Positions 1-64,000 of a DNA stretch of 64,000 bases are shown piece after piece. The notes beneath the pieces were generated by a model. That model searched no databases, was not told the DNA's origin, and saw only the letters and a program-made list of their open reading frames with translations. Every line of letters begins with the position of its first letter. Positions within the stretch are counted from its first letter, which is position 1. Position numbers and translations under genes: made by a program. The stretch is taken from positions 608,001 to 672,000 of the forward strand of contig CBDFJR010000002.1 of NCBI GenBank assembly GCA_965248535.1, in the 5' to 3' direction. The DNA is from Phormidesmis sp. (GTDB taxonomy: Bacteria > Cyanobacteriota > Cyanobacteriia > Leptolyngbyales > Leptolyngbyaceae).

Positions 1-438
1 TTAACTTGTGCAAAGCATTGAAAAGGATATCTGTCGCACTAAGGTAGTACCGGTGATACCCAACAAGCTTATCTTGAATATCGATAAGCTTTAGGCTGGA
101 CGGCAGTAAATCAAGATTGAGTCCCTTGATCGGTGTCACCCTAATGTCACCGAGGTCAAAAGTTTCACTATCATCGTCTCGTGAGATCTCATTTTCAAAA
201 AGCTGGTACAGAGTTTTGTTTTATCTATTTCTGCATATTGCTCTTTGTTCAATAGAGTAAGTGAGGCATTACTCTGAGGATCTAAATCAATAAGCAACAC
301 TGATGCTGGCTTCGATCCCGATCCAAACTTGATTTCTCTTTTTGCCAAAGTAGCTGCCACATTTACTGCAGATGTTGTCTTTCCTACGCCACCTTTGAGG
401 TTGATAAAGCTGATCACTGTAGCGTTGCCGATCTTCAT
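1..438 (-). pseudogene. ParA/Soj-family ATPase, frameshifted at about 219-222 and running off the window edge
   Basis: Deviant Walker [11 protein letters not shown] and [11 protein letters not shown]. After ...EIDK another frame continues [13 protein letters not shown]...NLDLLPSSLKLIDIQ, typical of ParA, and stays open to position 1. One A appears to be missing from an A-run. Confidence 0.8.
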
Positions 439-469
439 ATTGCCTCTTAAACAACTAAGGTTTGGATCT

Positions 470-544
470 GCCTAACGAAACGCAAAGTTGAGCGGCGGCC
501 TGTTGGGTGTCCGCTGCCTCCTCACCAAGATCTCTCGCCCGTCC
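470..544 (-). other. attC-like recombination site remnant (right half)
   Basis: Minus strand reads GGACGGGCGAGAGATCTTGGTGAGGAGGCAGCGGACACCCAACAGGCCGCCGCTCAACTTTGCGTTTCGTTAGGC. It ends in GTTRRRY about 30 nt before the parA ATG and resembles 1205-1288. No left RYYYAAC box found. Confidence 0.5.
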
Positions 545-910
545 TGCGCCCACCTCTTCCACACGTCCACTAGCGTCGAAGCCAAGCAGCAATGGCAGGC
601 GCTCTGCTTCATCGACGAGCCGTGTATCGCCCAAAGACCAAAACTTGCAGCCGAGCCGAAAGCTAATGGCGTTCCTCATGCTTCCTGGGAAACCGTTACC
701 AGCAGCTTGCCTTGAGAACCACCGTGATCCAAATGAGCTTGCGCCGCACCAAAGTTCTAATCCGAGCGCCCTGAGATACGACTGCCGTGCAACTGCGATC
801 GTCCAGCATTCTCGCTGTGCGCTCCAAGTCATCGCTGGGTTGATTGCGCCAAGGCGAGCAAGCGCGTTGCGCGGGTGAATGCGCGAGAGCCAGCCCCGGC
901 CAGAACGAAT

Positions 911-1089
911 ACCGTCGGGTTTCAAGGAGCCCAAGAACTCTCCTCGGACAAGATCGAATACCAGATCCATCTGGCCCGCCAACTCTCGGAGCTGATCCGT
1001 GAGTCAATCGCTACATCTGCGCCCAACTGCCGTAGAAAATCCTGATTTTTGCCGGATGCCGTCGCATAAACATGGCACCAAGCCTTCAT
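911..1089 (-). pseudogene. Degraded fragment of an NADP-dependent (MDR/quinone-reductase-like) oxidoreductase
   Basis: Two frames give HVYATASGKNQDFLRQLGADVAID and LAGQMDLVFDLVRGEFLGSLKPDG, matching consecutive C-terminal motifs of this family. Broken by frameshifts, and no N-terminus is present. Confidence 0.55.
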
Positions 1090-1204
1090 CGTCTTGCGGA
1101 AGTTGTAGTTGAGTTCTGTGACATAGCTAAATCTCCTCTTCGGCGTTGTTCAACATCTTTATTCAATTTTATTAAACACCGGACACGCGACCAAGCTGCG
1201 CGAA

Positions 1205-1288
1205 TCAACAACGGCAAAGCTGACCGCAGCTAGTGTCCTCTGCCCTGAGTCACCAGATCTCATCGCCAAGTCCGCTCCAACCGGGTTG
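1205..1288 (-). other. attC-like site interrupted by the group II intron (its first bases lie at about 1979-1984)
   Basis: Joining the intron flanks gives minus-strand GTCTAAC-AACCCGGTTGGAGCGGACTTGGCGATGAGATCTGGTGA..., an RYYYAAC box about 30 nt after the stop of the 2015-2383 gene. Right arm is degenerate. Confidence 0.6.
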
Positions 1289-1979
1289 CTACGCCCAGCA
1301 TGGGTGTGAACTAATGGGGTGAAAGTCCCCTGTCGGAGAACCAACGTCCAAATGATCCCAAAAGATCCGAGTGACGACAACGACTAGCTTAAGGTAAGGG
1401 CGTTTCCGCGAGGAAGGGTCTGAAGGAAGCCAGCGGCAAATCTGCGAGCTGAGACAGAAACGTCATAGAAGGCGAGATTCCTGTGGCAAGTGAGCACAAC
1501 ATCATGAAGCCTTTTGGTTCAGGGAACACAGTAAATCAGTTGTGCAGAGACAGTTCACGTTCTTATCTGGGGAGAAGCTCAAAGGGCGGTCTGAGGGTCT
1601 ACGGGAGTCTGATTGAGGTCTAGCGGGAAACGGCTAGGGAGCCACGGAACCCTAAGGACATTCAGGCAGCGTGAGTCATGGCAACAGGACTCATGATTGA
1701 GCAGAAGTCAGCAGAGGTCATAGTAGCCAAACACTCACCGTAATGGGTGAGACAGGGTGAAGGGCTGAACCTTAGAAAGCAGGGAGGAGTTGCAAAGCTC
1801 GACTGGGCGATGAACCCGAACGGGGGAGCTATTTTGTCGGCGCTTAACTGCACAACCAGCCCTGGATATTCAGTTCTATTGAACTGGCTTGTCTAAAACT
1901 TTTCTGGGGACGCGCCCCGTGCGGAGCCGCACGCGGGGTGCCGTGGGGACTGGGGGAGAAAATCCCCTGGTTACCCGAT
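1289..1979 (+). mobile_element. ORF-less group IIC (attC-type) intron, about 690 nt
   Basis: 5' end (C)TACGCCCAGCATGGGTG, then GGGGTGAAAGTCCCC. Internal AGAAGTCAGCAGAGGTCATAGTAG and GAAGGGCTGAAC. Short class-C domain V with CGC triad (CGCGCCCCGTGCGGAGCCGCACGCGGGGTG, about 1911-1940). Domain VI ends ...GGTTACCCGAT. No RT ORF. Boundaries uncertain by 1 nt. Confidence 0.85.
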
Positions 1980-2014
1980 TAGACCGTGCCACACCGATCG
2001 CTCCTAAATTGGGA

Positions 2015-2383
2015 TCACAAGGCTTCAATTTTAACGATACCGCCTTCAACAGTATCAACCTGTAATCGATACCCGTAGAGCATCGCCATTCCTAGCAGAG
2101 GTTCTGTCTCTGATTCCGCAATATCGATCGTGCGGTACTGCCCATCCCAGATCACAGTTCCGGTGTAAAAATCAAACAGAGTTTCGCTGCCATCAGCTAA
2201 GGTCGCTGTGTTGGAAATTGTCCAAGGCAACCCAAAGCGAACGATAGTTTCGGACGGCAAAGATAGAAAGCCATCAAACCCAGTGTCAATCACAGTATCG
2301 ATGACTTGCCGTTGTCTAGATGAGTTACCAACCACAAGGGGAAGTGTTGCTTCACGACGCAAATTCACGACTCCATAAATCAT
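2015..2383 (-). CDS. Clan AA (retropepsin-like) aspartic protease
   Basis: VIDTGFDG catalytic motif, ATLADGS flap and PLLGM motif. Start set at the ATG overlapping the upstream stop (ATGA). Confidence 0.85.
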   Translation of the reverse strand: MIYGVVNLRREATLPLVVGNSSRQRQVIDTVIDTGFDGFLSLPSETIVRFGLPWTISNTATLADGSETLFDFYTGTVIWDGQYRTIDIAESETEPLLGMAMLYGYRLQVDTVEGGIVKIEAL

Positions 2384-2655
2384 GGATTCTTTTTCAGACT
2401 CCGCGATCCAAAATGATAAACGGCGCGATGTCCAATCCGAACCCCCCAAGGTTGAGCAGCAGGATGGCGTTCAAATAGCCGATCGGTTGCAGCCATAACA
2501 GTTTCATCAACCTCAAAATCTCCGGTTTCGATGTCGATCGCCACAATCTTGCCGTCATTTCCCGCCTCAACTTGCTGCCGAATGCCAGACTCATAGAGTT
2601 CTTGCCCGCGCCGAGCTAACTCTTCTTTGCTGTAACGTCGTTGGCGAACTGCCAT
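2380..2655 (-). CDS. Small protein coupled to the aspartic protease (possible antitoxin-like partner)
   Basis: MAVRQRRYSKEELARRGQELYE...GKIVAIDIETGDFEV. 4-nt overlap with the protease gene. Confidence 0.7.
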   Translation of the reverse strand: MAVRQRRYSKEELARRGQELYESGIRQQVEAGNDGKIVAIDIETGDFEVDETVMAATDRLFERHPAAQPWGVRIGHRAVYHFGSRSLKKNP

Positions 2656-2726
2656 AGGGTTGATCTCGTTGCAACTTGACCTATCCATCTTAGCTTGGAG
2701 TTATAGATCGTTGGCTTCAGAGCTTG

Positions 2727-2758
2727 TGTTGGGTTTCGCGATGCTCCACCCAACCTAC
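2727..2758 (-). repeat. GTAG-type REP-like palindrome
   Basis: Minus strand GTAGGTTGGGTGGAGCATCGCGAAACCCAACA: GTAG followed by a GTTGGGT...ACCCAAC hairpin. Confidence 0.6.
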
Positions 2759-2814
2759 AAGATCAGCAATCGCACTACTAACTCAGCCTAAATTACAGCA
2801 AAAGAATTGCTGTT

Positions 2815-3597
2815 TTATCTGCCTTGACTTCGGTTTACCATATCTTGGTTAACTCGGTCGAGTGTCCATCCTTCCCCTGCTAAACGCAGTGCATACGAAT
2901 GAACTTCCTCGGAGGAAACTTCTTTCCTGAAAATTGAGGAGTAAAGCCTCTGAATATTATTTCTAGACTCGGTGTCAAGAGCAATTCGACTTCTGACTTC
3001 TTGTAATGATAATCCATTAGCTAGACCACCTCTCCAGCTATCTAATCCCCCAGCATCTGGATTTCTTCCCAACACTTCTCGGTAGATAGCTGTAACGTTG
3101 TTTGTAGACTCAGTGTCGAAAGCAATTCGATATCGAGCTTCGTTTAGAGAAAGTTTATGACTGTCAACAGCAAAGCTCTAGCTATCCAATCCTCCTGGAT
3201 CTGAACCTCTTCCTAAAACATCTCGATAGATACGGTCTACTGAAGCTCTTGTGCATGAATTAAAACCTGAGTTTGCACATGAATTTGAGTTTGAGCCTGA
3301 ATTTGGATCTTGACCTGAAAACCTTATTGGAAAACAGATCTTGTTGCTGACAGTATTCTGACCATTGTTATTAATATCTCTAATAATTTTTCCATCTAAG
3401 TCTCGTCTAGCCTCGCTCTCTGTTGAACTTACTCCGCTATAAGTAGAATTACCAGCAGTCCAATCAGCCCTACATTGCCAAGCTTGAGCTTGAGCTAGAT
3501 ACACTTGGTTAGGCTCAATCGCAAATGTCTGAGATGCAGGCATCACAAGGAGAATGACACCAGCTTTGAGGAAGGGTACTTCGTTGAGAAATTTCAT
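2815..3597 (-). pseudogene. Exported protein with DUF4214-like repeats, interrupted by one in-frame TAG (3178-3180)
   Basis: ORFs 3178-3621 and 2815-3075 are in one frame with no other stop between. Repeat 1 IYRDVLGRGSDPGGLDS* versus repeat 2 IYREVLGRNPDAGGLDSW implies TGG to TAG. Confidence 0.7.
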
Positions 3598-4022
3598 TAT
3601 TGAATAAGTAGGAAGGCACAATTATTTGTAGGATGCGGTGGATTCTTTGTAAAGCGTCAAACATATGAACAGCAACGTTTACGCTCCGCTAATCTATCTT
3701 ACGTTTAATTCAACCCACCTACTTACCAGGCGACTTGAATTGAACCCAATCTAATCTCCATACACCTGCCTTGTCAGTCGGATAAGGTCAGGAAAAAGTC
3801 GGAGAAAAGCTCAGATGCACTTTACCGATAACCTCGCGATCGCACATTGAACAGTGATACGTACTCACTTTAGAGTTTGCATCCACCGATAACCTTTTGA
3901 CTGCGCCCTGACAGCAGATTTAGCGGTCTAACAATTATTTAGACGAAAAGTTTCCGTCTAAGATCCCAAATCATCGATTTAGGCTGATGTTAGAGACTCA
4001 ATTTCTATGCGATCGCCCCAAT

Positions 4023-5516
4023 CTAACCAGTATTTTGACTCTCAAAAAAGCCCGTCAGCCACTCTTTGATGTGATAAGTTGCGCGGCAATCGTCTTCGTT
4101 ATAAATCACGATCGAGTCTAAAAATGCCCGATCGCCCGTCGCCAACCACTGAGCATACCAATAGATCGATTGGGCACCGTTGGCGCTAGAGTCTCGCCAA
4201 TCAAACCCTAACCAGCGGGCAATGTGCTTGAGCGCATAGCTTTCGACAGGCAGCGTTACCGATTTTGTGACTCGCTCATGTAAATCTACAAAACGCGCTA
4301 ACAGAGGCGTAATCCGTTCTTTGGGAGTGCCATACAATTCGGCAAGTTGTCCGACGGTTTGCACTTCAAAGAGGCAAAAATGAAAAATGGGCGCATCTGG
4401 ATACGCCCACACAAGGTCAAGAAATTCTTGCCAGATTTTTGACTCGTCTTCAGGTTTATCAGCTAATAGCGGATGGAAAACCTCGGTTTGTTTCTGGCGA
4501 TCGACGACCAGCACTCCATGTAAATAAATCAGATTTAACGATGGCTCGGCTTCGATGTCAAAATAAAGCTCGATCGGCGCAGTCGGAAGGAAAAACTCTG
4601 GGCGATGATGGATGGGTTTGTGTCCGTTGAGCACCTCTGCATCGGGCAACGGAATGTAACTTTCCCCTAACAAAGCGCGATTTTGAATCGTAGATTGAGC
4701 CTGACGCACCAGCTTCCGAGCCGCCTCACCGCCAAAGCCTGGTAAGGGTTCTAGCTTATTGGGCGAGAGAGCAGCCAGCGACTCTAACGTGGTCAGATTC
4801 AGCGTTTGGAGTTGCAGATAGCGGCTAGGCGTGACACCGGGAAGTAAGGAAAGATGCTGTTCGGCTTTAGCGATCGCATAGCACTGCCCATACCAATGAC
4901 ATAGACTACAGCGACTGCGCGAGATAAACACCTCTGGCTCGCGGTCATGCTTTAAGGTGGCGAGACACTCGCCTAAAATCGCCTCCATGAGGGGGATCGC
5001 CTCCCACAAATCGACTTCATAATAGCCTTTGCCGCGCAGCAGCAGCCACGCCGTCTCACACCAAGCCTCTTGCACGGCGGCTAACACCTTGACGTGGTAA
5101 GCAACAATGATTTGATATTCTTGCTTGGGGCGTTTGCTCAACTTGATCTCAGTTGGCACATACATCCAGTCGCCAAACACCGACTCTCCGGGCTGTTTGG
5201 TCAACAGATCAGGAACGCTGACTAGCATCACGCCATCTTGCTCAGACACTAAGACAGGCTGGTAGATCTGCTCCACTCCTTGGCGCATCAGTTCTAATGT
5301 TGCGGCGGCTCCGGTGGCCCAATCGCCCGATCGATAGCTAGGTTTTTGGTAGGTTTCGCCCGTCAAAATCTGCTGATGATTGGCGATGCTGTCTTGAATT
5401 AATTTCAGCAAATAGTCATTAGGAGCATCTCGTTGATTGAGATCTCCATATAAATCGAGAAACGCTCGACGGCTACACCGTTGATAATTAAGCAGAAGGT
5501 CGGCAGTCAGCAACAT
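4023..5516 (-). CDS. TM0106-family RecB-like nuclease with C-terminal RNase H-like domain
   Basis: PDLL...EIKLSK PD-(D/E)xK motif, Cys cluster CSLCHWYGQC, YFDIE and YNEDDC. Confidence 0.85.
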   Translation of the reverse strand: MLLTADLLLNYQRCSRRAFLDLYGDLNQRDAPNDYLLKLIQDSIANHQQILTGETYQKPSYRSGDWATGAAATLELMRQGVEQIYQPVLVSEQDGVMLVSVPDLLTKQPGESVFGDWMYVPTEIKLSKRPKQEYQIIVAYHVKVLAAVQEAWCETAWLLLRGKGYYEVDLWEAIPLMEAILGECLATLKHDREPEVFISRSRCSLCHWYGQCYAIAKAEQHLSLLPGVTPSRYLQLQTLNLTTLESLAALSPNKLEPLPGFGGEAARKLVRQAQSTIQNRALLGESYIPLPDAEVLNGHKPIHHRPEFFLPTAPIELYFDIEAEPSLNLIYLHGVLVVDRQKQTEVFHPLLADKPEDESKIWQEFLDLVWAYPDAPIFHFCLFEVQTVGQLAELYGTPKERITPLLARFVDLHERVTKSVTLPVESYALKHIARWLGFDWRDSSANGAQSIYWYAQWLATGDRAFLDSIVIYNEDDCRATYHIKEWLTGFFESQNTG

Positions 5517-5643
5517 AGCTATACGCTAGCAAGAAATTGGGTCAACTGCATGACCATTATTTGCCATCTGTCAAGAGAGATTTGTGGTTTTGACTTCTCT
5601 CGGATAGATCGCACGAATCACTCACTTTAGAGCAGGATAAACG

Positions 5644-6828
5644 ATGGCCAGTATTTCTACGGAGAATGTTTCATTAACGCAGTATCGGCAGCAGTTTCCT
5701 TCTCTAGAAAATGCCGCTTATTTTAACTATGGTGGGCAAGGCCCAATGGCACGATCGGCGCTCAACGCCATTAATCAAGCTCAGGAATTATTGCAAAAAA
5801 TGGGACCGTTTTCGAGTGCGGTCAATGCTTGGATGGGGGAAGAAGCGAAACAAACGAGAGGCGCGATCGCCGCAGAGTTAAACATCCCCATCGAGACGAT
5901 GACTCTGACTGAGGATGTCTCGGTCGGCTGCAATATTGCTCTTTGGGGCATTGACTGGCAAGCCGGAGATCACCTCCTGCTAACCGATTGCGAACATCCT
6001 GGAATTGTGGCGGCGGCGCAAGAGATTCAGCGGCGATTCAATATTGAAGTCTCGATGTGTCCGCTCAAGGCGACTCTAAATGAGGGCGACCCGGTGGCGG
6101 TGATTGTTGAGCATTTGCGTCCTCAGACTCGGCTCGTTGCTCTCAGCCACATTCTTTGGAACACGGGACAGGTTTTGCCGCTAGCGGCGATCGTGGCCGC
6201 CTGCCAAACCTACCCCAGTCAAAATCCCGTGAGAATTCTCGTCGATGCCGCTCAATCAGTGGGCGTGTTGCCCCTGAATCTTACCGACTTGGGAGCCGAT
6301 TTTTACGCTTTTACAGGGCATAAGTGGTGGTGTGGACCGGCAGGAGTGGGCGGTCTTTATGTGCGTCCAGAAGCGCGAGAAAGTTTGTCTCCGACCTTTA
6401 TTGGCTGGCGCAGCATCACCACGAATTCGTCAGGCACCCCGATCGGATGGCAACCCGATGGGCGACGCTATGAGATTGCAACGTCAGCCGTGCCCCTTTA
6501 TGCAGGATTGAGAGAGGCGATCGGGCTTCACTCAACCTATGGCACGATCGCCGATCGCTATCAGCAAGTATGCGATCGTAGCGCCTATTTGTGGCAAGCC
6601 TTGAACACATTACCGGGGGTGAACTGTTTACGAACGATCGCTCCCGAAGCGGGGTTAGTCTCATTTCAGTTAGATAACAGCAACCATAATTCACTCGTTC
6701 AATTGTTAGAAAGCAAAGGTATCTTTGTGCGTACCATTCTTGATCCCGATTGCGTTCGCGCTTGTGTTCATTATTTCACTACCGAATCAGAGATCAATCG
6801 ATTAGTAGAAACGATTCGAGAGTTTTGA
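5644..6828 (+). CDS. Class V PLP-dependent aminotransferase (cysteine/cystine lyase-like)
   Basis: YFNYGGQGP, VDAAQSVG and FTGHKWWCGP (PLP lysine). Confidence 0.9.
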   Translation: MASISTENVSLTQYRQQFPSLENAAYFNYGGQGPMARSALNAINQAQELLQKMGPFSSAVNAWMGEEAKQTRGAIAAELNIPIETMTLTEDVSVGCNIALWGIDWQAGDHLLLTDCEHPGIVAAAQEIQRRFNIEVSMCPLKATLNEGDPVAVIVEHLRPQTRLVALSHILWNTGQVLPLAAIVAACQTYPSQNPVRILVDAAQSVGVLPLNLTDLGADFYAFTGHKWWCGPAGVGGLYVRPEARESLSPTFIGWRSITTNSSGTPIGWQPDGRRYEIATSAVPLYAGLREAIGLHSTYGTIADRYQQVCDRSAYLWQALNTLPGVNCLRTIAPEAGLVSFQLDNSNHNSLVQLLESKGIFVRTILDPDCVRACVHYFTTESEINRLVETIREF

Positions 6829-6903
6829 AGAGAATTGAGGTAAGCCTCTTACAATGTCTCTGTACAATAATTCAAGCTTTGACGTAATCCTTTACCCTTT
6901 CCC

Positions 6904-7992
6904 ATGCCTCAACCCATTCTCTATATCGCCATCACCAATCACGGATTTGGACACGCGACTCGTGCCGCTTCGGTGGCTGCCAAAATTCAAGAACTGTGTC
7001 CCGAAATTCTATTAATTTTGGCGACGACTGCGCCCCGATCGCTGCTAGAAGCTTACATTCCGGGTGATTTTATTCACCGTCCGCGTGGGCTTGATGTGGG
7101 CGTGGTGCAGTCTGATAGTTTAACAATGGATAAACCTGCAACGCTAGAGAAATTGCGAGCGATCAAAGCTAATCAACGATCGCTGATTGCCTCTGAGGTC
7201 AATTTCATTAAACAAAATCGCGTCGGATTAATTCTGGCAGACATTCCGCCGTTAGCGGCTGCGATCGCTAAAGCTGCGGGCGTTCCGGGTTGGATGATGG
7301 GCAACTTTGGCTGGGATTTCATCTACCGCGCTTGGGGCGGCGAATTTATTGAAATGGCAGACTGGATTAGCGAGTGTTTCACGCACTGCGATCGCTTGTT
7401 TCGGTTGCCGTTTCACGAGCCGATGGCGGCGTTTCCCACGATCGTAGATACCGGGTTAACGGGAGTGAATCCGCGCTTTGACTTGGCAGAACTGAAGGCG
7501 AAATTTAATCTCGCTGAGACTCCAAAAGAAAACATTGCGCTGATGACCTTTGGCGGATTGGGACTCGATCGCATCCCCTACGAAACGATGCAAAAATATC
7601 CTGACTGGCGGTTTATTTGCTTTGATCAGAGTGCGCCAGAGTTGCCCAATCTGCTGCGCGTTGACGATCGCTTCTATCGCCCCGTAGACTTTATGCAACT
7701 GTGCGGTCGCCTGATCTCAAAGCCGGGATACAGCACGTTTTCAGAAGCGTGTCGGCTTGACTTACCGATCGTCTCCCTGACTCGCGAAGGCTTTGCCGAG
7801 GCTCCCGTTTTGCTCGAAGGCATTCAAGACTATGCTTATCACCAAATTCTTTCGCCTGCGGAGTTCTTTCAGGGAAACTGGGAGTTTTTACAGCAACCGT
7901 TGACTGCGCCTCGTTTGTCTGAGTCGCTTTCTAAAGATGGCAATAACACGATCGCTCAAGCTGCGATCGAGTATTTGATGCCAAACCGTTAA
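6904..7992 (+). CDS. GT-B fold glycosyltransferase
   Basis: HGFGHATR and ISKPGYSTFSEA motifs. Confidence 0.8.
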   Translation: MPQPILYIAITNHGFGHATRAASVAAKIQELCPEILLILATTAPRSLLEAYIPGDFIHRPRGLDVGVVQSDSLTMDKPATLEKLRAIKANQRSLIASEVNFIKQNRVGLILADIPPLAAAIAKAAGVPGWMMGNFGWDFIYRAWGGEFIEMADWISECFTHCDRLFRLPFHEPMAAFPTIVDTGLTGVNPRFDLAELKAKFNLAETPKENIALMTFGGLGLDRIPYETMQKYPDWRFICFDQSAPELPNLLRVDDRFYRPVDFMQLCGRLISKPGYSTFSEACRLDLPIVSLTREGFAEAPVLLEGIQDYAYHQILSPAEFFQGNWEFLQQPLTAPRLSESLSKDGNNTIAQAAIEYLMPNR

Positions 7993-8020
7993 AATCGAAG
8001 TACCTCATTCGGTCTGCAAA

Positions 8021-8695
8021 ATGACGGCTTCCCTCTCTGTCACAGCCAACGTAGCCCATGATTCTAAAGTTCTTACCTGGCAGCCTGCCACTTGGGACGA
8101 GTATTTGACCGTTAGAGACTCAGCGCCCGATCGGGTCAGGTTATGGTTTAATGACGGCTATCTTTTAGCAGACGATATGGGCGGCGAGGGCATTAATCAT
8201 TCTAAAGTTTGTGATCTTTTTGTGATGATCCTGGCCTTCTGGTTTGCGGCTAAACCAGAGCAAATTGCAGAATCATTAGGGCGCTGTTTACTAGAAAAAC
8301 CTCAGCAGAAAGCCTGCGTTCCTGATCTGGTTTTGTATGGGGGCGATCGCATACCGCAGTGGAGTGAAGGGGAACCTCGACGCATTGATTTGACTCAGTG
8401 GCGTGTGCCTGATTTGGTCGGCGAGATTGCAGACACCACCCTTGCTAGCGATTTGGATGAAAAGAAGCAACTCTACGCCGCGTTGGGCATTCCTGAATAT
8501 TGGGTGATTGACGTGTTGGGTAAGCGAGTGATTGCCTTTCGGTTGCAGGAAAACGGCAAATATCTTCAGTGTGTCGAGTCTGTAGCGTTAGCAGGATTGC
8601 CTATTACATTGTTAGAGCAGACGCTCGATCGGTTAATTCAAAACACTAACATCAGCGCTGCAAATTGGTTTGCTCAACAAATCAGTTCGCTTTAA
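8021..8695 (+). CDS. Uma2-family endonuclease
   Basis: PDLV...PDLVGEIA...KKQLYAALGIPEYWVID. Confidence 0.9.
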   Translation: MTASLSVTANVAHDSKVLTWQPATWDEYLTVRDSAPDRVRLWFNDGYLLADDMGGEGINHSKVCDLFVMILAFWFAAKPEQIAESLGRCLLEKPQQKACVPDLVLYGGDRIPQWSEGEPRRIDLTQWRVPDLVGEIADTTLASDLDEKKQLYAALGIPEYWVIDVLGKRVIAFRLQENGKYLQCVESVALAGLPITLLEQTLDRLIQNTNISAANWFAQQISSL

Positions 8696-8735
8696 ACTTA
8701 CTCATTCAAAACACAATTCAAACCCTATAATTTTC

Positions 8736-9152
8736 ATGGCTCAACATCAAAAAATTCTGACCATTCCCACTTCTGGCAAAGCGCTGCTGAGAATTAGCCA
8801 AAAGATTCAAGCGATCGTTACCGAATCCGGCATCAAAACGGGCATCTGTCACTTATTTTTGCGCCACACCTCCGCCAGTCTGATCATTCAGGAAAACGCT
8901 GACCCCGATGTGTTGAAAGACTTAGAGAACTTTTTCTCTAAACTCGTCCCCGAATGGGAAACCTATATTCACAGCGCTGAAGGTGATGACGATATGCCCG
9001 CCCACATTCGCACCGTGCTCACCCACACGTCAGAGCAGATCCCGATCGCTCAAGGCCGTTTGCTGCTCGGCACTTGGCAGGGCATCTATATTTGGGAGCA
9101 TCGACAGCGCAACCATCACCGCGAATTAGTGGTGCACATCACCGGAGAATAA
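8736..9152 (+). CDS. YjbQ/UPF0047 secondary thiamine-phosphate synthase family protein
   Basis: HTSASLIIQENADPDV, DDMPAHIR and LGTWQGIY. Start moved to ATG 8736. Confidence 0.9.
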   Translation: MAQHQKILTIPTSGKALLRISQKIQAIVTESGIKTGICHLFLRHTSASLIIQENADPDVLKDLENFFSKLVPEWETYIHSAEGDDDMPAHIRTVLTHTSEQIPIAQGRLLLGTWQGIYIWEHRQRNHHRELVVHITGE

Positions 9153-9159
9153 AGGAAGA

Positions 9160-10197
9160 GTGACCGAGCTACCGTTTTCGTCTAAAAAATCTAATCTGAT
9201 CTGGATTGTCTTAATCGCCAGTCTCAGCCTGGGTGGATGCAGCATTGAGAAAGCGCGGGCGCTGCAAGGGGCAGCCGTGCAGTTTAAAACAGAATCTTTG
9301 GCTGCGATCGACGCGATCGACCAAATGCGACAACGAGAATTAGAAGCACCGCCACGATCGCAGTCTGAGATTCGTCAGGGGTTTATCTCGCGGTTGCTCA
9401 ACTCTAAAGTTGACCTCAACAGCACCGTAATCGACCTAGCGATCGACCCGTTTCAGCCGCCCAAAGTTGCCGAGTGGGATGATTTCATCATCGATCTGCG
9501 GAGCCAATATGAAGGGTTTGCCTCGATTTTTGACAAGCTAAATAGCGGCACCTTAATCAGCCAAAGCGAAGCCCAGCAGTCGGCTGAATATGCCCGCAGG
9601 CTAACGGTGCAAATGGCGCTGCTGGCCGACGCGATTAACAAAAATCCGCCGATGCTGGGTCAATATCGGTCGCGCACGATCGTCAAACTCAAAAAACTTC
9701 GGCAAGATTATCAAACCCTGCTGACTCGCCTCAAAGCTAAAGAGTCAGGAAATTTCGATGGAACCGAAACCCTACAGCAGATGAACCAACGCAAATCAGA
9801 TCTTGAAAACCAAGCCGGAGAACTGATGAATGAATGGCAGCAGACCAAACAAGAAGAACAAAAGCTCCTCGAAACCACCGTTTCTCAATGCACTAAAGCC
9901 GCAACGATGGGCAAAGAATTGGTCGAAGTCGCCAATCACTACGACGAGCTAGATGTGAGTCAACTCAACACCCTGATTCCGAGAATTTTGACAACAGCGG
10001 CTGCTTTTACGGGTCGCGATTACAATACGGTCAGAGTTAAAGCGACTAATCTGGTGGCTCAAATTCAGTCTGACCCCCTGTGGAGTGACGTGACCAAAAC
10101 GCTGCTCGATCGGGTCAACACTGCCGCTGCTAGTCGCACTCAGCTACAGGTCAGATTGCCCCTGTCGCTTCCACCTGCTAATAGCCGCAATCGATAA
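9160..10197 (+). CDS. Putative lipoprotein, helical/coiled-coil, unknown function
   Basis: Basic N-terminus, hydrophobic stretch and lipobox-like LGGC. Body is Q/E/K-rich and helical. Confidence 0.7.
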   Translation: MTELPFSSKKSNLIWIVLIASLSLGGCSIEKARALQGAAVQFKTESLAAIDAIDQMRQRELEAPPRSQSEIRQGFISRLLNSKVDLNSTVIDLAIDPFQPPKVAEWDDFIIDLRSQYEGFASIFDKLNSGTLISQSEAQQSAEYARRLTVQMALLADAINKNPPMLGQYRSRTIVKLKKLRQDYQTLLTRLKAKESGNFDGTETLQQMNQRKSDLENQAGELMNEWQQTKQEEQKLLETTVSQCTKAATMGKELVEVANHYDELDVSQLNTLIPRILTTAAAFTGRDYNTVRVKATNLVAQIQSDPLWSDVTKTLLDRVNTAAASRTQLQVRLPLSLPPANSRNR

Positions 10198-10214
10198 CCT
10201 CACCTCACCGCTCT

Positions 10215-10514
10215 ATGTCTGACTCTAATCACCTGTTTTTGCAACAAGTCGCCAATTTGATGAATGACCTCAACGTGCGCTACATGGAGGCGGAATTTGA
10301 CGATCAGGTGCAGCTTAAAGATCAGCTAGATCAAGCGATGAATGATTTTTCTAAAGCAAAGTTAGCGATTCTCAAAAACACCATCACCTGCACCGCCGAC
10401 GATGTGAGACAGATGCAGCAACTGCGACAGCGACTCGCAAAAGCCCCTAATTTGCAGCAAATTTTGACGACCGTTATTAGTTTTGCAAACTTTGTTCGAT
10501 TGCGGTTTCTCTAA
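10215..10514 (+). CDS. Small helical hypothetical protein
   Basis: 99-aa ORF packed with 17- and 27-nt gaps inside the operon. Confidence 0.7.
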   Translation: MSDSNHLFLQQVANLMNDLNVRYMEAEFDDQVQLKDQLDQAMNDFSKAKLAILKNTITCTADDVRQMQQLRQRLAKAPNLQQILTTVISFANFVRLRFL

Positions 10515-10541
10515 GCATCACGGGCTATTGGCAAACGAACT

Positions 10542-11753
10542 ATGATCACGATCGAGCGCCTTGATCAACTTCTCACCGACTGGAAGCACAAACTCAATTT
10601 GGTCAGTCAAAACCTGATTGACCTTCAAGATTTGCCCACTTATCAACAGTTGGCAGGCGCGCCCGGAGTCGCAAAAACCCAGTTAATCGGAGTCACCGCC
10701 ACCCAGGTCACGCCAGCTTTAGAGGCGATTAACGAGCTATTTCAGCAGTTTGATTTGCTGACTCAGCCGATCGAGCAGGCGACTCAGCTTCGCAAGCAAA
10801 TGTCTCGGTTTTTGGGGTCAGAAAAAGCGCTGCAAGATATTGAAACGCTGCTGACGGGCGCTTCGATTCGGCTGCCTGTGGTACAAACGCCCCTCGCCAA
10901 CCGAGATTTGCTCACGGCCGCAGAAACCACAGCGACGATCGCGCCTGCTCAACTGCTGTCGGTGATGATGCAGCGATTTCAAGCCGCGAGAGATGTGGTG
11001 TTGGCCGTTGATGCGGCATGGCTGGCACTAGAGTCTATGCTGGTGGCGGCTGAGGCTGAGATCCGATCGCTTCAGCAATCGGCAAATTTAATCGATCAGG
11101 GTTCTCTAACAGAATTGGGGCAAGTGCATCAAGCGATCGCCACTTTGCACGATCGCATTCAGCAAGATCCGTTAGGGGTGAGAATAGAATTTGAGCAAAC
11201 CCTTCAGCCTTTGATCACACGAGCTAGAAATGCCGTTCAAAAAGGAGTTCAGCAACAGGCGCAAGTGCGAGAGAGACTGGCGATCGCTCAAACGCTATTG
11301 ACTCAATTAGAAACACTGCATCAAAAAAATCTAGCCGCCTTTGCGGAAAGTCAAGAAAAAGTTGTGGATCACTCTTTGCTACAAGCTCCGATCGCTCCAG
11401 AGCATCTTTCTGCCCTCGGTCAATGGCTGACTCGCCTCGCAGCCAAATCAGCCGAGGGGCTAGTCAGCCCCGTTTTGATTGGCCTAGACAATTGGATCAC
11501 CCAAGCCCAAGCGTCTATCGCCTCCGAAAAACGGGCATACTCAGCTAATCTCAAACCCCTCGAAACTCGCCGTGAGTTACGCGGCCGACTCGATGCCCTC
11601 AAAGCCAAAGCTCTCGCGAGAGGATTTGCTGAAGATGCCACCCTGGTTGAACTTGCCGCCCAAGCTAAACAGCTTCTCTACACCCGTCCTACGCCCCTAG
11701 ATGCCGCGATCGCATTAGTTGCCCACTATGAAAAACGTCTCAATAGTCATTAG
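10542..11753 (+). CDS. Coiled-coil protein resembling the uncharacterised gene beside actinobacterial pknG-like kinases
   Basis: 403-aa helical ORF with C-terminal RRELRGRLDALKAKALARGFAED. Resemblance is from recall, not searched. Confidence 0.7.
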   Translation: MITIERLDQLLTDWKHKLNLVSQNLIDLQDLPTYQQLAGAPGVAKTQLIGVTATQVTPALEAINELFQQFDLLTQPIEQATQLRKQMSRFLGSEKALQDIETLLTGASIRLPVVQTPLANRDLLTAAETTATIAPAQLLSVMMQRFQAARDVVLAVDAAWLALESMLVAAEAEIRSLQQSANLIDQGSLTELGQVHQAIATLHDRIQQDPLGVRIEFEQTLQPLITRARNAVQKGVQQQAQVRERLAIAQTLLTQLETLHQKNLAAFAESQEKVVDHSLLQAPIAPEHLSALGQWLTRLAAKSAEGLVSPVLIGLDNWITQAQASIASEKRAYSANLKPLETRRELRGRLDALKAKALARGFAEDATLVELAAQAKQLLYTRPTPLDAAIALVAHYEKRLNSH

Positions 11754-11777
11754 CAGTCTACTCACAGGAGTGGTTGA

Positions 11778-13946
11778 ATGAACGGCGCTCCCTGCACTCG
11801 AACCCCTTGCACAGGAACCCTTGACGATGGGTATTGCGACGTTTGCGGACTCGCGGCGATCGCGACTTCTAGCGCTCAGTTCAGCGCCAGAGTCACCGGA
11901 AGAAGCGTCCCTACGACCGGAACGGGGTCTTCGCCCTTGACCAATCGGGCTTCTAAAGGGTCGCGGCGCACTCAATCGACCTCAGCCCGCAGCACTCGCA
12001 GACAGTTAGGCGCAGGCTTAATTTCGGTGCCCGACTTGCCTTCAATCGAGCCAGAAAAGGCGATTTTGATTGAAGCAAAAGTGCCCGAAAACAAACGCTT
12101 TTGCGGCAACTGCAACAATGCTCTCAAGCGAGAAAAAGGCTTTTGCAGCAAATGCGGACAGAAATATTCCTTTGTCGCCACCCTAAAACCGGGCGATGTG
12201 GTGGCGGGTCAATATGAAGTCAAAGGCGCGATCGCTTACGGCGGTCTAGGCTGGATTTATCTCGGCATTGACAAAACTCTGTCGCGCTATGTGGTGCTCA
12301 AAGGGTTGCTCAACACCGAAGATGCCGCTAGCGCTGCCGTTGCGGTGGCCGAGCGTCAGTTTCTCGCGGCGGTCAAACACCCCAACATTGTGGGCATCTA
12401 TAACTTTGTCAACCACGGCACCGAAGGCTTCATCATCATGGAGTATGTCGGCGGGCAAACTCTCAAAGACCTTCGCAAACAGCGAGGCTTGCTGCCCGTC
12501 ACCGAAGCGATCGCCTATATTCACCGCATTCTCAGTGCCTTTGCTTATCTGCATCAGTTGGGGTTGGTCTATTGTGACTTTAAGCCTGACAACGTGATGC
12601 TAGAAGGCGATGATGTCAAGCTGATTGACTTGGGCGGAGTGCGCCGCATTGATGATCCCAATGGGGATATTTACGGCACAGTAGGCTACAGTGCCCCCGA
12701 AGCTGGAGACGGCCCCACAATTCCATCCGATCTGTTCACGGTTGCGCGGACGCTGGCGGTGTTAATCACCAACATCAAGGGCTTTAGCAAAGAGCATCTC
12801 TTCACGTTGCCCAATGCCAACGAAGACCCGATTTTTGCTCAACACGAGTCACTCTATCGATTTTTGATCAAGGCGACGGCGGATAATCCTGACGATCGCT
12901 TGCAGACGGCTGATGAGATGGCCGATCAGCTATTGGGGGTGCTGCGAGAAATGGTGGCGTTAGAGACTAACATCCCTCGCCCCACGTCTAGCAATTTATT
13001 TAGCGGCGATCGGTTAGCGCTGATTAACAGCAGCGACTCTGCACCAATTAAAGCCGATTATGATCAGTTACCCATCCCGTTGTTAAATTCCGCCGATCCC
13101 GGATTTAACGCTGTGATGAATGCTAGCGCGATCGCAGACAGCACCCATCGCATTGAGAATTTATCCCAAGCGGTTAAACAGTTTCCTAAGTCAACTGAAG
13201 CGGTTTTGCGATTGGCCAATAGCCTGATCGGAGTCAACTCTGCTCAAGCTGAAACCTATTTAGCCGAGGTTGAAGCCAAAGACCCGTGGGATTGGCGAGT
13301 CTTGTGGTATCGCGGACGATCGCTGATGGCCCAAGGCAAATTTAAAGACGCTCAGGCAGCCTTTGATCAGGTTTATTTTGACTTGCCCGGAGAGTTAGCG
13401 CCAAAACTGGCGTTAGCCCTATCAGCCGAGCAAGCCAAAAATTATCCTTTAGCGATCAAGATGTATGATTTGGTGTCTCGCACCGATCCCGGTTATGTCT
13501 CGGCGGCCTTTGGGCTAGCGCGCTGTCTGTGCGCCACGGGCGATCGTCCAGGAGCCGTTGCCGCTTTAGAACGGGTGCCGCCATCGTCGAGTTTGTTCAC
13601 CCGATCGCGGGTTGAGGTGGCCCGCACGTTGATCAATCGCGATCGCAGCGCGCCCGGTGCTTCTGAGCTAAAGGCGGCTTCGACGGCGATCGAGGCATTG
13701 ACCTTAGACGGCGTTGAGCGGCATCGGCTGACCCAACAAGTGCTCGAAACCGCCCTGCATTTAGTGACCACCAAAGCCGTTTCGCCGACTGCCTCGATCG
13801 CGATTCTCGGTCAACCGCTAGAGGAGTCCAAAATCAGAAAAGGACTCGAAAAAGCCTTACGTGCTCTCGCCCATCTCGCAACAGGGGACGAAAAAATCAA
13901 GCTGGTCGATGAAGCCAATCAGGTCAGACCGAGGAGTTTATTTTAA
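11778..13946 (+). CDS. PknG-type Ser/Thr kinase (Cys-rich N-terminus, rubredoxin-like CxxC pairs, kinase, TPR)
   Basis: VPENKRFCGNC...FCSKCG, GQYEVKGAIAYGGLGWIYL, VVLKGLL, non-RD loop YCDFKPDN, IDLG, YGTVGYSAPE. C-terminal TPRs include PGELAPKLALA and VSAAFGLAR. Confidence 0.9.
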   Translation: MNGAPCTRTPCTGTLDDGYCDVCGLAAIATSSAQFSARVTGRSVPTTGTGSSPLTNRASKGSRRTQSTSARSTRRQLGAGLISVPDLPSIEPEKAILIEAKVPENKRFCGNCNNALKREKGFCSKCGQKYSFVATLKPGDVVAGQYEVKGAIAYGGLGWIYLGIDKTLSRYVVLKGLLNTEDAASAAVAVAERQFLAAVKHPNIVGIYNFVNHGTEGFIIMEYVGGQTLKDLRKQRGLLPVTEAIAYIHRILSAFAYLHQLGLVYCDFKPDNVMLEGDDVKLIDLGGVRRIDDPNGDIYGTVGYSAPEAGDGPTIPSDLFTVARTLAVLITNIKGFSKEHLFTLPNANEDPIFAQHESLYRFLIKATADNPDDRLQTADEMADQLLGVLREMVALETNIPRPTSSNLFSGDRLALINSSDSAPIKADYDQLPIPLLNSADPGFNAVMNASAIADSTHRIENLSQAVKQFPKSTEAVLRLANSLIGVNSAQAETYLAEVEAKDPWDWRVLWYRGRSLMAQGKFKDAQAAFDQVYFDLPGELAPKLALALSAEQAKNYPLAIKMYDLVSRTDPGYVSAAFGLARCLCATGDRPGAVAALERVPPSSSLFTRSRVEVARTLINRDRSAPGASELKAASTAIEALTLDGVERHRLTQQVLETALHLVTTKAVSPTASIAILGQPLEESKIRKGLEKALRALAHLATGDEKIKLVDEANQVRPRSLF

Positions 13947-13951
13947 GCGTC

Positions 13952-14917
13952 ATGCCAACTATTCAATGTCCAACCTGTGATGCCGCCGTTTTGCAAGACG
14001 ACCAGTTTTGTGAAGAATGCGGCACGGCTTTAATCGAGAAATCTGGGATAGGCTGTGAGAAATGCGGTGCGCCGCCGGACACGATCGACGCAGAAGGCTT
14101 TTGCAATCAGTGTGGGTTTCGGCGAGAAGCCAAGACGGGCGATCGTGTGGAAATCATTCTCAACCCCAATTTGGCTGGAGTCAGCGATCGGGGCCTCAGA
14201 CATCATCAAAACGAAGATTTTCTGGCATTGCAAACCCTTGGGACTGCTGAAATTCTGGTCGTTTGCGATGGGGTATCCAGTTCTCATCACCCCGAACTTG
14301 CGTCTCAAGCGGCTTCTAAAAGTGCAAGTTTAGCGCTGGCATCAGCCCTGCAAACCGGAGCCGCGCCAGAGGTTGCCCTTCAGTCGGCGGTCAAGACTGC
14401 CCTCTCAGACGTTTGTCGCTTGGTGGAAGGTCAGTCAGATGCCGAGCCGCCGTCTACCACTTTGGTCGCGGCAGTAGTGCAAGCGGGCATCGCCACGATC
14501 GGGTGGCTGGGCGACAGTCGGGCTTACTGGATTTCGGAAACTGGATCACGACAGTTAACTCACGATCACTCCTGGGTTAATGACGCGATCGCGTCGGGCA
14601 AAATGACCGCAGTCGAGGCCAATCACGCGCCGCAGGCCCACGCAATCACGCGCTGGCTAGGAGCCGATGCCCAAGATGCAGGTGATCCTACGATCGTCCA
14701 GTTTCCGCTTCCTGGCGCTGGTTATCTGCTGCTCTGTAGCGACGGGCTGTGGAACTATGCACCCGCAGCCCAACAGATTCAGGGATTAGTGCAAAAAAGT
14801 TTGAAACTAGATGCGGTGACGATCGCCCGATCGTTGGTTGAGTTTGCCCGATCGCAGGGGGGACGCGATAATATTACCGTTGCGCTATTCATTCATCCTT
14901 CGTTAACGTCTGATTAA
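13952..14917 (+). CDS. PP2C/PPM Ser/Thr phosphatase with N-terminal double zinc ribbon
   Basis: Four CxxC pairs, then DRGLRHHQNED, VCDGVS, GDSRAY, CSDGLWN and GGRDNITV. Confidence 0.92.
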   Translation: MPTIQCPTCDAAVLQDDQFCEECGTALIEKSGIGCEKCGAPPDTIDAEGFCNQCGFRREAKTGDRVEIILNPNLAGVSDRGLRHHQNEDFLALQTLGTAEILVVCDGVSSSHHPELASQAASKSASLALASALQTGAAPEVALQSAVKTALSDVCRLVEGQSDAEPPSTTLVAAVVQAGIATIGWLGDSRAYWISETGSRQLTHDHSWVNDAIASGKMTAVEANHAPQAHAITRWLGADAQDAGDPTIVQFPLPGAGYLLLCSDGLWNYAPAAQQIQGLVQKSLKLDAVTIARSLVEFARSQGGRDNITVALFIHPSLTSD

Positions 14918-14963
14918 TCCAACCGTTATCTTTTTTGTCATATTCTCCATTCCTTACAAATCT

Positions 14964-16241
14964 ATGGCTACTCAATTCACGGCTGAAGTCTTCCAAAATC
15001 AATTTTTGCCCCAAGGGTCGAGAGAAGTCCACGCGATCATGACTGTGAACGCTGGCGAGAACACAGAAATCTCAAGTAGCGTATCGGGCGATCGACTGTT
15101 TGGCATTATTTGCGACACGTCAGGATCAATGGGCGGACAAAAAATCCGATCGGCAAAAGATGCCCTGATCAAAGTCGTCAATCTGCTTCCCGAAGATGCC
15201 CATTTTTTCATTGTCACGGGGGCAAGCAGTGCGCGATTAGTCGCTCCATTAACCCAAGCCACGCCTGAAAATAAACAGCGCGCGATCGTCAATATTCGCT
15301 CGATCGAAGCCAGTGGCGGAACGCTGATTTCAACCTGGCTGAATGCGGCGCTTAAACAGTTTCAGCAAATGCCGACCGCCATTCGTCAAGCCTTATTGCT
15401 GACCGACGGGCAAAATGATGAATCGGATGAAAAAGCCTTCGATCGGGTGCTTAAAACCTGTGAGGGCGTGTTTCAATGTGACTGTCGAGGAGTCGGAACC
15501 GACTGGCGCGTTGCTCAACTCAAACGCATTTCTAGCAAGCTTCTGGGCACCACTGACATCATTGCCGATGCGCTGCTGATTGAAGCTGATTTTCAGGCGA
15601 TCTTGCAGCAGGCGATGGGCAAAAACATTAGCGATGTGGCCATGCGGCTGTGGACACCTCAAGGAGCCAAGATTCTGTTTTGCAAGCAGGTCAGCCCTGA
15701 TATTGTCGATCTCACCGATCGGGCAAAATCTCTAAAACCCCAAGTGGTTGACTATCCCACAGGAGCGTGGGGCAAACGCGAATCACGAGATTATCACTTC
15801 TGCATTGAGGTCAATCCGGGGAATGTGGGCGACGAAATGCTGGCGGGTCGAGCGAGTTTGATCTGCACGATCGCGGGCACCGAGACTAAAATCGCCGAAG
15901 CCCGCATCCTGGCAGTTTGGACGGATGACGATGCAAAATCCACTAAGATCGATCGCCGCGTCGCTCACTACACCGGGCAAGCCGAACTCGCCCAAACCAT
16001 TCAAGAAGGGCTAGATGCCCGCAATCAAGGCAACGTTGAAGTCGCCACCGCCAAACTCGGACGAGCCGTTAAAATCGCTCACGAATCGGGCAACGAAGCC
16101 ACCGCTAAACTTCTCAGAACGGTGGTAGAAATCGAGGACGCGCCCACCGGAACCGTGCGATTGAAAAAAGCGATCGCCAAAGAAGACGAAATGGCCTTGG
16201 AAACCCGATCAACCAAAACCACCCGCATTCCCAAGTCATAA
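14964..16241 (+). CDS. vWA domain protein
   Basis: MIDAS DTSGSM, GGT and LLTDG. Confidence 0.9.
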   Translation: MATQFTAEVFQNQFLPQGSREVHAIMTVNAGENTEISSSVSGDRLFGIICDTSGSMGGQKIRSAKDALIKVVNLLPEDAHFFIVTGASSARLVAPLTQATPENKQRAIVNIRSIEASGGTLISTWLNAALKQFQQMPTAIRQALLLTDGQNDESDEKAFDRVLKTCEGVFQCDCRGVGTDWRVAQLKRISSKLLGTTDIIADALLIEADFQAILQQAMGKNISDVAMRLWTPQGAKILFCKQVSPDIVDLTDRAKSLKPQVVDYPTGAWGKRESRDYHFCIEVNPGNVGDEMLAGRASLICTIAGTETKIAEARILAVWTDDDAKSTKIDRRVAHYTGQAELAQTIQEGLDARNQGNVEVATAKLGRAVKIAHESGNEATAKLLRTVVEIEDAPTGTVRLKKAIAKEDEMALETRSTKTTRIPKS

Positions 16242-16249
16242 CCGCTACT

Positions 16250-16948
16250 ATGTCTACCTATCTCTGCCCCAAAGGTCACCAATCTAGCGAGTCAGACTAT
16301 TGCTCAGAATGCGGTGTGAAAATTGTCAGCAGTTCTGCCCCGATCGTGCCTTCCATTCCTCAGCACGCTGCTGTCTTATGTCCCGATTGCAGCGCTCCTC
16401 ACGAACTACACGGCGGCAATTTTTGCGAAATTTGCGGCTATAACTTCTTGACCAAAGCTCACGGAGAATTGCCGATCGTCCCGCCTGCTGTGCCCGTTGT
16501 TGCACCCGTTGCTGTGCCCGAAGTCATAGCACCCCTTGAAACGGTCACGACGAAACAGCCAGAATCAGCGCCTTGTGGCTGGCAAGCAGTGGTCACGATC
16601 GACCCATCTCTACGTCACCCCGATAGCCCAGGGCCGCCAGCAGACCAGCCTCCGATCACGATTCGTCTCGATCAGCCAACTCATTTAATCGGTCGCACCA
16701 GCCAAGCCAGAGCCGTTTATCCCGATATTGCGGTGGATTTGGATGACGCTGTTTCTCATCGCCACGCGATTGTCGATCGCTCGTCAGACAACACGCTGAT
16801 CTTGCGCGATATCGGCTCCTCTAACGGCACTCAATTGAATGGAGTTGAACTCCAACCCATGACAGATGTGACCCTTAAAGACGGGGACGAGATCACGATC
16901 GGGCATTGGACAAAAATCATCATTCAAGCCATTACTCAATCCGCATAA
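16250..16948 (+). CDS. Zinc-ribbon plus FHA domain protein
   Basis: CPKGH...CSECG and CPDC...CEICG, Pro/Val linker, then FHA motifs IGR, VSHRHA, DIGSSNGT. Confidence 0.9.
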   Translation: MSTYLCPKGHQSSESDYCSECGVKIVSSSAPIVPSIPQHAAVLCPDCSAPHELHGGNFCEICGYNFLTKAHGELPIVPPAVPVVAPVAVPEVIAPLETVTTKQPESAPCGWQAVVTIDPSLRHPDSPGPPADQPPITIRLDQPTHLIGRTSQARAVYPDIAVDLDDAVSHRHAIVDRSSDNTLILRDIGSSNGTQLNGVELQPMTDVTLKDGDEITIGHWTKIIIQAITQSA

Positions 16949-16961
16949 TTTGTGATCTACC

Positions 16962-18371
16962 ATGACTGCTATCAAAAAAACCGCAATCAGATCCACTCAA
17001 AAACTAACGACTCCTCAAAAAATTAGAATTGGTGTAGGAATCACTTGGGGACTAGGATTACTATCACTAATTACTACGATTTCAGGAGTGCAACAGCAGC
17101 GTGACGCGATCAAAACGGTGGGCAAAGACACAACGCCTAGCATTATCACAGCCCAACGCTTAAAAGATGGGCTATCGGGAATGGATGCCTTCGCAGCTAG
17201 TGAATTTTTAGTGCCGTCTAGCAACACCCAAAATTCATTTCTAGACCCCATTGGGAAAGATCAAAATGGAGCCATTATTCAAGGCTATAACGAGCGCTAT
17301 AAATCGGTTGCCGAACGATTAGTTATGGCAGCCAATAACCTTACCTATGAGGAAGAGCGAGAACCGATCCAAACCATGCAGCTTGGGATTGGGGAGTATG
17401 TGGCTAAGATTCAGCAGGCGCGAGACGCACACATTCGCCGCGACCAAACTGGAATGTTGACCGCTTATTTGGCGGCGGCTGAAGTTATGGACAATACTCT
17501 TTTGCCTGCTGCCGATCGCTTAGACCAGGCAAACGTTAAAGTTCTCGATCACACCTATGATGAGCAAAAATTTGCCTTTGCCCGATCGCTGTTTTTGATC
17601 ACAATCATCACCCTAGGGCTAACCGGATTCTTAGTCCTGTTTCAGCTATTTCTCAGCCGCCGCACTCGGCGCACGCTGAATCCTTTTTTGCTGTCAGCTA
17701 CGGCGATCGCGCTGGTGTTTTTAGCCCACACGATCGGGTCATTGCTGTCTGCTTCCCATCATCTCAAAGTCGCTAAAGTAGATGCCTTTGACTCAATGCA
17801 CTCTCTGCGTCAGGCTCGTGCGCTTGCTTATGGGGCCAATGCTGACGAGAGCCGCTATTTGCTAGATGCTAAAAATGCCGCCACTCACGAGCGAGCCTTC
17901 TTTAACAAGATGAACCAAATTGCCGCCCCTCCCAACGGTCAGACGCTTGAGCAAATCACGCTTCTCGCTCAACAGCAAACCAAACTCGTCGGGTTAACTG
18001 GGTTTTTGGGAGAAGAGTTAAGCAACATCACATTTCCGGGCGAACGAACGGCCGTGATCGATACCCTGTCTGCGCTCTCTAACTATCTAAAGATCGATCA
18101 ACAAATTCGCCAACTTCAGCAAAGCGGAAAATATCGAGAGGCGATCGCGCTCTGCACAGGCAACAATCCCGGTGAGTCTGATTGGGCCTTTGAGCAATTT
18201 AAAACAGCCAATTCAAAAACCTATGATGTGAACAGTAAAGCCTTTGACGCTGCCATCGGTCAGGGCAATCAAGATCTGGAGGGATTTGAAACCAAAACCA
18301 CGATCGCCCTCGCCGCGATCGCCCTACTCACTCTGCTAGGGACAATGCCTCGCCTTAAAGAATATTCTTAA
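16962..18371 (+). CDS. GlnX-like membrane protein (about 4 TM segments, two extracytoplasmic helical bundles)
   Basis: TM-bundle-TM-TM-bundle-TM layout, RRTRRTLNPFLL loop, DAFDSMHSLRQARALAYGANADESRYLL, ending PRLKEY. Resembles actinobacterial GlnX-type proteins from recall. Confidence 0.75.
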   Translation: MTAIKKTAIRSTQKLTTPQKIRIGVGITWGLGLLSLITTISGVQQQRDAIKTVGKDTTPSIITAQRLKDGLSGMDAFAASEFLVPSSNTQNSFLDPIGKDQNGAIIQGYNERYKSVAERLVMAANNLTYEEEREPIQTMQLGIGEYVAKIQQARDAHIRRDQTGMLTAYLAAAEVMDNTLLPAADRLDQANVKVLDHTYDEQKFAFARSLFLITIITLGLTGFLVLFQLFLSRRTRRTLNPFLLSATAIALVFLAHTIGSLLSASHHLKVAKVDAFDSMHSLRQARALAYGANADESRYLLDAKNAATHERAFFNKMNQIAAPPNGQTLEQITLLAQQQTKLVGLTGFLGEELSNITFPGERTAVIDTLSALSNYLKIDQQIRQLQQSGKYREAIALCTGNNPGESDWAFEQFKTANSKTYDVNSKAFDAAIGQGNQDLEGFETKTTIALAAIALLTLLGTMPRLKEYS

Positions 18372-18384
18372 TGGAGGGCGATCG

Positions 18385-18759
18385 CTAAACCCAACGACCC
18401 ACAACCACCCGCACCGTTCCATCGCTCAAAACGTCCTCTTCTTCAACGTTAAACCCCTGTGCTTGAGCGGTTTCCATTAGAGTTTTGTGAGCATATTTTT
18501 GGCTGATAGAATTCAGAAAGTCCTGCTGGTTAATCTTTGCGCCCCAAAAATCAGCAATCAACTCGTAAGTTTCACCACTGCGCCGAAACCCCAAATCATA
18601 GCCCGTTGACTGCCGAATCACATAGTCAGCTTGAGTGGTGTTGCCTTGATAGCCGCGCACTGGACGATCGCACTCGACTTTATAGCCCAACTCGCTCAAG
18701 ACTTGGTGCAGCCTGTCGCCATTTTTGATCTGAACTTTAACGGTCGTGAAGTGAGACAT
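18385..18759 (-). CDS. DUF1257 (Ycf35-like) protein
   Basis: MSHFTTVKVQIK...VRGYQG...YDLGF...ELIADFW...VVGRW. Confidence 0.85.
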   Translation of the reverse strand: MSHFTTVKVQIKNGDRLHQVLSELGYKVECDRPVRGYQGNTTQADYVIRQSTGYDLGFRRSGETYELIADFWGAKINQQDFLNSISQKYAHKTLMETAQAQGFNVEEEDVLSDGTVRVVVGRWV

Positions 18760-18908
18760 TCATTCACCTTTCAGTTGAGCGCTCTTTTCCGATTGTAGTG
18801 CAGACTCAGACCCAGACCTTTCCCTGGGAATCGGTCAATTCTACCCAAGGCTTAACATAGAGTTCATCTTTATTGGGTAGTCTGAAAACACAATGGAGGA
18901 GGAGTCCT

Positions 18909-19901
18909 ATGGTCATTCAGATCGAGCCAGCATTCGTTGATCGCAGTGAACTGATTAAGCCAACTGATAGACCCGATCGTGGGTTTGAAGCGATCGGGCA
19001 TCGAGGCGCACGGGGGCTATTGCCCGAAAACACCTTGCCTGCCTTTAGTTTAGCGTTGAGCTTAGGAGTCGATTCGCTAGAGCTTGATGTGGGCATGACC
19101 GCCGATGGAGTGCTTGTGGTTAGTCACGATTCAGAGATTTCGCCCGTGCTTTGTCTGCATCCCAATGGCAAGCCTGTGCGCCGCTATCCTCGGCTGTTGA
19201 TTCGCAAACTGACCTTTGCTGAGGTGCAGCGTTTTGACTGTGGCTCACTCAACCCCGATCGGGCGAAGTTCCCGCACCAGCAGCTTTTGCCCGGCGAAAA
19301 AATGCCCTCGCTGGCGCAAGTCTTTGAGCATCAGATGCAGCATTTTCCAACCTCTCAGGTGCGATACACGATCGAGTGCAAGGTTAGCCCGCTACGATCG
19401 CGAGACACTTTTAGCCCCGATATTTTTGCTCGGCGAGTGGTCGATTTGGTGCGCGATTATCAGATCTTCGATCGCGTCACCATTCAGTCGTTTGATTGGC
19501 GCGTTTTGCTGGCTGTTAAGAAAATAGATTCTCAGATTCAAACGGCTGCGCTGGTCAGACAAAAGCGCGGCAAACCGGGCACGTTGCTGTCTCAAGCAGG
19601 CATTGCTTCCCCATTTTTGGCCGGGCTGGACTTTAGACGCTATCGCGGCAACCTGGCAGACTTGCTCAAAAATGCAGAGTTTATCGATCGCTACTCGCCC
19701 AATTTTGAAACCCTGCTGCCACAGTCAAAAGATTTCATCCAGTCAATTCAAGAGATCCAGGAAGCGGGCTTTCCGGTAATTCCGTGGACAGTAAACGACG
19801 CAGAGACGATGGAGCAACTGATCGATCTCGGCGTAAATGGTTTGATTACCGACTTTCCTGACGTGTTGCTTAAACTTCTGCAACAAAGAGGTCTGCGTTA
19901 A
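18909..19901 (+). CDS. Glycerophosphodiester phosphodiesterase
   Basis: GHRGARGLLPENT, ELDV, VVSHD, IQSFD, PWTVN and LITDFP. Start set after a GGAGG RBS. Confidence 0.92.
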   Translation: MVIQIEPAFVDRSELIKPTDRPDRGFEAIGHRGARGLLPENTLPAFSLALSLGVDSLELDVGMTADGVLVVSHDSEISPVLCLHPNGKPVRRYPRLLIRKLTFAEVQRFDCGSLNPDRAKFPHQQLLPGEKMPSLAQVFEHQMQHFPTSQVRYTIECKVSPLRSRDTFSPDIFARRVVDLVRDYQIFDRVTIQSFDWRVLLAVKKIDSQIQTAALVRQKRGKPGTLLSQAGIASPFLAGLDFRRYRGNLADLLKNAEFIDRYSPNFETLLPQSKDFIQSIQEIQEAGFPVIPWTVNDAETMEQLIDLGVNGLITDFPDVLLKLLQQRGLR

Positions 19902-20050
19902 GAGGAAATCAACGAACCGCTTCACAGCGATCGCCCGTCCGGGAACGCCCTTCCAGTCAGGGTTCCGGGCTTCAGTTCCCAAAATCACTCACCAGACCAA
20001 CGCTGCGCTAGACCAAAAACCACCTGCGCGACCAAACCTATCCTTAAGAA

Positions 20051-20101
20051 ATGTTGACATTTTGTAACTAAACCTTTACATTGTTTACATAAGGTTACAA
20101 A
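20051..20101 (+). promoter_or_regulatory. HLR1-like (RpaB-type) motifs upstream of the HLIP gene
   Basis: TTTACATA-AG-GTTACAAA at 20084-20101, plus TTTACATT at 20075 and an inverted TTTGTAAC at 20061. Confidence 0.7.
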
Positions 20102-20123
20102 ATTCAGTTGTCAAAGGAACGCG

Positions 20124-20339
20124 ATGAGAAACGGCAGTGTCATTGAGAGCGACGGCAAAATTAATATGTTCGCGATCGAGCCGCCAATGATCGTCGAAGA
20201 GTCGAAAGTGGGTTTTACACCCGATGCAGAACTGCTCAACGGGCGTTTAGCCATGATTGGGTTTGTCTCGCTGTTAGCGCTAGAAGGAATCACAGGCCAC
20301 AGCTTGGTCTATTGGGTGACTACCCTGCTCAACCTCTAA
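20124..20339 (+). CDS. High-light-inducible protein (HLIP/SCP)
   Basis: GFTPDAELLNGRLAMIGF chlorophyll-binding helix. Confidence 0.95.
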   Translation: MRNGSVIESDGKINMFAIEPPMIVEESKVGFTPDAELLNGRLAMIGFVSLLALEGITGHSLVYWVTTLLNL

Positions 20340-20375
20340 AACGCAACGGCTATAAATATTGAACACTCTCTTCTC

Positions 20376-20409
20376 ATTAGCTCTGATATGGCATCAGGGC
20401 TAATTTTTT
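20376..20409 (+). terminator. Intrinsic terminator between convergent hli and clpB
   Basis: ATTAGCTCTGAT-ATGGC-ATCAGGGCTAAT hairpin followed by a T-run. Confidence 0.7.
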
Positions 20410-20410
20410 G

Positions 20411-23066
20411 TTATGAATCGGTGGGCACCTGCGGGACAGCAACAACTTTTTTGTCAAATGCCAGTTTGTCATCTACCAAATCGACCAGAATGGTGTCGCC
20501 ATCGACAAAAGTGTTTTCGAGCAGCTTGGTGGCGATCGGGTTCTGCAATTCTCGCTGAATCGCCCGCTTTAACGGACGAGCACCATACACCGGGTCATAG
20601 CCCAAATCAGCAATATAGTTTCGAGCCGCGTCGCTGAGTTGGATCTGGATTTTTTTGTCAGCCAACATCCCTTGAATGCGCTTTAGTTGCAGCACGACGA
20701 TTTCGCCCAACTCAGCCCGACTGAGGGGATGGAAGAGAATCGTGTCATCAATCCGGTTGAGAAACTCCGGCCGAAAATGTTTTTGTAGAGCAATCATCAC
20801 TCGCCGCTGCATCTCATCATATTTAGAGTCATCGCCCGCAACATCCAAGAATGTGTTCGCTGCCAATATTGCTGGTCATCACAATCACGGTGTTGCTGAA
20901 GTCGATCGTTCTGCCTTGAGAATCGGTAATGCGCCCATCGTCTAACACTTGCAGCAAAATGTTAAACACATCGGGGTGAGCTTTTTCGACTTCATCCATC
21001 AACACGACAGAGTAGGGTTTGCGCCGCACCGCTTCCGCCATTTGTCCGCCTTCTTCATAGCCGACATAGCCCGGCGGTGCCCCAATCACCCGCATCACCG
21101 AGCTTTTGTCCATATATTCCGACATATCCATCCGCACCATTGCGTCATCGGCATCAAACAAAAATTGCGCTAATGCTTTGGCAAGCTCGGTTTTTCCGAC
21201 TCCTGTTGGCCCCATGAATAGGAACGACCCGATCGGGCGACCGGGATCTTTCATGCCCGATCGGGCCCGACGAATGGCCGCCGACACCGCCTCGACCGCA
21301 TCTTGTTGCCCAATCACTCGCTGATGCAAATGGTGTTCTAACGTCAAGAGTTTTTGCCGCTCTGACTCCAGCAAGCGATTCACCGGAATGCCCGTCCATT
21401 TGGCGACAATCTCGGCAATATCAGCCTCAGAAACTTGCTCTCTGAGCAGCGTTGAGCCATTGGTCTGCATTTCGAGCAGTTGCGCTTCTTGGGTTTCTAA
21501 ACTGCGCTGCACCGTGCTGAGGCGATCGTATTTCAGCTTGGCGGCCGTGTTGAGATCATAGGCCCGTTCGGCTTGATCGATTTGTACCTTGAGGTGTTCT
21601 TCTTCTTCTTTGAGGTGGTTAATTTCTTCTAGAATCTGCTTTTCATTTTCCCATTGAGAACTCAGCCCTTGCTGCTTTTTCCCCAACTCTTCGATCTCTT
21701 GCTGAATGCGCTCTAACCGATCTTTTGAAGGCCGAAACGCTGCCCCTGTCGTGGCTGTTTTGCCTTCTCCTTCGAGAGAAAGCTTCTCCATTTCTAGCTG
21801 TCTCAAGCGCCGCTCGGTCGTCTCTAACTCGACGGGTTTTGAGGTGATCTCCATCTTGAGTTTGGCGGCGGCTTCGTCTACGAGATCGATCGCTTTGTCG
21901 GGCAAGAAGCGATCGGCGATGTAGCGGCTCGACAGCGTTGCCGCAGCAACCAAGGCAGAATCGGTAATTTTCACCGCGTGGTGAACTTCGTAGCGATTTT
22001 TTAGCCCCCGCAAGATCGAGATGGTGTCCTCAACCGACGGCTGCTCAACGAGAACTTGCTGAAATCGCCGTTCTAACGCGGCATCTTTTTCGATATATTT
22101 ACGATATTCATCTAGCGTGGTTGCGCCAATGCAGCGCAGTTCGCCCCGGGCCAGCATCGGCTTCAGCAGGTTGCCTGCATCCATGTTGCCTTGAGTGGCT
22201 CCGGCTCCAACCACGGTGTGAAGCTCGTCGATAAAAAGCACGACTTGCCCATCGGAGTTGATCACTTCTTTAAGCACAGCGCGGAGACGGTCTTCAAATT
22301 CGCCGCGATATTTTGCGCCAGCGATTAAAGAACCCATGTCTAGCGAGATCAAGACGCGATTTTTTAAAGATTCCGGCACGTCGCCGTTGACGATGCGTTG
22401 GGCTAGGCCTTCAGCGATCGCCGTTTTGCCCACGCCCGGTTCACCGATGAGAACCGGATTATTCTTCGTCCGGCGAGACAACACTTGAATCACCCGCCGA
22501 ATTTCTTCATCTCGCCCGATCACGGGATCAATCTTTCCGGCTTTGGCCTTTTCGGTCAGATCTTGTCCAAATTTTTCGAGCGCAGAATAGCGGGATTCAG
22601 GACTTTGGTCGGTGACTTTTTGGCTGCCCCGCACTTCTTTGATCGCCGTTTCTAATTTGGCGGTGTCGAGATTAAACCCGCGAAACAGCTTCATTCCCAA
22701 GCGGGGATCGTTGGCAAACCCGATTAAAAAATGCTCGATCGAGATAAAGTCATCTTGCCAATTGTTGCGCGCTAGCTCCGAGCGATCGAGCAACGTGTCT
22801 AAATAGCGACCCAAATAAAGCTGCTCAGTGTTGCCGACTTTGGGCTGTCGCTTGGCATAGTCATCGACCTGCTGACCCAACTGCTGCACATCGACCCCGG
22901 CTTTAGTAAGAATCTTATTAGCCAGCCCATCTTTTTGCTCAATGACGCTGGTGAGCAGGTGCTCAACTTCTAAATTTTGGTGTTTATAGCGCCGAACCAC
23001 ATCCTGCGCTTGGACGATCGCCTCCCATGCTTTGTCAGTAAATTTGCTTGGGTCAGTGGGTTGCAT
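20411..23066 (-). CDS. clpB: ATP-dependent chaperone ClpB, with one extra base near 20848 splitting it into two ORFs
   Basis: [16 protein letters not shown], middle coiled coil and [16 protein letters not shown]. Removing one base joins [10 protein letters not shown] to [12 protein letters not shown]. Confidence 0.93.
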
Positions 23067-23153
23067 GTTCTCCAGTCGGTCTTTCTAAATCGGCTTCTCT
23101 AAATCTCATTGTAGCCTTTAGTGATGGGCGGTTTGCTGTTAGTGGCAAGCTTT

Positions 23154-24791
23154 CTAAAACTCAAACCCAAACCGAATCAACCACTGCCAAATCATCGGGC
23201 TGGCTCGATTATTGGGGTTAGAAACGATCAGAAATCCGGGGCTGATGTTGAAGTGATCATTCAACGCTAACCCAAAATAGCCTTCTAGATTGGTTTGGGT
23301 CGCGTTGCCGAGCTTATGTTCAACAAACGGTTGACCGAGGGCGATCCCGGCTCTAGACCCTGGGATCAAGAAATTTCGCACCGCAAACCCCAAGGCCCAG
23401 CTTTTAGGATTGAGGTCTAAATCTCTTCCTAGCGCGGTGTTGAAGCCAGTGTAGTTGCCGATTCCTAGTCGTCCAAACACCCCAAATGGCCGTTTGATTG
23501 TCCATTCTGCATTGATGCCGCCTGCGTTAATCGTGCTGCCGTTAATTTCTGCGTGAGTATATTGCAATCGCACGGTGATCGGCTGTTGAGGAAGGCTATA
23601 TTCAACCTCTAAGGTGCCCTGGTAGCGATCGCCAAACAGTCCGCCTCCGTTAGGAGTTTTAGCAGGATTGTTGGCATCGGCAGCCGCATAAAATCCGCGC
23701 AAAATCAAGCGATCGCGAACCGTCCATGCCACAGCAGCCCCGGCTCCCCCAAAGCGATCGAGTTCGTTTTGCACGATTAAAGGATTGTTGGCAAAAAAGC
23801 TAGACGTGAAATTATCACCCGCTTGATTGGCAAACGTGTTGCGATCGACAAAATCACTGGGGGGCAGCTTAGACCCAACGGCGACTTCCAGATTTGAAGA
23901 CGGCTGAAACAGGTAGTAGAGCTTTCTCAACCGCACCTCAGGCGGAACGCCCACATAATCTAAGCCACCGCCATCGGCCAAAACACCCGTCGTGCCCAAC
24001 AGATTTTGTCGTTGATTTTGAGCCGTCGAAATCGCGTCTCTGCCGTTGTTTCCGGCTTCTAGCTGGCTGACTAAGCGATCGCGGCCGTTAAAGCTCGTGA
24101 TCAGATTCAGTCGAGTCCGCGAGTCTAGACTGAGCCTGTCTCTAGAACCGTTTGTGACGGCAAAAATTGTTTGCCCATTGAGCTTAGTGGTGGTCGAAAA
24201 TTGGCGATCGTCTAACTGAAGACTGCGGCTCGTGATGGTGTTGAGGCGCGATCGTAGGTCACTCAGCGCATTACCATAGGCTACATTTAGCCGCCGAATT
24301 GTCAACACATCTTGTTGCGCCGTGCCGCCGATGTCTCCGGCCAGCAGTTGCTCTTCGACTTTGCCCAGCACTGCACTTAGAGTCACGCTAAACTCATCGC
24401 GGGTCAGCGATCGGTTGCCGCGAAAGGTGCCATCTGGATAGCCGACAATCACGCCATAGCGCTCAACCAGAGATTGCAGCGCCTGAAAAGCCCAATCACC
24501 CGGCTTGAGATCGGATAGCTGCGAAACCGATGTGACTTGCGCCATCGAGTCTTCAGGACTCGACAGATCGAGATCTTGACTCCACTCAGGCGCATTGAGA
24601 GATTGGGGAGGCGCGATCGCCGCCGTCTCTTGAGCATCAAACCTCTGGGAATCTCGCACCCCAGAAATCACCGGAAGAGCGCTAGGGGGAGATAGTGAGT
24701 TGGTCTCATTTGCCCACCCAGACCGGGGTGCCAAAATGCTAAGGCTCCCTAAACTGACCGCCAACCATTTAGACTTCTTCACCGATCTCAC
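23154..24791 (-). CDS. Cyanobacterial SLH-domain outer-membrane porin (OprB/iron-uptake porin family)
   Basis: QVTSVSQLSD...WAFQALQSLVERYG...GYPDGTFRGNR, QFSTTTKLNG and C-terminal F. Confidence 0.9.
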   Translation of the reverse strand: MRSVKKSKWLAVSLGSLSILAPRSGWANETNSLSPPSALPVISGVRDSQRFDAQETAAIAPPQSLNAPEWSQDLDLSSPEDSMAQVTSVSQLSDLKPGDWAFQALQSLVERYGVIVGYPDGTFRGNRSLTRDEFSVTLSAVLGKVEEQLLAGDIGGTAQQDVLTIRRLNVAYGNALSDLRSRLNTITSRSLQLDDRQFSTTTKLNGQTIFAVTNGSRDRLSLDSRTRLNLITSFNGRDRLVSQLEAGNNGRDAISTAQNQRQNLLGTTGVLADGGGLDYVGVPPEVRLRKLYYLFQPSSNLEVAVGSKLPPSDFVDRNTFANQAGDNFTSSFFANNPLIVQNELDRFGGAGAAVAWTVRDRLILRGFYAAADANNPAKTPNGGGLFGDRYQGTLEVEYSLPQQPITVRLQYTHAEINGSTINAGGINAEWTIKRPFGVFGRLGIGNYTGFNTALGRDLDLNPKSWALGFAVRNFLIPGSRAGIALGQPFVEHKLGNATQTNLEGYFGLALNDHFNISPGFLIVSNPNNRASPMIWQWLIRFGFEF

Positions 24792-24877
24792 TCCTCAAAG
24801 AGGGCTGTTGGCCCGATCGGGCATCACAATCGCCCGCCATTCTCACCATCAGGAGTATAAACGCTCGTTGAGATCGG

Positions 24878-24920
24878 GAAAAAGAAAAGGGAGAAAGGGA
24901 CGCTCCTTCTTCCCTTTCTA
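24878..24920 (-). terminator. Probable intrinsic terminator after gloA
   Basis: AGAAAAGGGAGAAAGGGA / TCCTTCTTCCCTTTCT imperfect inverted repeat with a T-rich tail on the minus strand. Confidence 0.5.
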
Positions 24921-24926
24921 GAGTTT

Positions 24927-25355
24927 CTAAACCGAGGCGGCAGAGGGAGATTTTTCGGGGGCAGCAGCGATCGTCTTTTGCTGAATCAACTCGACTTTGT
25001 AGCCATTGGGGTCTTCAACAAAGGCGATCACCGTTGACCCGTGCTTCATCGGGCCGGGTTCGCGGGTGATTTTGCCGCCGCGATCGCGGATCTCTTGGCA
25101 GGTGGCGTAAATATCATCGACCCCGATCGCAATATGCCCATAAGCGTCGCCCAAACTGTAGTCATTTTTGCCCCAGTTATAAGTCAACTCAATTACAGTA
25201 TGGTCAGACTCATCGCCATAGCCAATGAACGCCAGCGTAAACTCACCGCCCGGATAGTCTTTCTTTCGCAGCAGCGTCATCCCCAGAAGCTCGCAATAAA
25301 ACTTCAGCGATTCATCTAAATCACCGACTCTTAGCATGGTGTGCAATAGTCGCAT
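24927..25355 (-). CDS. gloA: Lactoylglutathione lyase (glyoxalase I)
   Basis: [13 protein letters not shown]...ELTYNWG...GHIAIGV...[13 protein letters not shown]. Confidence 0.95.
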
Positions 25356-25522
25356 CGAAGTTTCTCCATTCTTTATCGAGTGTTCGCTACTATTCTGGCA
25401 AACCTCGCTCAATAATCTTGAGACACCCTAAATATCCTCCCAGAATGTCCTGTAAGGACGTATTCTAAGCGATGGGCAAATGCTGCCATTCATCCCTCCT
25501 CCCTTTTATCTGAGGTCTATAG

Positions 25523-26815
<1,293 letters not shown>

Positions 26816-26852
26816 GATCGTCAATTAAATCACTTCGACCATCGCCAAGGTG

Positions 26853-26915
26853 TCTCGCCCCCCTCTCCCAAACTGGGAGGGGGGAGCAAGAGTCCGGTTT
26901 GCGAGGAGGGCGAGA
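26853..26915. repeat. Cyanobacterial short dispersed palindromic repeat
   Basis: CCCCTCTCCCAAACTGGGAGGGGGG hairpin inside TCTCGCCC...GGGCGAGA arms. A related copy lies at 32316-32388. Confidence 0.6.
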
Positions 26916-26963
26916 ATCTTGGCATTCATCACCCAATCCTCAGTGTCTTCTGGAGCGATCGTG

Positions 26964-28124
26964 TCAAACAACGCAACTTAATGAGCGGACTAATTGCTCA
27001 ATGTGTTGGCGATCGTGGGTTGCCATGATCGTCATGCGAATGCGACTCGTTGGCACCGTTGGGGGACGGATTGCAGGCGCAAAAATGCCCGCATCTTTAA
27101 GGGCTTGCCCAACTTGCAGGGCGATTTCTATGTTGGGTAATTGCAGACATACGATCGCAGACTCTGACGGCAAAAGCTCTAAAGAGTGCTGTTGGATTAA
27201 TTGTTTGAATAATGCGACGTTTTGCCAGAGTTTTTCTCTACGTTGTGGCTCATGTTGCACAATCTCGATCGCTGCAATGGCGGCTGCCGTGTCTGCGGGT
27301 GATAGCCCGGTTGTATAAATCCAGCTAGCAGCACGATTGCGAAGAAATTCAATCAGCGTTGTCGAACCTGCTACATAGCCACCCAAACTGCCTAATGATT
27401 TACTTAACGTTCCCATTTGAATCAGCAATCGTCCTGTGCATCCAAAGTGTTCTACACAGCCTGCCCCCATCTTGCCCATGACTCCTGTTGCGTGGGCCTC
27501 ATCGACTAACACCATGCAGCTAAATTCATCTGCTAAATCGAGCAGTTGGGGCAGTGGACAGAGATCGCCATCCATGCTAAAAACCGTGTCAGTGAGAATT
27601 AGACAGCGTTGAAAATGAGGGCGCTGTTGCATCAGTTTGGTTCGCAAATCTTGCCCATCGCAGTGGGCATACTCTAGAGTAGTTGCACCACTGACGATCG
27701 CGCCAGTTCTCAAGCTAGAGTGATTGAATTGATCAGAGAGAATCAGGTCACGTTTGCCGACGATCGCCGATATCGTCCCCAAGTTTGCCAGATAGCCAGA
27801 GCTAAAGATGATTGCATCTTCAGTGTTCTTGAGACGTGCGATCGCGCCTTCTAACTCTCGATGCAGTTCTCGATGTCCTGTGATTAATCGCGATCCTGTG
27901 CTTCCCGTTCCATAATGTTGAGTTGCAGCAATCGCTGCTTGAATTAATCGTTCGTCCCCTGCCAATCCTAAATAATCATTGCTGGCAAAGTTGAGAAACG
28001 GTTTTCCTTCAATTTGCACGATCGCACCGGGGCGACTCTCGATCGCGGTCACCGACCGATGCCAGCCAGCCTTGTGAATCGCCGCGAGGGATTGATCAAC
28101 CCAAGCGTAAACATTCGTCATCAT
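26964..28124 (-). CDS. bioF: 8-amino-7-oxononanoate synthase
   Basis: [39 protein letters not shown] and AIRPPTVP. Confidence 0.95.
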
Positions 28125-28339
28125 TCTTGGGGCGGCTCGTCGGGTTGAATCTCAGCACTTTTGCCGCGCACGGGTGGCAGGCGATCAACTAAACCCATGT
28201 CAAACGCCACATCGGGCAAATCTCCGGTGATGTATTTGCCGGGTTGAAAGACTCGCCCCGGCGTAAAACAGACTTGACGAAGCACCACTTCTTCACCGGG
28301 TAAAAACATACTGCGAGACAGTCTGCGTTCGATCGCCAT
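28121..28339 (-). CDS. Hypothetical protein
   Basis: 72-aa ORF with a GGAGA RBS whose stop overlaps the bioF start. Confidence 0.6.
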
Positions 28340-28365
28340 TGCTCATTCTCCCTGGTTTTTAGACG

Positions 28366-29058
28366 TTATAAATCAGCCGGATCGATGCCCAACTCTTGAA
28401 GCTTTCTCAAAAAGATTGCTGCTTGAGCTTCGGCTTGATCCGCTCGTTGCCGCTCTTGAATTTCAGCTTCTTCAGGAGTCGGAACTAATGCTCCTTCTAG
28501 CGTGAAAAATCTTAGCTGCTCATTGAGAACCCCTAGAAATAGCTGTAGTTCATCACTCCAGAGCCAGCCGCGATCGTTGGGTTCGATGATTTCATAGTGA
28601 CGATAGTTCAGCTTAAAGCCTGTGAATTCTAACGTGTAGGGGTGGAACCAAAAATAATCGGGAGTCCGAAATATGTCTTGATACAGTTGTTTTTTTAAGC
28701 CGCGATCTACCTGAGCCGTGCTGTCAGAGAGCACTTCAAGAATGAAATTAGGATATTTGCCATCTTCAGCCCACACGACCCAGCTTTTACGATCGCGCCG
28801 CTCAGTGTCTAACACCACAAAGAAATCAGGCCCTCTCACGTCTTCAGATTTGCGTTGGCGAATGCTGTAATAAATGCTCAGATTCCCACCCGCAAAGAAG
28901 TCAGTGCGATCGCTCCACAACCGTTCTAAGCAGGTTAACAACAGAATTAGCTGTCTAAGGTGTCGCGTAGTTTCCAAGGGTGGCTCGTCGCTCAATAACT
29001 CATCAGGCGGAAAGATAGGAGTGTCAGGTTGGGTGCTGAGAACCATGTTGCTCACCAA
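28366..29058 (-). CDS. Uma2-family endonuclease
   Basis: SDEPPLET, GPDFFVV, RKSWVVWAEDGKYPNFILEVLS. Confidence 0.9.
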   Translation of the reverse strand: MVSNMVLSTQPDTPIFPPDELLSDEPPLETTRHLRQLILLLTCLERLWSDRTDFFAGGNLSIYYSIRQRKSEDVRGPDFFVVLDTERRDRKSWVVWAEDGKYPNFILEVLSDSTAQVDRGLKKQLYQDIFRTPDYFWFHPYTLEFTGFKLNYRHYEIIEPNDRGWLWSDELQLFLGVLNEQLRFFTLEGALVPTPEEAEIQERQRADQAEAQAAIFLRKLQELGIDPADL

Positions 29059-29078
29059 TGATCAAGCTTGCCTCTAGT

Positions 29079-29447
29079 CTAGTGGCCAATGCCATTGAGT
29101 TGCAGATAGCTCAATAGCCAGTTAGCGATCGTGGCTCGTCGGGTCTTGCGCGGAATTAATTCATCCAATTTATAGCCCCCAAATCCCAGCTTTTCTTTGA
29201 GGAGTTGCTTATTCTCAACCGGGATCGATCGCGTCAGTTTCACCACGGCCGGGCGACTTTCAATAAAATCGGGCGGATCGGGATACACCGATCGCCAAGC
29301 TGGGTCAACGTCTTCACTGATCCACGTCGTGCCGTCATAGCGATAGCCCAAACACTGCCAAACCAAACGATTTACGGTGTCATCGTCTAGGGTGTCGTTG
29401 AGAATCGCCCAAATCACATCAGTCGTTAGCAGAGGAAGATTAGACAT
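29079..29447 (-). CDS. DUF1823-family protein
   Basis: VNRLVWQCLGYRY...KLTRSIP.ENKQLLKEKLGF.GYK...TRRATIANWLL. Confidence 0.85.
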   Translation of the reverse strand: MSNLPLLTTDVIWAILNDTLDDDTVNRLVWQCLGYRYDGTTWISEDVDPAWRSVYPDPPDFIESRPAVVKLTRSIPVENKQLLKEKLGFGGYKLDELIPRKTRRATIANWLLSYLQLNGIGH

Positions 29448-29534
29448 CAGAAGCCGCAGATCAGACTGCGATCAGCATACAACTTGTCTCCGATCGCTGT
29501 CACAATAAACGATGGCATTCACACTACTCACGCG

Positions 29535-29771
29535 ATGCGATTTACAATTTCGAGCGGGTCTGGGCAAACGTTAGCGATCGGGCAACTCTTCATTCAAACC
29601 AGCGAAACGGGAGAACAGCGGCTTTGTTTTCAGAGCGATCGCGGCACCCTGATTGAAGGCGGCCCGATCGCTGCCGATGGCGATCTGACTGAGGCCAGTC
29701 AAGAATTATATCGGCAGTTCTTCGCCACTTGGGGCGTGATGGGCATTACGATGGCTTCCCCATCTCGTTAA
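29535..29771 (+). CDS. Hypothetical protein
   Basis: ORF fills the gap between neighbours. ATG start at 29535 chosen. Confidence 0.55.
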   Translation: MRFTISSGSGQTLAIGQLFIQTSETGEQRLCFQSDRGTLIEGGPIAADGDLTEASQELYRQFFATWGVMGITMASPSR

Positions 29772-29773
29772 CC

Positions 29774-30685
29774 TCACCTCAACTGGGCCACGGTGGAGGG
29801 CATCAAGTCTGACTTTGCCATTTGCGATCGCTGCTGGTTGTGATGTTCTAATGCACTGGCGATCGCGTCTCTTCGCCGCTCTTGATCACCTGTAATGCTG
29901 TCATAGCGATTGCCCAATCCGGGTGCGTCCCACGTCTGAGTTTTGGGGTTGAGAAACGAATAGGTGCGCGCCCACAAAACCGCACTTGATCCGGTCAATC
30001 CTTTTTGGTGAGCGGCTCTCAGCCAATCGACATATCCCCCTTGATCCAACGCCGCCAAAGGCGCTTGATTGGCTAAATCAATGCCGTTGAGTCTTTCTTC
30101 TAAAGTCATTTGAATGCCGTTGCTATCGGCTCTTTGGGTGAGCACCTGACTCTGACGACGCAGGCGGCGCAGTTGACGATCGTCGGCTTCTTCGGGGGTG
30201 CAGGTTGCGTCACAGTGTTGATAAGAAAAGCTGCCCAGATTCCAGACCCCATTGCCGGGGTCAACGTGCCCATAATAGGCGCGAGTTTTGCTGCCATTCA
30301 GCGATCGGGTGCCTTCGGCATGGCCGACCACTCTGGCCACGATCGAGTTGCTGCCCCCTTCAAAGATCGCATCGGCATTGTCAACCCCAGGCAAAACCTC
30401 CGACCCCGCAGATTGAGGACGTTCTGCCACGATTTTTTCTGTCGCTGCTCTCTCTGATAGAGGAGGATTCAACGACTTCAGAAGATTAAAACTCAGTTCG
30501 GGAGATGAGTGAGCCGGGGGAGCCTCGACTTGAAGACGGCTAGCTGCGGTGGTTTCTGCGGGGTTGCGCTTTGCGCTAATCGTGACATCAAAATTCAGCG
30601 GCCCAGATTGAGAGGCGTGAGCGATCTTGGCGGCGCTAAAAAACATGGCGACGAAGCTAACCGCAACCAAGAGAAATTTTTTCAT
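29774..30685 (-). CDS. Secreted hypothetical protein
   Basis: Signal peptide MKKFLLVAVSFVAMFFSAAKIAHA, low-complexity linker, globular C-terminal domain (GHAEGTR...YYGHVDPGNG). Confidence 0.75.
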   Translation of the reverse strand: MKKFLLVAVSFVAMFFSAAKIAHASQSGPLNFDVTISAKRNPAETTAASRLQVEAPPAHSSPELSFNLLKSLNPPLSERAATEKIVAERPQSAGSEVLPGVDNADAIFEGGSNSIVARVVGHAEGTRSLNGSKTRAYYGHVDPGNGVWNLGSFSYQHCDATCTPEEADDRQLRRLRRQSQVLTQRADSNGIQMTLEERLNGIDLANQAPLAALDQGGYVDWLRAAHQKGLTGSSAVLWARTYSFLNPKTQTWDAPGLGNRYDSITGDQERRRDAIASALEHHNQQRSQMAKSDLMPSTVAQLR

Positions 30686-30735
30686 CGTTGGGTAGATTAA
30701 CAGTTGGGTAGATTAAAAGATTAAGGGCAAATCTG

Positions 30736-31125
30736 CTATGACCTGCGGAAGCTAAAGGCATAGCCTCGATATTCATCGCCCTCATAGAGCACAATCAGCC
30801 AAGTCTGCGGGTCAAACGCTAGAGGATAGACCTCTCGATCAGACTTCACCCCAGGATGCACCTCTAAAGGTGCCAACGTGCAATAAGGCGTTTTGAGCAG
30901 CGATCGCACGTTATCTCTACGATCGCCTTCTGCAATGGTGAGCAGTTGAGTCAGCCGCTCTCTAGAGAGCGTGACTTCAGACTTGACTGCGGTTTGACAG
31001 AGGTCGTTAGGCGCTTTGGCCCCCAACAGATCTCGCGGATTGATTAACATCCCTGCTAGGGCAACGAAGGTGCCTGCTGCTAGCAAATACTTCACAGACT
31101 GTCTTCGAGAACGTCGGTATTTCAT
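30736..31125 (-). CDS. Hypothetical membrane-anchored or exported protein
   Basis: Basic N-terminus plus hydrophobic helix, then PYC...YPLAFDPQTWLIVLYEG. Confidence 0.7.
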   Translation of the reverse strand: MKYRRSRRQSVKYLLAAGTFVALAGMLINPRDLLGAKAPNDLCQTAVKSEVTLSRERLTQLLTIAEGDRRDNVRSLLKTPYCTLAPLEVHPGVKSDREVYPLAFDPQTWLIVLYEGDEYRGYAFSFRRS

Positions 31126-31222
31126 AGTCTTTCTCCTGTGGGCTAGAGGGTGAGAAGAGGACAGGACAAAGGATCGCGATGACGCTAAAAGCGAGTCGCT
31201 TTCAAGTCGTTATGGATTTTAT

Positions 31223-31259
31223 AATACGTTTGTTCTAACTATAGCAGTACGTCAGTACT
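31223..31259. promoter_or_regulatory. Two cyanobacterial LexA-box-like motifs
   Basis: AGTACGTCAGTACT (31246-31259) fits RGTACNNNDGTWCB exactly. AATACGTTTGTTCT (31223-31236) has one mismatch. Confidence 0.6.
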
Positions 31260-31376
31260 AAAAAGCAAGAGGGTTTTGAGAAACTCCTGTCAATTTCCTG
31301 TTGATCAGGCTTCATCAGGCGTTGAGAAATAGCGTAGGATAGGAAAGTTGACTAAAAATGACCACGGTCTAAAATC

Positions 31377-31550
31377 ATGGCAGTTCCTAAGAAGAAAACC
31401 TCTAAATCTAAGCGCGACAAGCGCAAAGCCACCTGGAAAGCCAAAGCCAGAGTGCAAGCTCAAAAAGCGCTCTCGATCGGCAAATCGATTTTGACCGGGC
31501 GCGCTCAAGGCTTTGTTTACCCCACCGATGAAGAAACCGAGGAAGAATAG
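31377..31550 (+). CDS. rpmF: 50S ribosomal protein L32 (absent from the ORF track)
   Basis: Hand translation: [57 protein letters not shown]. Confidence 0.97.
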
Positions 31551-31665
31551 AGCGATAAATGATGAACGCGAAATCGTCGATTCATCATTTATCACTCTTT
31601 GAGAAGAGACATCGTTGCAGACAGTTTGCTACACAGTTAGAGAAAGACTCTGTAGGAAGAAATCA

Positions 31666-32262
31666 ATGCTGGGGAAGTTTTTTCGCAAACCAGAAGCAGA
31701 ACACGGCGATCGGGTGCCTCCCGGTCAACACCTGACCAATGGGTTTCCGGTGTTGACCTATGGCGACACGCCCCACATTGATCGGGCAACCTGGCAGTTT
31801 AAGGTTTGGGGCTTGGCTCAAGAAAAAACCTTTAGCTGGTCAGACTTTATGAGCCTGCCTCAGAGCGATTTCACTGCCGATTTTCACTGCGTCACCACCT
31901 GGTCAAAGCTCGACGTGCAGTGGACAGGGGTAAAAGTGACCGATTTTATGCAGCATATTCAGGTAGATCCAGCCGCTCAGTATGTTTTAGAACACTGCTA
32001 CGGCGGCTACACAACTAATATCTCAATGGATGACTTTTTGAGAGCAGAGAATTTTTTTGCTCACACCCTTTTTGGCGAACCCCTGCCCGCAGAACATGGC
32101 GGGCCGATGAGGTCTGTGGTGCCTCACATCTATGCCTGGAAGAGCGCTAAGTGGATTAATGGGCTAGAGTTTCTCTCCCATGAAGAACTCGGCTTTTGGG
32201 AGCGCAACGGCTATCACCACCGAGGAGAGCCTTGGGCAGAAGAACGCTACAGCGATCGCTAA
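31666..32262 (+). CDS. Sulfite oxidase-like molybdopterin oxidoreductase
   Basis: RVPPGQ, DFHCVTTWS, EHGGP, WKSAKW and GFWERNGYH. Confidence 0.9.
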   Translation: MLGKFFRKPEAEHGDRVPPGQHLTNGFPVLTYGDTPHIDRATWQFKVWGLAQEKTFSWSDFMSLPQSDFTADFHCVTTWSKLDVQWTGVKVTDFMQHIQVDPAAQYVLEHCYGGYTTNISMDDFLRAENFFAHTLFGEPLPAEHGGPMRSVVPHIYAWKSAKWINGLEFLSHEELGFWERNGYHHRGEPWAEERYSDR

Positions 32263-32315
32263 AGACTGTGGATGTGTGAAAGTCTTCTGATTTGTCGTTG
32301 CCGAGACGTTTGCCA

Positions 32316-32388
32316 CTTTTCCCAAGTTTGGAGAAGGGAAACCAGACTGTTTCTTCCCTCTCCCAGCTTGGGAGGGGTGAGGGCGAGA
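32316..32388. repeat. Degenerate short dispersed palindromic repeat (same family as 26853-26915)
   Basis: CTTTTCCCAAGTTTGGAGAAG and CCCTCTCCCAGCTTGGGAGGGG hairpins followed by GAGGGCGAGA. Confidence 0.5.
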
Positions 32389-32477
32389 CCCCTGACAACG
32401 GTCGAAGTGATTCAATGACTTACACAAGTAAAGGGCCCAGCAATGCCGCGCCCTTACAAAAGTTCTAGGTCGCGGGT

Positions 32478-33614
32478 TTAACCGTCTTTGGGGCCGTTAG
32501 TCTGACCAACAGGTAAGCGGATTGTGAAGCAACTGCCTTTGCCCACCTCTGACTGCACGCTGACGGTGCCGTTGTGGGCTTCTGCGATGCGACGAGACAG
32601 TTGCAGCCCTAGCCCACTGCCCGATCGCTTGTGCTTGCCGCTAGAAAAGCTCTCAAACAGCGTCGATTGCTCTTCTAAGGGAATGCCCGAACCCGTATCT
32701 TGAATGTTGACTTCAACTTGAGCCTTATCAGAGTTGTCACCTAGTTGAGCGATCTGAATGCTCACCGAGCCTTCATCGGTGAATTTAATGGCGTTGCCAA
32801 TCAAATTTGTGAAAACTCGATGTAGCTCCATGCGATCGCCCTTGATCTTAAAATCAACGGACTGATCCGGGTGAAAATCAAGCGCTAGCCCTTTATCGAT
32901 CGCTAGCGAGGCCAGCTCTTCAATAACTTCATTCAGCATATCTGCGAGGCTAACGGGTGAAAAAACGAGCGACTTGCGCCCGGCCTCATAGCGATAGACC
33001 TCTAGCAGCATGTTGACCATTGTCAAAAGGTTTTGGTTGCTGCGAACCATGGTGGCCATAATTTCGAGCACATCGTCTGACAACTCGCCCATGGCACCTT
33101 GAATCAGCAGGTTGAGCATCCGATCGGCGGCGACTAGAGGCGTTCGCAAGTCGTGGGTTAGCCGAGACACAAAATCTTCTCGCTGCCGAGCAATTTGGTC
33201 GCGTTCATCAACACTGTGTTTAAGTCTTAGCAAGGCTCGCACTCGCGCCAGCAACTCGTCAAAGTGAACGGGTTTGCGAATGAAATCGTCTGCACCCAGA
33301 TCCAAGCCCACGGCGACACTAGGCTGGTCATAAGCAGTGGTCAACAGGATTGGGATAAACGGCAACGCGGTGTTTTGACGGATGCGCCGGGTCACCTCAT
33401 AGCCATCCATGCCTGGCATCATCACATCTAGCAAAATCAGGTCGGGCGGCGATCGGTCAATTTTGGTTAACGCATCTTTACCACTCTCAGAAAGCTCAAC
33501 GTCATAGCCTTCGTCTTGCAAAATTGCTTGAATGAGCAAGCAATTGTCAGGGGTGTCGTCTACCACTAAGATGCGATCGACTCTAGCGGGTTTTAAGAAA
33601 GACGAATGGTTCAT
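32478..33614 (-). CDS. Hybrid response regulator / histidine kinase
   Basis: Receiver (ILVVDD, LLDVMMP, RKP), HDLRTPL, NLIGNAIKFT, DTGSGI and GSGLGL. Confidence 0.95.
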   Translation of the reverse strand: MNHSSFLKPARVDRILVVDDTPDNCLLIQAILQDEGYDVELSESGKDALTKIDRSPPDLILLDVMMPGMDGYEVTRRIRQNTALPFIPILLTTAYDQPSVAVGLDLGADDFIRKPVHFDELLARVRALLRLKHSVDERDQIARQREDFVSRLTHDLRTPLVAADRMLNLLIQGAMGELSDDVLEIMATMVRSNQNLLTMVNMLLEVYRYEAGRKSLVFSPVSLADMLNEVIEELASLAIDKGLALDFHPDQSVDFKIKGDRMELHRVFTNLIGNAIKFTDEGSVSIQIAQLGDNSDKAQVEVNIQDTGSGIPLEEQSTLFESFSSGKHKRSGSGLGLQLSRRIAEAHNGTVSVQSEVGKGSCFTIRLPVGQTNGPKDG

Positions 33615-33693
33615 GCAGGTCAGGCAAAGGCGCAGGCAGTTATGCGGATGTCGTGTCCATTTAACCTTAACTTGTGATTAATTTCTCTCATTC

Positions 33694-34215
33694 CTACGGA
33701 ATATTTTTGGTAGAGGCTTGAATATAGGCGATCGCAGCAGGGGTGATTTGAGCAATCATGAGCGCGATCGTGCTCCGCTCTCTATCTGTCCAGATTCTCG
33801 GCTGTCCAAAAATGCAGGGCTGCAAAACGCCCCAAAGTTGACCATTGTGAACCAAGTGACCGTGAATCAGAGCGCGATGCCCAAAGTTTTCTTGTTCAAA
33901 CTGTCGGTTTAAGATCTGCGGGTCGGCGGTTTCAACATCTTCAACAAAGATCGAAGGAGCGGCTTGCAACGCGGCGGCAAACATCGGGTCTTGGCTAGCT
34001 AGCGATGGGGGTTCGGGTTTCCAGTGCTGATCGTAGATGATGGGCGTGTCTGAACTGCGAACCCAGCAAAAAGGCACTCTGCCCAACTGGGTTTGAGGGT
34101 GACGCAGATAAAGGAAACAGCGATCGCACTGCAATGACTCTCCTAAGTCGGCAACGAGTTGATTAAAAAAGCCATCCAGATCTTGAGAAAAAGTCTGGAG
34201 TTGGGCACTATTCAC
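33694..34215 (-). CDS. Stand-alone GAF domain protein
   Basis: LQCDRCFLY, IFVEDVE, LWGVL and PRIWT. GTG start overlaps the upstream stop. Confidence 0.8.
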   Translation of the reverse strand: MNSAQLQTFSQDLDGFFNQLVADLGESLQCDRCFLYLRHPQTQLGRVPFCWVRSSDTPIIYDQHWKPEPPSLASQDPMFAAALQAAPSIFVEDVETADPQILNRQFEQENFGHRALIHGHLVHNGQLWGVLQPCIFGQPRIWTDRERSTIALMIAQITPAAIAYIQASTKNIP

Positions 34216-34946
34216 GCGTTCCCCTTGGCAAAGTTCCACTCTAAAAGGCTGCGAGGCGCGTTTTTGAGAGCCGCCGTCAGACTAGCGTTATCGTCAAATT
34301 TGGCTTGAGATAGATGCGACACTTCGACATTGACGATGAAGTGAGGGTTTTCAAAACACCACGGCTCGACGGTGACTGATTGGTCACTCAATTGGCGAAT
34401 GTCATAGCGCTTGCCGTCAGGGCCTTTGCTGATTTCTAGCGCCCGTTGATCGTCAGGAATCTGCTGCTGACAGAGAATGAGGGAGAGACGATCGCACCAC
34501 TGCATGAAGTCATAGGCACTCTGAGTGTCGTCTTTAGAGATGCCGAGTTCTTTGCGCCAGCGCTTCTGATTTTCTAATTGTTCGTCTAAAAAAGCATCTG
34601 CTTCTTTTGAGTTGCCTCGGTTGCTTTCACCCAATCGGCTTTGGTGCATTGAGTTCATCAAGGCGACCCAGCGCCCGCGATAGAGGGCCCCTTCTAGATG
34701 GTTGCGTAGCTGCTGATAGTCGGTGCCTTCAGTCATGGTGAAGTCCATAGGGGCACCTGTGTCAGTCAGGTTGTTGGCTTCCCACTCTTTTTCGAGGTCG
34801 TCGTGGTGAGAGATGGCCGCGATCGTTTCATATAAGCGAGGCGGAGCGTCTTTTTTGCGCCATTGTCCGGCGAGTTGAGCCGCGAGTAAGGCATGGGCGC
34901 GATGGTAAATCACGTCCCACCCGTCTTTTGCAGGGTTGACAATCAC
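34212..34946 (-). CDS. DUF3891-family protein
   Basis: HRAHALLAAQLA, AISHHDD, GAPMDF and WCDRLSLILC. Confidence 0.8.
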   Translation of the reverse strand: MIVNPAKDGWDVIYHRAHALLAAQLAGQWRKKDAPPRLYETIAAISHHDDLEKEWEANNLTDTGAPMDFTMTEGTDYQQLRNHLEGALYRGRWVALMNSMHQSRLGESNRGNSKEADAFLDEQLENQKRWRKELGISKDDTQSAYDFMQWCDRLSLILCQQQIPDDQRALEISKGPDGKRYDIRQLSDQSVTVEPWCFENPHFIVNVEVSHLSQAKFDDNASLTAALKNAPRSLLEWNFAKGNA

Positions 34947-35332
34947 GTTGGTATTGCTATGTATTAACTAGTATGGACAGCATAGCCTTGACGCTGAGAC
35001 TAATAAATCTGTCCTATGTGTGAATTCTTGGGCGTGAATTCCTGGGCGTGAATTAGTAGCTATGTCTGCTATCCGTGATCAGTTAACCGCTGTGAGTTGA
35101 CCGTTTGCGATCGGGTTATGAAACCATTTTTAGCGCTATTTTCTAGTCTGGCGTTTAGTTCTTGGTTTCCAAGATTTCCCTCACGCAACAGCGCAAAGGG
35201 GATAATATAGGCTGAGTCTCGACCAGAACCATCTTGACGTGTAGGCGCAAGACTTCTAGCAGACTTTCTGTTTGAGGTTGATGGTGATTGTGCATTGCCC
35301 AATTCTCACAACTCAGGTGTTTTGGAGAGTCG

Positions 35333-36736
35333 ATGTCCGGGTACATCTTAATATTTGCGGTGCTAATTTTAGGAGGCGTGATCGCGACGGTTGGCGATCG
35401 CATTGGCACCCGCGTGGGCAAAGCCCGTCTCAGTTTATTTAACCTGCGTCCGCGCCGCACGGCGGTCTTAGTCACCATTCTTACCGGAACGCTGATTTCT
35501 GCTTCGACCTTGGGCATCTTGCTGGCCACTAGTGAACAGCTTAGAATCGGCATTTTGCAACTGGGGCAGCTTCAAAAAAAAATCGCAGGCATTCGAGAAG
35601 CGCTTAACAAAACCACTCAAGAATTAAAAAACACAACCCAACAAAAGGGTCAGGTTGAAACCGAACTGAGCAAAACCAAGTCAGAACAGGCAAGAGTTGA
35701 AACTCAGCTAGGTCGCATCAATCAAAACTTAAAGCAGGCAACCGAGCGACAGGCCAGAACCGATGCTCAACTGCAACTGGCCGAAGCGCAACGCGATCGC
35801 GTGCGTCTGCAACTAGGCACCGTCTCTCAACAGGCTACTCGCCTTCGCACAGAGATCACCCAACTGCAATCAGAGCGCCAGGTTTTGATCACCGAGCGCA
35901 ACCAAGTGCAAGCGCAAATCGCTCAACGCGATGCAGAAATCGCCAAACGCACGCAGTTAATCGAGCAGCGTGACCTTGACATCGCCAACCGCGACACGGT
36001 GATTGCCCAACGAGAACAGCGACTTAAAGAGCTTGAAGAGCAGCGAGCTTTTTTAGCCCAAGAAGTGCAGCGATCGGATGAAGAAGCCCGACTCGTGCGT
36101 CTAGGCGTTCTTGGCGTTGAGCGCAATCAGGTGTTAGCCTCTGCGGTCGTGAGAATTGTTAACCCTCAGTTGGCCAGCCAAGCGGTCGATCAACTCTTGC
36201 GAGAAGCCAATCGTGTCGCGCTGCAGCGAGTGCAGCCGATCGGGGCAAAGCCTACTGACCAAATTGTGCAAATCACAACTCCTGAGGTCAAACAGCTAAC
36301 GGAGCAGATCGACGATGGTCAAGATTATGTCGTGCGAATTTTGGCCGCCGCCAACTATGTCAAGGGTGAAAGAACCCCGATCGCTATCTTTGCCGATGCA
36401 GTCCGCAATCAGGTGCTATTTCTAGCCGGAGACGTGATCGCCGCAAAGTCGATCGAGCCTGCAAAACTCTCTGGCACCGAGCTAAATCAAAGCATCAGCC
36501 AATTGATCGATGCCTCTAGATTTCGGGCCCGGCGCGCTGGGGTGCTGTCAGATGCGGTGCAGGTGCAGGGGGTGCAGGCGTTGCAGTCTTGGACAAGCTT
36601 TGCCGAAAAGCTGGGGCAGTTTCAGTCTTCGGTCGAAGTTAGGGTGGTGGCCTCAGAGGTCACTTACACCGTTGGGCCGCTCAAAATCGAGCTAGTGGCG
36701 GTGCAGAATGGCCAAGTCGTGTTGAGAACGTCTTAA
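35333..36736 (+). CDS. DUF3084 membrane-anchored coiled-coil protein
   Basis: LGGVIATVGDRIGTRVGKARLSLFNLRPRRTA followed by a long coiled coil. Confidence 0.88.
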   Translation: MSGYILIFAVLILGGVIATVGDRIGTRVGKARLSLFNLRPRRTAVLVTILTGTLISASTLGILLATSEQLRIGILQLGQLQKKIAGIREALNKTTQELKNTTQQKGQVETELSKTKSEQARVETQLGRINQNLKQATERQARTDAQLQLAEAQRDRVRLQLGTVSQQATRLRTEITQLQSERQVLITERNQVQAQIAQRDAEIAKRTQLIEQRDLDIANRDTVIAQREQRLKELEEQRAFLAQEVQRSDEEARLVRLGVLGVERNQVLASAVVRIVNPQLASQAVDQLLREANRVALQRVQPIGAKPTDQIVQITTPEVKQLTEQIDDGQDYVVRILAAANYVKGERTPIAIFADAVRNQVLFLAGDVIAAKSIEPAKLSGTELNQSISQLIDASRFRARRAGVLSDAVQVQGVQALQSWTSFAEKLGQFQSSVEVRVVASEVTYTVGPLKIELVAVQNGQVVLRTS

Positions 36737-36773
36737 AGGGTGAGAATGATAGGGTGGGCCAAACGCACGGGAG

Positions 36774-37217
36774 ATGAGATCGATGATTGCAGATGCCACC
36801 TTTCGTGATCAGCCAGTGATTTTAGGATTTGATCCGGGGAGTCACAAGTGTGGATTGGCGGTGATGGGGGTCGATCGACGGTTATATTATCACCAGGTTG
36901 TGACCGCAGAGGCGACGATCGCGACCATTCAAACCCTGCGTCAGCAGTTTCCCGTCTCGCTGCTGGTGATGGGTGATCAAACGGCCTCTAAATTTTGGAA
37001 GCAATCGCTAGAAAAATCCCTGGCTGACCCGCTGCGGGTGATCACCGTTGATGAACGACACAGCAGCTTAGAGGCCCGCGATCGCTATTGGCAAATGTAT
37101 CCACCCAAAGGGTTGACGCGCCTGATCCCCCAAGGCATGAGAACGCCGCCGAGAGCGATCGATGACATCGTGGCTATCTTGCTAATCGAACGGTATTTAG
37201 AACGATTAGTCAGCTAG
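36774..37217 (+). CDS. YqgF/RuvX-family nuclease
   Basis: LGFDPG..KCGLA, VDERHSSLEAR and IDDIVA. Confidence 0.88.
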   Translation: MRSMIADATFRDQPVILGFDPGSHKCGLAVMGVDRRLYYHQVVTAEATIATIQTLRQQFPVSLLVMGDQTASKFWKQSLEKSLADPLRVITVDERHSSLEARDRYWQMYPPKGLTRLIPQGMRTPPRAIDDIVAILLIERYLERLVS

Positions 37218-37231
37218 AAGATTCTAGGAGA

Positions 37232-37519
37232 TTAAAGCTCTGCTCGAATCGTGAAGGAATAATCTCCCCCTGGCTCTAGCTGATAGTCTCGCTGTTCTAA
37301 AAACCGTCCCAGTGGCTCTTTGATCAAAGCCCGACCTAGCGACGGCTCAACGCACAGTTCCCCTTGGCGAAACTGCCAGTGAAAATGCCACTCAAATTGA
37401 TTGGCGATTACATCGCCTTCAATGCTGCCCTGCTGCCAGGACTGGCGAGTAATGCGAACGTGGGCAGTCGTTTCGGGAAGACGTTTTGACACAATATCAG
37501 GCGGTTTGTTGCTCGACAC
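37232..37519 (-). CDS. DUF3146-family protein
   Basis: LPETTAHVRI...PSLGRALIKEPLGRFLE..DYQLEPGGDY. Confidence 0.85.
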   Translation of the reverse strand: MSSNKPPDIVSKRLPETTAHVRITRQSWQQGSIEGDVIANQFEWHFHWQFRQGELCVEPSLGRALIKEPLGRFLEQRDYQLEPGGDYSFTIRAEL

Positions 37520-38126
37520 TACGATTGTTGTAAAGACTCATTGCCTTTTCAACCCCTTGCTTAAGACTGAGTTCGATCGCTCCCACCGTCAAGTCAAGCA
37601 CCTCTGGAATTAATTTTGCTTCGGCGCTAGAAAAGCTGCCCAACACATGAGAAACGGCATCTTTGTCTCCCGGAGCGGCTTTGGGGCTGCCAATGCCAAT
37701 TCTCAACCGAGGAAAATCTTGGGTGCCGAGGTGCGCGATCGCCGATTTCATGCCATTTTGTCCGCCTGCTGACCCCGATAATCGCAGCCGAATTTTGCCC
37801 AAAGGCAAATCCATATCGTCGTAGACCACGAGAACTGATTCGGGAGCCAGCTTGTACCAATTGACGACCGCACGAATCGACTGCCCAGAATTGTTCATAA
37901 AGGTCAACGGCTTGAGCAATCTGATTTTGTTGCCCCCATAGGTGCCCTCGCCAGCGATGCCTTGAAACTTGCGATTTTCGGATAGAGAGATTTGCCAAAG
38001 TTTGGCTAGCTTCTCGATCGCCATAAACCCGACATTGTGACGAGTCTTCTCATAATTGCTGCCGGGGTTGCCCAGCCCCACAATTAACTGAGGAATCACT
38101 AATTTAGGCGGCGTTGCTTCACTCAT
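37497..38126 (-). CDS. pth: Peptidyl-tRNA hydrolase
   Basis: LIVGLGNPG, TRHNVGF, KPLTFMNNSG and RLRIGIG. Confidence 0.97.
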   Translation of the reverse strand: MSEATPPKLVIPQLIVGLGNPGSNYEKTRHNVGFMAIEKLAKLWQISLSENRKFQGIAGEGTYGGNKIRLLKPLTFMNNSGQSIRAVVNWYKLAPESVLVVYDDMDLPLGKIRLRLSGSAGGQNGMKSAIAHLGTQDFPRLRIGIGSPKAAPGDKDAVSHVLGSFSSAEAKLIPEVLDLTVGAIELSLKQGVEKAMSLYNNRSVEQQTA

Positions 38127-38134
38127 GATCCAGT

Positions 38135-38425
38135 TCAGGCTTCTTTTTCGAGGGCTTCGGCAGATTGAGCGATCTCATCATCGGCGGGAGCTAGGGTTGG
38201 CTGAGATGGCTCTAGCGTCGCTTCCATGGGCGGGCTGGGCGTTTTTGCAATCTGTTCTGCTTCTCGCTTAAATTCGGCTTCAAACTCCTTGGAGGCATCT
38301 TGAAAGCTGCGAATTCCTTTTCCTAAGCTGCGCCCAATTTCTGGCAGCTTTTTGGGGCCAAACACTAGGAGAGCCACCACCATGATCACAACCATTTCTG
38401 GTAAACCGATGCCAAAAAAGTTCAT
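38135..38425 (-). CDS. tatA: TatA/E twin-arginine translocase subunit
   Basis: MNFFGIGLPE...FGPKKLPEIGRSLGK. Confidence 0.93.
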   Translation of the reverse strand: MNFFGIGLPEMVVIMVVALLVFGPKKLPEIGRSLGKGIRSFQDASKEFEAEFKREAEQIAKTPSPPMEATLEPSQPTLAPADDEIAQSAEALEKEA

Positions 38426-38548
38426 TCGCCTGTCCCGCAACGCTCTCACTATTGTAGAGAGTAGGGGCAGTCGTATGTCGTGCCCCCACAAAAAATCCCG
38501 GATGAACCGGGAAATTAAATGCACTAGTTAACGTTTGAACGGCTGAAA

Positions 38549-38752
38549 TCAGTTGCCCAAGCTTCTCCAATCGACCGAGAACCCATCCAAGATCAGGGAA
38601 GAGTTGTAGATTTGCAGAATGATCAGCAAGAAAACCAAAAACAGCGCCATGAACACTGCCATAACGGGAGTTGTGCCCCAACCGGGGACGACTTTACCAT
38701 ATTCAGAGTTCAAAGGTCTTAAAACATCACCTAACCGCGTCCGCTGTGCCAT
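38549..38752 (-). CDS. psbH: Photosystem II protein H
   Basis: [21 protein letters not shown]...QIYNSSL. Confidence 0.98.
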
Positions 38753-38835
38753 AGCCCACCTTATGATAATCTCGACAAAAGTTGTAAATACTTCGTAATA
38801 TTATAGGGGAACGACCTCATCATTTAAAAACTCAA

Positions 38836-38967
38836 ATGGAACCTGCAATAGCTCTTAACATTTCTATCTTGGCGACGATCGTCGGCTTGACTGGATACGC
38901 GGTCTACACAGCGTTTGGCCCGCCCGCCAAGGAATTGGATGACCCGTTTGAGGATCATGAAGACTAA
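38836..38967 (+). CDS. psbN: PsbN (absent from the ORF track)
   Basis: Hand translation: [43 protein letters not shown]. Divergent from psbH, as is usual. Confidence 0.96.
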
Positions 38968-38998
38968 TCAATCTGCGTGAATCTTCGTCAATGGCTTC

Positions 38999-41900
38999 TC
39001 AGATTCTTTGGGAGATTGAGAAGCTTTTGATTTGCCAGGGTTTGATCACGTTTGGGTCAGAACTGCTCTCCTGAAATCGTTCTAACAGGTCGATCGTGTG
39101 GTCAATTTTCAGATTCAGATCGCTCTTGAGGTTGAGATTTGCGGAGTCGCCGTGACACTCATAGCAGCGCAGGACAAACTTCTCCGGGTCATCTTCAGAT
39201 TGCTTAAAAGCAGTCAAAATGAGATTTTCTGAGCGCAAGTCTAAAAACGATCCGACGGGTGACAGTGAGCCTTGAAAATCTGCGTGGTCGAGGGTTACTA
39301 CTTGCAGCGGCTGATTTAGCTCACCGCTCTGACGCACCGTTTGCGCCGATCGCCAGTCGTGAGCGTGAGGATAAAGGGCATAGGTGAAAGTGTGAAGGCC
39401 CCGATCGGCTTCCGGGTCAGGAAACTCAGATCCCCGCAGCAAGGTGAGCCGAATTTGATTTTGCTGACAGTCATAGCCATGTTTGCAGTCACTCAAAAGG
39501 CTAACGCCGTAGTCAGCGCTGCTGAGATCTGCCCAGCCAAGGGCCGGAACTTCCCATTGAGCTTGCTGGCGTGGGCTGCGTTCTGCGATCGGTTTAGTGG
39601 TTCGCTGAATGGCACCACAGGGCATTTCATAGGTGGCAAAATCAGCGTTGATGGTGAGCGGAAATGCAGCTTTAACGATCACATGACGGTCTTGCCAATC
39701 GATTATGTTTTTGATTTTTAGCACCGATGAATCTTGTTCAAGCAAGTAAGTTTGAATAAACGTAGAGTCACCAATTTTGCGAGTTACTCTGATTTGATGC
39801 GCTGAGAGATCAACTTCAATGTTTAAGCATTCAACAGGCAGCAAAGGCTGTTTTGCATACTCCGGGTCGATGTTCCAAGCATCCCAATATTGACCTGCAT
39901 CGCGAAAGGCTTGAAGTTGATTTCCAGGTGCGCTTAAAACGTGTCGCTGATTAACTTTGTCGAAAATGCTCGATAGATCGCCTGTTTGAGGATCGATCAC
40001 AACGTTGAGAAATCGATTCTCTAATTCGAGGGAGTCTGTAAGTTTTTCACGCGCCTCATCGTCAGGAATGATCCAAAAAGCTCGATACCCGATCGCTGGA
40101 ATGTTCACTTCTTGAAAGCCGTCAATTTTCCATCCAATTAGTGACTCAGATTTGCTAAAAGAACGCTCCCAGTTTGACGGATTAAAAACTACGATCGCTT
40201 GAGCATTCGAGCTAGATCTTGGTGGCAATAAAATATGTTGAGAAATTTCTTTTAACGACGTTTGAATAATGTCTAGACAGATACGATCGCTCTCCTGCCA
40301 GTCTTGGTTAGCTTCAACAAACACCTGAGTAGATTGAAGAACCTGGAAGAATGTCGTGAAATTGATTAAACAGAACTTTTTTCCACGCTGTTTCTAGAGA
40401 TTTTTGAGGATAAGAAGTTCCAGTTATCATTGTGGCTAGTGATGCAAATAGTTCTGCTTGATAGAGGTTTTTCTCAGCATTGCGATTTTGTTGTTTTTGA
40501 TCAGCGTGAGTGGTGTAACACCCTCGATGGAATTCTAAATAAAGTTCATCTTCCCAGATTGAAAGGGAGTCAGTGATCAAGGAATCAAAATATTCGATCG
40601 TGCTCGTAAATTCCAAATTTGGGAAAAATGGCGAGGTCTGCCAGCGTCGAGCAATCTCTAACATATCGCGAGTCGGGCCACCCCCATGATCACCCACACC
40701 CGGCAGCCAAAGCGGATTTAGCTGATCCGTTTTAGTCGTCCAATCCCAAGTGTAAGCCGCCATTTTAATCGGATCGATGCCCTCCCCGATCGGAGCCGAC
40801 ATCACACTAGAGATCTGAGTGCCATCGGGCGATCGCCACTCAAAAACCTCATAAGGAAACACCGTCGTATCGTTCCAGCGCAACTTTTGAGTCACAAAAT
40901 AATCAATGCCTCCTTGTTTAAGCAGTTGCGGCAATTGCCAACAAAACCCAAAACTATCGGGCAACCAGGCGACTCGATTAATATCACCAAATTTCTCTTG
41001 ACAATAGCGTTGACCATAGAGAATTTGACGGGCGATCGATTCTCCACTAATTAAATTTAGCTCCGGTTCGATCCACAGTCCCCCAATGACTTCCCATTGC
41101 CCGATCTGCACATGCTGCTGAATTTGAGCAAACAGTTCAGGACGGTTTTTCTCTACCCATTCATAAAGAGCAGGGGTCGAGTGACAAAATGTTAATTCAG
41201 GAAAGTCTTTTTGCAGCGCAAGCACCGAATTGAACGTTCGTTCAGCCGCTTTCCAAGTTTCATCAACTGTCCATAGCCACGCCATATCTAAGTGAGCATG
41301 ACCGACTAGATAAATCGTGTGTTGCTTGAGATTTGCACTGAAAACCATCAGCCGATCTCTAAGTCTTTGCAAAGACTGATCAAACAGAGCCTGTTGACCG
41401 ATTGATCCCCAATTAATTGTCTGGATCGCTTCAGCAAGGCTCCCTAATTTTTCTGGTTTGAATGCTTCTAAATAACTTTTTAGTACGGTTAATTCATCAG
41501 CTACAAAACCCGGATCGATCGCATCATAACCTGACTCGTAGATGAGACGCGATCGTACCAACGCTCCATCATCATGCCCCGGACTGATTAATCGAATGGT
41601 TACCGTAATCACGTCACCCAACTTCACAGATGGGCTGAGAATAATTCTGGCTGAATGGTCAAATAAATCGCCTTCTTGAACTTTTTGACCATTGATATAA
41701 ATCTCAGCCAATTCTGCCCACCACGTCAACGCTAACCGCAGCGTTAAACCGTTGGTTGAATAGCCGTTTAAACTTTCTGTTAAAACAAATTGTTGATAAA
41801 ACCATGCCACCTTACCTCCCTTTGTCCACGCAATATGCGCCTTGCTGTTGAGGGGACAAAGGGGCTGTGACGGCCACTCTAATGCAGGGCTTTGGGGCAG

Positions 41901-42032
41901 ATCACCGGAGTGCGATCGCCAGCCAGTTTGCACATCAAGTTGGGTGAGATGACGCAATCGGTCAATGACCTGTGAAACCTGTTGGCGATTAGTTTCAGCA
42001 GTCTGATCAAAAGAGTTTGCCGAATTCAGCAT
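38999..42032 (-). CDS. GH38 alpha-mannosidase, split by one extra base near 40331
   Basis: GHAHLDMAWLW, WLPDSFGF, GDHGGGPT, ELYLEFHRG and NQFHDILPGSSI. Removing one T continues TQVFVEAN into the 38999-40324 ORF. Confidence 0.9.
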
Positions 42033-42153
42033 CTTGATAGCATTAGAGGTGCGAACAGCATAGACTAAACAGTGACAGACTTTCAGCGACAACCTGCCAG
42101 CAGCCCAAAGTCTGAAACCGCCACGCAGCCGTTCAAATCGCCCCTCTGAGTCT

Positions 42154-43680
42154 ATGTCTTCTTCTGGTCGCTTTCAAAGCCGCTTCTTTAACGTTGTCTC
42201 GCATCAAGCTCAAAAAATAGCTGACCAGACCAAGAAGGCAGCGCGTCATCTCAAAGTCGCGACCCTTTGGGGAACGCAAATTTTGCTCTACCCCATCTAT
42301 GTTTTGTTTCAGTCAACTCGACTGATTGGGCAACAGATTGGACGAACCGTGCAGCGATCGCTCCTCCGCCTCCGTCTCAGCAACGTGATTCCGCAGCTAT
42401 CAGACCCGTCTCCGATCGCTGATTTAACCGTTGACACTCCGATTCAGCGCGTGTTGACGGCGATTCAAGACAGTTGGCTGCTGGCTGGCGCAACTTCATC
42501 TCATCTGGCAAAACTCGACCGCGATCGCTCCCTCATTGTCTCGGTTGCTGGGTCGGCTGTCACCATTCAAGGCATTGCCTCTCTGATCTCTACGGGCAAA
42601 CTTGTTTTAGTCACGATCGAAAATCAGGTGATGGATGTGCTGACGATCGAGCAGCAAACCCATCTCAAACAGCGCATCATCTGGGAGATGGCCAACTATT
42701 GGCGATATTGGCGGCGGCATTATATTGCCCCAACCCGTTCTCTGCGCTTGTTGCCCCTCGAAGACCGCCCGACGCTGCTGCCGCCCGTGCGAGTTTTTAG
42801 GCAACTGATGGCATGGGTGCAGAGTGGCCCGATCGCCGTTGCGGCCAATCTCTTTCAAGAATCAGATCTGACCGTTGAGCCAGCCCCGCTAGACTGGTTT
42901 TCGGCTGATTTAACGCTGTCTGAGTTTAGCCCAGCAGTCCTCACAGGCAACCTTCCGACCACTTCTAATCTGGCAAAGCTGATCCAACAACTGCCCTCGA
43001 TCGTAGATATGGAATCTCTGGTTTGGGCAGCCATCCGCTATTTTTTTGGAGAGCGTCCTCAAAGGCAGCTAGACTCAGGCATCGCCGAGATCGCATCAGC
43101 CGCCAATCCTCTGTGGCTCACTTCTGAAGACGTGTTTGGCACCGTTGCGGCGCTTCGAGGCGCAACCCCCCGATCGTCCCTCAGCGGAAAATCCGCAGCC
43201 GTGCAGATTGAGAAAACCTTTGTGCCCCTAGCTTATTTGTCGGCTCAAAAAGCTCATTTGTCGGCTCGAAAAGACTCTAAACCCCCTGCGCTGCCCTTTC
43301 AGAGAAACGTCACGATCGGAAGATCGCTGCAAAATTGGCTCAAGCGTTCCATCCCTCAGTCTAAAGCTCGCCCGCGATCGCGATCACCGTTGGCTCCCAT
43401 AAAAGCCAGCCCTCGTGAACTGGTGCGAACCACCCCTTCGCGGCCGTTAGCGCGGACAGAGGATCACGTTCAGTCTGCCATCTCCCGCGATCGCGAGCCA
43501 AGTCCAACGCTTCAGACATCGACTCGACCAACTGCATCAGACTATATCGACACGCAAGCCACCCCGATCGGCTATGTCAAATCTCCGCTGACCCGATTTT
43601 TAGAATGGCTCGATCGCGGCATGGTTTGGCTAGAAAATCAGTTGGCGGCCCTCTGGAATCTTCTGACTCGCCAGTCCTGA
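42154..43680 (+). CDS. Hypothetical protein
   Basis: 508-aa ORF with a low-complexity middle. No family recognised. Confidence 0.7.
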   Translation: MSSSGRFQSRFFNVVSHQAQKIADQTKKAARHLKVATLWGTQILLYPIYVLFQSTRLIGQQIGRTVQRSLLRLRLSNVIPQLSDPSPIADLTVDTPIQRVLTAIQDSWLLAGATSSHLAKLDRDRSLIVSVAGSAVTIQGIASLISTGKLVLVTIENQVMDVLTIEQQTHLKQRIIWEMANYWRYWRRHYIAPTRSLRLLPLEDRPTLLPPVRVFRQLMAWVQSGPIAVAANLFQESDLTVEPAPLDWFSADLTLSEFSPAVLTGNLPTTSNLAKLIQQLPSIVDMESLVWAAIRYFFGERPQRQLDSGIAEIASAANPLWLTSEDVFGTVAALRGATPRSSLSGKSAAVQIEKTFVPLAYLSAQKAHLSARKDSKPPALPFQRNVTIGRSLQNWLKRSIPQSKARPRSRSPLAPIKASPRELVRTTPSRPLARTEDHVQSAISRDREPSPTLQTSTRPTASDYIDTQATPIGYVKSPLTRFLEWLDRGMVWLENQLAALWNLLTRQS

Positions 43681-43793
43681 CGCGGCATCCTTCACTTTTT
43701 CATAATAATTGAACCCCTCTTTAGGTAATATATAAAGACGATGCCGTCCCTAACGGAACTTTTCGCGCCTTTAATCACTCTGGAGTTATCAGC

Positions 43794-43910
43794 ATGGTGA
43801 CACTCAAAATCGTTGTTTATATCGTTGTTACCTTCTTTTCACTGCTATTTATTTTTGGATTTCTATCCAGTGACCCCTCCCGGAACCCTAAGCGGAGAGA
43901 TTTGGAATAA
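43794..43910 (+). CDS. psbI: Photosystem II protein I (absent from the ORF track)
   Basis: Hand translation: [38 protein letters not shown]. Confidence 0.97.
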
Positions 43911-43934
43911 CCTCCAAACCTTTCCCGCAAGGTC

Positions 43935-43963
43935 AGAGGGCAGTCCATTACTGTCCTCTTTTT
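43935..43963 (+). terminator. Intrinsic terminator after psbI
   Basis: AGAGGGCAGT-CCATT-ACTGTCCTCT followed by TTTT. Confidence 0.7.
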
Positions 43964-44012
43964 CATTCTGGCGCGGGATTTGTCAGGCGTTTCGATCGAG
44001 TAGCTTTAGCGT

Positions 44013-46250
44013 ATGCCTTTCCCGGTTCCGCCCCCTGCACCCCCTTTTATCAGTGCTCCTTCTCGGTTTAGCCCGGTGACGCTGCCCACGGTGCCCTCTT
44101 CTCAGGTTTTAGAGTCAGCCCAACCGACCCTAACAGAATCTGTCAAACCCGCCCCACCCGAAGTTTCGCCAGCCACCCTTGCTGATTTAAGCGCTCCAAA
44201 AACTCTGCGCGAGGCTGACTTTAGCGAGTTGGGTGATTCATCTTCGTCAGATTCGTCAACCTCGGCTCAAGCCCCGATTAGTCAGCCTTCGATTCCTCAA
44301 CTGCCGAGCCAGATCCCGCAGCCTGAGCTACCGATCGCTCCCTCTCCAGCACCGCCTAAGCCCGTTGCGCCTGCCAATATTCCAGTCAATCAACTCGGCA
44401 GAGAAGGGTTTTTAGAACTCAAAGCCGATCGTCAAGACTATGATGCAGGGCGACAAATTTTTACCGCCGAAGGAAATGTCTCTCTCAAATTCCGAGGGGC
44501 GCTGCTGACGGGCGATCGCGTTCAGGTCAATTTGCTCAATCGGCTCACCGTCGCTGAAGGCAATGTAGTGCTGACCAGAGGGCAACAAATCCTACGTGGT
44601 CAGCGATTTCGCTATAACCTGATTCAAGAAGAAGGGATCATTGAGCGAGCGTCGGGCGATGTGTTTTTGCCCAACACCGCCACTGACTTTAACCCCAGTT
44701 TGCCGACTGATATCACCGCAGGCACCGTGCCCGGACGATCGGTGGGCGATCGCAACACCGCCGTTCAGCCTAGTCAGGTGTCTAGTCCGGGTGGGGTCAA
44801 CTTTACGTTAGGGTCACGGCGCAACGTCGCGGGGTCATCCGTCGTGCCCCGACCTGGCGGAGATGTCAGACGAGTGCGGTTTGAAGCCGACGAGATTGAG
44901 TTTTATCCCGAAGGGTGGCGCGCTAAAAAGATTCGTCTCACTAATGATCCGTTTTCGCCACCAGAGCTAGAAGTGCGCGCAGAACGGGCAGAACTGACTC
45001 GCCTCTCGCCCCTGCGGGACGAACTGGTGGCAACTCACCCTCGATTGGTGTTTGATCAGCGATTTTCACTGCCGCTATTGCGAAATCGAGTCATCTTCGA
45101 TCGCAGTCAGCGTCAGCCCGCGCTGGTTAATTTTGGACTCGACACCGAAGATCGCGGCGGCGTGTTTTTAGAGCGAGAAATTCCAGTCATTCCTCAAGGC
45201 CCGGTGCAGTTTACGCTCACTCCGCAGTTTCTGATTCAACGGGCGATCTCTAACGGCGGCAACCCCTTTAACCCAGATAACTTTGGGCTAAAGAGTAATT
45301 TTTTAGCGCAGATCACCCCTAGAACTCAAGTTCGTGCGGTTGGAGTGCTGACGAGTCTAGATTTGGGCAAAGTTGAAACCAATTTGCGGGCCAGCCTCAG
45401 AGCGCAGCAGCTAATCGGCACCCACACTTTAAGTTTAGAAGCGAGCTATCGCGATCGCTTGTTCAACAATTCCCTAGGCTTTCAAGACATTCAAAGCAGC
45501 ATCGGGGCGCTGTTCTTTTCACCGATCATTCCGCTGGGCGACACGGGCATTAATCTCAGCTATCAGGTGGGCTATCAATATGTGAATGCTGACACCGATC
45601 GGGCTGACCTTCTAGAGCCGATCCGTCGCAATAATCGCATTAGTTTAGGGCGGTTTCAAGCCAGTGCAGCCTTGAGTCGGGGCTTTTTGCTCTGGCAAGG
45701 CACCCCAGCCCCAGCCACCCCCACTGAAGGGCTGCGCTATTCTCCTAACCCGGTGGTTCCTTATCTATCGGTTGCCCTCGGCTTAACAGGAGTAGGCACA
45801 TCTTATAGCAATGGCGATCGCCAAAATAATTTGAATGGCAGTGTTTCTCTGTTTGGGCAGGTTGGTCATTTCTCTCGCCCATTTTTAGACTACACCGCGT
45901 TTAATCTCACCTATACCCAGGTGGTGCGATCGGGTCTCTCGCCCTTTTTGTTCGATCGGGTTGCCGATGATCAGATTCTCTACGCAGGCATCACCCAGCA
46001 AATCTACGGCCCGTTTCGCCTCGGCTTCCAGACGGTTTATAACGTGCAGACGGGTCGAGAAATCAGCACCGACTATCTTTTAGAATATAGCCGTCGCACC
46101 TATAGCGTAGGGTTGCGCTACAACCCCGTGCAGCAGCTTGGCTCAGTCAGCTTGCGGATCAGCGACTTTAACTGGACAGGCGGCGACGAAGCCTTTAACG
46201 GCAGCGGCGTGATTCCGGTGCAGGGTGGCGTGATTCGTCCGTCTCAGTAG
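44013..46250 (+). CDS. DUF3769 / LptD-like outer-membrane protein
   Basis: Pro-rich N-terminus, OstA-like ADRQDYD...AEGNV, TNDPFSPPEL and EYSRRTY...RISDFNW. Confidence 0.85.
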   Translation: MPFPVPPPAPPFISAPSRFSPVTLPTVPSSQVLESAQPTLTESVKPAPPEVSPATLADLSAPKTLREADFSELGDSSSSDSSTSAQAPISQPSIPQLPSQIPQPELPIAPSPAPPKPVAPANIPVNQLGREGFLELKADRQDYDAGRQIFTAEGNVSLKFRGALLTGDRVQVNLLNRLTVAEGNVVLTRGQQILRGQRFRYNLIQEEGIIERASGDVFLPNTATDFNPSLPTDITAGTVPGRSVGDRNTAVQPSQVSSPGGVNFTLGSRRNVAGSSVVPRPGGDVRRVRFEADEIEFYPEGWRAKKIRLTNDPFSPPELEVRAERAELTRLSPLRDELVATHPRLVFDQRFSLPLLRNRVIFDRSQRQPALVNFGLDTEDRGGVFLEREIPVIPQGPVQFTLTPQFLIQRAISNGGNPFNPDNFGLKSNFLAQITPRTQVRAVGVLTSLDLGKVETNLRASLRAQQLIGTHTLSLEASYRDRLFNNSLGFQDIQSSIGALFFSPIIPLGDTGINLSYQVGYQYVNADTDRADLLEPIRRNNRISLGRFQASAALSRGFLLWQGTPAPATPTEGLRYSPNPVVPYLSVALGLTGVGTSYSNGDRQNNLNGSVSLFGQVGHFSRPFLDYTAFNLTYTQVVRSGLSPFLFDRVADDQILYAGITQQIYGPFRLGFQTVYNVQTGREISTDYLLEYSRRTYSVGLRYNPVQQLGSVSLRISDFNWTGGDEAFNGSGVIPVQGGVIRPSQ

Positions 46251-46344
46251 CGAATAGCTCGTGTTGTGTGAAACTAATCTAAACTCAAGGCAGACCCGAT
46301 TGTGAATTCCCATCTCAAGGGAGCTGCGGCTGCGACTCACGTTT

Positions 46345-46965
46345 ATGACGGAACTGGCAAAAAGTATTCAAGAAGCCGAAAAAAGTGCGATCGTCTACGC
46401 CACCGATCTGCTAACTCACTATAGTTTTGAGTTGGGCGATCGCACGGTTGGCCAGCTTACCCAGCATTGGCTCAAAGACTTTTCGGCGGGTTGGATTCGA
46501 TTAGCCGTGATCGAAGCGCTCTATCAAGGACGCTATAAAGCGGTGTCGGTTGACCAAATTTTGCTGCTCTGGAAGCGCCGCAGCCAGCCCTGCTATCACT
46601 TTAACTATGAGTTTGAGCGGTTGGTGTGCAACAAGTTTCCTAGAGATCTGAGTCAGCGATCGGGGTCAGTTTTAGCGATCGCGCTAGACCCATCTCACCG
46701 AGAAGAAGTCCTGTCCCTTGCCTCTGCTGACCCTGCAAATCTTGAAGCAGAAGTCGCTGGCTCGATCGAGCCAGCCGCCGATCTCATTTCTAAGCAGCCT
46801 GCCGCAGCCGTTGAAGCGTCAGAGTTGAGTTTAATGGCAGCGATCGTAGAGATTGAAGAGTCACAGCCCCCCATTCACCAGTTCACGCCCCCCAGCCCCA
46901 ACGGGTCAGACTTTCACAGCAAACTAAAAGCCGTTGCAGAAAGCGGCAGCGAAGAACCTGTCTAA
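46345..46965 (+). CDS. Conserved cyanobacterial hypothetical protein
   Basis: WIRLAVIEALYQGRYKAVSVDQIL..W.RR.QP..HF..EFE. Confidence 0.8.
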   Translation: MTELAKSIQEAEKSAIVYATDLLTHYSFELGDRTVGQLTQHWLKDFSAGWIRLAVIEALYQGRYKAVSVDQILLLWKRRSQPCYHFNYEFERLVCNKFPRDLSQRSGSVLAIALDPSHREEVLSLASADPANLEAEVAGSIEPAADLISKQPAAAVEASELSLMAAIVEIEESQPPIHQFTPPSPNGSDFHSKLKAVAESGSEEPV

Positions 46966-47070
46966 GATCAACCCTCCCACATTCAATCAAACCGACCTAG
47001 GGGCATGGCATTGCTCTGGCCATCGTCGTTGCACAGAACCAAACGATTGATTGCCCATCCAAATTAAGAC

Positions 47071-47628
47071 TCAAGAAGAACTCGTCGCTTGATCCGCCGC
47101 TTTTTCGGGTGGTTTAGCAACGCCCATCCGCACTTCAGAACAAAAAGAAGTCATGCTAAAGCCGCCAAACCGTTTGAGAATGCTGTGACGCAACCGCACA
47201 TTTGGGCTTTCAAACCAAAACCGCTCTTTAGAAGACATTGACCCATCTTCACGGGTGAGAATCAGTTCTTCGCCATTCATGAGATAGCGACCTAAAACGG
47301 GCGTTTTCTCAGAGCCACCTCCGCGCAGCACTTGACCCTCGTTAGGCGTAGCCGGATCGCTCAGGGGCACCAACACCGTAGACCCTGAAGGTTTGGCTTC
47401 ACCCCCTTCCATCGTGCCGTTCCAAGTGACCCGAACCCCGCACAGCGCCGTAGTGGGATCGGCTTTATACCACTCACAGAGTTTAATCACTTCAGGGTTT
47501 GTCTTGTCGAGCACGTCAATCACAATATCTGACCTGCCCCCTTCTTGGTGTTTAACCGCCAAGTTGTGACTAGTCCGCAATGAAGACCACTTACCCGCGC
47601 TCTGCTGAAAAAACTCGACGATATCCAT
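47071..47628 (-). CDS. cpcS: CpcS/CpeS-type phycobiliprotein lyase
   Basis: MDIVEFFQQSAGKW.S.RTSH, ERFWFESPNVRLR and SFCSEVR. Confidence 0.85.
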   Translation of the reverse strand: MDIVEFFQQSAGKWSSLRTSHNLAVKHQEGGRSDIVIDVLDKTNPEVIKLCEWYKADPTTALCGVRVTWNGTMEGGEAKPSGSTVLVPLSDPATPNEGQVLRGGGSEKTPVLGRYLMNGEELILTREDGSMSSKERFWFESPNVRLRHSILKRFGGFSMTSFCSEVRMGVAKPPEKAADQATSSS

Positions 47629-47721
47629 GAATCAATGATCCTGTTCTAGCGGCTCATGCAATCATCTTAGATTTTAAGGGTTTAGAGGGGAAGTGGCAGG
47701 GATCGGGCCTAGTTTCTGCCC

Positions 47722-49515
47722 CTACTGCTCGATCGAGGCTTTTAACCCCCGGCTTGCCAGGGTTTGCAGAAGCTCATTTGCTTTTGCCTGATCGCCAAAG
47801 GCCCCCGCTTGCAGCAGAGTGCGCCCCTTGAGAGAAACCGTGAACGCACCGGGCACGATCGCTCTGACCTGGGCTTGCTCCCCCTCGCTCAGAGCTTCGA
47901 CGACGACGCGATAGCGCAACCCCAACGCAGTCGCCCGGCTCGGCAGCGAAGGAGGACTTCCTTCAGAATTTCTCGTGGCCGTTCGCCAAACGGGAACCGT
48001 GGGCATATCACCAACATTGCCGATCGGAGCGTCACCACCGGGCACCAACAGCACTCCCTGAGCATTGGATAGGGCGATCGTGGGAGCCACAGGCATCGCT
48101 GATCTAGCGGAGGCTGCTACAGGAGCCGAGGCAACCGAGCCAGACTCCGGCAGCGGCACCGGGATCTCGATCGCTCCGGTCGATGGGGCGGCATAATTCC
48201 TCCAAGACGGCGGCGCTGTCACAGGCAAGGCAGAACGGGTCGAGATCGCTTTCAGCGCTGGCAGACGAGCCGCACTCGTAGCTGCGGGTCTGGTGAAAAG
48301 CGGTGATCGCTGGGCTTCTGGCGCAGACGTTGTGGACGGGGGCACCGCGATCGTGATCCTAGGCGACTGAGCACGGGGAATCTGCTGCCCAACCCCGATC
48401 GACGAGGCAACGTTAATCGGCACTGCCACGGGCATCTCGGCGACTGAGGCCGTTCCTGACAAATCTAGTTTGCCATTGGTTTTAGCGGCGGCAATCTGAT
48501 TGCCGAAAGTGGGAATGGTCTCGCTGCTGGCCCGGCTGTTGATGTCAAACTGACCATTGTTTAAAAACGTGTTGTTGCCGGGGTCAGTGGCGGTGCCCAA
48601 ATTGGGACGCGCCCCCGCGATCGCCACCAGCCCATCGCGATCGTTGCCATCGATCACATTGTTGCGAAAAATCGGCTGTGCTCTGCCCTGAACGACAATG
48701 CCATCTTTGTTTTGAGTGATGCGATTGCCAGCAATGCGCGGGGCTGCATTTTGAGTGATGTTGATGCCAAAGCCCGTCTTCTCAAAGATGTTCTCGGTTA
48801 GCTCTGGGCGAGAGGTGCCATAGATGGTGATGCCGTTTGCCCCGTTTTGGTAAAAATAGTTATTGCGAAGAATGGGCGCACTGCTGCCCACCACTGAGAC
48901 TCCATCGTGGCCGCTGGCCGTAAACGTGTTGTCGCTCACCACGGGGCTAGTTGACTCTATCCACAGCCCATAGCCCTGATTGTGGGGATTAGTCACCGTG
49001 ACCCCGGTTAACCCGGCTTGGTTTGCGCCCACGATCGTCACATTTTGACGCGCAAAACTGCGGCTCAAAAATCCTCCACTGCCTTTGATGATCACTGCTT
49101 GACCGCGATCGCGTGGCTCTCCTTTAATCGTCGTTCCGGGCTTTAGCTGAAGCGGAAACGTCTCGCCTGTCTCAGCGCTATAGGTGCCGGGTGCTAACAC
49201 AATAATGGTGTTAGGCTGCACCACACGCAGGGCTTGCGTAATCGTTTTGAGCGGTGCCTGCTCACTGCCGCTGTTGGTGTCAGTCCCGATCGTGGAGTTG
49301 ATAAACAGCAGACTATACGATGCCTGACCGCTAGGCATCTGAGCAATCTGCAAAGGCACCTGAGCCGCGACAGACTGACCCATCAGCACCGCACCGCACA
49401 GCAGCGAAAGGGTGATCAAGGTTCTCAGGGTGACGGTTTGGTTCCAGGGGTCTCTTAGAGAGACGATCGTTGACAGATAGAGGGGGCGATCGATTCGAGC
49501 AGGAAACCAACTCAC
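47722..49515 (-). CDS. DUF1565 parallel beta-helix exported protein (start uncertain)
   Basis: GSEQAPLKTITQAL, LAPGTYSAETGETFPL, NosD-like repeats and a SPOR-like C-terminus. The longer 5' extension in the ORF track overlaps thiE and looks non-coding. Confidence 0.8.
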   Translation of the reverse strand: MSWFPARIDRPLYLSTIVSLRDPWNQTVTLRTLITLSLLCGAVLMGQSVAAQVPLQIAQMPSGQASYSLLFINSTIGTDTNSGSEQAPLKTITQALRVVQPNTIIVLAPGTYSAETGETFPLQLKPGTTIKGEPRDRGQAVIIKGSGGFLSRSFARQNVTIVGANQAGLTGVTVTNPHNQGYGLWIESTSPVVSDNTFTASGHDGVSVVGSSAPILRNNYFYQNGANGITIYGTSRPELTENIFEKTGFGINITQNAAPRIAGNRITQNKDGIVVQGRAQPIFRNNVIDGNDRDGLVAIAGARPNLGTATDPGNNTFLNNGQFDINSRASSETIPTFGNQIAAAKTNGKLDLSGTASVAEMPVAVPINVASSIGVGQQIPRAQSPRITIAVPPSTTSAPEAQRSPLFTRPAATSAARLPALKAISTRSALPVTAPPSWRNYAAPSTGAIEIPVPLPESGSVASAPVAASARSAMPVAPTIALSNAQGVLLVPGGDAPIGNVGDMPTVPVWRTATRNSEGSPPSLPSRATALGLRYRVVVEALSEGEQAQVRAIVPGAFTVSLKGRTLLQAGAFGDQAKANELLQTLASRGLKASIEQ

Positions 49516-49823
49516 GACTTTTCTCCTAGACACGGCTTGCAGATAAATAACGTAACTGTAATGGGTGCGACTGAGCGGGCGCGACTGTTTGAGACTGGTA
49601 GAGCGCGAAAACAGTCCTTCAATTTTGTCTACAGATCTCTCAAACGAGACAAACTTTAAGAAACTTAACAAACGGGAACACAGAACAGCCGCTGGAGATC
49701 GGAGGATAAGGTAGGGACGTTTGCTGCGACGCGACGGCAAAATGATCGATCTGGAGTCCCCGATCGTGCCTCTAAGGTTCCTCTCTCTGACTGCTACGAT
49801 GAAAAATTCATGGGTTTGTTCCG

Positions 49824-50942
49824 ATGGGCAACACACACAGCCGCAGCCAATTTGCACACCCTGCACTGTATCGAATTTTGGATGCTAACCTCGATCGCAC
49901 TCGCGAAGGGCTGCGCGTCATTGAAGAATGGTGCCGTTTTGGTCTCAACAATGCCCCACTCACTGAGCGCTGCAAATCTCTGCGACAAGAACTGGCTCAG
50001 TGGCACACGCCTCAACTTCGTGCCGCCCGCAACACACCCGGCGATCTGGGCACTGAGTTAACCCATCCTCAAGAGGAAACGCGAGACAGCATCGAACACG
50101 TCTTGCAGGTCAATTTTTGCCGCATCGAAGAAGCCCTAAGAGTGCTCGAAGAATATGGCAAAGTCTATAGCATCGAGATGGCTGCCGCCGTTAAGCAGAT
50201 GCGCTATCAGGTCTACACCCTAGAGAGCAGCCTGATGTCCTATGAGCGTCACCAAACCTTAAGGCGATCGTCGCTCTATCTGGTCACGTCTCCCTCAGAA
50301 AATCTATTTGCCACGATCGAGGCGGCCCTAAAAGGCGGGTTAGCGATCGTGCAATATCGCGATAAAGAAACCGATGATCAGACGCGACTATCCAACGCCC
50401 GCAAGCTCCAACAGCTTTGTCAAGATTATGGAGCGCTGTTTATCGTCAACGATCGCGTAGATTTAGCCCTTGCGGTGAATGCGGATGGCGTTCATTTAGG
50501 TCAGCAAGATATGCCCCTTGATCTAGCCCGTCAACTGTTGGGGCCTCAGCGATTAGTCGGACGCTCTACGACTAACGCCAGTGAGCTAGAGCGCGCCATC
50601 GGCGAAGGGGCAGATTATGTCGGGGTCGGGCCGGTTTATCAAACCCCCACCAAAGAAGGCAAGGCAGCCGCCGGAATCGACTATGTAAAATATGCCGCAG
50701 AGCACTGCCCGATACCCTGGTTTGCGATCGGGGGCATTGACACCCACAATGTTCAAGACGTTCTCTCAGCCGGGGCACAGCGCATCTCGGTCGTTCGGGC
50801 GATTATGCAAGCCGACCAGCCCACCCTAGCGACGCAATATTTTCTGGCCCAGCTAAATCAGAAGCCGGGTCTTCACGGGAGCCGCAGAACCCTCTCAACG
50901 GGTCATTCATCCCCTTTAGCCACCGAGGATCTGTGGAGTTAG
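49824..50942 (+). CDS. thiE: Thiamine-phosphate synthase, cyanobacterial long form
   Basis: RILDANLDR.REGLRVIEE, NDRVDLA, GVHLGQQD, TPTK and FAIGGI. Confidence 0.95.
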   Translation: MGNTHSRSQFAHPALYRILDANLDRTREGLRVIEEWCRFGLNNAPLTERCKSLRQELAQWHTPQLRAARNTPGDLGTELTHPQEETRDSIEHVLQVNFCRIEEALRVLEEYGKVYSIEMAAAVKQMRYQVYTLESSLMSYERHQTLRRSSLYLVTSPSENLFATIEAALKGGLAIVQYRDKETDDQTRLSNARKLQQLCQDYGALFIVNDRVDLALAVNADGVHLGQQDMPLDLARQLLGPQRLVGRSTTNASELERAIGEGADYVGVGPVYQTPTKEGKAAAGIDYVKYAAEHCPIPWFAIGGIDTHNVQDVLSAGAQRISVVRAIMQADQPTLATQYFLAQLNQKPGLHGSRRTLSTGHSSPLATEDLWS

Positions 50943-50944
50943 TT

Positions 50945-51157
50945 ATGGCCGATCTCATCACCCTTCACGTTAATGGAGACCTGCACACCTGCCATGCTAG
51001 AACGCTGCTGCCCGACCTGTTGGAGCAATTGGGACTGAATCCCCGGTTGATTGCCGTAGAATATAATGGCGAGATTTTGCACCGTCAGTTTTGGACAGAA
51101 ACCGAAATTAAACCCGACGATCGCTTAGAGATTGTGACGATCGTGGGCGGTGGCTAA
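50945..51157 (+). CDS. thiS: Sulfur carrier protein ThiS
   Basis: VNG...AVEYNGEIL...EIVTIVGGG. Confidence 0.95.
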   Translation: MADLITLHVNGDLHTCHARTLLPDLLEQLGLNPRLIAVEYNGEILHRQFWTETEIKPDDRLEIVTIVGGG

Positions 51158-51347
51158 GGTCGAGGGCGATCCTCTCGTTCGGTTATCTCCCCTCAAACTT
51201 GACCTATGAGACATTTCCAACCTCTAGGGAAGGCGATAAAGTAGAGAGGTAGGAATCGCTTAAGATTCGTAAAGAAATGTTAAGTTACCTACATTTGCTC
51301 ACCTCAGCCCAAATAGGCTGAGACAAGCCTAGATAGGTACAAAGGTT

Positions 51348-52319
51348 ATGAACCCAAAAACATCTTCCTTGATGAAATCCTTTTTGAAATCTTTAGTGGC
51401 GATCGGGCTGGTGATTGCCCTCGCAATGGGTCACGCTGACAGCGCTTTGGCGGCTCGCAGTGGCGGCCGCATCGGGGGCGGATCGTTTAGAGCACCTAGC
51501 CGCACCTATGCTCCTCCTAGTCGCACTGCCCCTGGCTATGGCGGCAGCTATGGTGGTGGCTATGGCGGCGGCTATGGCGGCGGGTTTGGGTTTCCCTTCA
51601 TCTTGCCGTTTATTGGTGGCGGCGGCTTTGGTGGGCTGTTTAGCGTGCTGATCTTTTTGTCGATCGCTGGGTTTTTAGTTCAAAGTTTCCGCCGCAATGC
51701 TGACGGGGGCGATGAGATGGGCTACACCAATCCTCCGGTATCGATCGCTAAAGTGCAGGTGGGGTTGCTAGCCGAAGCGCGCAATTTGCAGGCTGACCTC
51801 GATCGCATTGCTGAAAGAGCCAACACCAACACCAACGAAGGGTTGACCCAAGTCTTGCAAGAAACCACACTGGCAATGCTGCGTCACCCTGAATATTGGG
51901 TCTATGGAGCCGACGAATCTCAGCAAGCGCGCTTAGAAGCTGCCGAAGCGCAGTTCAATCGCCTGGCCCTATCTGAGCGCAGCAAATTCACAGCCGAAAC
52001 GCTGTCTAACGTCAACAATCAGCTTAAGCAAGGCTCTAGCGGCAGCGCTTTAGCGATCGCCGAAAAGGGTGGAGCCTTAGCTGAGTCTCAAGAGCCAGGT
52101 GAATATATTGTGGTGACGCTGATCGCCGCCACTCAAGGCAAGCTAGAACTGCCCCCGATCAATAGCTCAGAAGACTTGAGAAAAGCGTTGAGCCTATTGG
52201 GAGGAATTTCAAGCGATCGCCTCTTGGCCCTAGAGATCCTCTGGACTCCTCAAGCCGAGGGTGATGTCTTGACTCGCGATGATGTGATTGCTGAATATCC
52301 CAACTTGAAGCTAGTGTAA
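51348..52319 (+). CDS. DUF1517-family protein
   Basis: ARSGGRIGGGSF, Gly-rich stretch, KVQVGLL, ERSKF and EILWTPQ. Confidence 0.9.
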   Translation: MNPKTSSLMKSFLKSLVAIGLVIALAMGHADSALAARSGGRIGGGSFRAPSRTYAPPSRTAPGYGGSYGGGYGGGYGGGFGFPFILPFIGGGGFGGLFSVLIFLSIAGFLVQSFRRNADGGDEMGYTNPPVSIAKVQVGLLAEARNLQADLDRIAERANTNTNEGLTQVLQETTLAMLRHPEYWVYGADESQQARLEAAEAQFNRLALSERSKFTAETLSNVNNQLKQGSSGSALAIAEKGGALAESQEPGEYIVVTLIAATQGKLELPPINSSEDLRKALSLLGGISSDRLLALEILWTPQAEGDVLTRDDVIAEYPNLKLV

Positions 52320-52354
52320 TGTCAGTTTAGCCCAACCATTCTCGTGTTTAGACC

Positions 52355-52399
52355 GGGCTGAATGTAGACTAAACTGTCTAGGTTCAGCCCAAATTTTTT
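52355..52399 (+). terminator. Probable intrinsic terminator
   Basis: GGGCTGAA...TTCAGCCC hairpin followed by AAATTTTTT. Confidence 0.6.
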
Positions 52400-52414
52400 G
52401 CCATAAATCGATTA

Positions 52415-52864
52415 ATGGACACTGCAAACTTTCTCATCGTGGTGATTGCCATTAGCGCGGTTGCCGGAGTTGGAATTGGCTCAATGGTCTGGGCTTATGT
52501 GGGCGCAGGGAGTCGAGCCATTCTCTTTAAGGAGCCGATCGTTAAAGTCAGTTTAGATCAAAAAAACGAGGCCCTTCCGCCCTTTCAGCAGGGCATTGTT
52601 GAGTTTAGAGAAGGGCGTTATCTAGCGGCGATCGAGCACTTTACCCAAGCGATTCAGCTAGACCCCGCGATTGCAGAGATCTATCACGATCGGGGGTTAG
52701 CCTTTGCCAATTTGCGCCGCGATGATGATGCGACGTTTAACCTGGTTAAAGCCAGTGAGCTTTATTTAGAGCAGGGCGATCGAGACTCAGTGACGATCGT
52801 CAAACAAAATCTAGAGGCCCTCAAAGCGAGAAAGCAAGCGCGCGAAAAGGCGAATGCAAATTAA
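52415..52864 (+). CDS. Membrane-anchored TPR protein
   Basis: N-terminal TM and AIEHFTQAIQLDP..AEIYHDRGLA. Confidence 0.85.
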   Translation: MDTANFLIVVIAISAVAGVGIGSMVWAYVGAGSRAILFKEPIVKVSLDQKNEALPPFQQGIVEFREGRYLAAIEHFTQAIQLDPAIAEIYHDRGLAFANLRRDDDATFNLVKASELYLEQGDRDSVTIVKQNLEALKARKQAREKANAN

Positions 52865-52910
52865 TCAATTAATTCAGTTACTTTACCAATTTGCGCCGCC
52901 TAATCTCCGA

Positions 52911-53387
52911 TTACCAATCGTCATCGCCGCCGAAAAAAAACTGACCCTCAGCGTTGAAATAGGGCGACTTCCAAACAGTCAATTCTTTATCAGGGCAGGA
53001 ATCAGATCCTTCTCCCACGCCGTAGGGGTGCATTCCACAAACCAATAAGTTGCCGCTATAAACCTGACCATGATAGTGCCGACAGCCCGCACAAACTGGA
53101 TGCTGGCTCAAGAACGGTTCAACCGTTTGCATCATCGGCTGAGTGGCCGTCTCAACCATGCCCTCAAAGCCAAAATAAGCTTCTAAAACTGGGTTGACTA
53201 ACTCGCTAACATACTGCTCAATCTCATCTGAGAAAGCCCCTTGCACCTGAACTGCAATCTCTTCTGAAACATCTACAAAGGTGTTGACCACTTCAGTGAC
53301 TTCTTTAGAGATTCCGAGAAAGAAATCTTCCATTTGGGCTGCCACTGTGTCAAGAAATTCAGAGAAATCTTTTTGCCACTCTTCCAT
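52911..53387 (-). CDS. Hypothetical protein with C-terminal Cys/His motif
   Basis: HPVCAGCRHYHG...LVCGMHPYG...CPD. Confidence 0.75.
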   Translation of the reverse strand: MEEWQKDFSEFLDTVAAQMEDFFLGISKEVTEVVNTFVDVSEEIAVQVQGAFSDEIEQYVSELVNPVLEAYFGFEGMVETATQPMMQTVEPFLSQHPVCAGCRHYHGQVYSGNLLVCGMHPYGVGEGSDSCPDKELTVWKSPYFNAEGQFFFGGDDDW

Positions 53388-53765
53388 AATCTTCTTAGCC
53401 GGGGCTGCTTTTACCGGGTTTGTTTTTTAAGTGAGTTAAGGGTTTGCTCAAGCTCCCTCTTTGAAATGATGGGTAGATGGCGCTCAAGCACTAACTCTAG
53501 ATGAAGTCTATCTGAGGAATGATTTTTGACATCATAGCTCGAATTTCTGGGTTTAAACGTAACGGAACGTAGCGCGATCGCTGACATCATCTCCCTTCAC
53601 TCAAGCAAAAAGTTTTGAAAAATGATCCTAAAGAATCACAATAGAAATATTTTGTTAACTTGCTTAAAAGACCTTAACTAAACTCATCGATCAATAATCC
53701 TGACGCTAGAGGCAACTCAACTCCTGAGTCTCTTATTTTAGAGTCAAGACCTTTGATGAACGTCG

Positions 53766-53927
53766 ATGAATCATTTAATTTTAACGATCGTGGTTTTGGG
53801 TTTGCTCTTAATGCTGCTGCTGGCTCCTTTTTCGGGGCTGGCGCTGCTGATGATGGTCGTTTTAGTGGCAGCGATCGGCTGGACGGTCTGGCAACTGCTG
53901 GTCACCTTGGTCAGGGGAGACCCCTAA
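53766..53927 (+). CDS. Small two-helix membrane protein (absent from the ORF track)
   Basis: Hand translation: MNHLILTIVVLGLLLMLLLAPFSGLALLMMVVLVAAIGWTVWQLLVTLVRGDP* (53 aa). Confidence 0.65.
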   Translation: MNHLILTIVVLGLLLMLLLAPFSGLALLMMVVLVAAIGWTVWQLLVTLVRGDP

Positions 53928-54116
53928 GACTCAAAAGCGGCGATCGCGGGTGTTTTGTTGGCTTTAAACTATTGGACAGAGTGAGATGGCACAATCAACA
54001 TCTACCCTCTGACATTTGTTCTGGACTGTGGTCACCTGGAACGTATCCTTAACCTCCAGATAAGCTGTCTCACCTCCAGAACGCCCTTCACACCTCGCAA
54101 TTTTTAAGCTAAACCC

Positions 54117-54929
54117 ATGAAGTCTTACCTGGCTGCCGCAATTCAAATGAATAGTCTGCCCGACTTGCACAAAAACCTAGCTCAGGCAGAAGACCTAATT
54201 GACCTGGCCGTTCGCCGGGGCGCAGAGCTAGTCGGGTTGCCAGAAAACTTCTCATTTTTAGGAGACGAAGACGCAAAGCTGGCTCAGTCAGACTCGATCG
54301 CTCAAGAAAGTGAGAAATTTATCAAGACGATGGCTCAACGCTTTCAGGTTTCGATCTTGGGCGGTGGCTTTCCGGTTCCGGTAGAGGGGGGCAAAGTTTA
54401 TAACACGGCTCTCCTCATCGATCGCAGTGGGCAAGAAGTGGCTCGTTATGAAAAAGTCCACTTATTTGATGTCAATCTGCCCGATGGCAACACCTACCAA
54501 GAGTCTCAGACGGTGCTGGCAGGGTTGCGGGTTCCTCCCGTCTACCCCTCTAAAGAGTTGGGCAATCTGGGGCTGTCAGTCTGCTATGACGTGCGGTTTC
54601 CAGAGCTTTATCGCCAACTGTCGCAGATGGGGGCTGAGGTGCTGTTTGTTCCGGCGGCGTTTACGGCCTATACAGGCAAAGATCACTGGCAAGTGTTGCT
54701 GCAAGCGAGAGCGATCGAAAACACCTGCTATGTGATTGCCCCGGCTCAAACGGGTCGCCACAACTCGATTAGGCAATCTCATGGGCACGCAATGATCATT
54801 GACCCTTGGGGCGTGATCTTAGCTGACGCGGGAGACGCACCGGGGGTGGCGATCGCCGCGATCGAGCCTGCCCGTTTAGAGCAAGTGCGTCGCCAAATGC
54901 CCTCGCTGCACCATCGGGTTTTTGTCTAA
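54117..54929 (+). CDS. Carbon-nitrogen hydrolase (Nit1-like)
   Basis: LPENF, YEKVHLFDV, SVCYDVRFPE and ARAIENTCY. Confidence 0.93.
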   Translation: MKSYLAAAIQMNSLPDLHKNLAQAEDLIDLAVRRGAELVGLPENFSFLGDEDAKLAQSDSIAQESEKFIKTMAQRFQVSILGGGFPVPVEGGKVYNTALLIDRSGQEVARYEKVHLFDVNLPDGNTYQESQTVLAGLRVPPVYPSKELGNLGLSVCYDVRFPELYRQLSQMGAEVLFVPAAFTAYTGKDHWQVLLQARAIENTCYVIAPAQTGRHNSIRQSHGHAMIIDPWGVILADAGDAPGVAIAAIEPARLEQVRRQMPSLHHRVFV

Positions 54930-54984
54930 GGCAACCACCCTGACCCGATCATCACGATTCAATATGACGAATAGGGCATAACCC

Positions 54985-56475
54985 ATGATTGCTTCTCTTC
55001 TTGGGCTAGACCTTGGGAATGGACTTGACCTCACCAGCCCGATCGCGCCTCTTTTGGCGGCAGCCACTGCCCCCGATCGTAGCTCGCTCGTGCTGGCTAG
55101 CGTTTTGCTGAGTTTGGTGATCATCTATGTTGCCAGCAAACTAGGCGGCGAACTGTGTGCCCGCATTGACCTTCCACCCGTCTTGGGCGAATTGGTGGGG
55201 GGCGTTGTGGTCGGCGTTTCGGCGCTGCATCTGCTGGTGTTTCCCGATAGTGGCATTGATGCCAGCAGTTCTCTAATTATGCAGGTGCTTCAGATCAGCG
55301 CTCACCTAAGCTCTGATGGGCTGACGGCAGTCTTTCAGGCTCAGAGTGACGTGATCTCGGTGTTGGCAGAAATCGGGATTGTGATTTTGCTGTTTGAGAT
55401 TGGGCTGGAGTCTGATCTTGAAGACCTGATTCGAGTCGGGCCGCAAGCGGCGATCGTTGCCACCATTGGGGTTATCACTCCTTTCACGCTGGGCACGGTG
55501 GGGCTAATGGTGCTCTTTAATATCGCTGCCATTCCTGCGGTTTTTGCTGGGGCGGCGTTGACGGCAACCAGCATCGGCATCACGGCTAGAGTGTTGGCAG
55601 AGCTTGGGCAACTCGGCTCTAGAGAAGGGCAAATCATCGTCAGTGCAGCCGTGCTAGATGATGTGTTGGGCATTATTGTGCTGGCGGTGGTGGCTGGTTT
55701 AGCAAAAACAGGCGAAGTGCAGGTCAGCACGATCCTTCGCCTGACGATCAGCGCTGGAGTCTTTTTAGTCGGCTCGATCTGGGTTGGGCGGCTGCTCAAT
55801 CCATTGTTCGTCGCTCTCGTCAACGAGTTGAGAACGAGAGGACAACTGCTGATCACCGCCTTGATGTTTGCTTTTGTGCTCTCTTATGTGGCGGCTGTGA
55901 TTCAGCTAGAGGCGATTTTGGGTGCGTTTGCTGCGGGGTTGATTCTGGCAGAGACCGAAAAACGTGAGGAACTCAAAGAGCAAGTGGTGCCGATCGCGGA
56001 TATGTGGGTGCCAATTTTCTTTGTCGTGGTGGGTGCCAAAACGGATATCAGTGTCCTCAATCCCTTTGTGCCAGCCAATCGTGAGGGGCTGATCATGGCG
56101 GCGTTTTTGGTGGTGGTGGCGATCGTGGGCAAGGTGATCACCGGGTTCACTTTAGTTGGGCAGCCGTCGCTCAATCGCTGGGCGATCGGGGTGGGCATGA
56201 TTCCGCGGGGTGAAGTCGGGCTGGTGTTTGCGGCTATTGGGGCTTCTAGCGGAGTGTTGCCTAATTCGTTGCAGGCGGCGATCGTGGTGATGGTGATTTT
56301 GACGACCTTTGTTGCGCCTCCTCTGCTGCGGGTGGCGTTTTCAAATCAGGCGGCTGCGATCGTTCTTTCTGAAGATGCAGTGATTTTGAATCCTTCTGAT
56401 TTAGAGGATGCGATCGGGGAGGATTCAGTTACAGAAACCCCACTGCTAGACGATCAGGAGACCACCAGTGAATAG
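54985..56475 (+). CDS. Cation:proton (Na+/H+) antiporter, CPA2 family
   Basis: LLFEIGLESD, ATSIGIT, AAVLDDVLG and GMIPRGEVG. Confidence 0.93.
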   Translation: MIASLLGLDLGNGLDLTSPIAPLLAAATAPDRSSLVLASVLLSLVIIYVASKLGGELCARIDLPPVLGELVGGVVVGVSALHLLVFPDSGIDASSSLIMQVLQISAHLSSDGLTAVFQAQSDVISVLAEIGIVILLFEIGLESDLEDLIRVGPQAAIVATIGVITPFTLGTVGLMVLFNIAAIPAVFAGAALTATSIGITARVLAELGQLGSREGQIIVSAAVLDDVLGIIVLAVVAGLAKTGEVQVSTILRLTISAGVFLVGSIWVGRLLNPLFVALVNELRTRGQLLITALMFAFVLSYVAAVIQLEAILGAFAAGLILAETEKREELKEQVVPIADMWVPIFFVVVGAKTDISVLNPFVPANREGLIMAAFLVVVAIVGKVITGFTLVGQPSLNRWAIGVGMIPRGEVGLVFAAIGASSGVLPNSLQAAIVVMVILTTFVAPPLLRVAFSNQAAAIVLSEDAVILNPSDLEDAIGEDSVTETPLLDDQETTSE

Positions 56476-56683
56476 TTGATCGAAATGCAGAAATCTCGGT
56501 GAAAGCGATGACTAGCGATTTTGTTCACATTATTTATTTCAGCGTCATTCCTAGTCTTTGTAGTCAAACGAGCGACTGTATTGCTGTTGGCGATCTCAAT
56601 CATTTTTTTCTTGCCCAAGCTGCCCCGCGCAACTTATTGAGGTGACATTCGTCAGGGCATAGGCCGTTGAAAAAATAAATGCT

Positions 56684-57220
56684 ATGACCTCTCCTCAAAA
56701 ACGCCGACAATTCCTAAGCTACTTGCTGAGTGGTGGGGTGGGAACGGTCGCGATCGGGTTTCTGTTTCCCAGCATTAGCCAAAGCCGAGAAGTCGATCTA
56801 GAAGATCTCTGCGCCTCATTTCCCTATAATTCTCGCTGCAAAGATTATCTTCCCGGTGTGAGAGCGCTCGACAGTCAGAAAACGCCCCTTGGTGCTGATG
56901 CGGTTTTGGCAGCCTCTAAGCCCGGAACTCCGGTGCCCGTTGGCGGGCTAGCCACCCAAGATCCCGTTTATCTGGTGATCAATCAGGGTCCAAAAATTGC
57001 AGAATATGCCCTTCGACCCGTTTGCACTCATCTAGGCTGCACCGTCGAGTGGAAAGCAGACCGCAATCACTTCGTTTGCCCCTGTCATGGCTCTCAATAT
57101 GATGCTCAGGGTCGAGTCGTTCATGGCCCGGCCAAACGATCTTTGCCGTTGTCAACGGTGATTGTCAAACAAAATCAGATTCGTCTCGTCGATCGTGCTC
57201 CAGCGATCGACCCTCGATAG
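56684..57220 (+). CDS. Rieske 2Fe-2S protein (PetC paralogue)
   Basis: Tat-like KRRQFL, CTHLGC and CPCHGS. Confidence 0.9.
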   Translation: MTSPQKRRQFLSYLLSGGVGTVAIGFLFPSISQSREVDLEDLCASFPYNSRCKDYLPGVRALDSQKTPLGADAVLAASKPGTPVPVGGLATQDPVYLVINQGPKIAEYALRPVCTHLGCTVEWKADRNHFVCPCHGSQYDAQGRVVHGPAKRSLPLSTVIVKQNQIRLVDRAPAIDPR

Positions 57221-57316
57221 TTCAACTCTTGTCAGGGGAGTTTTAAGGGGAATTTTAGCGGCTTCTTGTGCCTGCCTGCTGTGCATCGCAGTAGTGGACG
57301 CATCAAGCCGTCTGCC

Positions 57317-59902
57317 CTAAAGTCGGGGATCAACGGGTTCGCTTTCTAAAGCCAAAATGCCAAACACGCATTCGTGAACGCGACGGAGCGGCTCTTGGGC
57401 AACAAACCGCTCTAGCGCCTCAACACCGAGGGCAAATTCTCTCAGGGCCAGCGATCGCTTGGCTGACAAGCCGCGTTGCCGCAATCGCTCTAGATTTTTA
57501 GGCAGTGAATAGTCTGGGCCATAAATAATTCGCAAATAGTCTTGACCTCGACACTTCACCGCAGGCTGAATCAGGCGACGATCGCGCTGAACCACAAAAT
57601 CCAGGGGTTTGATCACCATGCCTTCACCGCCCTGCTGGGTCAGGGTTTTCCACCAATTTTCTCCGGCTTCTTGGCTGGCCGTGTCGTCTAGATTCACGAC
57701 CTGATAAGCCGTTGCCTTTAACAAGGTCGGGTCAGCTTGGGCGATCGTGGCGATGTGCTGCAAATGCCAGAGGTGAGTTTTGTCGAGATGCACGGCTCCC
57801 TCGGTGGCAAGAATGTGAAAGGGAGCCAGGTTTAGATCAGCGATCGTGGTCACCGTCCAGCAATAGCGACGATAGGCCGCCACATAGCGATCGGCGAGAT
57901 GCGATCGCTGCTGATAGCGTTGCAGATGAGACTCGACCTCTATGCCGCGCTGTTGGGCTTGTTTGAGCAGCGCTACAGCATCGGTGAGCGCCACTCGTGC
58001 TGCCCGTCCTACGGGAGCATATTGATCGCGCAAAAGTCCCTGTGCTTTGGCTGACCAGGGCATCAGTTCACAGTCGAGACATACCCAATCGGTCTGAAAG
58101 TCTTGCCAAAAGCCGCTGGCTGAGAGGGCCGTTTGCACACGGGTCAAAAACTCGGCTTCTAAAGCAGGATCGTCAAAAAACTGCCGTCCGGTGCGGGTGT
58201 AGCAGATGCCCACACTGCCATCGGTGACTCCAAAGCGCTGGCTGGCAGATTGAGCAGTTTGACAGACGATCGTGACTGCCCGCGACCCCATGTGTTTCTC
58301 TTCGCAGACCACTTGGGAAAGGCCCTGCTTGCGATAATAGGCAAACGCCTGGGCGGGATGTTCTAAAAACTCAGGCTGCGTCGAAGTCTCAACCGGAGAC
58401 ATCGTGGGCGGCAGATAAATCAGCCAGTTGGGATGGGCGGCAAAACGGCTGATCACTTCTAAGGCGGCGATCGCGTTCTCTTCTCGAATCGTGATGTTGG
58501 GCTGCAATCGCGTAGAGATCAGGCGTTTGCCCAACACATCGGTGATGTCTAACACGCCATCGGCTGCTTGTTGAGGCGTTAACTCACCCTCAGTTTGAGG
58601 CATGATCAGGGGTCGAATGGGTTCGCAATAGACGCGATCGGCCGGAACCGACACCCACTCTTTTTCGGGATAGCGCAATGCCGTTAATCGCCCGCCAAAC
58701 ACGCAGCCTGTATCGATATTCAGGGTGTTGTTGAGCCAAACAGGGTCGGGAATCGGTGTGTGCCCGTAGACCACCATGGCAGCGCCCCGATAGTCAGAAG
58801 CCCAGTTATAGCGGACGGGTAGCCCAAAGTCGTCAATTTCTCCGGTGGTTTCTCCATAGAGAGCAAATTCTCGCACTTGCCCAGAGCCGCGCCCTTGATA
58901 GGCTTGCTTCATGCCCGCGTGGGCGACAACCAGACGACCGTCGTCTAGCACATAGTGACTCACGAGCGAGTCTAGAAAGGTTTGAATGTCTTGCACAAAA
59001 GGCCGGCGAGTCTCCTCAGATAAGGCCTCAATTTCGGCAAGGCTTTGCTCTAGCCCGTGGCTAACCCGAACGTTTTGACCTTTGAGCTTTCGCAGCAGTT
59101 TAGCATCGTGATTGCCCGGAACACAGAGCGCATCGCCCGTGGCGACCATGTTGGCAGCGAGTTTTAAAGTGTCGAGAATGCGAGGGCCGCGATCGACCAA
59201 ATCTCCTAAGAAAACTGCTTTGCGGCCTTGGGGATGCCGATAGGTTAAAGAGTCTGCAAAGGGATGATTTTCGGCGGTTGGCATCGCCTCGTAGCCGAGG
59301 GTTTGCAGCAGTGTTTCCAGTTCATCGCAACATCCATGCACGTCGCCAATGATGTCAAAGGGCCCGTGTTCGTGTTTGCGATTTGTCCACAGGGGCTGAC
59401 GCTCGATCGTCACTGATTGAATGTCTTCTAGCGATGACAGAATGTGAATGTGACGAAAGCCTTCGCGCTGTAGCCCTTTAAGCGACCGCTGAATATTTTG
59501 CACATGGCGACGCACCACATGAGCACCAAACCCCCGATCGGGCCGCTGCTGATTGCGGTCGTGGCAGAGTTGCTCAGACAAATTCAGCACGATCGCCACG
59601 GGAATGCAGTGATAGTCACGCGCCAGTTTGATCAGAGGTTTACGATCGTCTGCTTGAGTGCTGGTGGCATCGATCACGGTGAGCTTTCCGGCGGCTAGTC
59701 GCTTTGCCGCGATGTAGTGCAGCACATCAAACGCATCGCGGGTGGCATCTTGATTGGTTTCGTCGTCGGAGACTAAGCCCCGACAGACATCTGAGGAGAT
59801 AATTTCGGTTGGCAAAAAGTGGCGGTGGGCAAAGGTCGATTTACCAGAACCCGATGCACCAATTAACACGACTAACGACAATTCAGGAACGGTTAATTTC
59901 AT
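57317..59902 (-). CDS. pnkp: Bacterial polynucleotide kinase-phosphatase-ligase Pnkp
   Basis: P-loop GASGSGKST, metallophosphoesterase GDVHG / GDLVDRG / GNHD / GHT, ligase motif I EEKHMGSR, EGMVIKP and C-terminal ESEPVDPRL. Confidence 0.95.
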   Translation of the reverse strand: MKLTVPELSLVVLIGASGSGKSTFAHRHFLPTEIISSDVCRGLVSDDETNQDATRDAFDVLHYIAAKRLAAGKLTVIDATSTQADDRKPLIKLARDYHCIPVAIVLNLSEQLCHDRNQQRPDRGFGAHVVRRHVQNIQRSLKGLQREGFRHIHILSSLEDIQSVTIERQPLWTNRKHEHGPFDIIGDVHGCCDELETLLQTLGYEAMPTAENHPFADSLTYRHPQGRKAVFLGDLVDRGPRILDTLKLAANMVATGDALCVPGNHDAKLLRKLKGQNVRVSHGLEQSLAEIEALSEETRRPFVQDIQTFLDSLVSHYVLDDGRLVVAHAGMKQAYQGRGSGQVREFALYGETTGEIDDFGLPVRYNWASDYRGAAMVVYGHTPIPDPVWLNNTLNIDTGCVFGGRLTALRYPEKEWVSVPADRVYCEPIRPLIMPQTEGELTPQQAADGVLDITDVLGKRLISTRLQPNITIREENAIAALEVISRFAAHPNWLIYLPPTMSPVETSTQPEFLEHPAQAFAYYRKQGLSQVVCEEKHMGSRAVTIVCQTAQSASQRFGVTDGSVGICYTRTGRQFFDDPALEAEFLTRVQTALSASGFWQDFQTDWVCLDCELMPWSAKAQGLLRDQYAPVGRAARVALTDAVALLKQAQQRGIEVESHLQRYQQRSHLADRYVAAYRRYCWTVTTIADLNLAPFHILATEGAVHLDKTHLWHLQHIATIAQADPTLLKATAYQVVNLDDTASQEAGENWWKTLTQQGGEGMVIKPLDFVVQRDRRLIQPAVKCRGQDYLRIIYGPDYSLPKNLERLRQRGLSAKRSLALREFALGVEALERFVAQEPLRRVHECVFGILALESEPVDPRL

Positions 59903-61293
59903 AGGGCTAGTTGCTCAAAAACGGCCATTTGGGTCGGTGAACCTACGATCGGGTCATGGCGGCCAATGCCTTCAAACCTGACGGTGTATCTAAACCGTTG
60001 AGCAACGTTATTAGCCCAAGTTTGAAACTCTTGGCGAGTCCATTCAAAACGGTGATCTTTGTGGCGAAGAGATCCGTGAGCCAGTCCAGCAAAGTTGACG
60101 TTATAGTCCACATTGGGCGTAGTGACGATCGCAACGTTGGGGTGAGCAAACTCAAACACCACCCGTTCGAGGGCGGCTAATCTCGGCAGGTCTAAATGTT
60201 CGATCACTTCGATCAGAGTTGCGCCTTCATAGCCATTGCATCGGCGATCGCGATAGGTCAGCGCCCCTTGCATCAGGTGAATTCGTTCGCGCTGTTGAGA
60301 GCCTAGCAATAGCTGATCAAGGCGTTTTTGGGCGATTTCTAGCGATCGATATGAGACATCAACGCCAGTAATTTGTGTAAAGAAATTGTCTTTGGCTAAA
60401 ACTTGCAGCAGATTTCCTTCTCCGCACCCTAAATCAATCACTCGTTTTACTTGGCACTGTTTTAGCGTTGCCGTAACTGTTTCGAGTCGTTGCTGATTGA
60501 GACTGACTGATTTCTCAAGATCGGCTTCTTCTTGATAACGAGTGTGTTCATAAGTCTCTAACCCTGGCGTTTCTTCAGAGATTAACTGGGCGAGGGCTGC
60601 TTGTGTTAGAGTCCGTTCTCGTTTGAGATATTGCCGTGTGATCTGCACTTTTTCGGGATGGGTTGATAACCATCCGTCTCCATGTCGCAGGAGCTTCTCA
60701 ATTTCTTCCTCTCCGACCCAATAGTGCTTATCCTCATCTAATACTGGAATCAGCACATAGAGATGACTCAACAGTTTTTTTAGCGGTATTTCTGCGTCTA
60801 GCTCAACGCTAAAATAGCGACTCTCTCCCCATTCAGAAAACTGTTCGTCTAGGGAATGCGATGTTGTTTTAACGGTGTATCCTAGGGGTTCAAAAAGCCG
60901 ATGCAAAAAAGTTTGACCTTGACGACAGGGCACGATCGATAGCGTTGCTTTAAGCGGAATTGCCCGATTCACCAGATCGGGACGATCGTGACTTCGACCC
61001 GACAGCGCCGAGCCAAATAGTTGGGCGATCGCGACACTCAAAAAAGAGGAGGCAACATAGGGGCGATCGTTCACATAGTGCTCTAGTGCAGAACCCGACT
61101 GACCTCGCACCAATCGCACCGGATCGATTTCTAACAGCAAAACGGCTGTGCAGCGATCAACCGTTGCTTCTGAATAAAAAACCTGGGCCTGCCCAAACGA
61201 TAAATCAAACGTTTGACAGCGATCGGGGTGTTTGTGCAGCAAATATCCCAAATCGGTTGCTGGAGAATGAGTGGTGCTAATGGTCAGAAGCAT
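59899..61293 (-). CDS. hen1: 3'-terminal RNA ribose 2'-O-methyltransferase Hen1
   Basis: ATDLGYLLHKHP, YVNDRPYVASS, DLGCGEG, EVIEH and RHKDHRFEWTR. Its stop overlaps the pnkp start. Confidence 0.95.
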   Translation of the reverse strand: MLLTISTTHSPATDLGYLLHKHPDRCQTFDLSFGQAQVFYSEATVDRCTAVLLLEIDPVRLVRGQSGSALEHYVNDRPYVASSFLSVAIAQLFGSALSGRSHDRPDLVNRAIPLKATLSIVPCRQGQTFLHRLFEPLGYTVKTTSHSLDEQFSEWGESRYFSVELDAEIPLKKLLSHLYVLIPVLDEDKHYWVGEEEIEKLLRHGDGWLSTHPEKVQITRQYLKRERTLTQAALAQLISEETPGLETYEHTRYQEEADLEKSVSLNQQRLETVTATLKQCQVKRVIDLGCGEGNLLQVLAKDNFFTQITGVDVSYRSLEIAQKRLDQLLLGSQQRERIHLMQGALTYRDRRCNGYEGATLIEVIEHLDLPRLAALERVVFEFAHPNVAIVTTPNVDYNVNFAGLAHGSLRHKDHRFEWTRQEFQTWANNVAQRFRYTVRFEGIGRHDPIVGSPTQMAVFEQLAL

Positions 61294-61452
61294 TGAAGGT
61301 TGGGTGTCCGTTTTCAGTCCTGCTTTCTCGACTTTACACTAATTTTCCTTTCGTGCTCCCGCCATCGCTCTCTGATTACTGGTGGACTTTTAGCCTTAGC
61401 CTTGGAGGATTTAAGGGACAATTTATGCCGTGATTTAGCAACGCCCGTTTCG

Positions 61453-61752
61453 CTACGATTGCCAGGTTGCCACCGGGCGCAAAACTGCCGGAATCTCTTC
61501 GATGTCTGCCGGAAACTCTAATATCGTCTCCGATAACCCCAAATAACCCGACTCTGAAAACGACAGCAACATTCGCTGCAACGCTAGCCAAACTTCTGGC
61601 TCATATTCCCAATCACGCCCTCGACTGGCGCGGCCCGCGATCGATTTCAGCGCCCAAAAATAGCTGTTTCGCACCACCGATCCACCCTTCTTAAACGGGG
61701 GAACGTCTTCGTGGTGCAGCAGCACAATCTCGTCTTTAAGTGTGGCTCTCAT
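61453..61752 (-). CDS. Hypothetical protein
   Basis: 99-aa ORF (KKGGSVVRNSYFWALKSIA) between rbp and hen1. Confidence 0.7.
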   Translation of the reverse strand: MRATLKDEIVLLHHEDVPPFKKGGSVVRNSYFWALKSIAGRASRGRDWEYEPEVWLALQRMLLSFSESGYLGLSETILEFPADIEEIPAVLRPVATWQS

Positions 61753-61829
61753 GGTTTAAATCAGAAAGACCCTGAGCCGACAGACAAACGCTGCCTAAGC
61801 TCAAGGTCTCATTCTCAATAAAGATTGTT

Positions 61830-62141
61830 TTAGTAGCGCTCAGAGAAACTACTCCGCCCGCCGCCACGATTGCCACCGCCACGACTGCCACCATTGTCTT
61901 CACGGGGCTTTGCTTTGTTGACTCTTAAATCGCGACCCATCCATTCGGCCCCGTCTAGGGCCTCGATCGCCGCCGATTCTTGAGCGTCTGTTTCCATCTC
62001 AACAAACCCAAACCCGCGCATTCGCCCTGTTTCACGATCGGTCGGAAGCTGAACTCGCTTGACTGCGCCATATTCTGAAAAGACAGCAGAAAGGTCTTCT
62101 TGCGTAACCTCGTAAGAAAGGTTACCAACGTAAATCGACAT
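61830..62141 (-). CDS. RRM RNA-binding protein with Gly-rich tail (Rbp family)
   Basis: MSIYVGNLSY (RNP2), RGFGFVEM (RNP1) and LDGAEWMGR. Confidence 0.96.
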   Translation of the reverse strand: MSIYVGNLSYEVTQEDLSAVFSEYGAVKRVQLPTDRETGRMRGFGFVEMETDAQESAAIEALDGAEWMGRDLRVNKAKPREDNGGSRGGGNRGGGRSSFSERY

Positions 62142-62279
62142 CGAAGAAATCTCCAGAACCAGAAATTGCAGAGAGGTTAGATTTGGAGACGGACTTGCTA
62201 TCAAAAACGAAGCCCTCAACCGAATTTAACACCCTCTCTAAATTTAACACAAATCACCTAATCGCAATAGTATAGCTCT

Positions 62280-63029
62280 TCAACGAATTCGATAGAAATC
62301 TATACCATCTGTGCTTTTAAGATGATTCTGATCTAGAACCCTGAGCTGATCAAAGTTTCCAGAACAATGACCAAGCACGGAATCAAACACAGTATTACGA
62401 GGTGAAAAATTTCCGCATTTCAGGTTGACATAGCTGCCGTATACATAATAGCTTCCCCACATTTCAACCTCGACGCTCCGTGCAGTTGAGTGCATCCTCA
62501 TCGCATATGTCCTATTTGAACCAATCGTTATAGTCATGATTGCTGAAGGTGCCATCTGCGCTCTCCATATACCAGCCACATTCACTGTGAGTTTTGGAGG
62601 AGGACTTGGAGGAGGGCTTGCGGGGACTTGGAGGAGGACTTGGAGGAGGACTTGGAGGAGGACTTGGAGGAGGAGAGAGTCGAACGAAGGGCTGAAGGTG
62701 CCATTTGCGCTCTCCACATACCAGCCACATTCACTGGGCGTTCCGGAGGAGGAGGGGGTAGGACTGGGAGTAGGAGAGTTCCGAGTTAGTAAATCAGATA
62801 GATGCTTCGCCACATCAGTTACGCTAGAAGCCCCGATTCCAATGATGGTGATGATAAAAGCCCCGATTCCTATAAAGACAGAGATGGCAGCCTTCGTCCG
62901 ACCGGATGATCGATTAAAAAAGAAGAAATTAATAAACAAAAATGTAGCTACGGTTAAAGCACTGATGCCTAACGGAGATTTTGACGCTGCTGCAATAATG
63001 TCTGGGAGATTGGTGAAAAAGGCTACCAT
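62280..63029 (-). CDS. Hypothetical membrane protein with Pro-rich repeat region and internal duplication
   Basis: Two N-terminal TM helices (IIAAASKSPLGISAL) and a repeat-laden linker. The reading frame in 62590-62745 looks scrambled. Confidence 0.55.
   Translation of the reverse strand: MVAFFTNLPDIIAAASKSPLGISALTVATFLFINFFFFNRSSGRTKAAISVFIGIGAFIITIIGIGASSVTDVAKHLSDLLTRNSPTPSPTPSSSGTPSECGWYVESANGTFSPSFDSLLLQVLLQVLLQVLLQVPASPPPSPPPKLTVNVAGIWRAQMAPSAIMTITIGSNRTYAMRMHSTARSVEVEMWGSYYVYGSYVNLKCGNFSPRNTVFDSVLGHCSGNFDQLRVLDQNHLKSTDGIDFYRIR
62593..62673. repeat. 12-bp tandem repeat ACTTGGAGGAGG
   Basis: Four perfect copies at 62626-62673, one at 62604-62615 and a partial copy before it. Confidence 0.9.
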
Positions 63030-63481
63030 TGTGATTCCCTCGCTGATGGTGTTGTAACCGTGCCATAGCTGATAGGTTCATAGCCTGCGATCGCGACAAG
63101 CGCAGAAAGATCATGGGCGATCGCGAGATGTAAAACAGAAGTTAATCCGCTGTGACCCAACGACAGTAGAGTTTAGAATTCTCGTCTAGTAGCCATTGAG
63201 CCACTAACTTGCCCTGGGCTGCGGATTCATGAGCGCGATCGATTGATGAAGTGTTTGCTGATTGCGCTTGAGCTTCGGGAACAGCGATCGCAGCCGACTG
63301 AATGATGAATTGAGGCATGATTGGACTCCTTGTAAAGTAGACAACTGAAGCGGTGTTGTCCTATTCCACGCTTCGGTATTGGAGATTATGCAATTGGGCT
63401 TCACCTCGAAAGAACACGGAACCCAAAATCCTATATCCTCGCTCTCGTGGCACACTACTAAGAAAGACTCTAGAGAAGCTT

Positions 63482-64000
63482 ATGACTGCCCCACAACTTT
63501 CCCCCTATGGTTCTTGGAAATCACCGATCACCTCAGATTTGATTGTCGCTGGCTCGATCGGGCTAGGGCAAATTAAGCTCGATCGCCAAGACATTTATTG
63601 GAGCGAGTCACGTCCTACCGAAGGTGGACGCACGGTGATCATGCGGCGTTCAGCCGGAATCACCACCGAGAAAACGCCACCTCCTTTTAACGCTCGAACT
63701 CGTGTGCATGAATATGGCGGCGGCGCGTTTTTGGCGGCCGATGGTGTGATTTATTTCTCTAATTTCTCTGATCAACGTCTCTATCGCCAATCTGCTGATG
63801 CGGCTCTGCTGCCTTTAACCTCGGCCGAATCGCTGCGCTATGCGGATGCTGTGCTCGATCGTGCTCACAATCGCTTAATTTGCGTGAGAGAAGATCATCG
63901 GGTTGCTGATCGCGAGGCCGTTAATACGATCGTCAGCATTCCACTCAACGAAAATGAAGCCGAGCAGACGATTCTCGCGTCTGGTAATGATTTCTACGCT
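63482..64000 (+). CDS. S9-family (acylaminoacyl/dipeptidyl) peptidase, 5' part, runs off the window
   Basis: Hand translation: MTAPQLSPYGSWKSPITSDLIV...YWSESRPTEGGR...RTRVHEYGGGAF...RYAD...CVREDH. Confidence 0.9.
   Translation, partial: MTAPQLSPYGSWKSPITSDLIVAGSIGLGQIKLDRQDIYWSESRPTEGGRTVIMRRSAGITTEKTPPPFNARTRVHEYGGGAFLAADGVIYFSNFSDQRLYRQSADAALLPLTSAESLRYADAVLDRAHNRLICVREDHRVADREAVNTIVSIPLNENEAEQTILASGNDFYA

Follow-up and report, generated by a model that had tools for sequence, protein, structure and literature searches.

What does a PknG-type kinase do in a cyanobacterium, and which of the genes around it belong to the same system? The kinase gene lies in a 64,000-nucleotide stretch of Phormidesmis sp. 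DNA (the window), in which eight consecutive genes, g1–g8, had been read in a first-pass annotation as one PknG signalling unit with an output other than the classical one, such as a conflict role. This interpretation is partly supported: the PknG and GlnX identities stand, the eight-gene unit does not, and a conflict role finds no support in PADLOC.

Boundary of the conserved unit

The ORF listing places g1–g8 on the + strand with successive gaps of 17, 27, 24, 5, 46, 8, and 13 nt, in agreement with the earlier description of eight co-oriented genes 5–46 nt apart, and Pfam, NCBIfam, and the translations uphold every domain call made there. The close spacing runs on upstream of g1 into unrelated Uma2 and YjbQ genes; therefore, spacing alone does not define the boundary of a unit. 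The gene set is conserved elsewhere: among 40 related loci with enough flanking sequence, on which the counts of loci below are based, 33 carry all six homologs of g3–g8 on one strand, in at least 7 phyla, and the arrangement is thus not due to chance. The conserved unit is g3–g8 (10542–18371), six genes only, and g1 and g2 form a separate two-gene unit, found elsewhere without the cassette.

The gene g1 (9160–10197) encodes a 345-aa predicted lipoprotein (lipobox LSLGGC) with no match in Pfam, NCBIfam, or PADLOC, and g2 (10215–10514), which travels with g1, encodes a 99-aa protein of no family. Of 300 other cyanobacterial genomes, 5 have g1 homologs (24–31% identity), and there is one further, marginal match; no PknG cassette lay beside the homologs in the three regions looked at. 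The g2 protein is weakly similar (E 3e-4, 23% over 98 aa) to a 136-aa ORF that follows the g1 homolog in locus L090 and is 52% identical to its counterpart in L091. It is quite improbable that all eight genes form one functional operon, in which g1 and g2 would act as a lineage-specific periplasmic co-sensor replacing GlnH beside the GlnX-type sensor. The short gaps joining g1, g2, and g3 (17 and 27 nt), the identical order in the closest relative (L001), and the position of GlnH, a lipoprotein-type binding protein, next to GlnX in actinobacterial versions are consistent with such an operon, as are the periplasmic partners that paper titles name for sensors with g8-like four-helix bundles (LytS–XylFII, TorS–TorT, and QseE with the lipoprotein QseG). 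However, g1 and g2 adjoin the cassette in only one of the 40 loci (L001) and are missing from 10 of the 11 cyanobacterial loci with enough flank, g1–g2-like pairs in other cyanobacteria have unrelated neighbors with no cassette nearby, and the spacing is also tight toward YjbQ and Uma2. HIP1 sites are lacking in both genes as well, but with an expectation of about one to two the absence is not significant.

The first gene of the conserved unit, g3 (10542–11753), encodes a 403-aa cytoplasmic protein of an unnamed family, with homologs in 35 of the 40 loci, immediately 5′ of the kinase gene wherever detected. Its AlphaFold2 model is all-helical (pLDDT 90.5); a Foldseek search (E ≤ 0.001) returned no match, and the top VIA match, EzrA (Z 12.1), is inside the generic range for any long helical protein. 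A profile search collected 950 representative clusters at E ≤ 1e-30, and only unnamed or misnamed clusters were found for g3 in the Atlas. This protein may be a helical partner or scaffold for the kinase.

Kinase, sensor, and predicted switch proteins

Judged by its sequence, g4 (11778–13946) is a true PknG-family Ser/Thr kinase, as first annotated; a zinc ribbon at its N-terminus and an S/T-rich linker are followed by a rubredoxin-like domain, a non-RD core, and a TPR domain of the PknG type (Pfam PknG_rubred, 59 bits; Pkinase, 114 bits; PknG_TPR, 233 bits). The match with M. tuberculosis PknG (PDB 2pzi; 456 bits, E 2.5e-135) extends over residues 76–722 and spans the rubredoxin, kinase, and TPR domains, compared with 88 bits for PknB, which argues against an ordinary Pkn2-type kinase. 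The translation contains GGLGWIYL, YCDFKPDN (non-RD), and LIDLGG; among 23 orthologs, two cysteine sets (C6/C11/C20/C23 and C109/C112/C123/C126) and the catalytic-region residues K175, E192, D267, N272, D284, and A306-P307-E308 are invariant.

The last gene, g8 (16962–18371), was likewise correctly called GlnX-like. Its product scores 304 bits against NCBIfam NF058618, "GlnX family signal transduction membrane protein" (cut-off 250), and 74 bits against the PknG-activating GlnX equivalog, below the cut-off of 780. Hydropathy and motifs indicate four TM helices and two short, conserved cytoplasmic segments, an RRTRRxxNP loop and a C-terminal PRLKEYS; the motif PR[LI]xEY is common to 24 aligned g8 homologs and the GlnX of 8 actinobacterial loci, and also occurs in GlnX from classical loci. 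The structure model (pLDDT 88.7) has two four-helix bundles in tandem, predicted to be periplasmic, which match sensor domains with Z of 14.6–17.2 (LytS-N 17.2, McpS 15.8, and MCP2201-LBD 15.2); MCP2201-LBD is a comparator reported for GlnX (PMC9769921).

The phosphatase g5 (13952–14917), present in 39 of the 40 loci, is the likely eraser. It matches Pfam PP2C_2, PP2C, and DZR, the last being an N-terminal double zinc ribbon, and scores 151.6 bits against NCBIfam Stp1/IreP, below the cut-off of 230. The vWA protein g6 (14964–16241; Pfam VWA_3 and VWA_3_C) aligns over its full length, residues 4–423, with PDB 4fx5 (E 2.2e-103), which is described as sharing its tripartite fold with the ArnB paralog (PMC6509490). 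Its family profile matches ArnB (8s05_A, 1.1e-13) over the vWA domain only, and the C-terminal domain is linked to ArnB through Pfam VWA_3_C and the published structural comparison. Among 27 sequences drawn from several phyla, neither the MIDAS nor the tail residues T417, T419, and R421 vary, and the tail resembles ArnB phosphopeptides reported to end in ...ELIET*T*RR (PMC6509490). In the reader g7 (16250–16948), a Pro-rich linker joins two zinc ribbons to an FHA domain (Pfam FHA and a weak DZR match). Invariant residues include the zinc-ribbon sets C6/H10/C18/C21 and C44/C47/C59/C62 and the pThr-binding FHA residues G148, R149, S169, R171, N192, and G193. The g7 family profile is colinear with ArnA from the zinc ribbon through the FHA domain (8s05_C, 1.1e-9; 5a8i, 3.6e-9). 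In sequence, therefore, g6 and g7 come closer to the ArnA/ArnB switch than to GarA.

Distribution and relation to known systems

The cassette is not a cyanobacterial peculiarity, since its six genes occur together in Actinomycetota also, there with an additional glnH for an amino-acid-type solute-binding protein. In the kinase tree, the classical glnX-glnH-pknG loci are one clade adjoining the extended forms, and their kinases are 36–40% identical to g4 over about 90% of its length. The tree does not follow the phyla: Cyanobacteria cluster with Acidobacteriota (SH-aLRT 99), and one Pseudomonadota row with Chloroflexota. Within Cyanobacteria, the cassette was found in 7 of 301 sampled genomes and in none of three from the same family. 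HIP1 (GCGATCGC) occurs at 70 sites in the window, against 2.15 expected, and 13 of the sites in the window list fall between 11133 and 18315; the long residence suggested earlier from these sites is weakly supported, by the host-like HIP1 density, and the sporadic occurrence speaks against it. The flanking genes vary from locus to locus, and membrane-stress genes head some versions (TelA in L042, L043, L070, and L078; PspA/IM30 in L030). The literature searched contains no description of the extended cassette and, in line with the first-pass remark, no characterized cyanobacterial example; Lisa et al. 2021 go no further than mentioning a Calothrix PknG homolog.

The GlnH–GlnX–PknG–GarA/OdhI pathway is described as sensing nutrients in Mycobacterium and Corynebacterium (PMC6069109, PMC9769921, PMC8546545). 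It shares with the cassette a PknG-type kinase with rubredoxin, non-RD core, and TPR, a four-TM, tandem four-helix-bundle GlnX sensor whose cytoplasmic C-terminal motif is the same, and an FHA protein as phospho-reader. By contrast, (i) the window cluster has no GlnH; (ii) its FHA protein carries zinc ribbons and lacks an ETTS-type motif; (iii) its kinase has an extra N-terminal zinc ribbon; (iv) its sensor falls below the PknG-activating GlnX equivalog cut-off; and (v) the cassette encodes a dedicated PP2C, a vWA protein, and g3. The second relative, ArnA/ArnB of Sulfolobus acidocaldarius, is reported to be a phospho-switch that regulates the archaellum, with ArnC and ArnD as kinases and PP2A as phosphatase (PMC6509490, PMC12852372). 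Common to both are the zinc-ribbon FHA reader, the 4FX5/ArnB-type vWA protein with its MIDAS intact and a C-terminal helical region rich in Thr, and service by a Hanks-type kinase and a Ser/Thr phosphatase, predicted in the window. Unlike ArnA/ArnB, the cassette is bacterial, has no archaellum, two zinc ribbons in the reader, a PknG-type kinase with its own membrane sensor, and a PP2C in place of PP2A, and unites all parts, g3 included, at one locus. Both parent systems are tied to nutrient status.

Proposed signalling route and alternatives

The genes present, their families and conservation, and the missing classical target lead us to infer a self-contained Ser/Thr phospho-signalling cassette, a reading that we hold to be somewhat better than even. 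In this route, the tandem four-helix bundles of g8 would sense a periplasmic or envelope signal and relay it to g4, whose TPR domain, proposed as the docking site for GlnX in PknG (PMC8546545, PMC6069109), probably docks on the tiny, highly conserved cytoplasmic motifs of the sensor, including PR[LI]xEY. The kinase would phosphorylate the conserved C-terminal threonines of g6, and the g7 FHA domain would bind the phosphorylated tail; a loose complex mediated by zinc ribbons would thereby become tight, as in Sulfolobus ArnA/ArnB, where the zinc finger is reported to dock first and the FHA domain to bind after phosphorylation (PMC12852372). The PP2C would reset the switch. Zinc ribbons of the same type in kinase, phosphatase, and reader probably dock each of them on g6, and the output is probably a change in the binding partners of the vWA/FHA complex. 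ODH E1 (2-oxoglutarate dehydrogenase) and an OdhI equivalog were not found in the genome, which is 99.76% complete; therefore, as the first-pass annotation had anticipated, the output must differ from that of the classical pathway. On this reading, it is neither ODH nor encoded near the cassette.

Support for the switch comes from (i) full-length PknG homology of g4 with an intact catalytic core; (ii) the GlnX score, tandem bundles, and shared motif of g8; (iii) whole-length 4FX5 homology of g6 with invariant MIDAS and tail; (iv) colinearity of g7 with ArnA and its invariant pThr-binding residues; (v) the joint occurrence of six genes in 33 of 40 loci with variable flanks and no linked effector; and (vi) absence of the classical target. 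Against it, the kinases of the ArnA/ArnB system do not resemble PknG, bacterial vWA homologs are described by the Arn authors as for the most part uninvolved in multi-phosphorylation (PMC12852372), and the ArnB sequence match is confined to the vWA domain.

The canonical PknG substrate is a small FHA protein, and the direct substrate could be g7 rather than g6. A fully classical-style arrangement, in which g7 as direct substrate would, like GarA/OdhI, bind and control a metabolic enzyme, such as one of nitrogen or glutamate metabolism instead of ODH, and the vWA protein would be a mere accessory, is unlikely. In its favor, g4 and g8 do belong to the PknG and GlnX families, and the g7 FHA domain, as a single sequence, weakly matches GarA (2.3e-5 to 9.3e-5) and OdhI (3.4e-4), reaching about 1e-9 with the profile; the S/T-rich segment of g4 is partly conserved among orthologs, and the corresponding segment of PknG recruits GarA. 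However, g7 scores 33.5 bits against the NCBIfam OdhI equivalog (cut-off 200), has two invariant zinc ribbons that GarA does not have, and shows no conserved N-terminal phospho-acceptor motif: of 26 sequences, just those of the window and L001 have an ETVTT stretch. Conservation within the cassette is highest in the vWA protein (57% mean column identity versus 35% for the FHA protein), which speaks against a mere accessory role.

We give equally little credence to a vWA–PP2C–kinase conflict or defense system (TerY-P-like or Esr-like), in which attack on the envelope by a phage, an epibiont, or a competitor would trigger a protective response. The sporadic distribution, the incongruent kinase tree, and the TelA or PspA/IM30 genes would fit such a system, and so would the described TerY-P triad (vWA TerY, PP2C, and Ser/Thr kinase), which acts against phages on its own and as an accessory of CoCoNuT and in which these proteins are co-encoded with accessory zinc ribbons (PMC11090510). 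However, the TerY-P kinases are described with a C-terminal zinc ribbon or OB fold instead of TPR, and the FHA reader, GlnX sensor, and g3 are additions to the triad as described. PADLOC gave no vWA match, and the PP2C matched only PDC-M21C, weakly, leaving the TerY-P-type reading of the first pass without its support; among the 25 kinase families listed out of 34, the PADLOC models that the kinase matches are generic. A vWA protein, Ser/Thr kinase, phosphatase, and FHA output protein, the last frequently with zinc fingers in Esr, are also combined in Esr, a threat-sensing pathway of Actinomycetales (PMC13622651), and in the Deinococcus operon DRA0331–0334 (bioRxiv 10.64898/2026.01.23.701218). 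In these accounts, a MoxR ATPase and a surface beta-propeller sensor, both absent from the cassette, are parts of Esr, as is a transglutaminase; the Deinococcus kinase itself spans the membrane and the PP2C carries an FHA domain, and neither system is described with a PknG-type kinase or GlnX sensor. The cassette encodes no nuclease, toxin, or other effector domain, none adjoins it consistently, and the Actinomycetota versions include the amino-acid-type solute-binding protein.

The cassette thus unites an actinobacteria-type membrane sensor and kinase with a predicted archaea-type phosphorylation switch, a combination that is present in many bacterial phyla.

The gene run, its kinase, and the extent of the cassette

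The gene run consists of eight + strand ORFs (9160 to 18371) separated by intergenic gaps of 17, 27, 24, 5, 46, 8, and 13 nt, in agreement with the first-pass annotation, whose quoted motifs were found in the translated proteins and whose domain calls were confirmed by Pfam and NCBIfam matches. The ORFs encode a lipoprotein (g1), a 99-aa protein (g2), a helical protein (g3), a kinase (g4), a PP2C phosphatase (g5), a vWA protein (g6), a zinc-ribbon-FHA protein (g7), and a GlnX-family sensor (g8); g1, g2, and g3 matched no family in Pfam, NCBIfam, or PADLOC. The flanking genes are unrelated to the run: Uma2 and YjbQ genes upstream on the same strand, a DUF1257 gene on the other strand, and a GDPD gene downstream. 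Just 5′ of g1 (8021-9152), the gene of the Uma2-family putative endonuclease overlaps the start of the YjbQ (UPF0047) gene by 26 nt; in locus L001, that of the closest relative, YjbQ is at the corresponding place and Uma2 was not detected. HIP1 sites number 70 in the window versus about 2 expected; by our own count, 13 lie in g3-g8 and none in g1-g2.

The designation of g4 as a PknG-type kinase was borne out by its domains: (i) the Pkinase domain (114 bits, Pfam) has catalytic residues K175, E192, D267, N272, D284, and A306-P307-E308 that are invariant in 23 orthologues, and its catalytic loop is of the non-RD type, with C266 preceding the catalytic Asp; (ii) the rubredoxin-like domain matches PF16919 (PknG_rubred) at 59.2 bits versus a cut-off of 28.5, and its cysteines (C109, C112, C123, and C126) are invariant in 23 orthologues, as is an extra N-terminal four-Cys ribbon; and (iii) the C-terminal TPR domain matches PF16918 (PknG_TPR) at 233 bits versus a cut-off of 27. 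The profile searches suggested for the PknG rubredoxin and TPR domains thus placed both above cut-off. Residues 76-722 align with Mycobacterium tuberculosis PknG (2pzi) at E 2.5e-135, and the match to Corynebacterium glutamicum PknG (7mxb) has E 8.6e-93, whereas the best non-PknG match is the kinase PknB (88 bits). g4 is the single PknG_TPR match above cut-off in its own genome.

A scan for kinase relatives, with one genome per species, confirmed 551; 80 of these loci were retained and compared with the window proteins by tblastn; the comparison was rerun with extra queries from a Kribbella locus. Counts refer to the 40 loci with at least 6.5 kb upstream and at least 5.5 kb downstream of the kinase, the 40 shorter loci being left out. 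By tblastn, g3 and the kinase, PP2C, vWA, FHA, and GlnX genes all lie on one strand in 33 of the 40 loci, and PP2C, vWA, and FHA are each present in 39. Among the incomplete loci, GlnX was not detected in two (L015 and L059), g3 was not detected in four (L050, L061, L069, and L072), and one, from Chamaesiphon (L021), has the kinase alone. Four Chamaesiphon loci (L021, L022, L028, and L037) carry PknG-type kinases at 57-63% identity, and their flanks, as far as available (10 and 8.6 kb on the two sides in L021), contain no other cassette gene.

According to the record titles, from which phyla were assigned, the 33 complete loci belong to Cyanobacteriota, Acidobacteriota, Armatimonadota, Pseudomonadota, Chloroflexota, and Actinomycetota, plus one unclassified record, and the shorter loci add Verrucomicrobiota and Planctomycetota. 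The usual order, found in most loci, is g3-kinase-PP2C-vWA-FHA-GlnX; a permuted order, vWA-FHA-GlnX-g3-kinase-PP2C, occurs in Burkholderiales, one Chloroflexia locus, and one Pseudanabaena locus. The survey of gene neighborhoods across phyla therefore shows a six-gene set that is kept over several phyla, including Actinomycetota, and the view of the cluster as a cyanobacterial example only does not stand. The window cassette (g3-g8, 10542-18371) is one more member, the first that can be pointed to in this cyanobacterial lineage. In a sample of Cyanobacteria, the kinase was present in 7 of 301 genomes, its own included, and in none of three genomes of the same family; it is sporadic in this phylum.

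The proposed eight-gene unit holds for g3-g8 and fails for g1 and g2 (9160-10514), which are present in one of the 40 loci, L001 (kinase identity 89%), and have homologues elsewhere without the cassette. Homologues of g1 with 24-31% identity were found in five of 300 other sampled cyanobacterial genomes, in addition to one marginal match. In all three of the regions fetched, a g2-like small ORF lies 3′ of the g1 homologue (L090:8005-9484, L091:7663-9065, and L092:7014-8411), and the other neighbors are unrelated, with no cassette gene nearby. Because g1-g2-like pairs elsewhere adjoin unrelated genes and no cassette, we consider g1-g2 a neighboring two-gene unit and g3-g8 the cassette. The pair, which matches no Pfam family, recurs in a few cyanobacteria with varying neighbors; its first gene encodes a helical lipoprotein (~320-345 aa) and its second a small helical protein (99-141 aa). 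In one region, a gene for an SBP_bac_3 solute-binding protein (L091:9221-10027) directly follows the pair, a single case that may be coincidence.

A probable ArnA/ArnB-like pair encoded with a GlnX-family sensor

The vWA protein g6 aligns with PDB entry 4fx5 over residues 4-423 (E 2.2e-103, and 6.9e-157 with a profile) and matches Pfam VWA_3 and VWA_3_C, the latter at 1.6e-20. Hoffmann et al. (PMC6509490) give 4FX5 as Caci_2163 of Catenulispora acidiphila and describe the same structure of vWA domain, β-sandwich, and helical bundle for 4FX5 and an ArnB paralogue. We take this equivalence from their account, and g6 is accordingly predicted from its alignment to be tripartite, with a vWA domain, a β-sandwich, and a C-terminal helical domain. 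The g6 profile also matches ArnB itself (8s05_A, 1.1e-13), in the vWA domain only; the identity of entry 8s05 as ArnA/ArnB is confirmed in PMC12852372. In archaeal ArnB, the C-terminal helices are phosphorylated by ArnC/ArnD, and the peptides end in ...ELIETTRR with both threonines starred (PMC6509490). The MIDAS residues of g6 (D51, S53, G54, S55, T120, and D148) are invariant in 27 sequences, and so are M410, L412, T417, T419, and R421 of its C-terminal tail in 27 orthologues. By eye, most rows of the alignment have I, V, or L three residues C-terminal of T419. I, V, or L at position +3 after a phosphothreonine fits common FHA ligands, and by analogy the C-terminal threonines of g6 are candidate phospho-sites for a Hanks kinase and for FHA binding.

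In the g7 orthologues, a variable Pro-rich linker joins two invariant zinc ribbons to an FHA domain, in which the residues of the pThr pocket (G148, R149, S169, R171, N192, and G193) are invariant, as are the ribbon Cys/His residues. Its profile aligns with ArnA from the second zinc ribbon through the FHA domain (8s05_C, 1.1e-9, positions 40-218; 5a8i, 3.6e-9, positions 44-220), and the other listed matches cover the FHA region only, in ranges from profile position 126 or later; with the single g7 sequence, ArnA was not among the 24 matches at E ≤ 0.01. The vWA and FHA domains are as first annotated. A GarA-like nature of the pair is not borne out, since the profiles align with ArnA/ArnB and g7 scores 33.5 bits against the GarA/OdhI equivalog NF041660, below the cut-off of 200. 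We also rejected g7 as a GarA/OdhI protein because no GarA-like N-terminal ETTS-type Thr motif, the phospho-acceptor, is conserved in its orthologues, which have the two zinc ribbons there instead.

In the archaeal system, the zinc finger of ArnA binds the β-sandwich and C-terminal domain of ArnB, and phosphorylation then recruits the FHA domain (PMC12852372). The same source, where it lists the Catenulispora protein as a structural orthologue, does not give its gene context. The phosphatase g5 has a double zinc ribbon at its N-terminus followed by the PP2C domain (Pfam), and inspection revealed a [YF]-C-x-x-C-G knuckle common to the ribbons of the kinase N-terminus, the PP2C N-terminus, and g7. 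This shared knuckle suggests a shared docking mode, in which the zinc ribbons of the kinase, PP2C, and g7 would dock alike on g6.

The last protein, g8, had been called a GlnX-like membrane protein, a call upheld by its match to the subfamily model NF058618 "GlnX family signal transduction membrane protein" (304.2 bits versus a cut-off of 250) and by a model with tandem four-helix bundles; it falls below the cut-off of the narrower equivalog NF041460 (74 bits versus 780). The sequence has four hydrophobic segments, and the model (pLDDT 88.7, pTM 0.82), with long TM-continuous helices, predicts four TM helices and two periplasmic four-helix bundles. Domain 1 resembles LytS-N (Z 17.2, rmsd 1.4, 120 residues aligned) and McpS (Z 15.8, rmsd 1.7, 121 residues), and domain 2 resembles MCP2201-LBD (Z 15.2, rmsd 2.5, 134 residues); a Foldseek search gave nothing at E ≤ 0.001. 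Sundermeyer et al. (PMC9769921) describe the same arrangement of TM helices and periplasmic bundles for GlnX and use MCP2201 as its comparator. The cytoplasmic face of g8 is tiny and conserved, consisting of a TM2-TM3 loop (~RRTRRxxNP) and a C-terminus that reads PR[LI]xEY plus one residue. The same C-terminal motif ends GlnX in eight sampled actinobacterial loci, five of which are classical three-gene loci. The TPR domain has been proposed to bind GlnX (PMC8546545 and PMC6069109). Because the motif is conserved in g8 and common to actinobacterial GlnX, the PR[LI]xEY peptide is a candidate ligand of the kinase TPR domain.

The protein g3, modeled confidently as all-helical, is encoded directly upstream of the kinase in every locus where it was detected, and this fixed position is the sole lead to its function. 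Its family comprises 2261, 1726, and 950 representative clusters at E ≤ 1e-3, 1e-10, and 1e-30, respectively. A Foldseek search of the PDB gave nothing at E ≤ 0.001; the best VIA-align match, EzrA (Z 12.1, 161 aligned, rmsd 4.5, or Z 10.9, 318 aligned, rmsd 7.3), is within the generic helical range. In the Atlas, g3 matched solely unnamed or auto-named "Smc" clusters, besides a weak EzrA lead (0.83). A relationship with TelA was rejected, the BLASTP comparison with the TelA of L042 being not significant (E 0.25). Longer forms of g3 are rare among the best 150 of the 2261 relatives, and their unrelated N-terminal parts give no consistent lead. The N-terminal extensions of two relatives have weak Pfam matches, that of P0007 to peptidase M48 (1e-11) and that of P0090 to an adenylate/guanylate cyclase catalytic domain (1.3e-5), and may reflect either genuine fusions or gene calls that were merged; in a third longer form, P0083, nothing was recognized in the N-terminal part.

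Output and the classical operon

The first-pass annotation had held that the classical output is missing, and this is borne out. The own genome (99.76% complete) has no match to the 2-oxoglutarate dehydrogenase (ODH) E1 model TIGR00239, for which a control search was positive in seven known genomes, and no OdhI equivalog, the best match scoring 47.8 bits versus the cut-off of 200. As judged from these profiles, GarA/OdhI action on ODH would have no counterpart in this genome. No effector is genetically linked to the cassette, as the flanks of twelve cassettes have no gene in common. TelA heads the cassette in L042 (L042:3853-5052), L043, L070 (L070:3002-6542), and L078 (L078:3307-4542), and PspA/IM30 followed by an AAA ATPase heads it in a locus from a Bryobacterales MAG (L030:6342-8775). 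The TelA-headed cassettes are from Actinomycetota and Burkholderiales, with the AAA+ ATPase present or absent; this ATPase occurs in 13 of the 17 counted Actinomycetota loci. The recurrence of TelA and PspA at the cassette head is a hint that the cassette may operate in the context of membrane or envelope status.

The conflict role suggested at first would make the cassette a TerY-P triad of vWA protein, phosphatase, and kinase. The 2012 Ter-system paper of Anantharaman and colleagues bears on this topic. Among the defence-system models of PADLOC, g6 matches no family and g5 matches only PDC-M21C; for the kinase g4, the 25 of 34 matched families listed include PD-T4-6, mad6, C3a189, and MkoA. 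The TerY-P kinase has a C-terminal zinc ribbon or OB fold, whereas the C-terminus of g4 is a TPR domain. With no TerY-type vWA match, a PP2C matching PDC-M21C only, and this different kinase C-terminus, the TerY-P assignment is not supported among the models listed.

Among the 80 loci, those of Kribbella and other Actinomycetota carry the cassette in the extended form TelA-AAA+ ATPase-GlnX-GlnH-type SBP_bac_3-g3-kinase-PP2C-vWA-FHA, and in both Kribbella genomes searched the cluster kinase is the single PknG_TPR kinase. GlnH-type genes were found only in Actinomycetota and Dormibacterota loci; the window cluster has a glnX homologue and no SBP_bac_3 protein (Pfam). Here the g1 lipoprotein might have replaced GlnH, to which we assign a low probability, its gene forming with g2 a pair separate from the cassette.

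Of 151 sampled Actinomycetota genomes, eight had a PknG_TPR match at E ≤ 1e-15, and contexts were obtained for nine loci from seven of these. Five (L110, L111, L112, L114, and L118) have glnX-glnH-pknG only, L113 has a lone kinase, and L115-L117 have the extended form. A quick IQ-TREE tree was built from 56 kinases picked for spread from 82 extracted, with 26 rows left out, among them the truncated L115. Branch support was calculated by SH-aLRT only, and the midpoint root serves for drawing, the tree being unrooted. The six kinases without PP2C, vWA, and FHA neighbors (the five glnX-glnH-pknG loci and L113) cluster together (support 100), with the extended L116/L117 as their sister (96). Another group (99) unites all 33 non-actinobacterial rows, and 13 of 14 cyanobacterial rows group together (97) and are joined with Acidobacteriota (99); L034 has a long branch. 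One change of neighborhood type suffices to explain the reduced clade. Origin of the three-gene operon by loss is the simpler reading, and it is not proven because the kinase tree is unrooted.

Implications for PknG signaling

PknG, one of the bacterial Ser/Thr kinases that have been studied most, figures in the literature as a three-gene system of actinobacteria with a single output; the PknG papers PMC8546545, PMC9769921, and PMC6069109 describe this three-gene operon, and Lisa et al. (2021) note a Calothrix PknG homologue with a rubredoxin domain. Our literature search, which had limited coverage of subscription journals, found no PknG kinase described as encoded with PP2C, vWA, zinc-ribbon-FHA, and g3 proteins. 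By homology, the cassette appears to join PknG-GlnX signaling to an ArnA/ArnB-type switch; the mechanistic steps beyond homology are ones that we infer. On a tentative reading, which we regard as possible and somewhat doubtful, PknG-GlnX did not evolve as a dedicated ODH regulator, and its general, possibly original partner would be an ArnA/ArnB-type switch with PP2C and g3. In this view, the three-gene operon of mycobacteria and corynebacteria, with GarA/OdhI as its target, would have arisen by reduction and re-targeting, and the ArnA/ArnB switch would be a pan-prokaryotic device that, in cyanobacteria and other soil or biofilm phyla, couples an envelope or periplasmic cue to an output.

The window alone represents a smaller gain, namely, one further member and an extra adjoining lipoprotein pair. 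If the six-gene cassette is the wider form of the system, PknG gains candidate substrates in the vWA protein, a dedicated phosphatase, and a partner family, g3, of about 950 representative clusters. For the archaeal ArnA/ArnB switch, there would likewise be counterparts in bacteria for which the upstream sensor is defined, and a lack of ODH would make an organism a clean background for finding other PknG targets.
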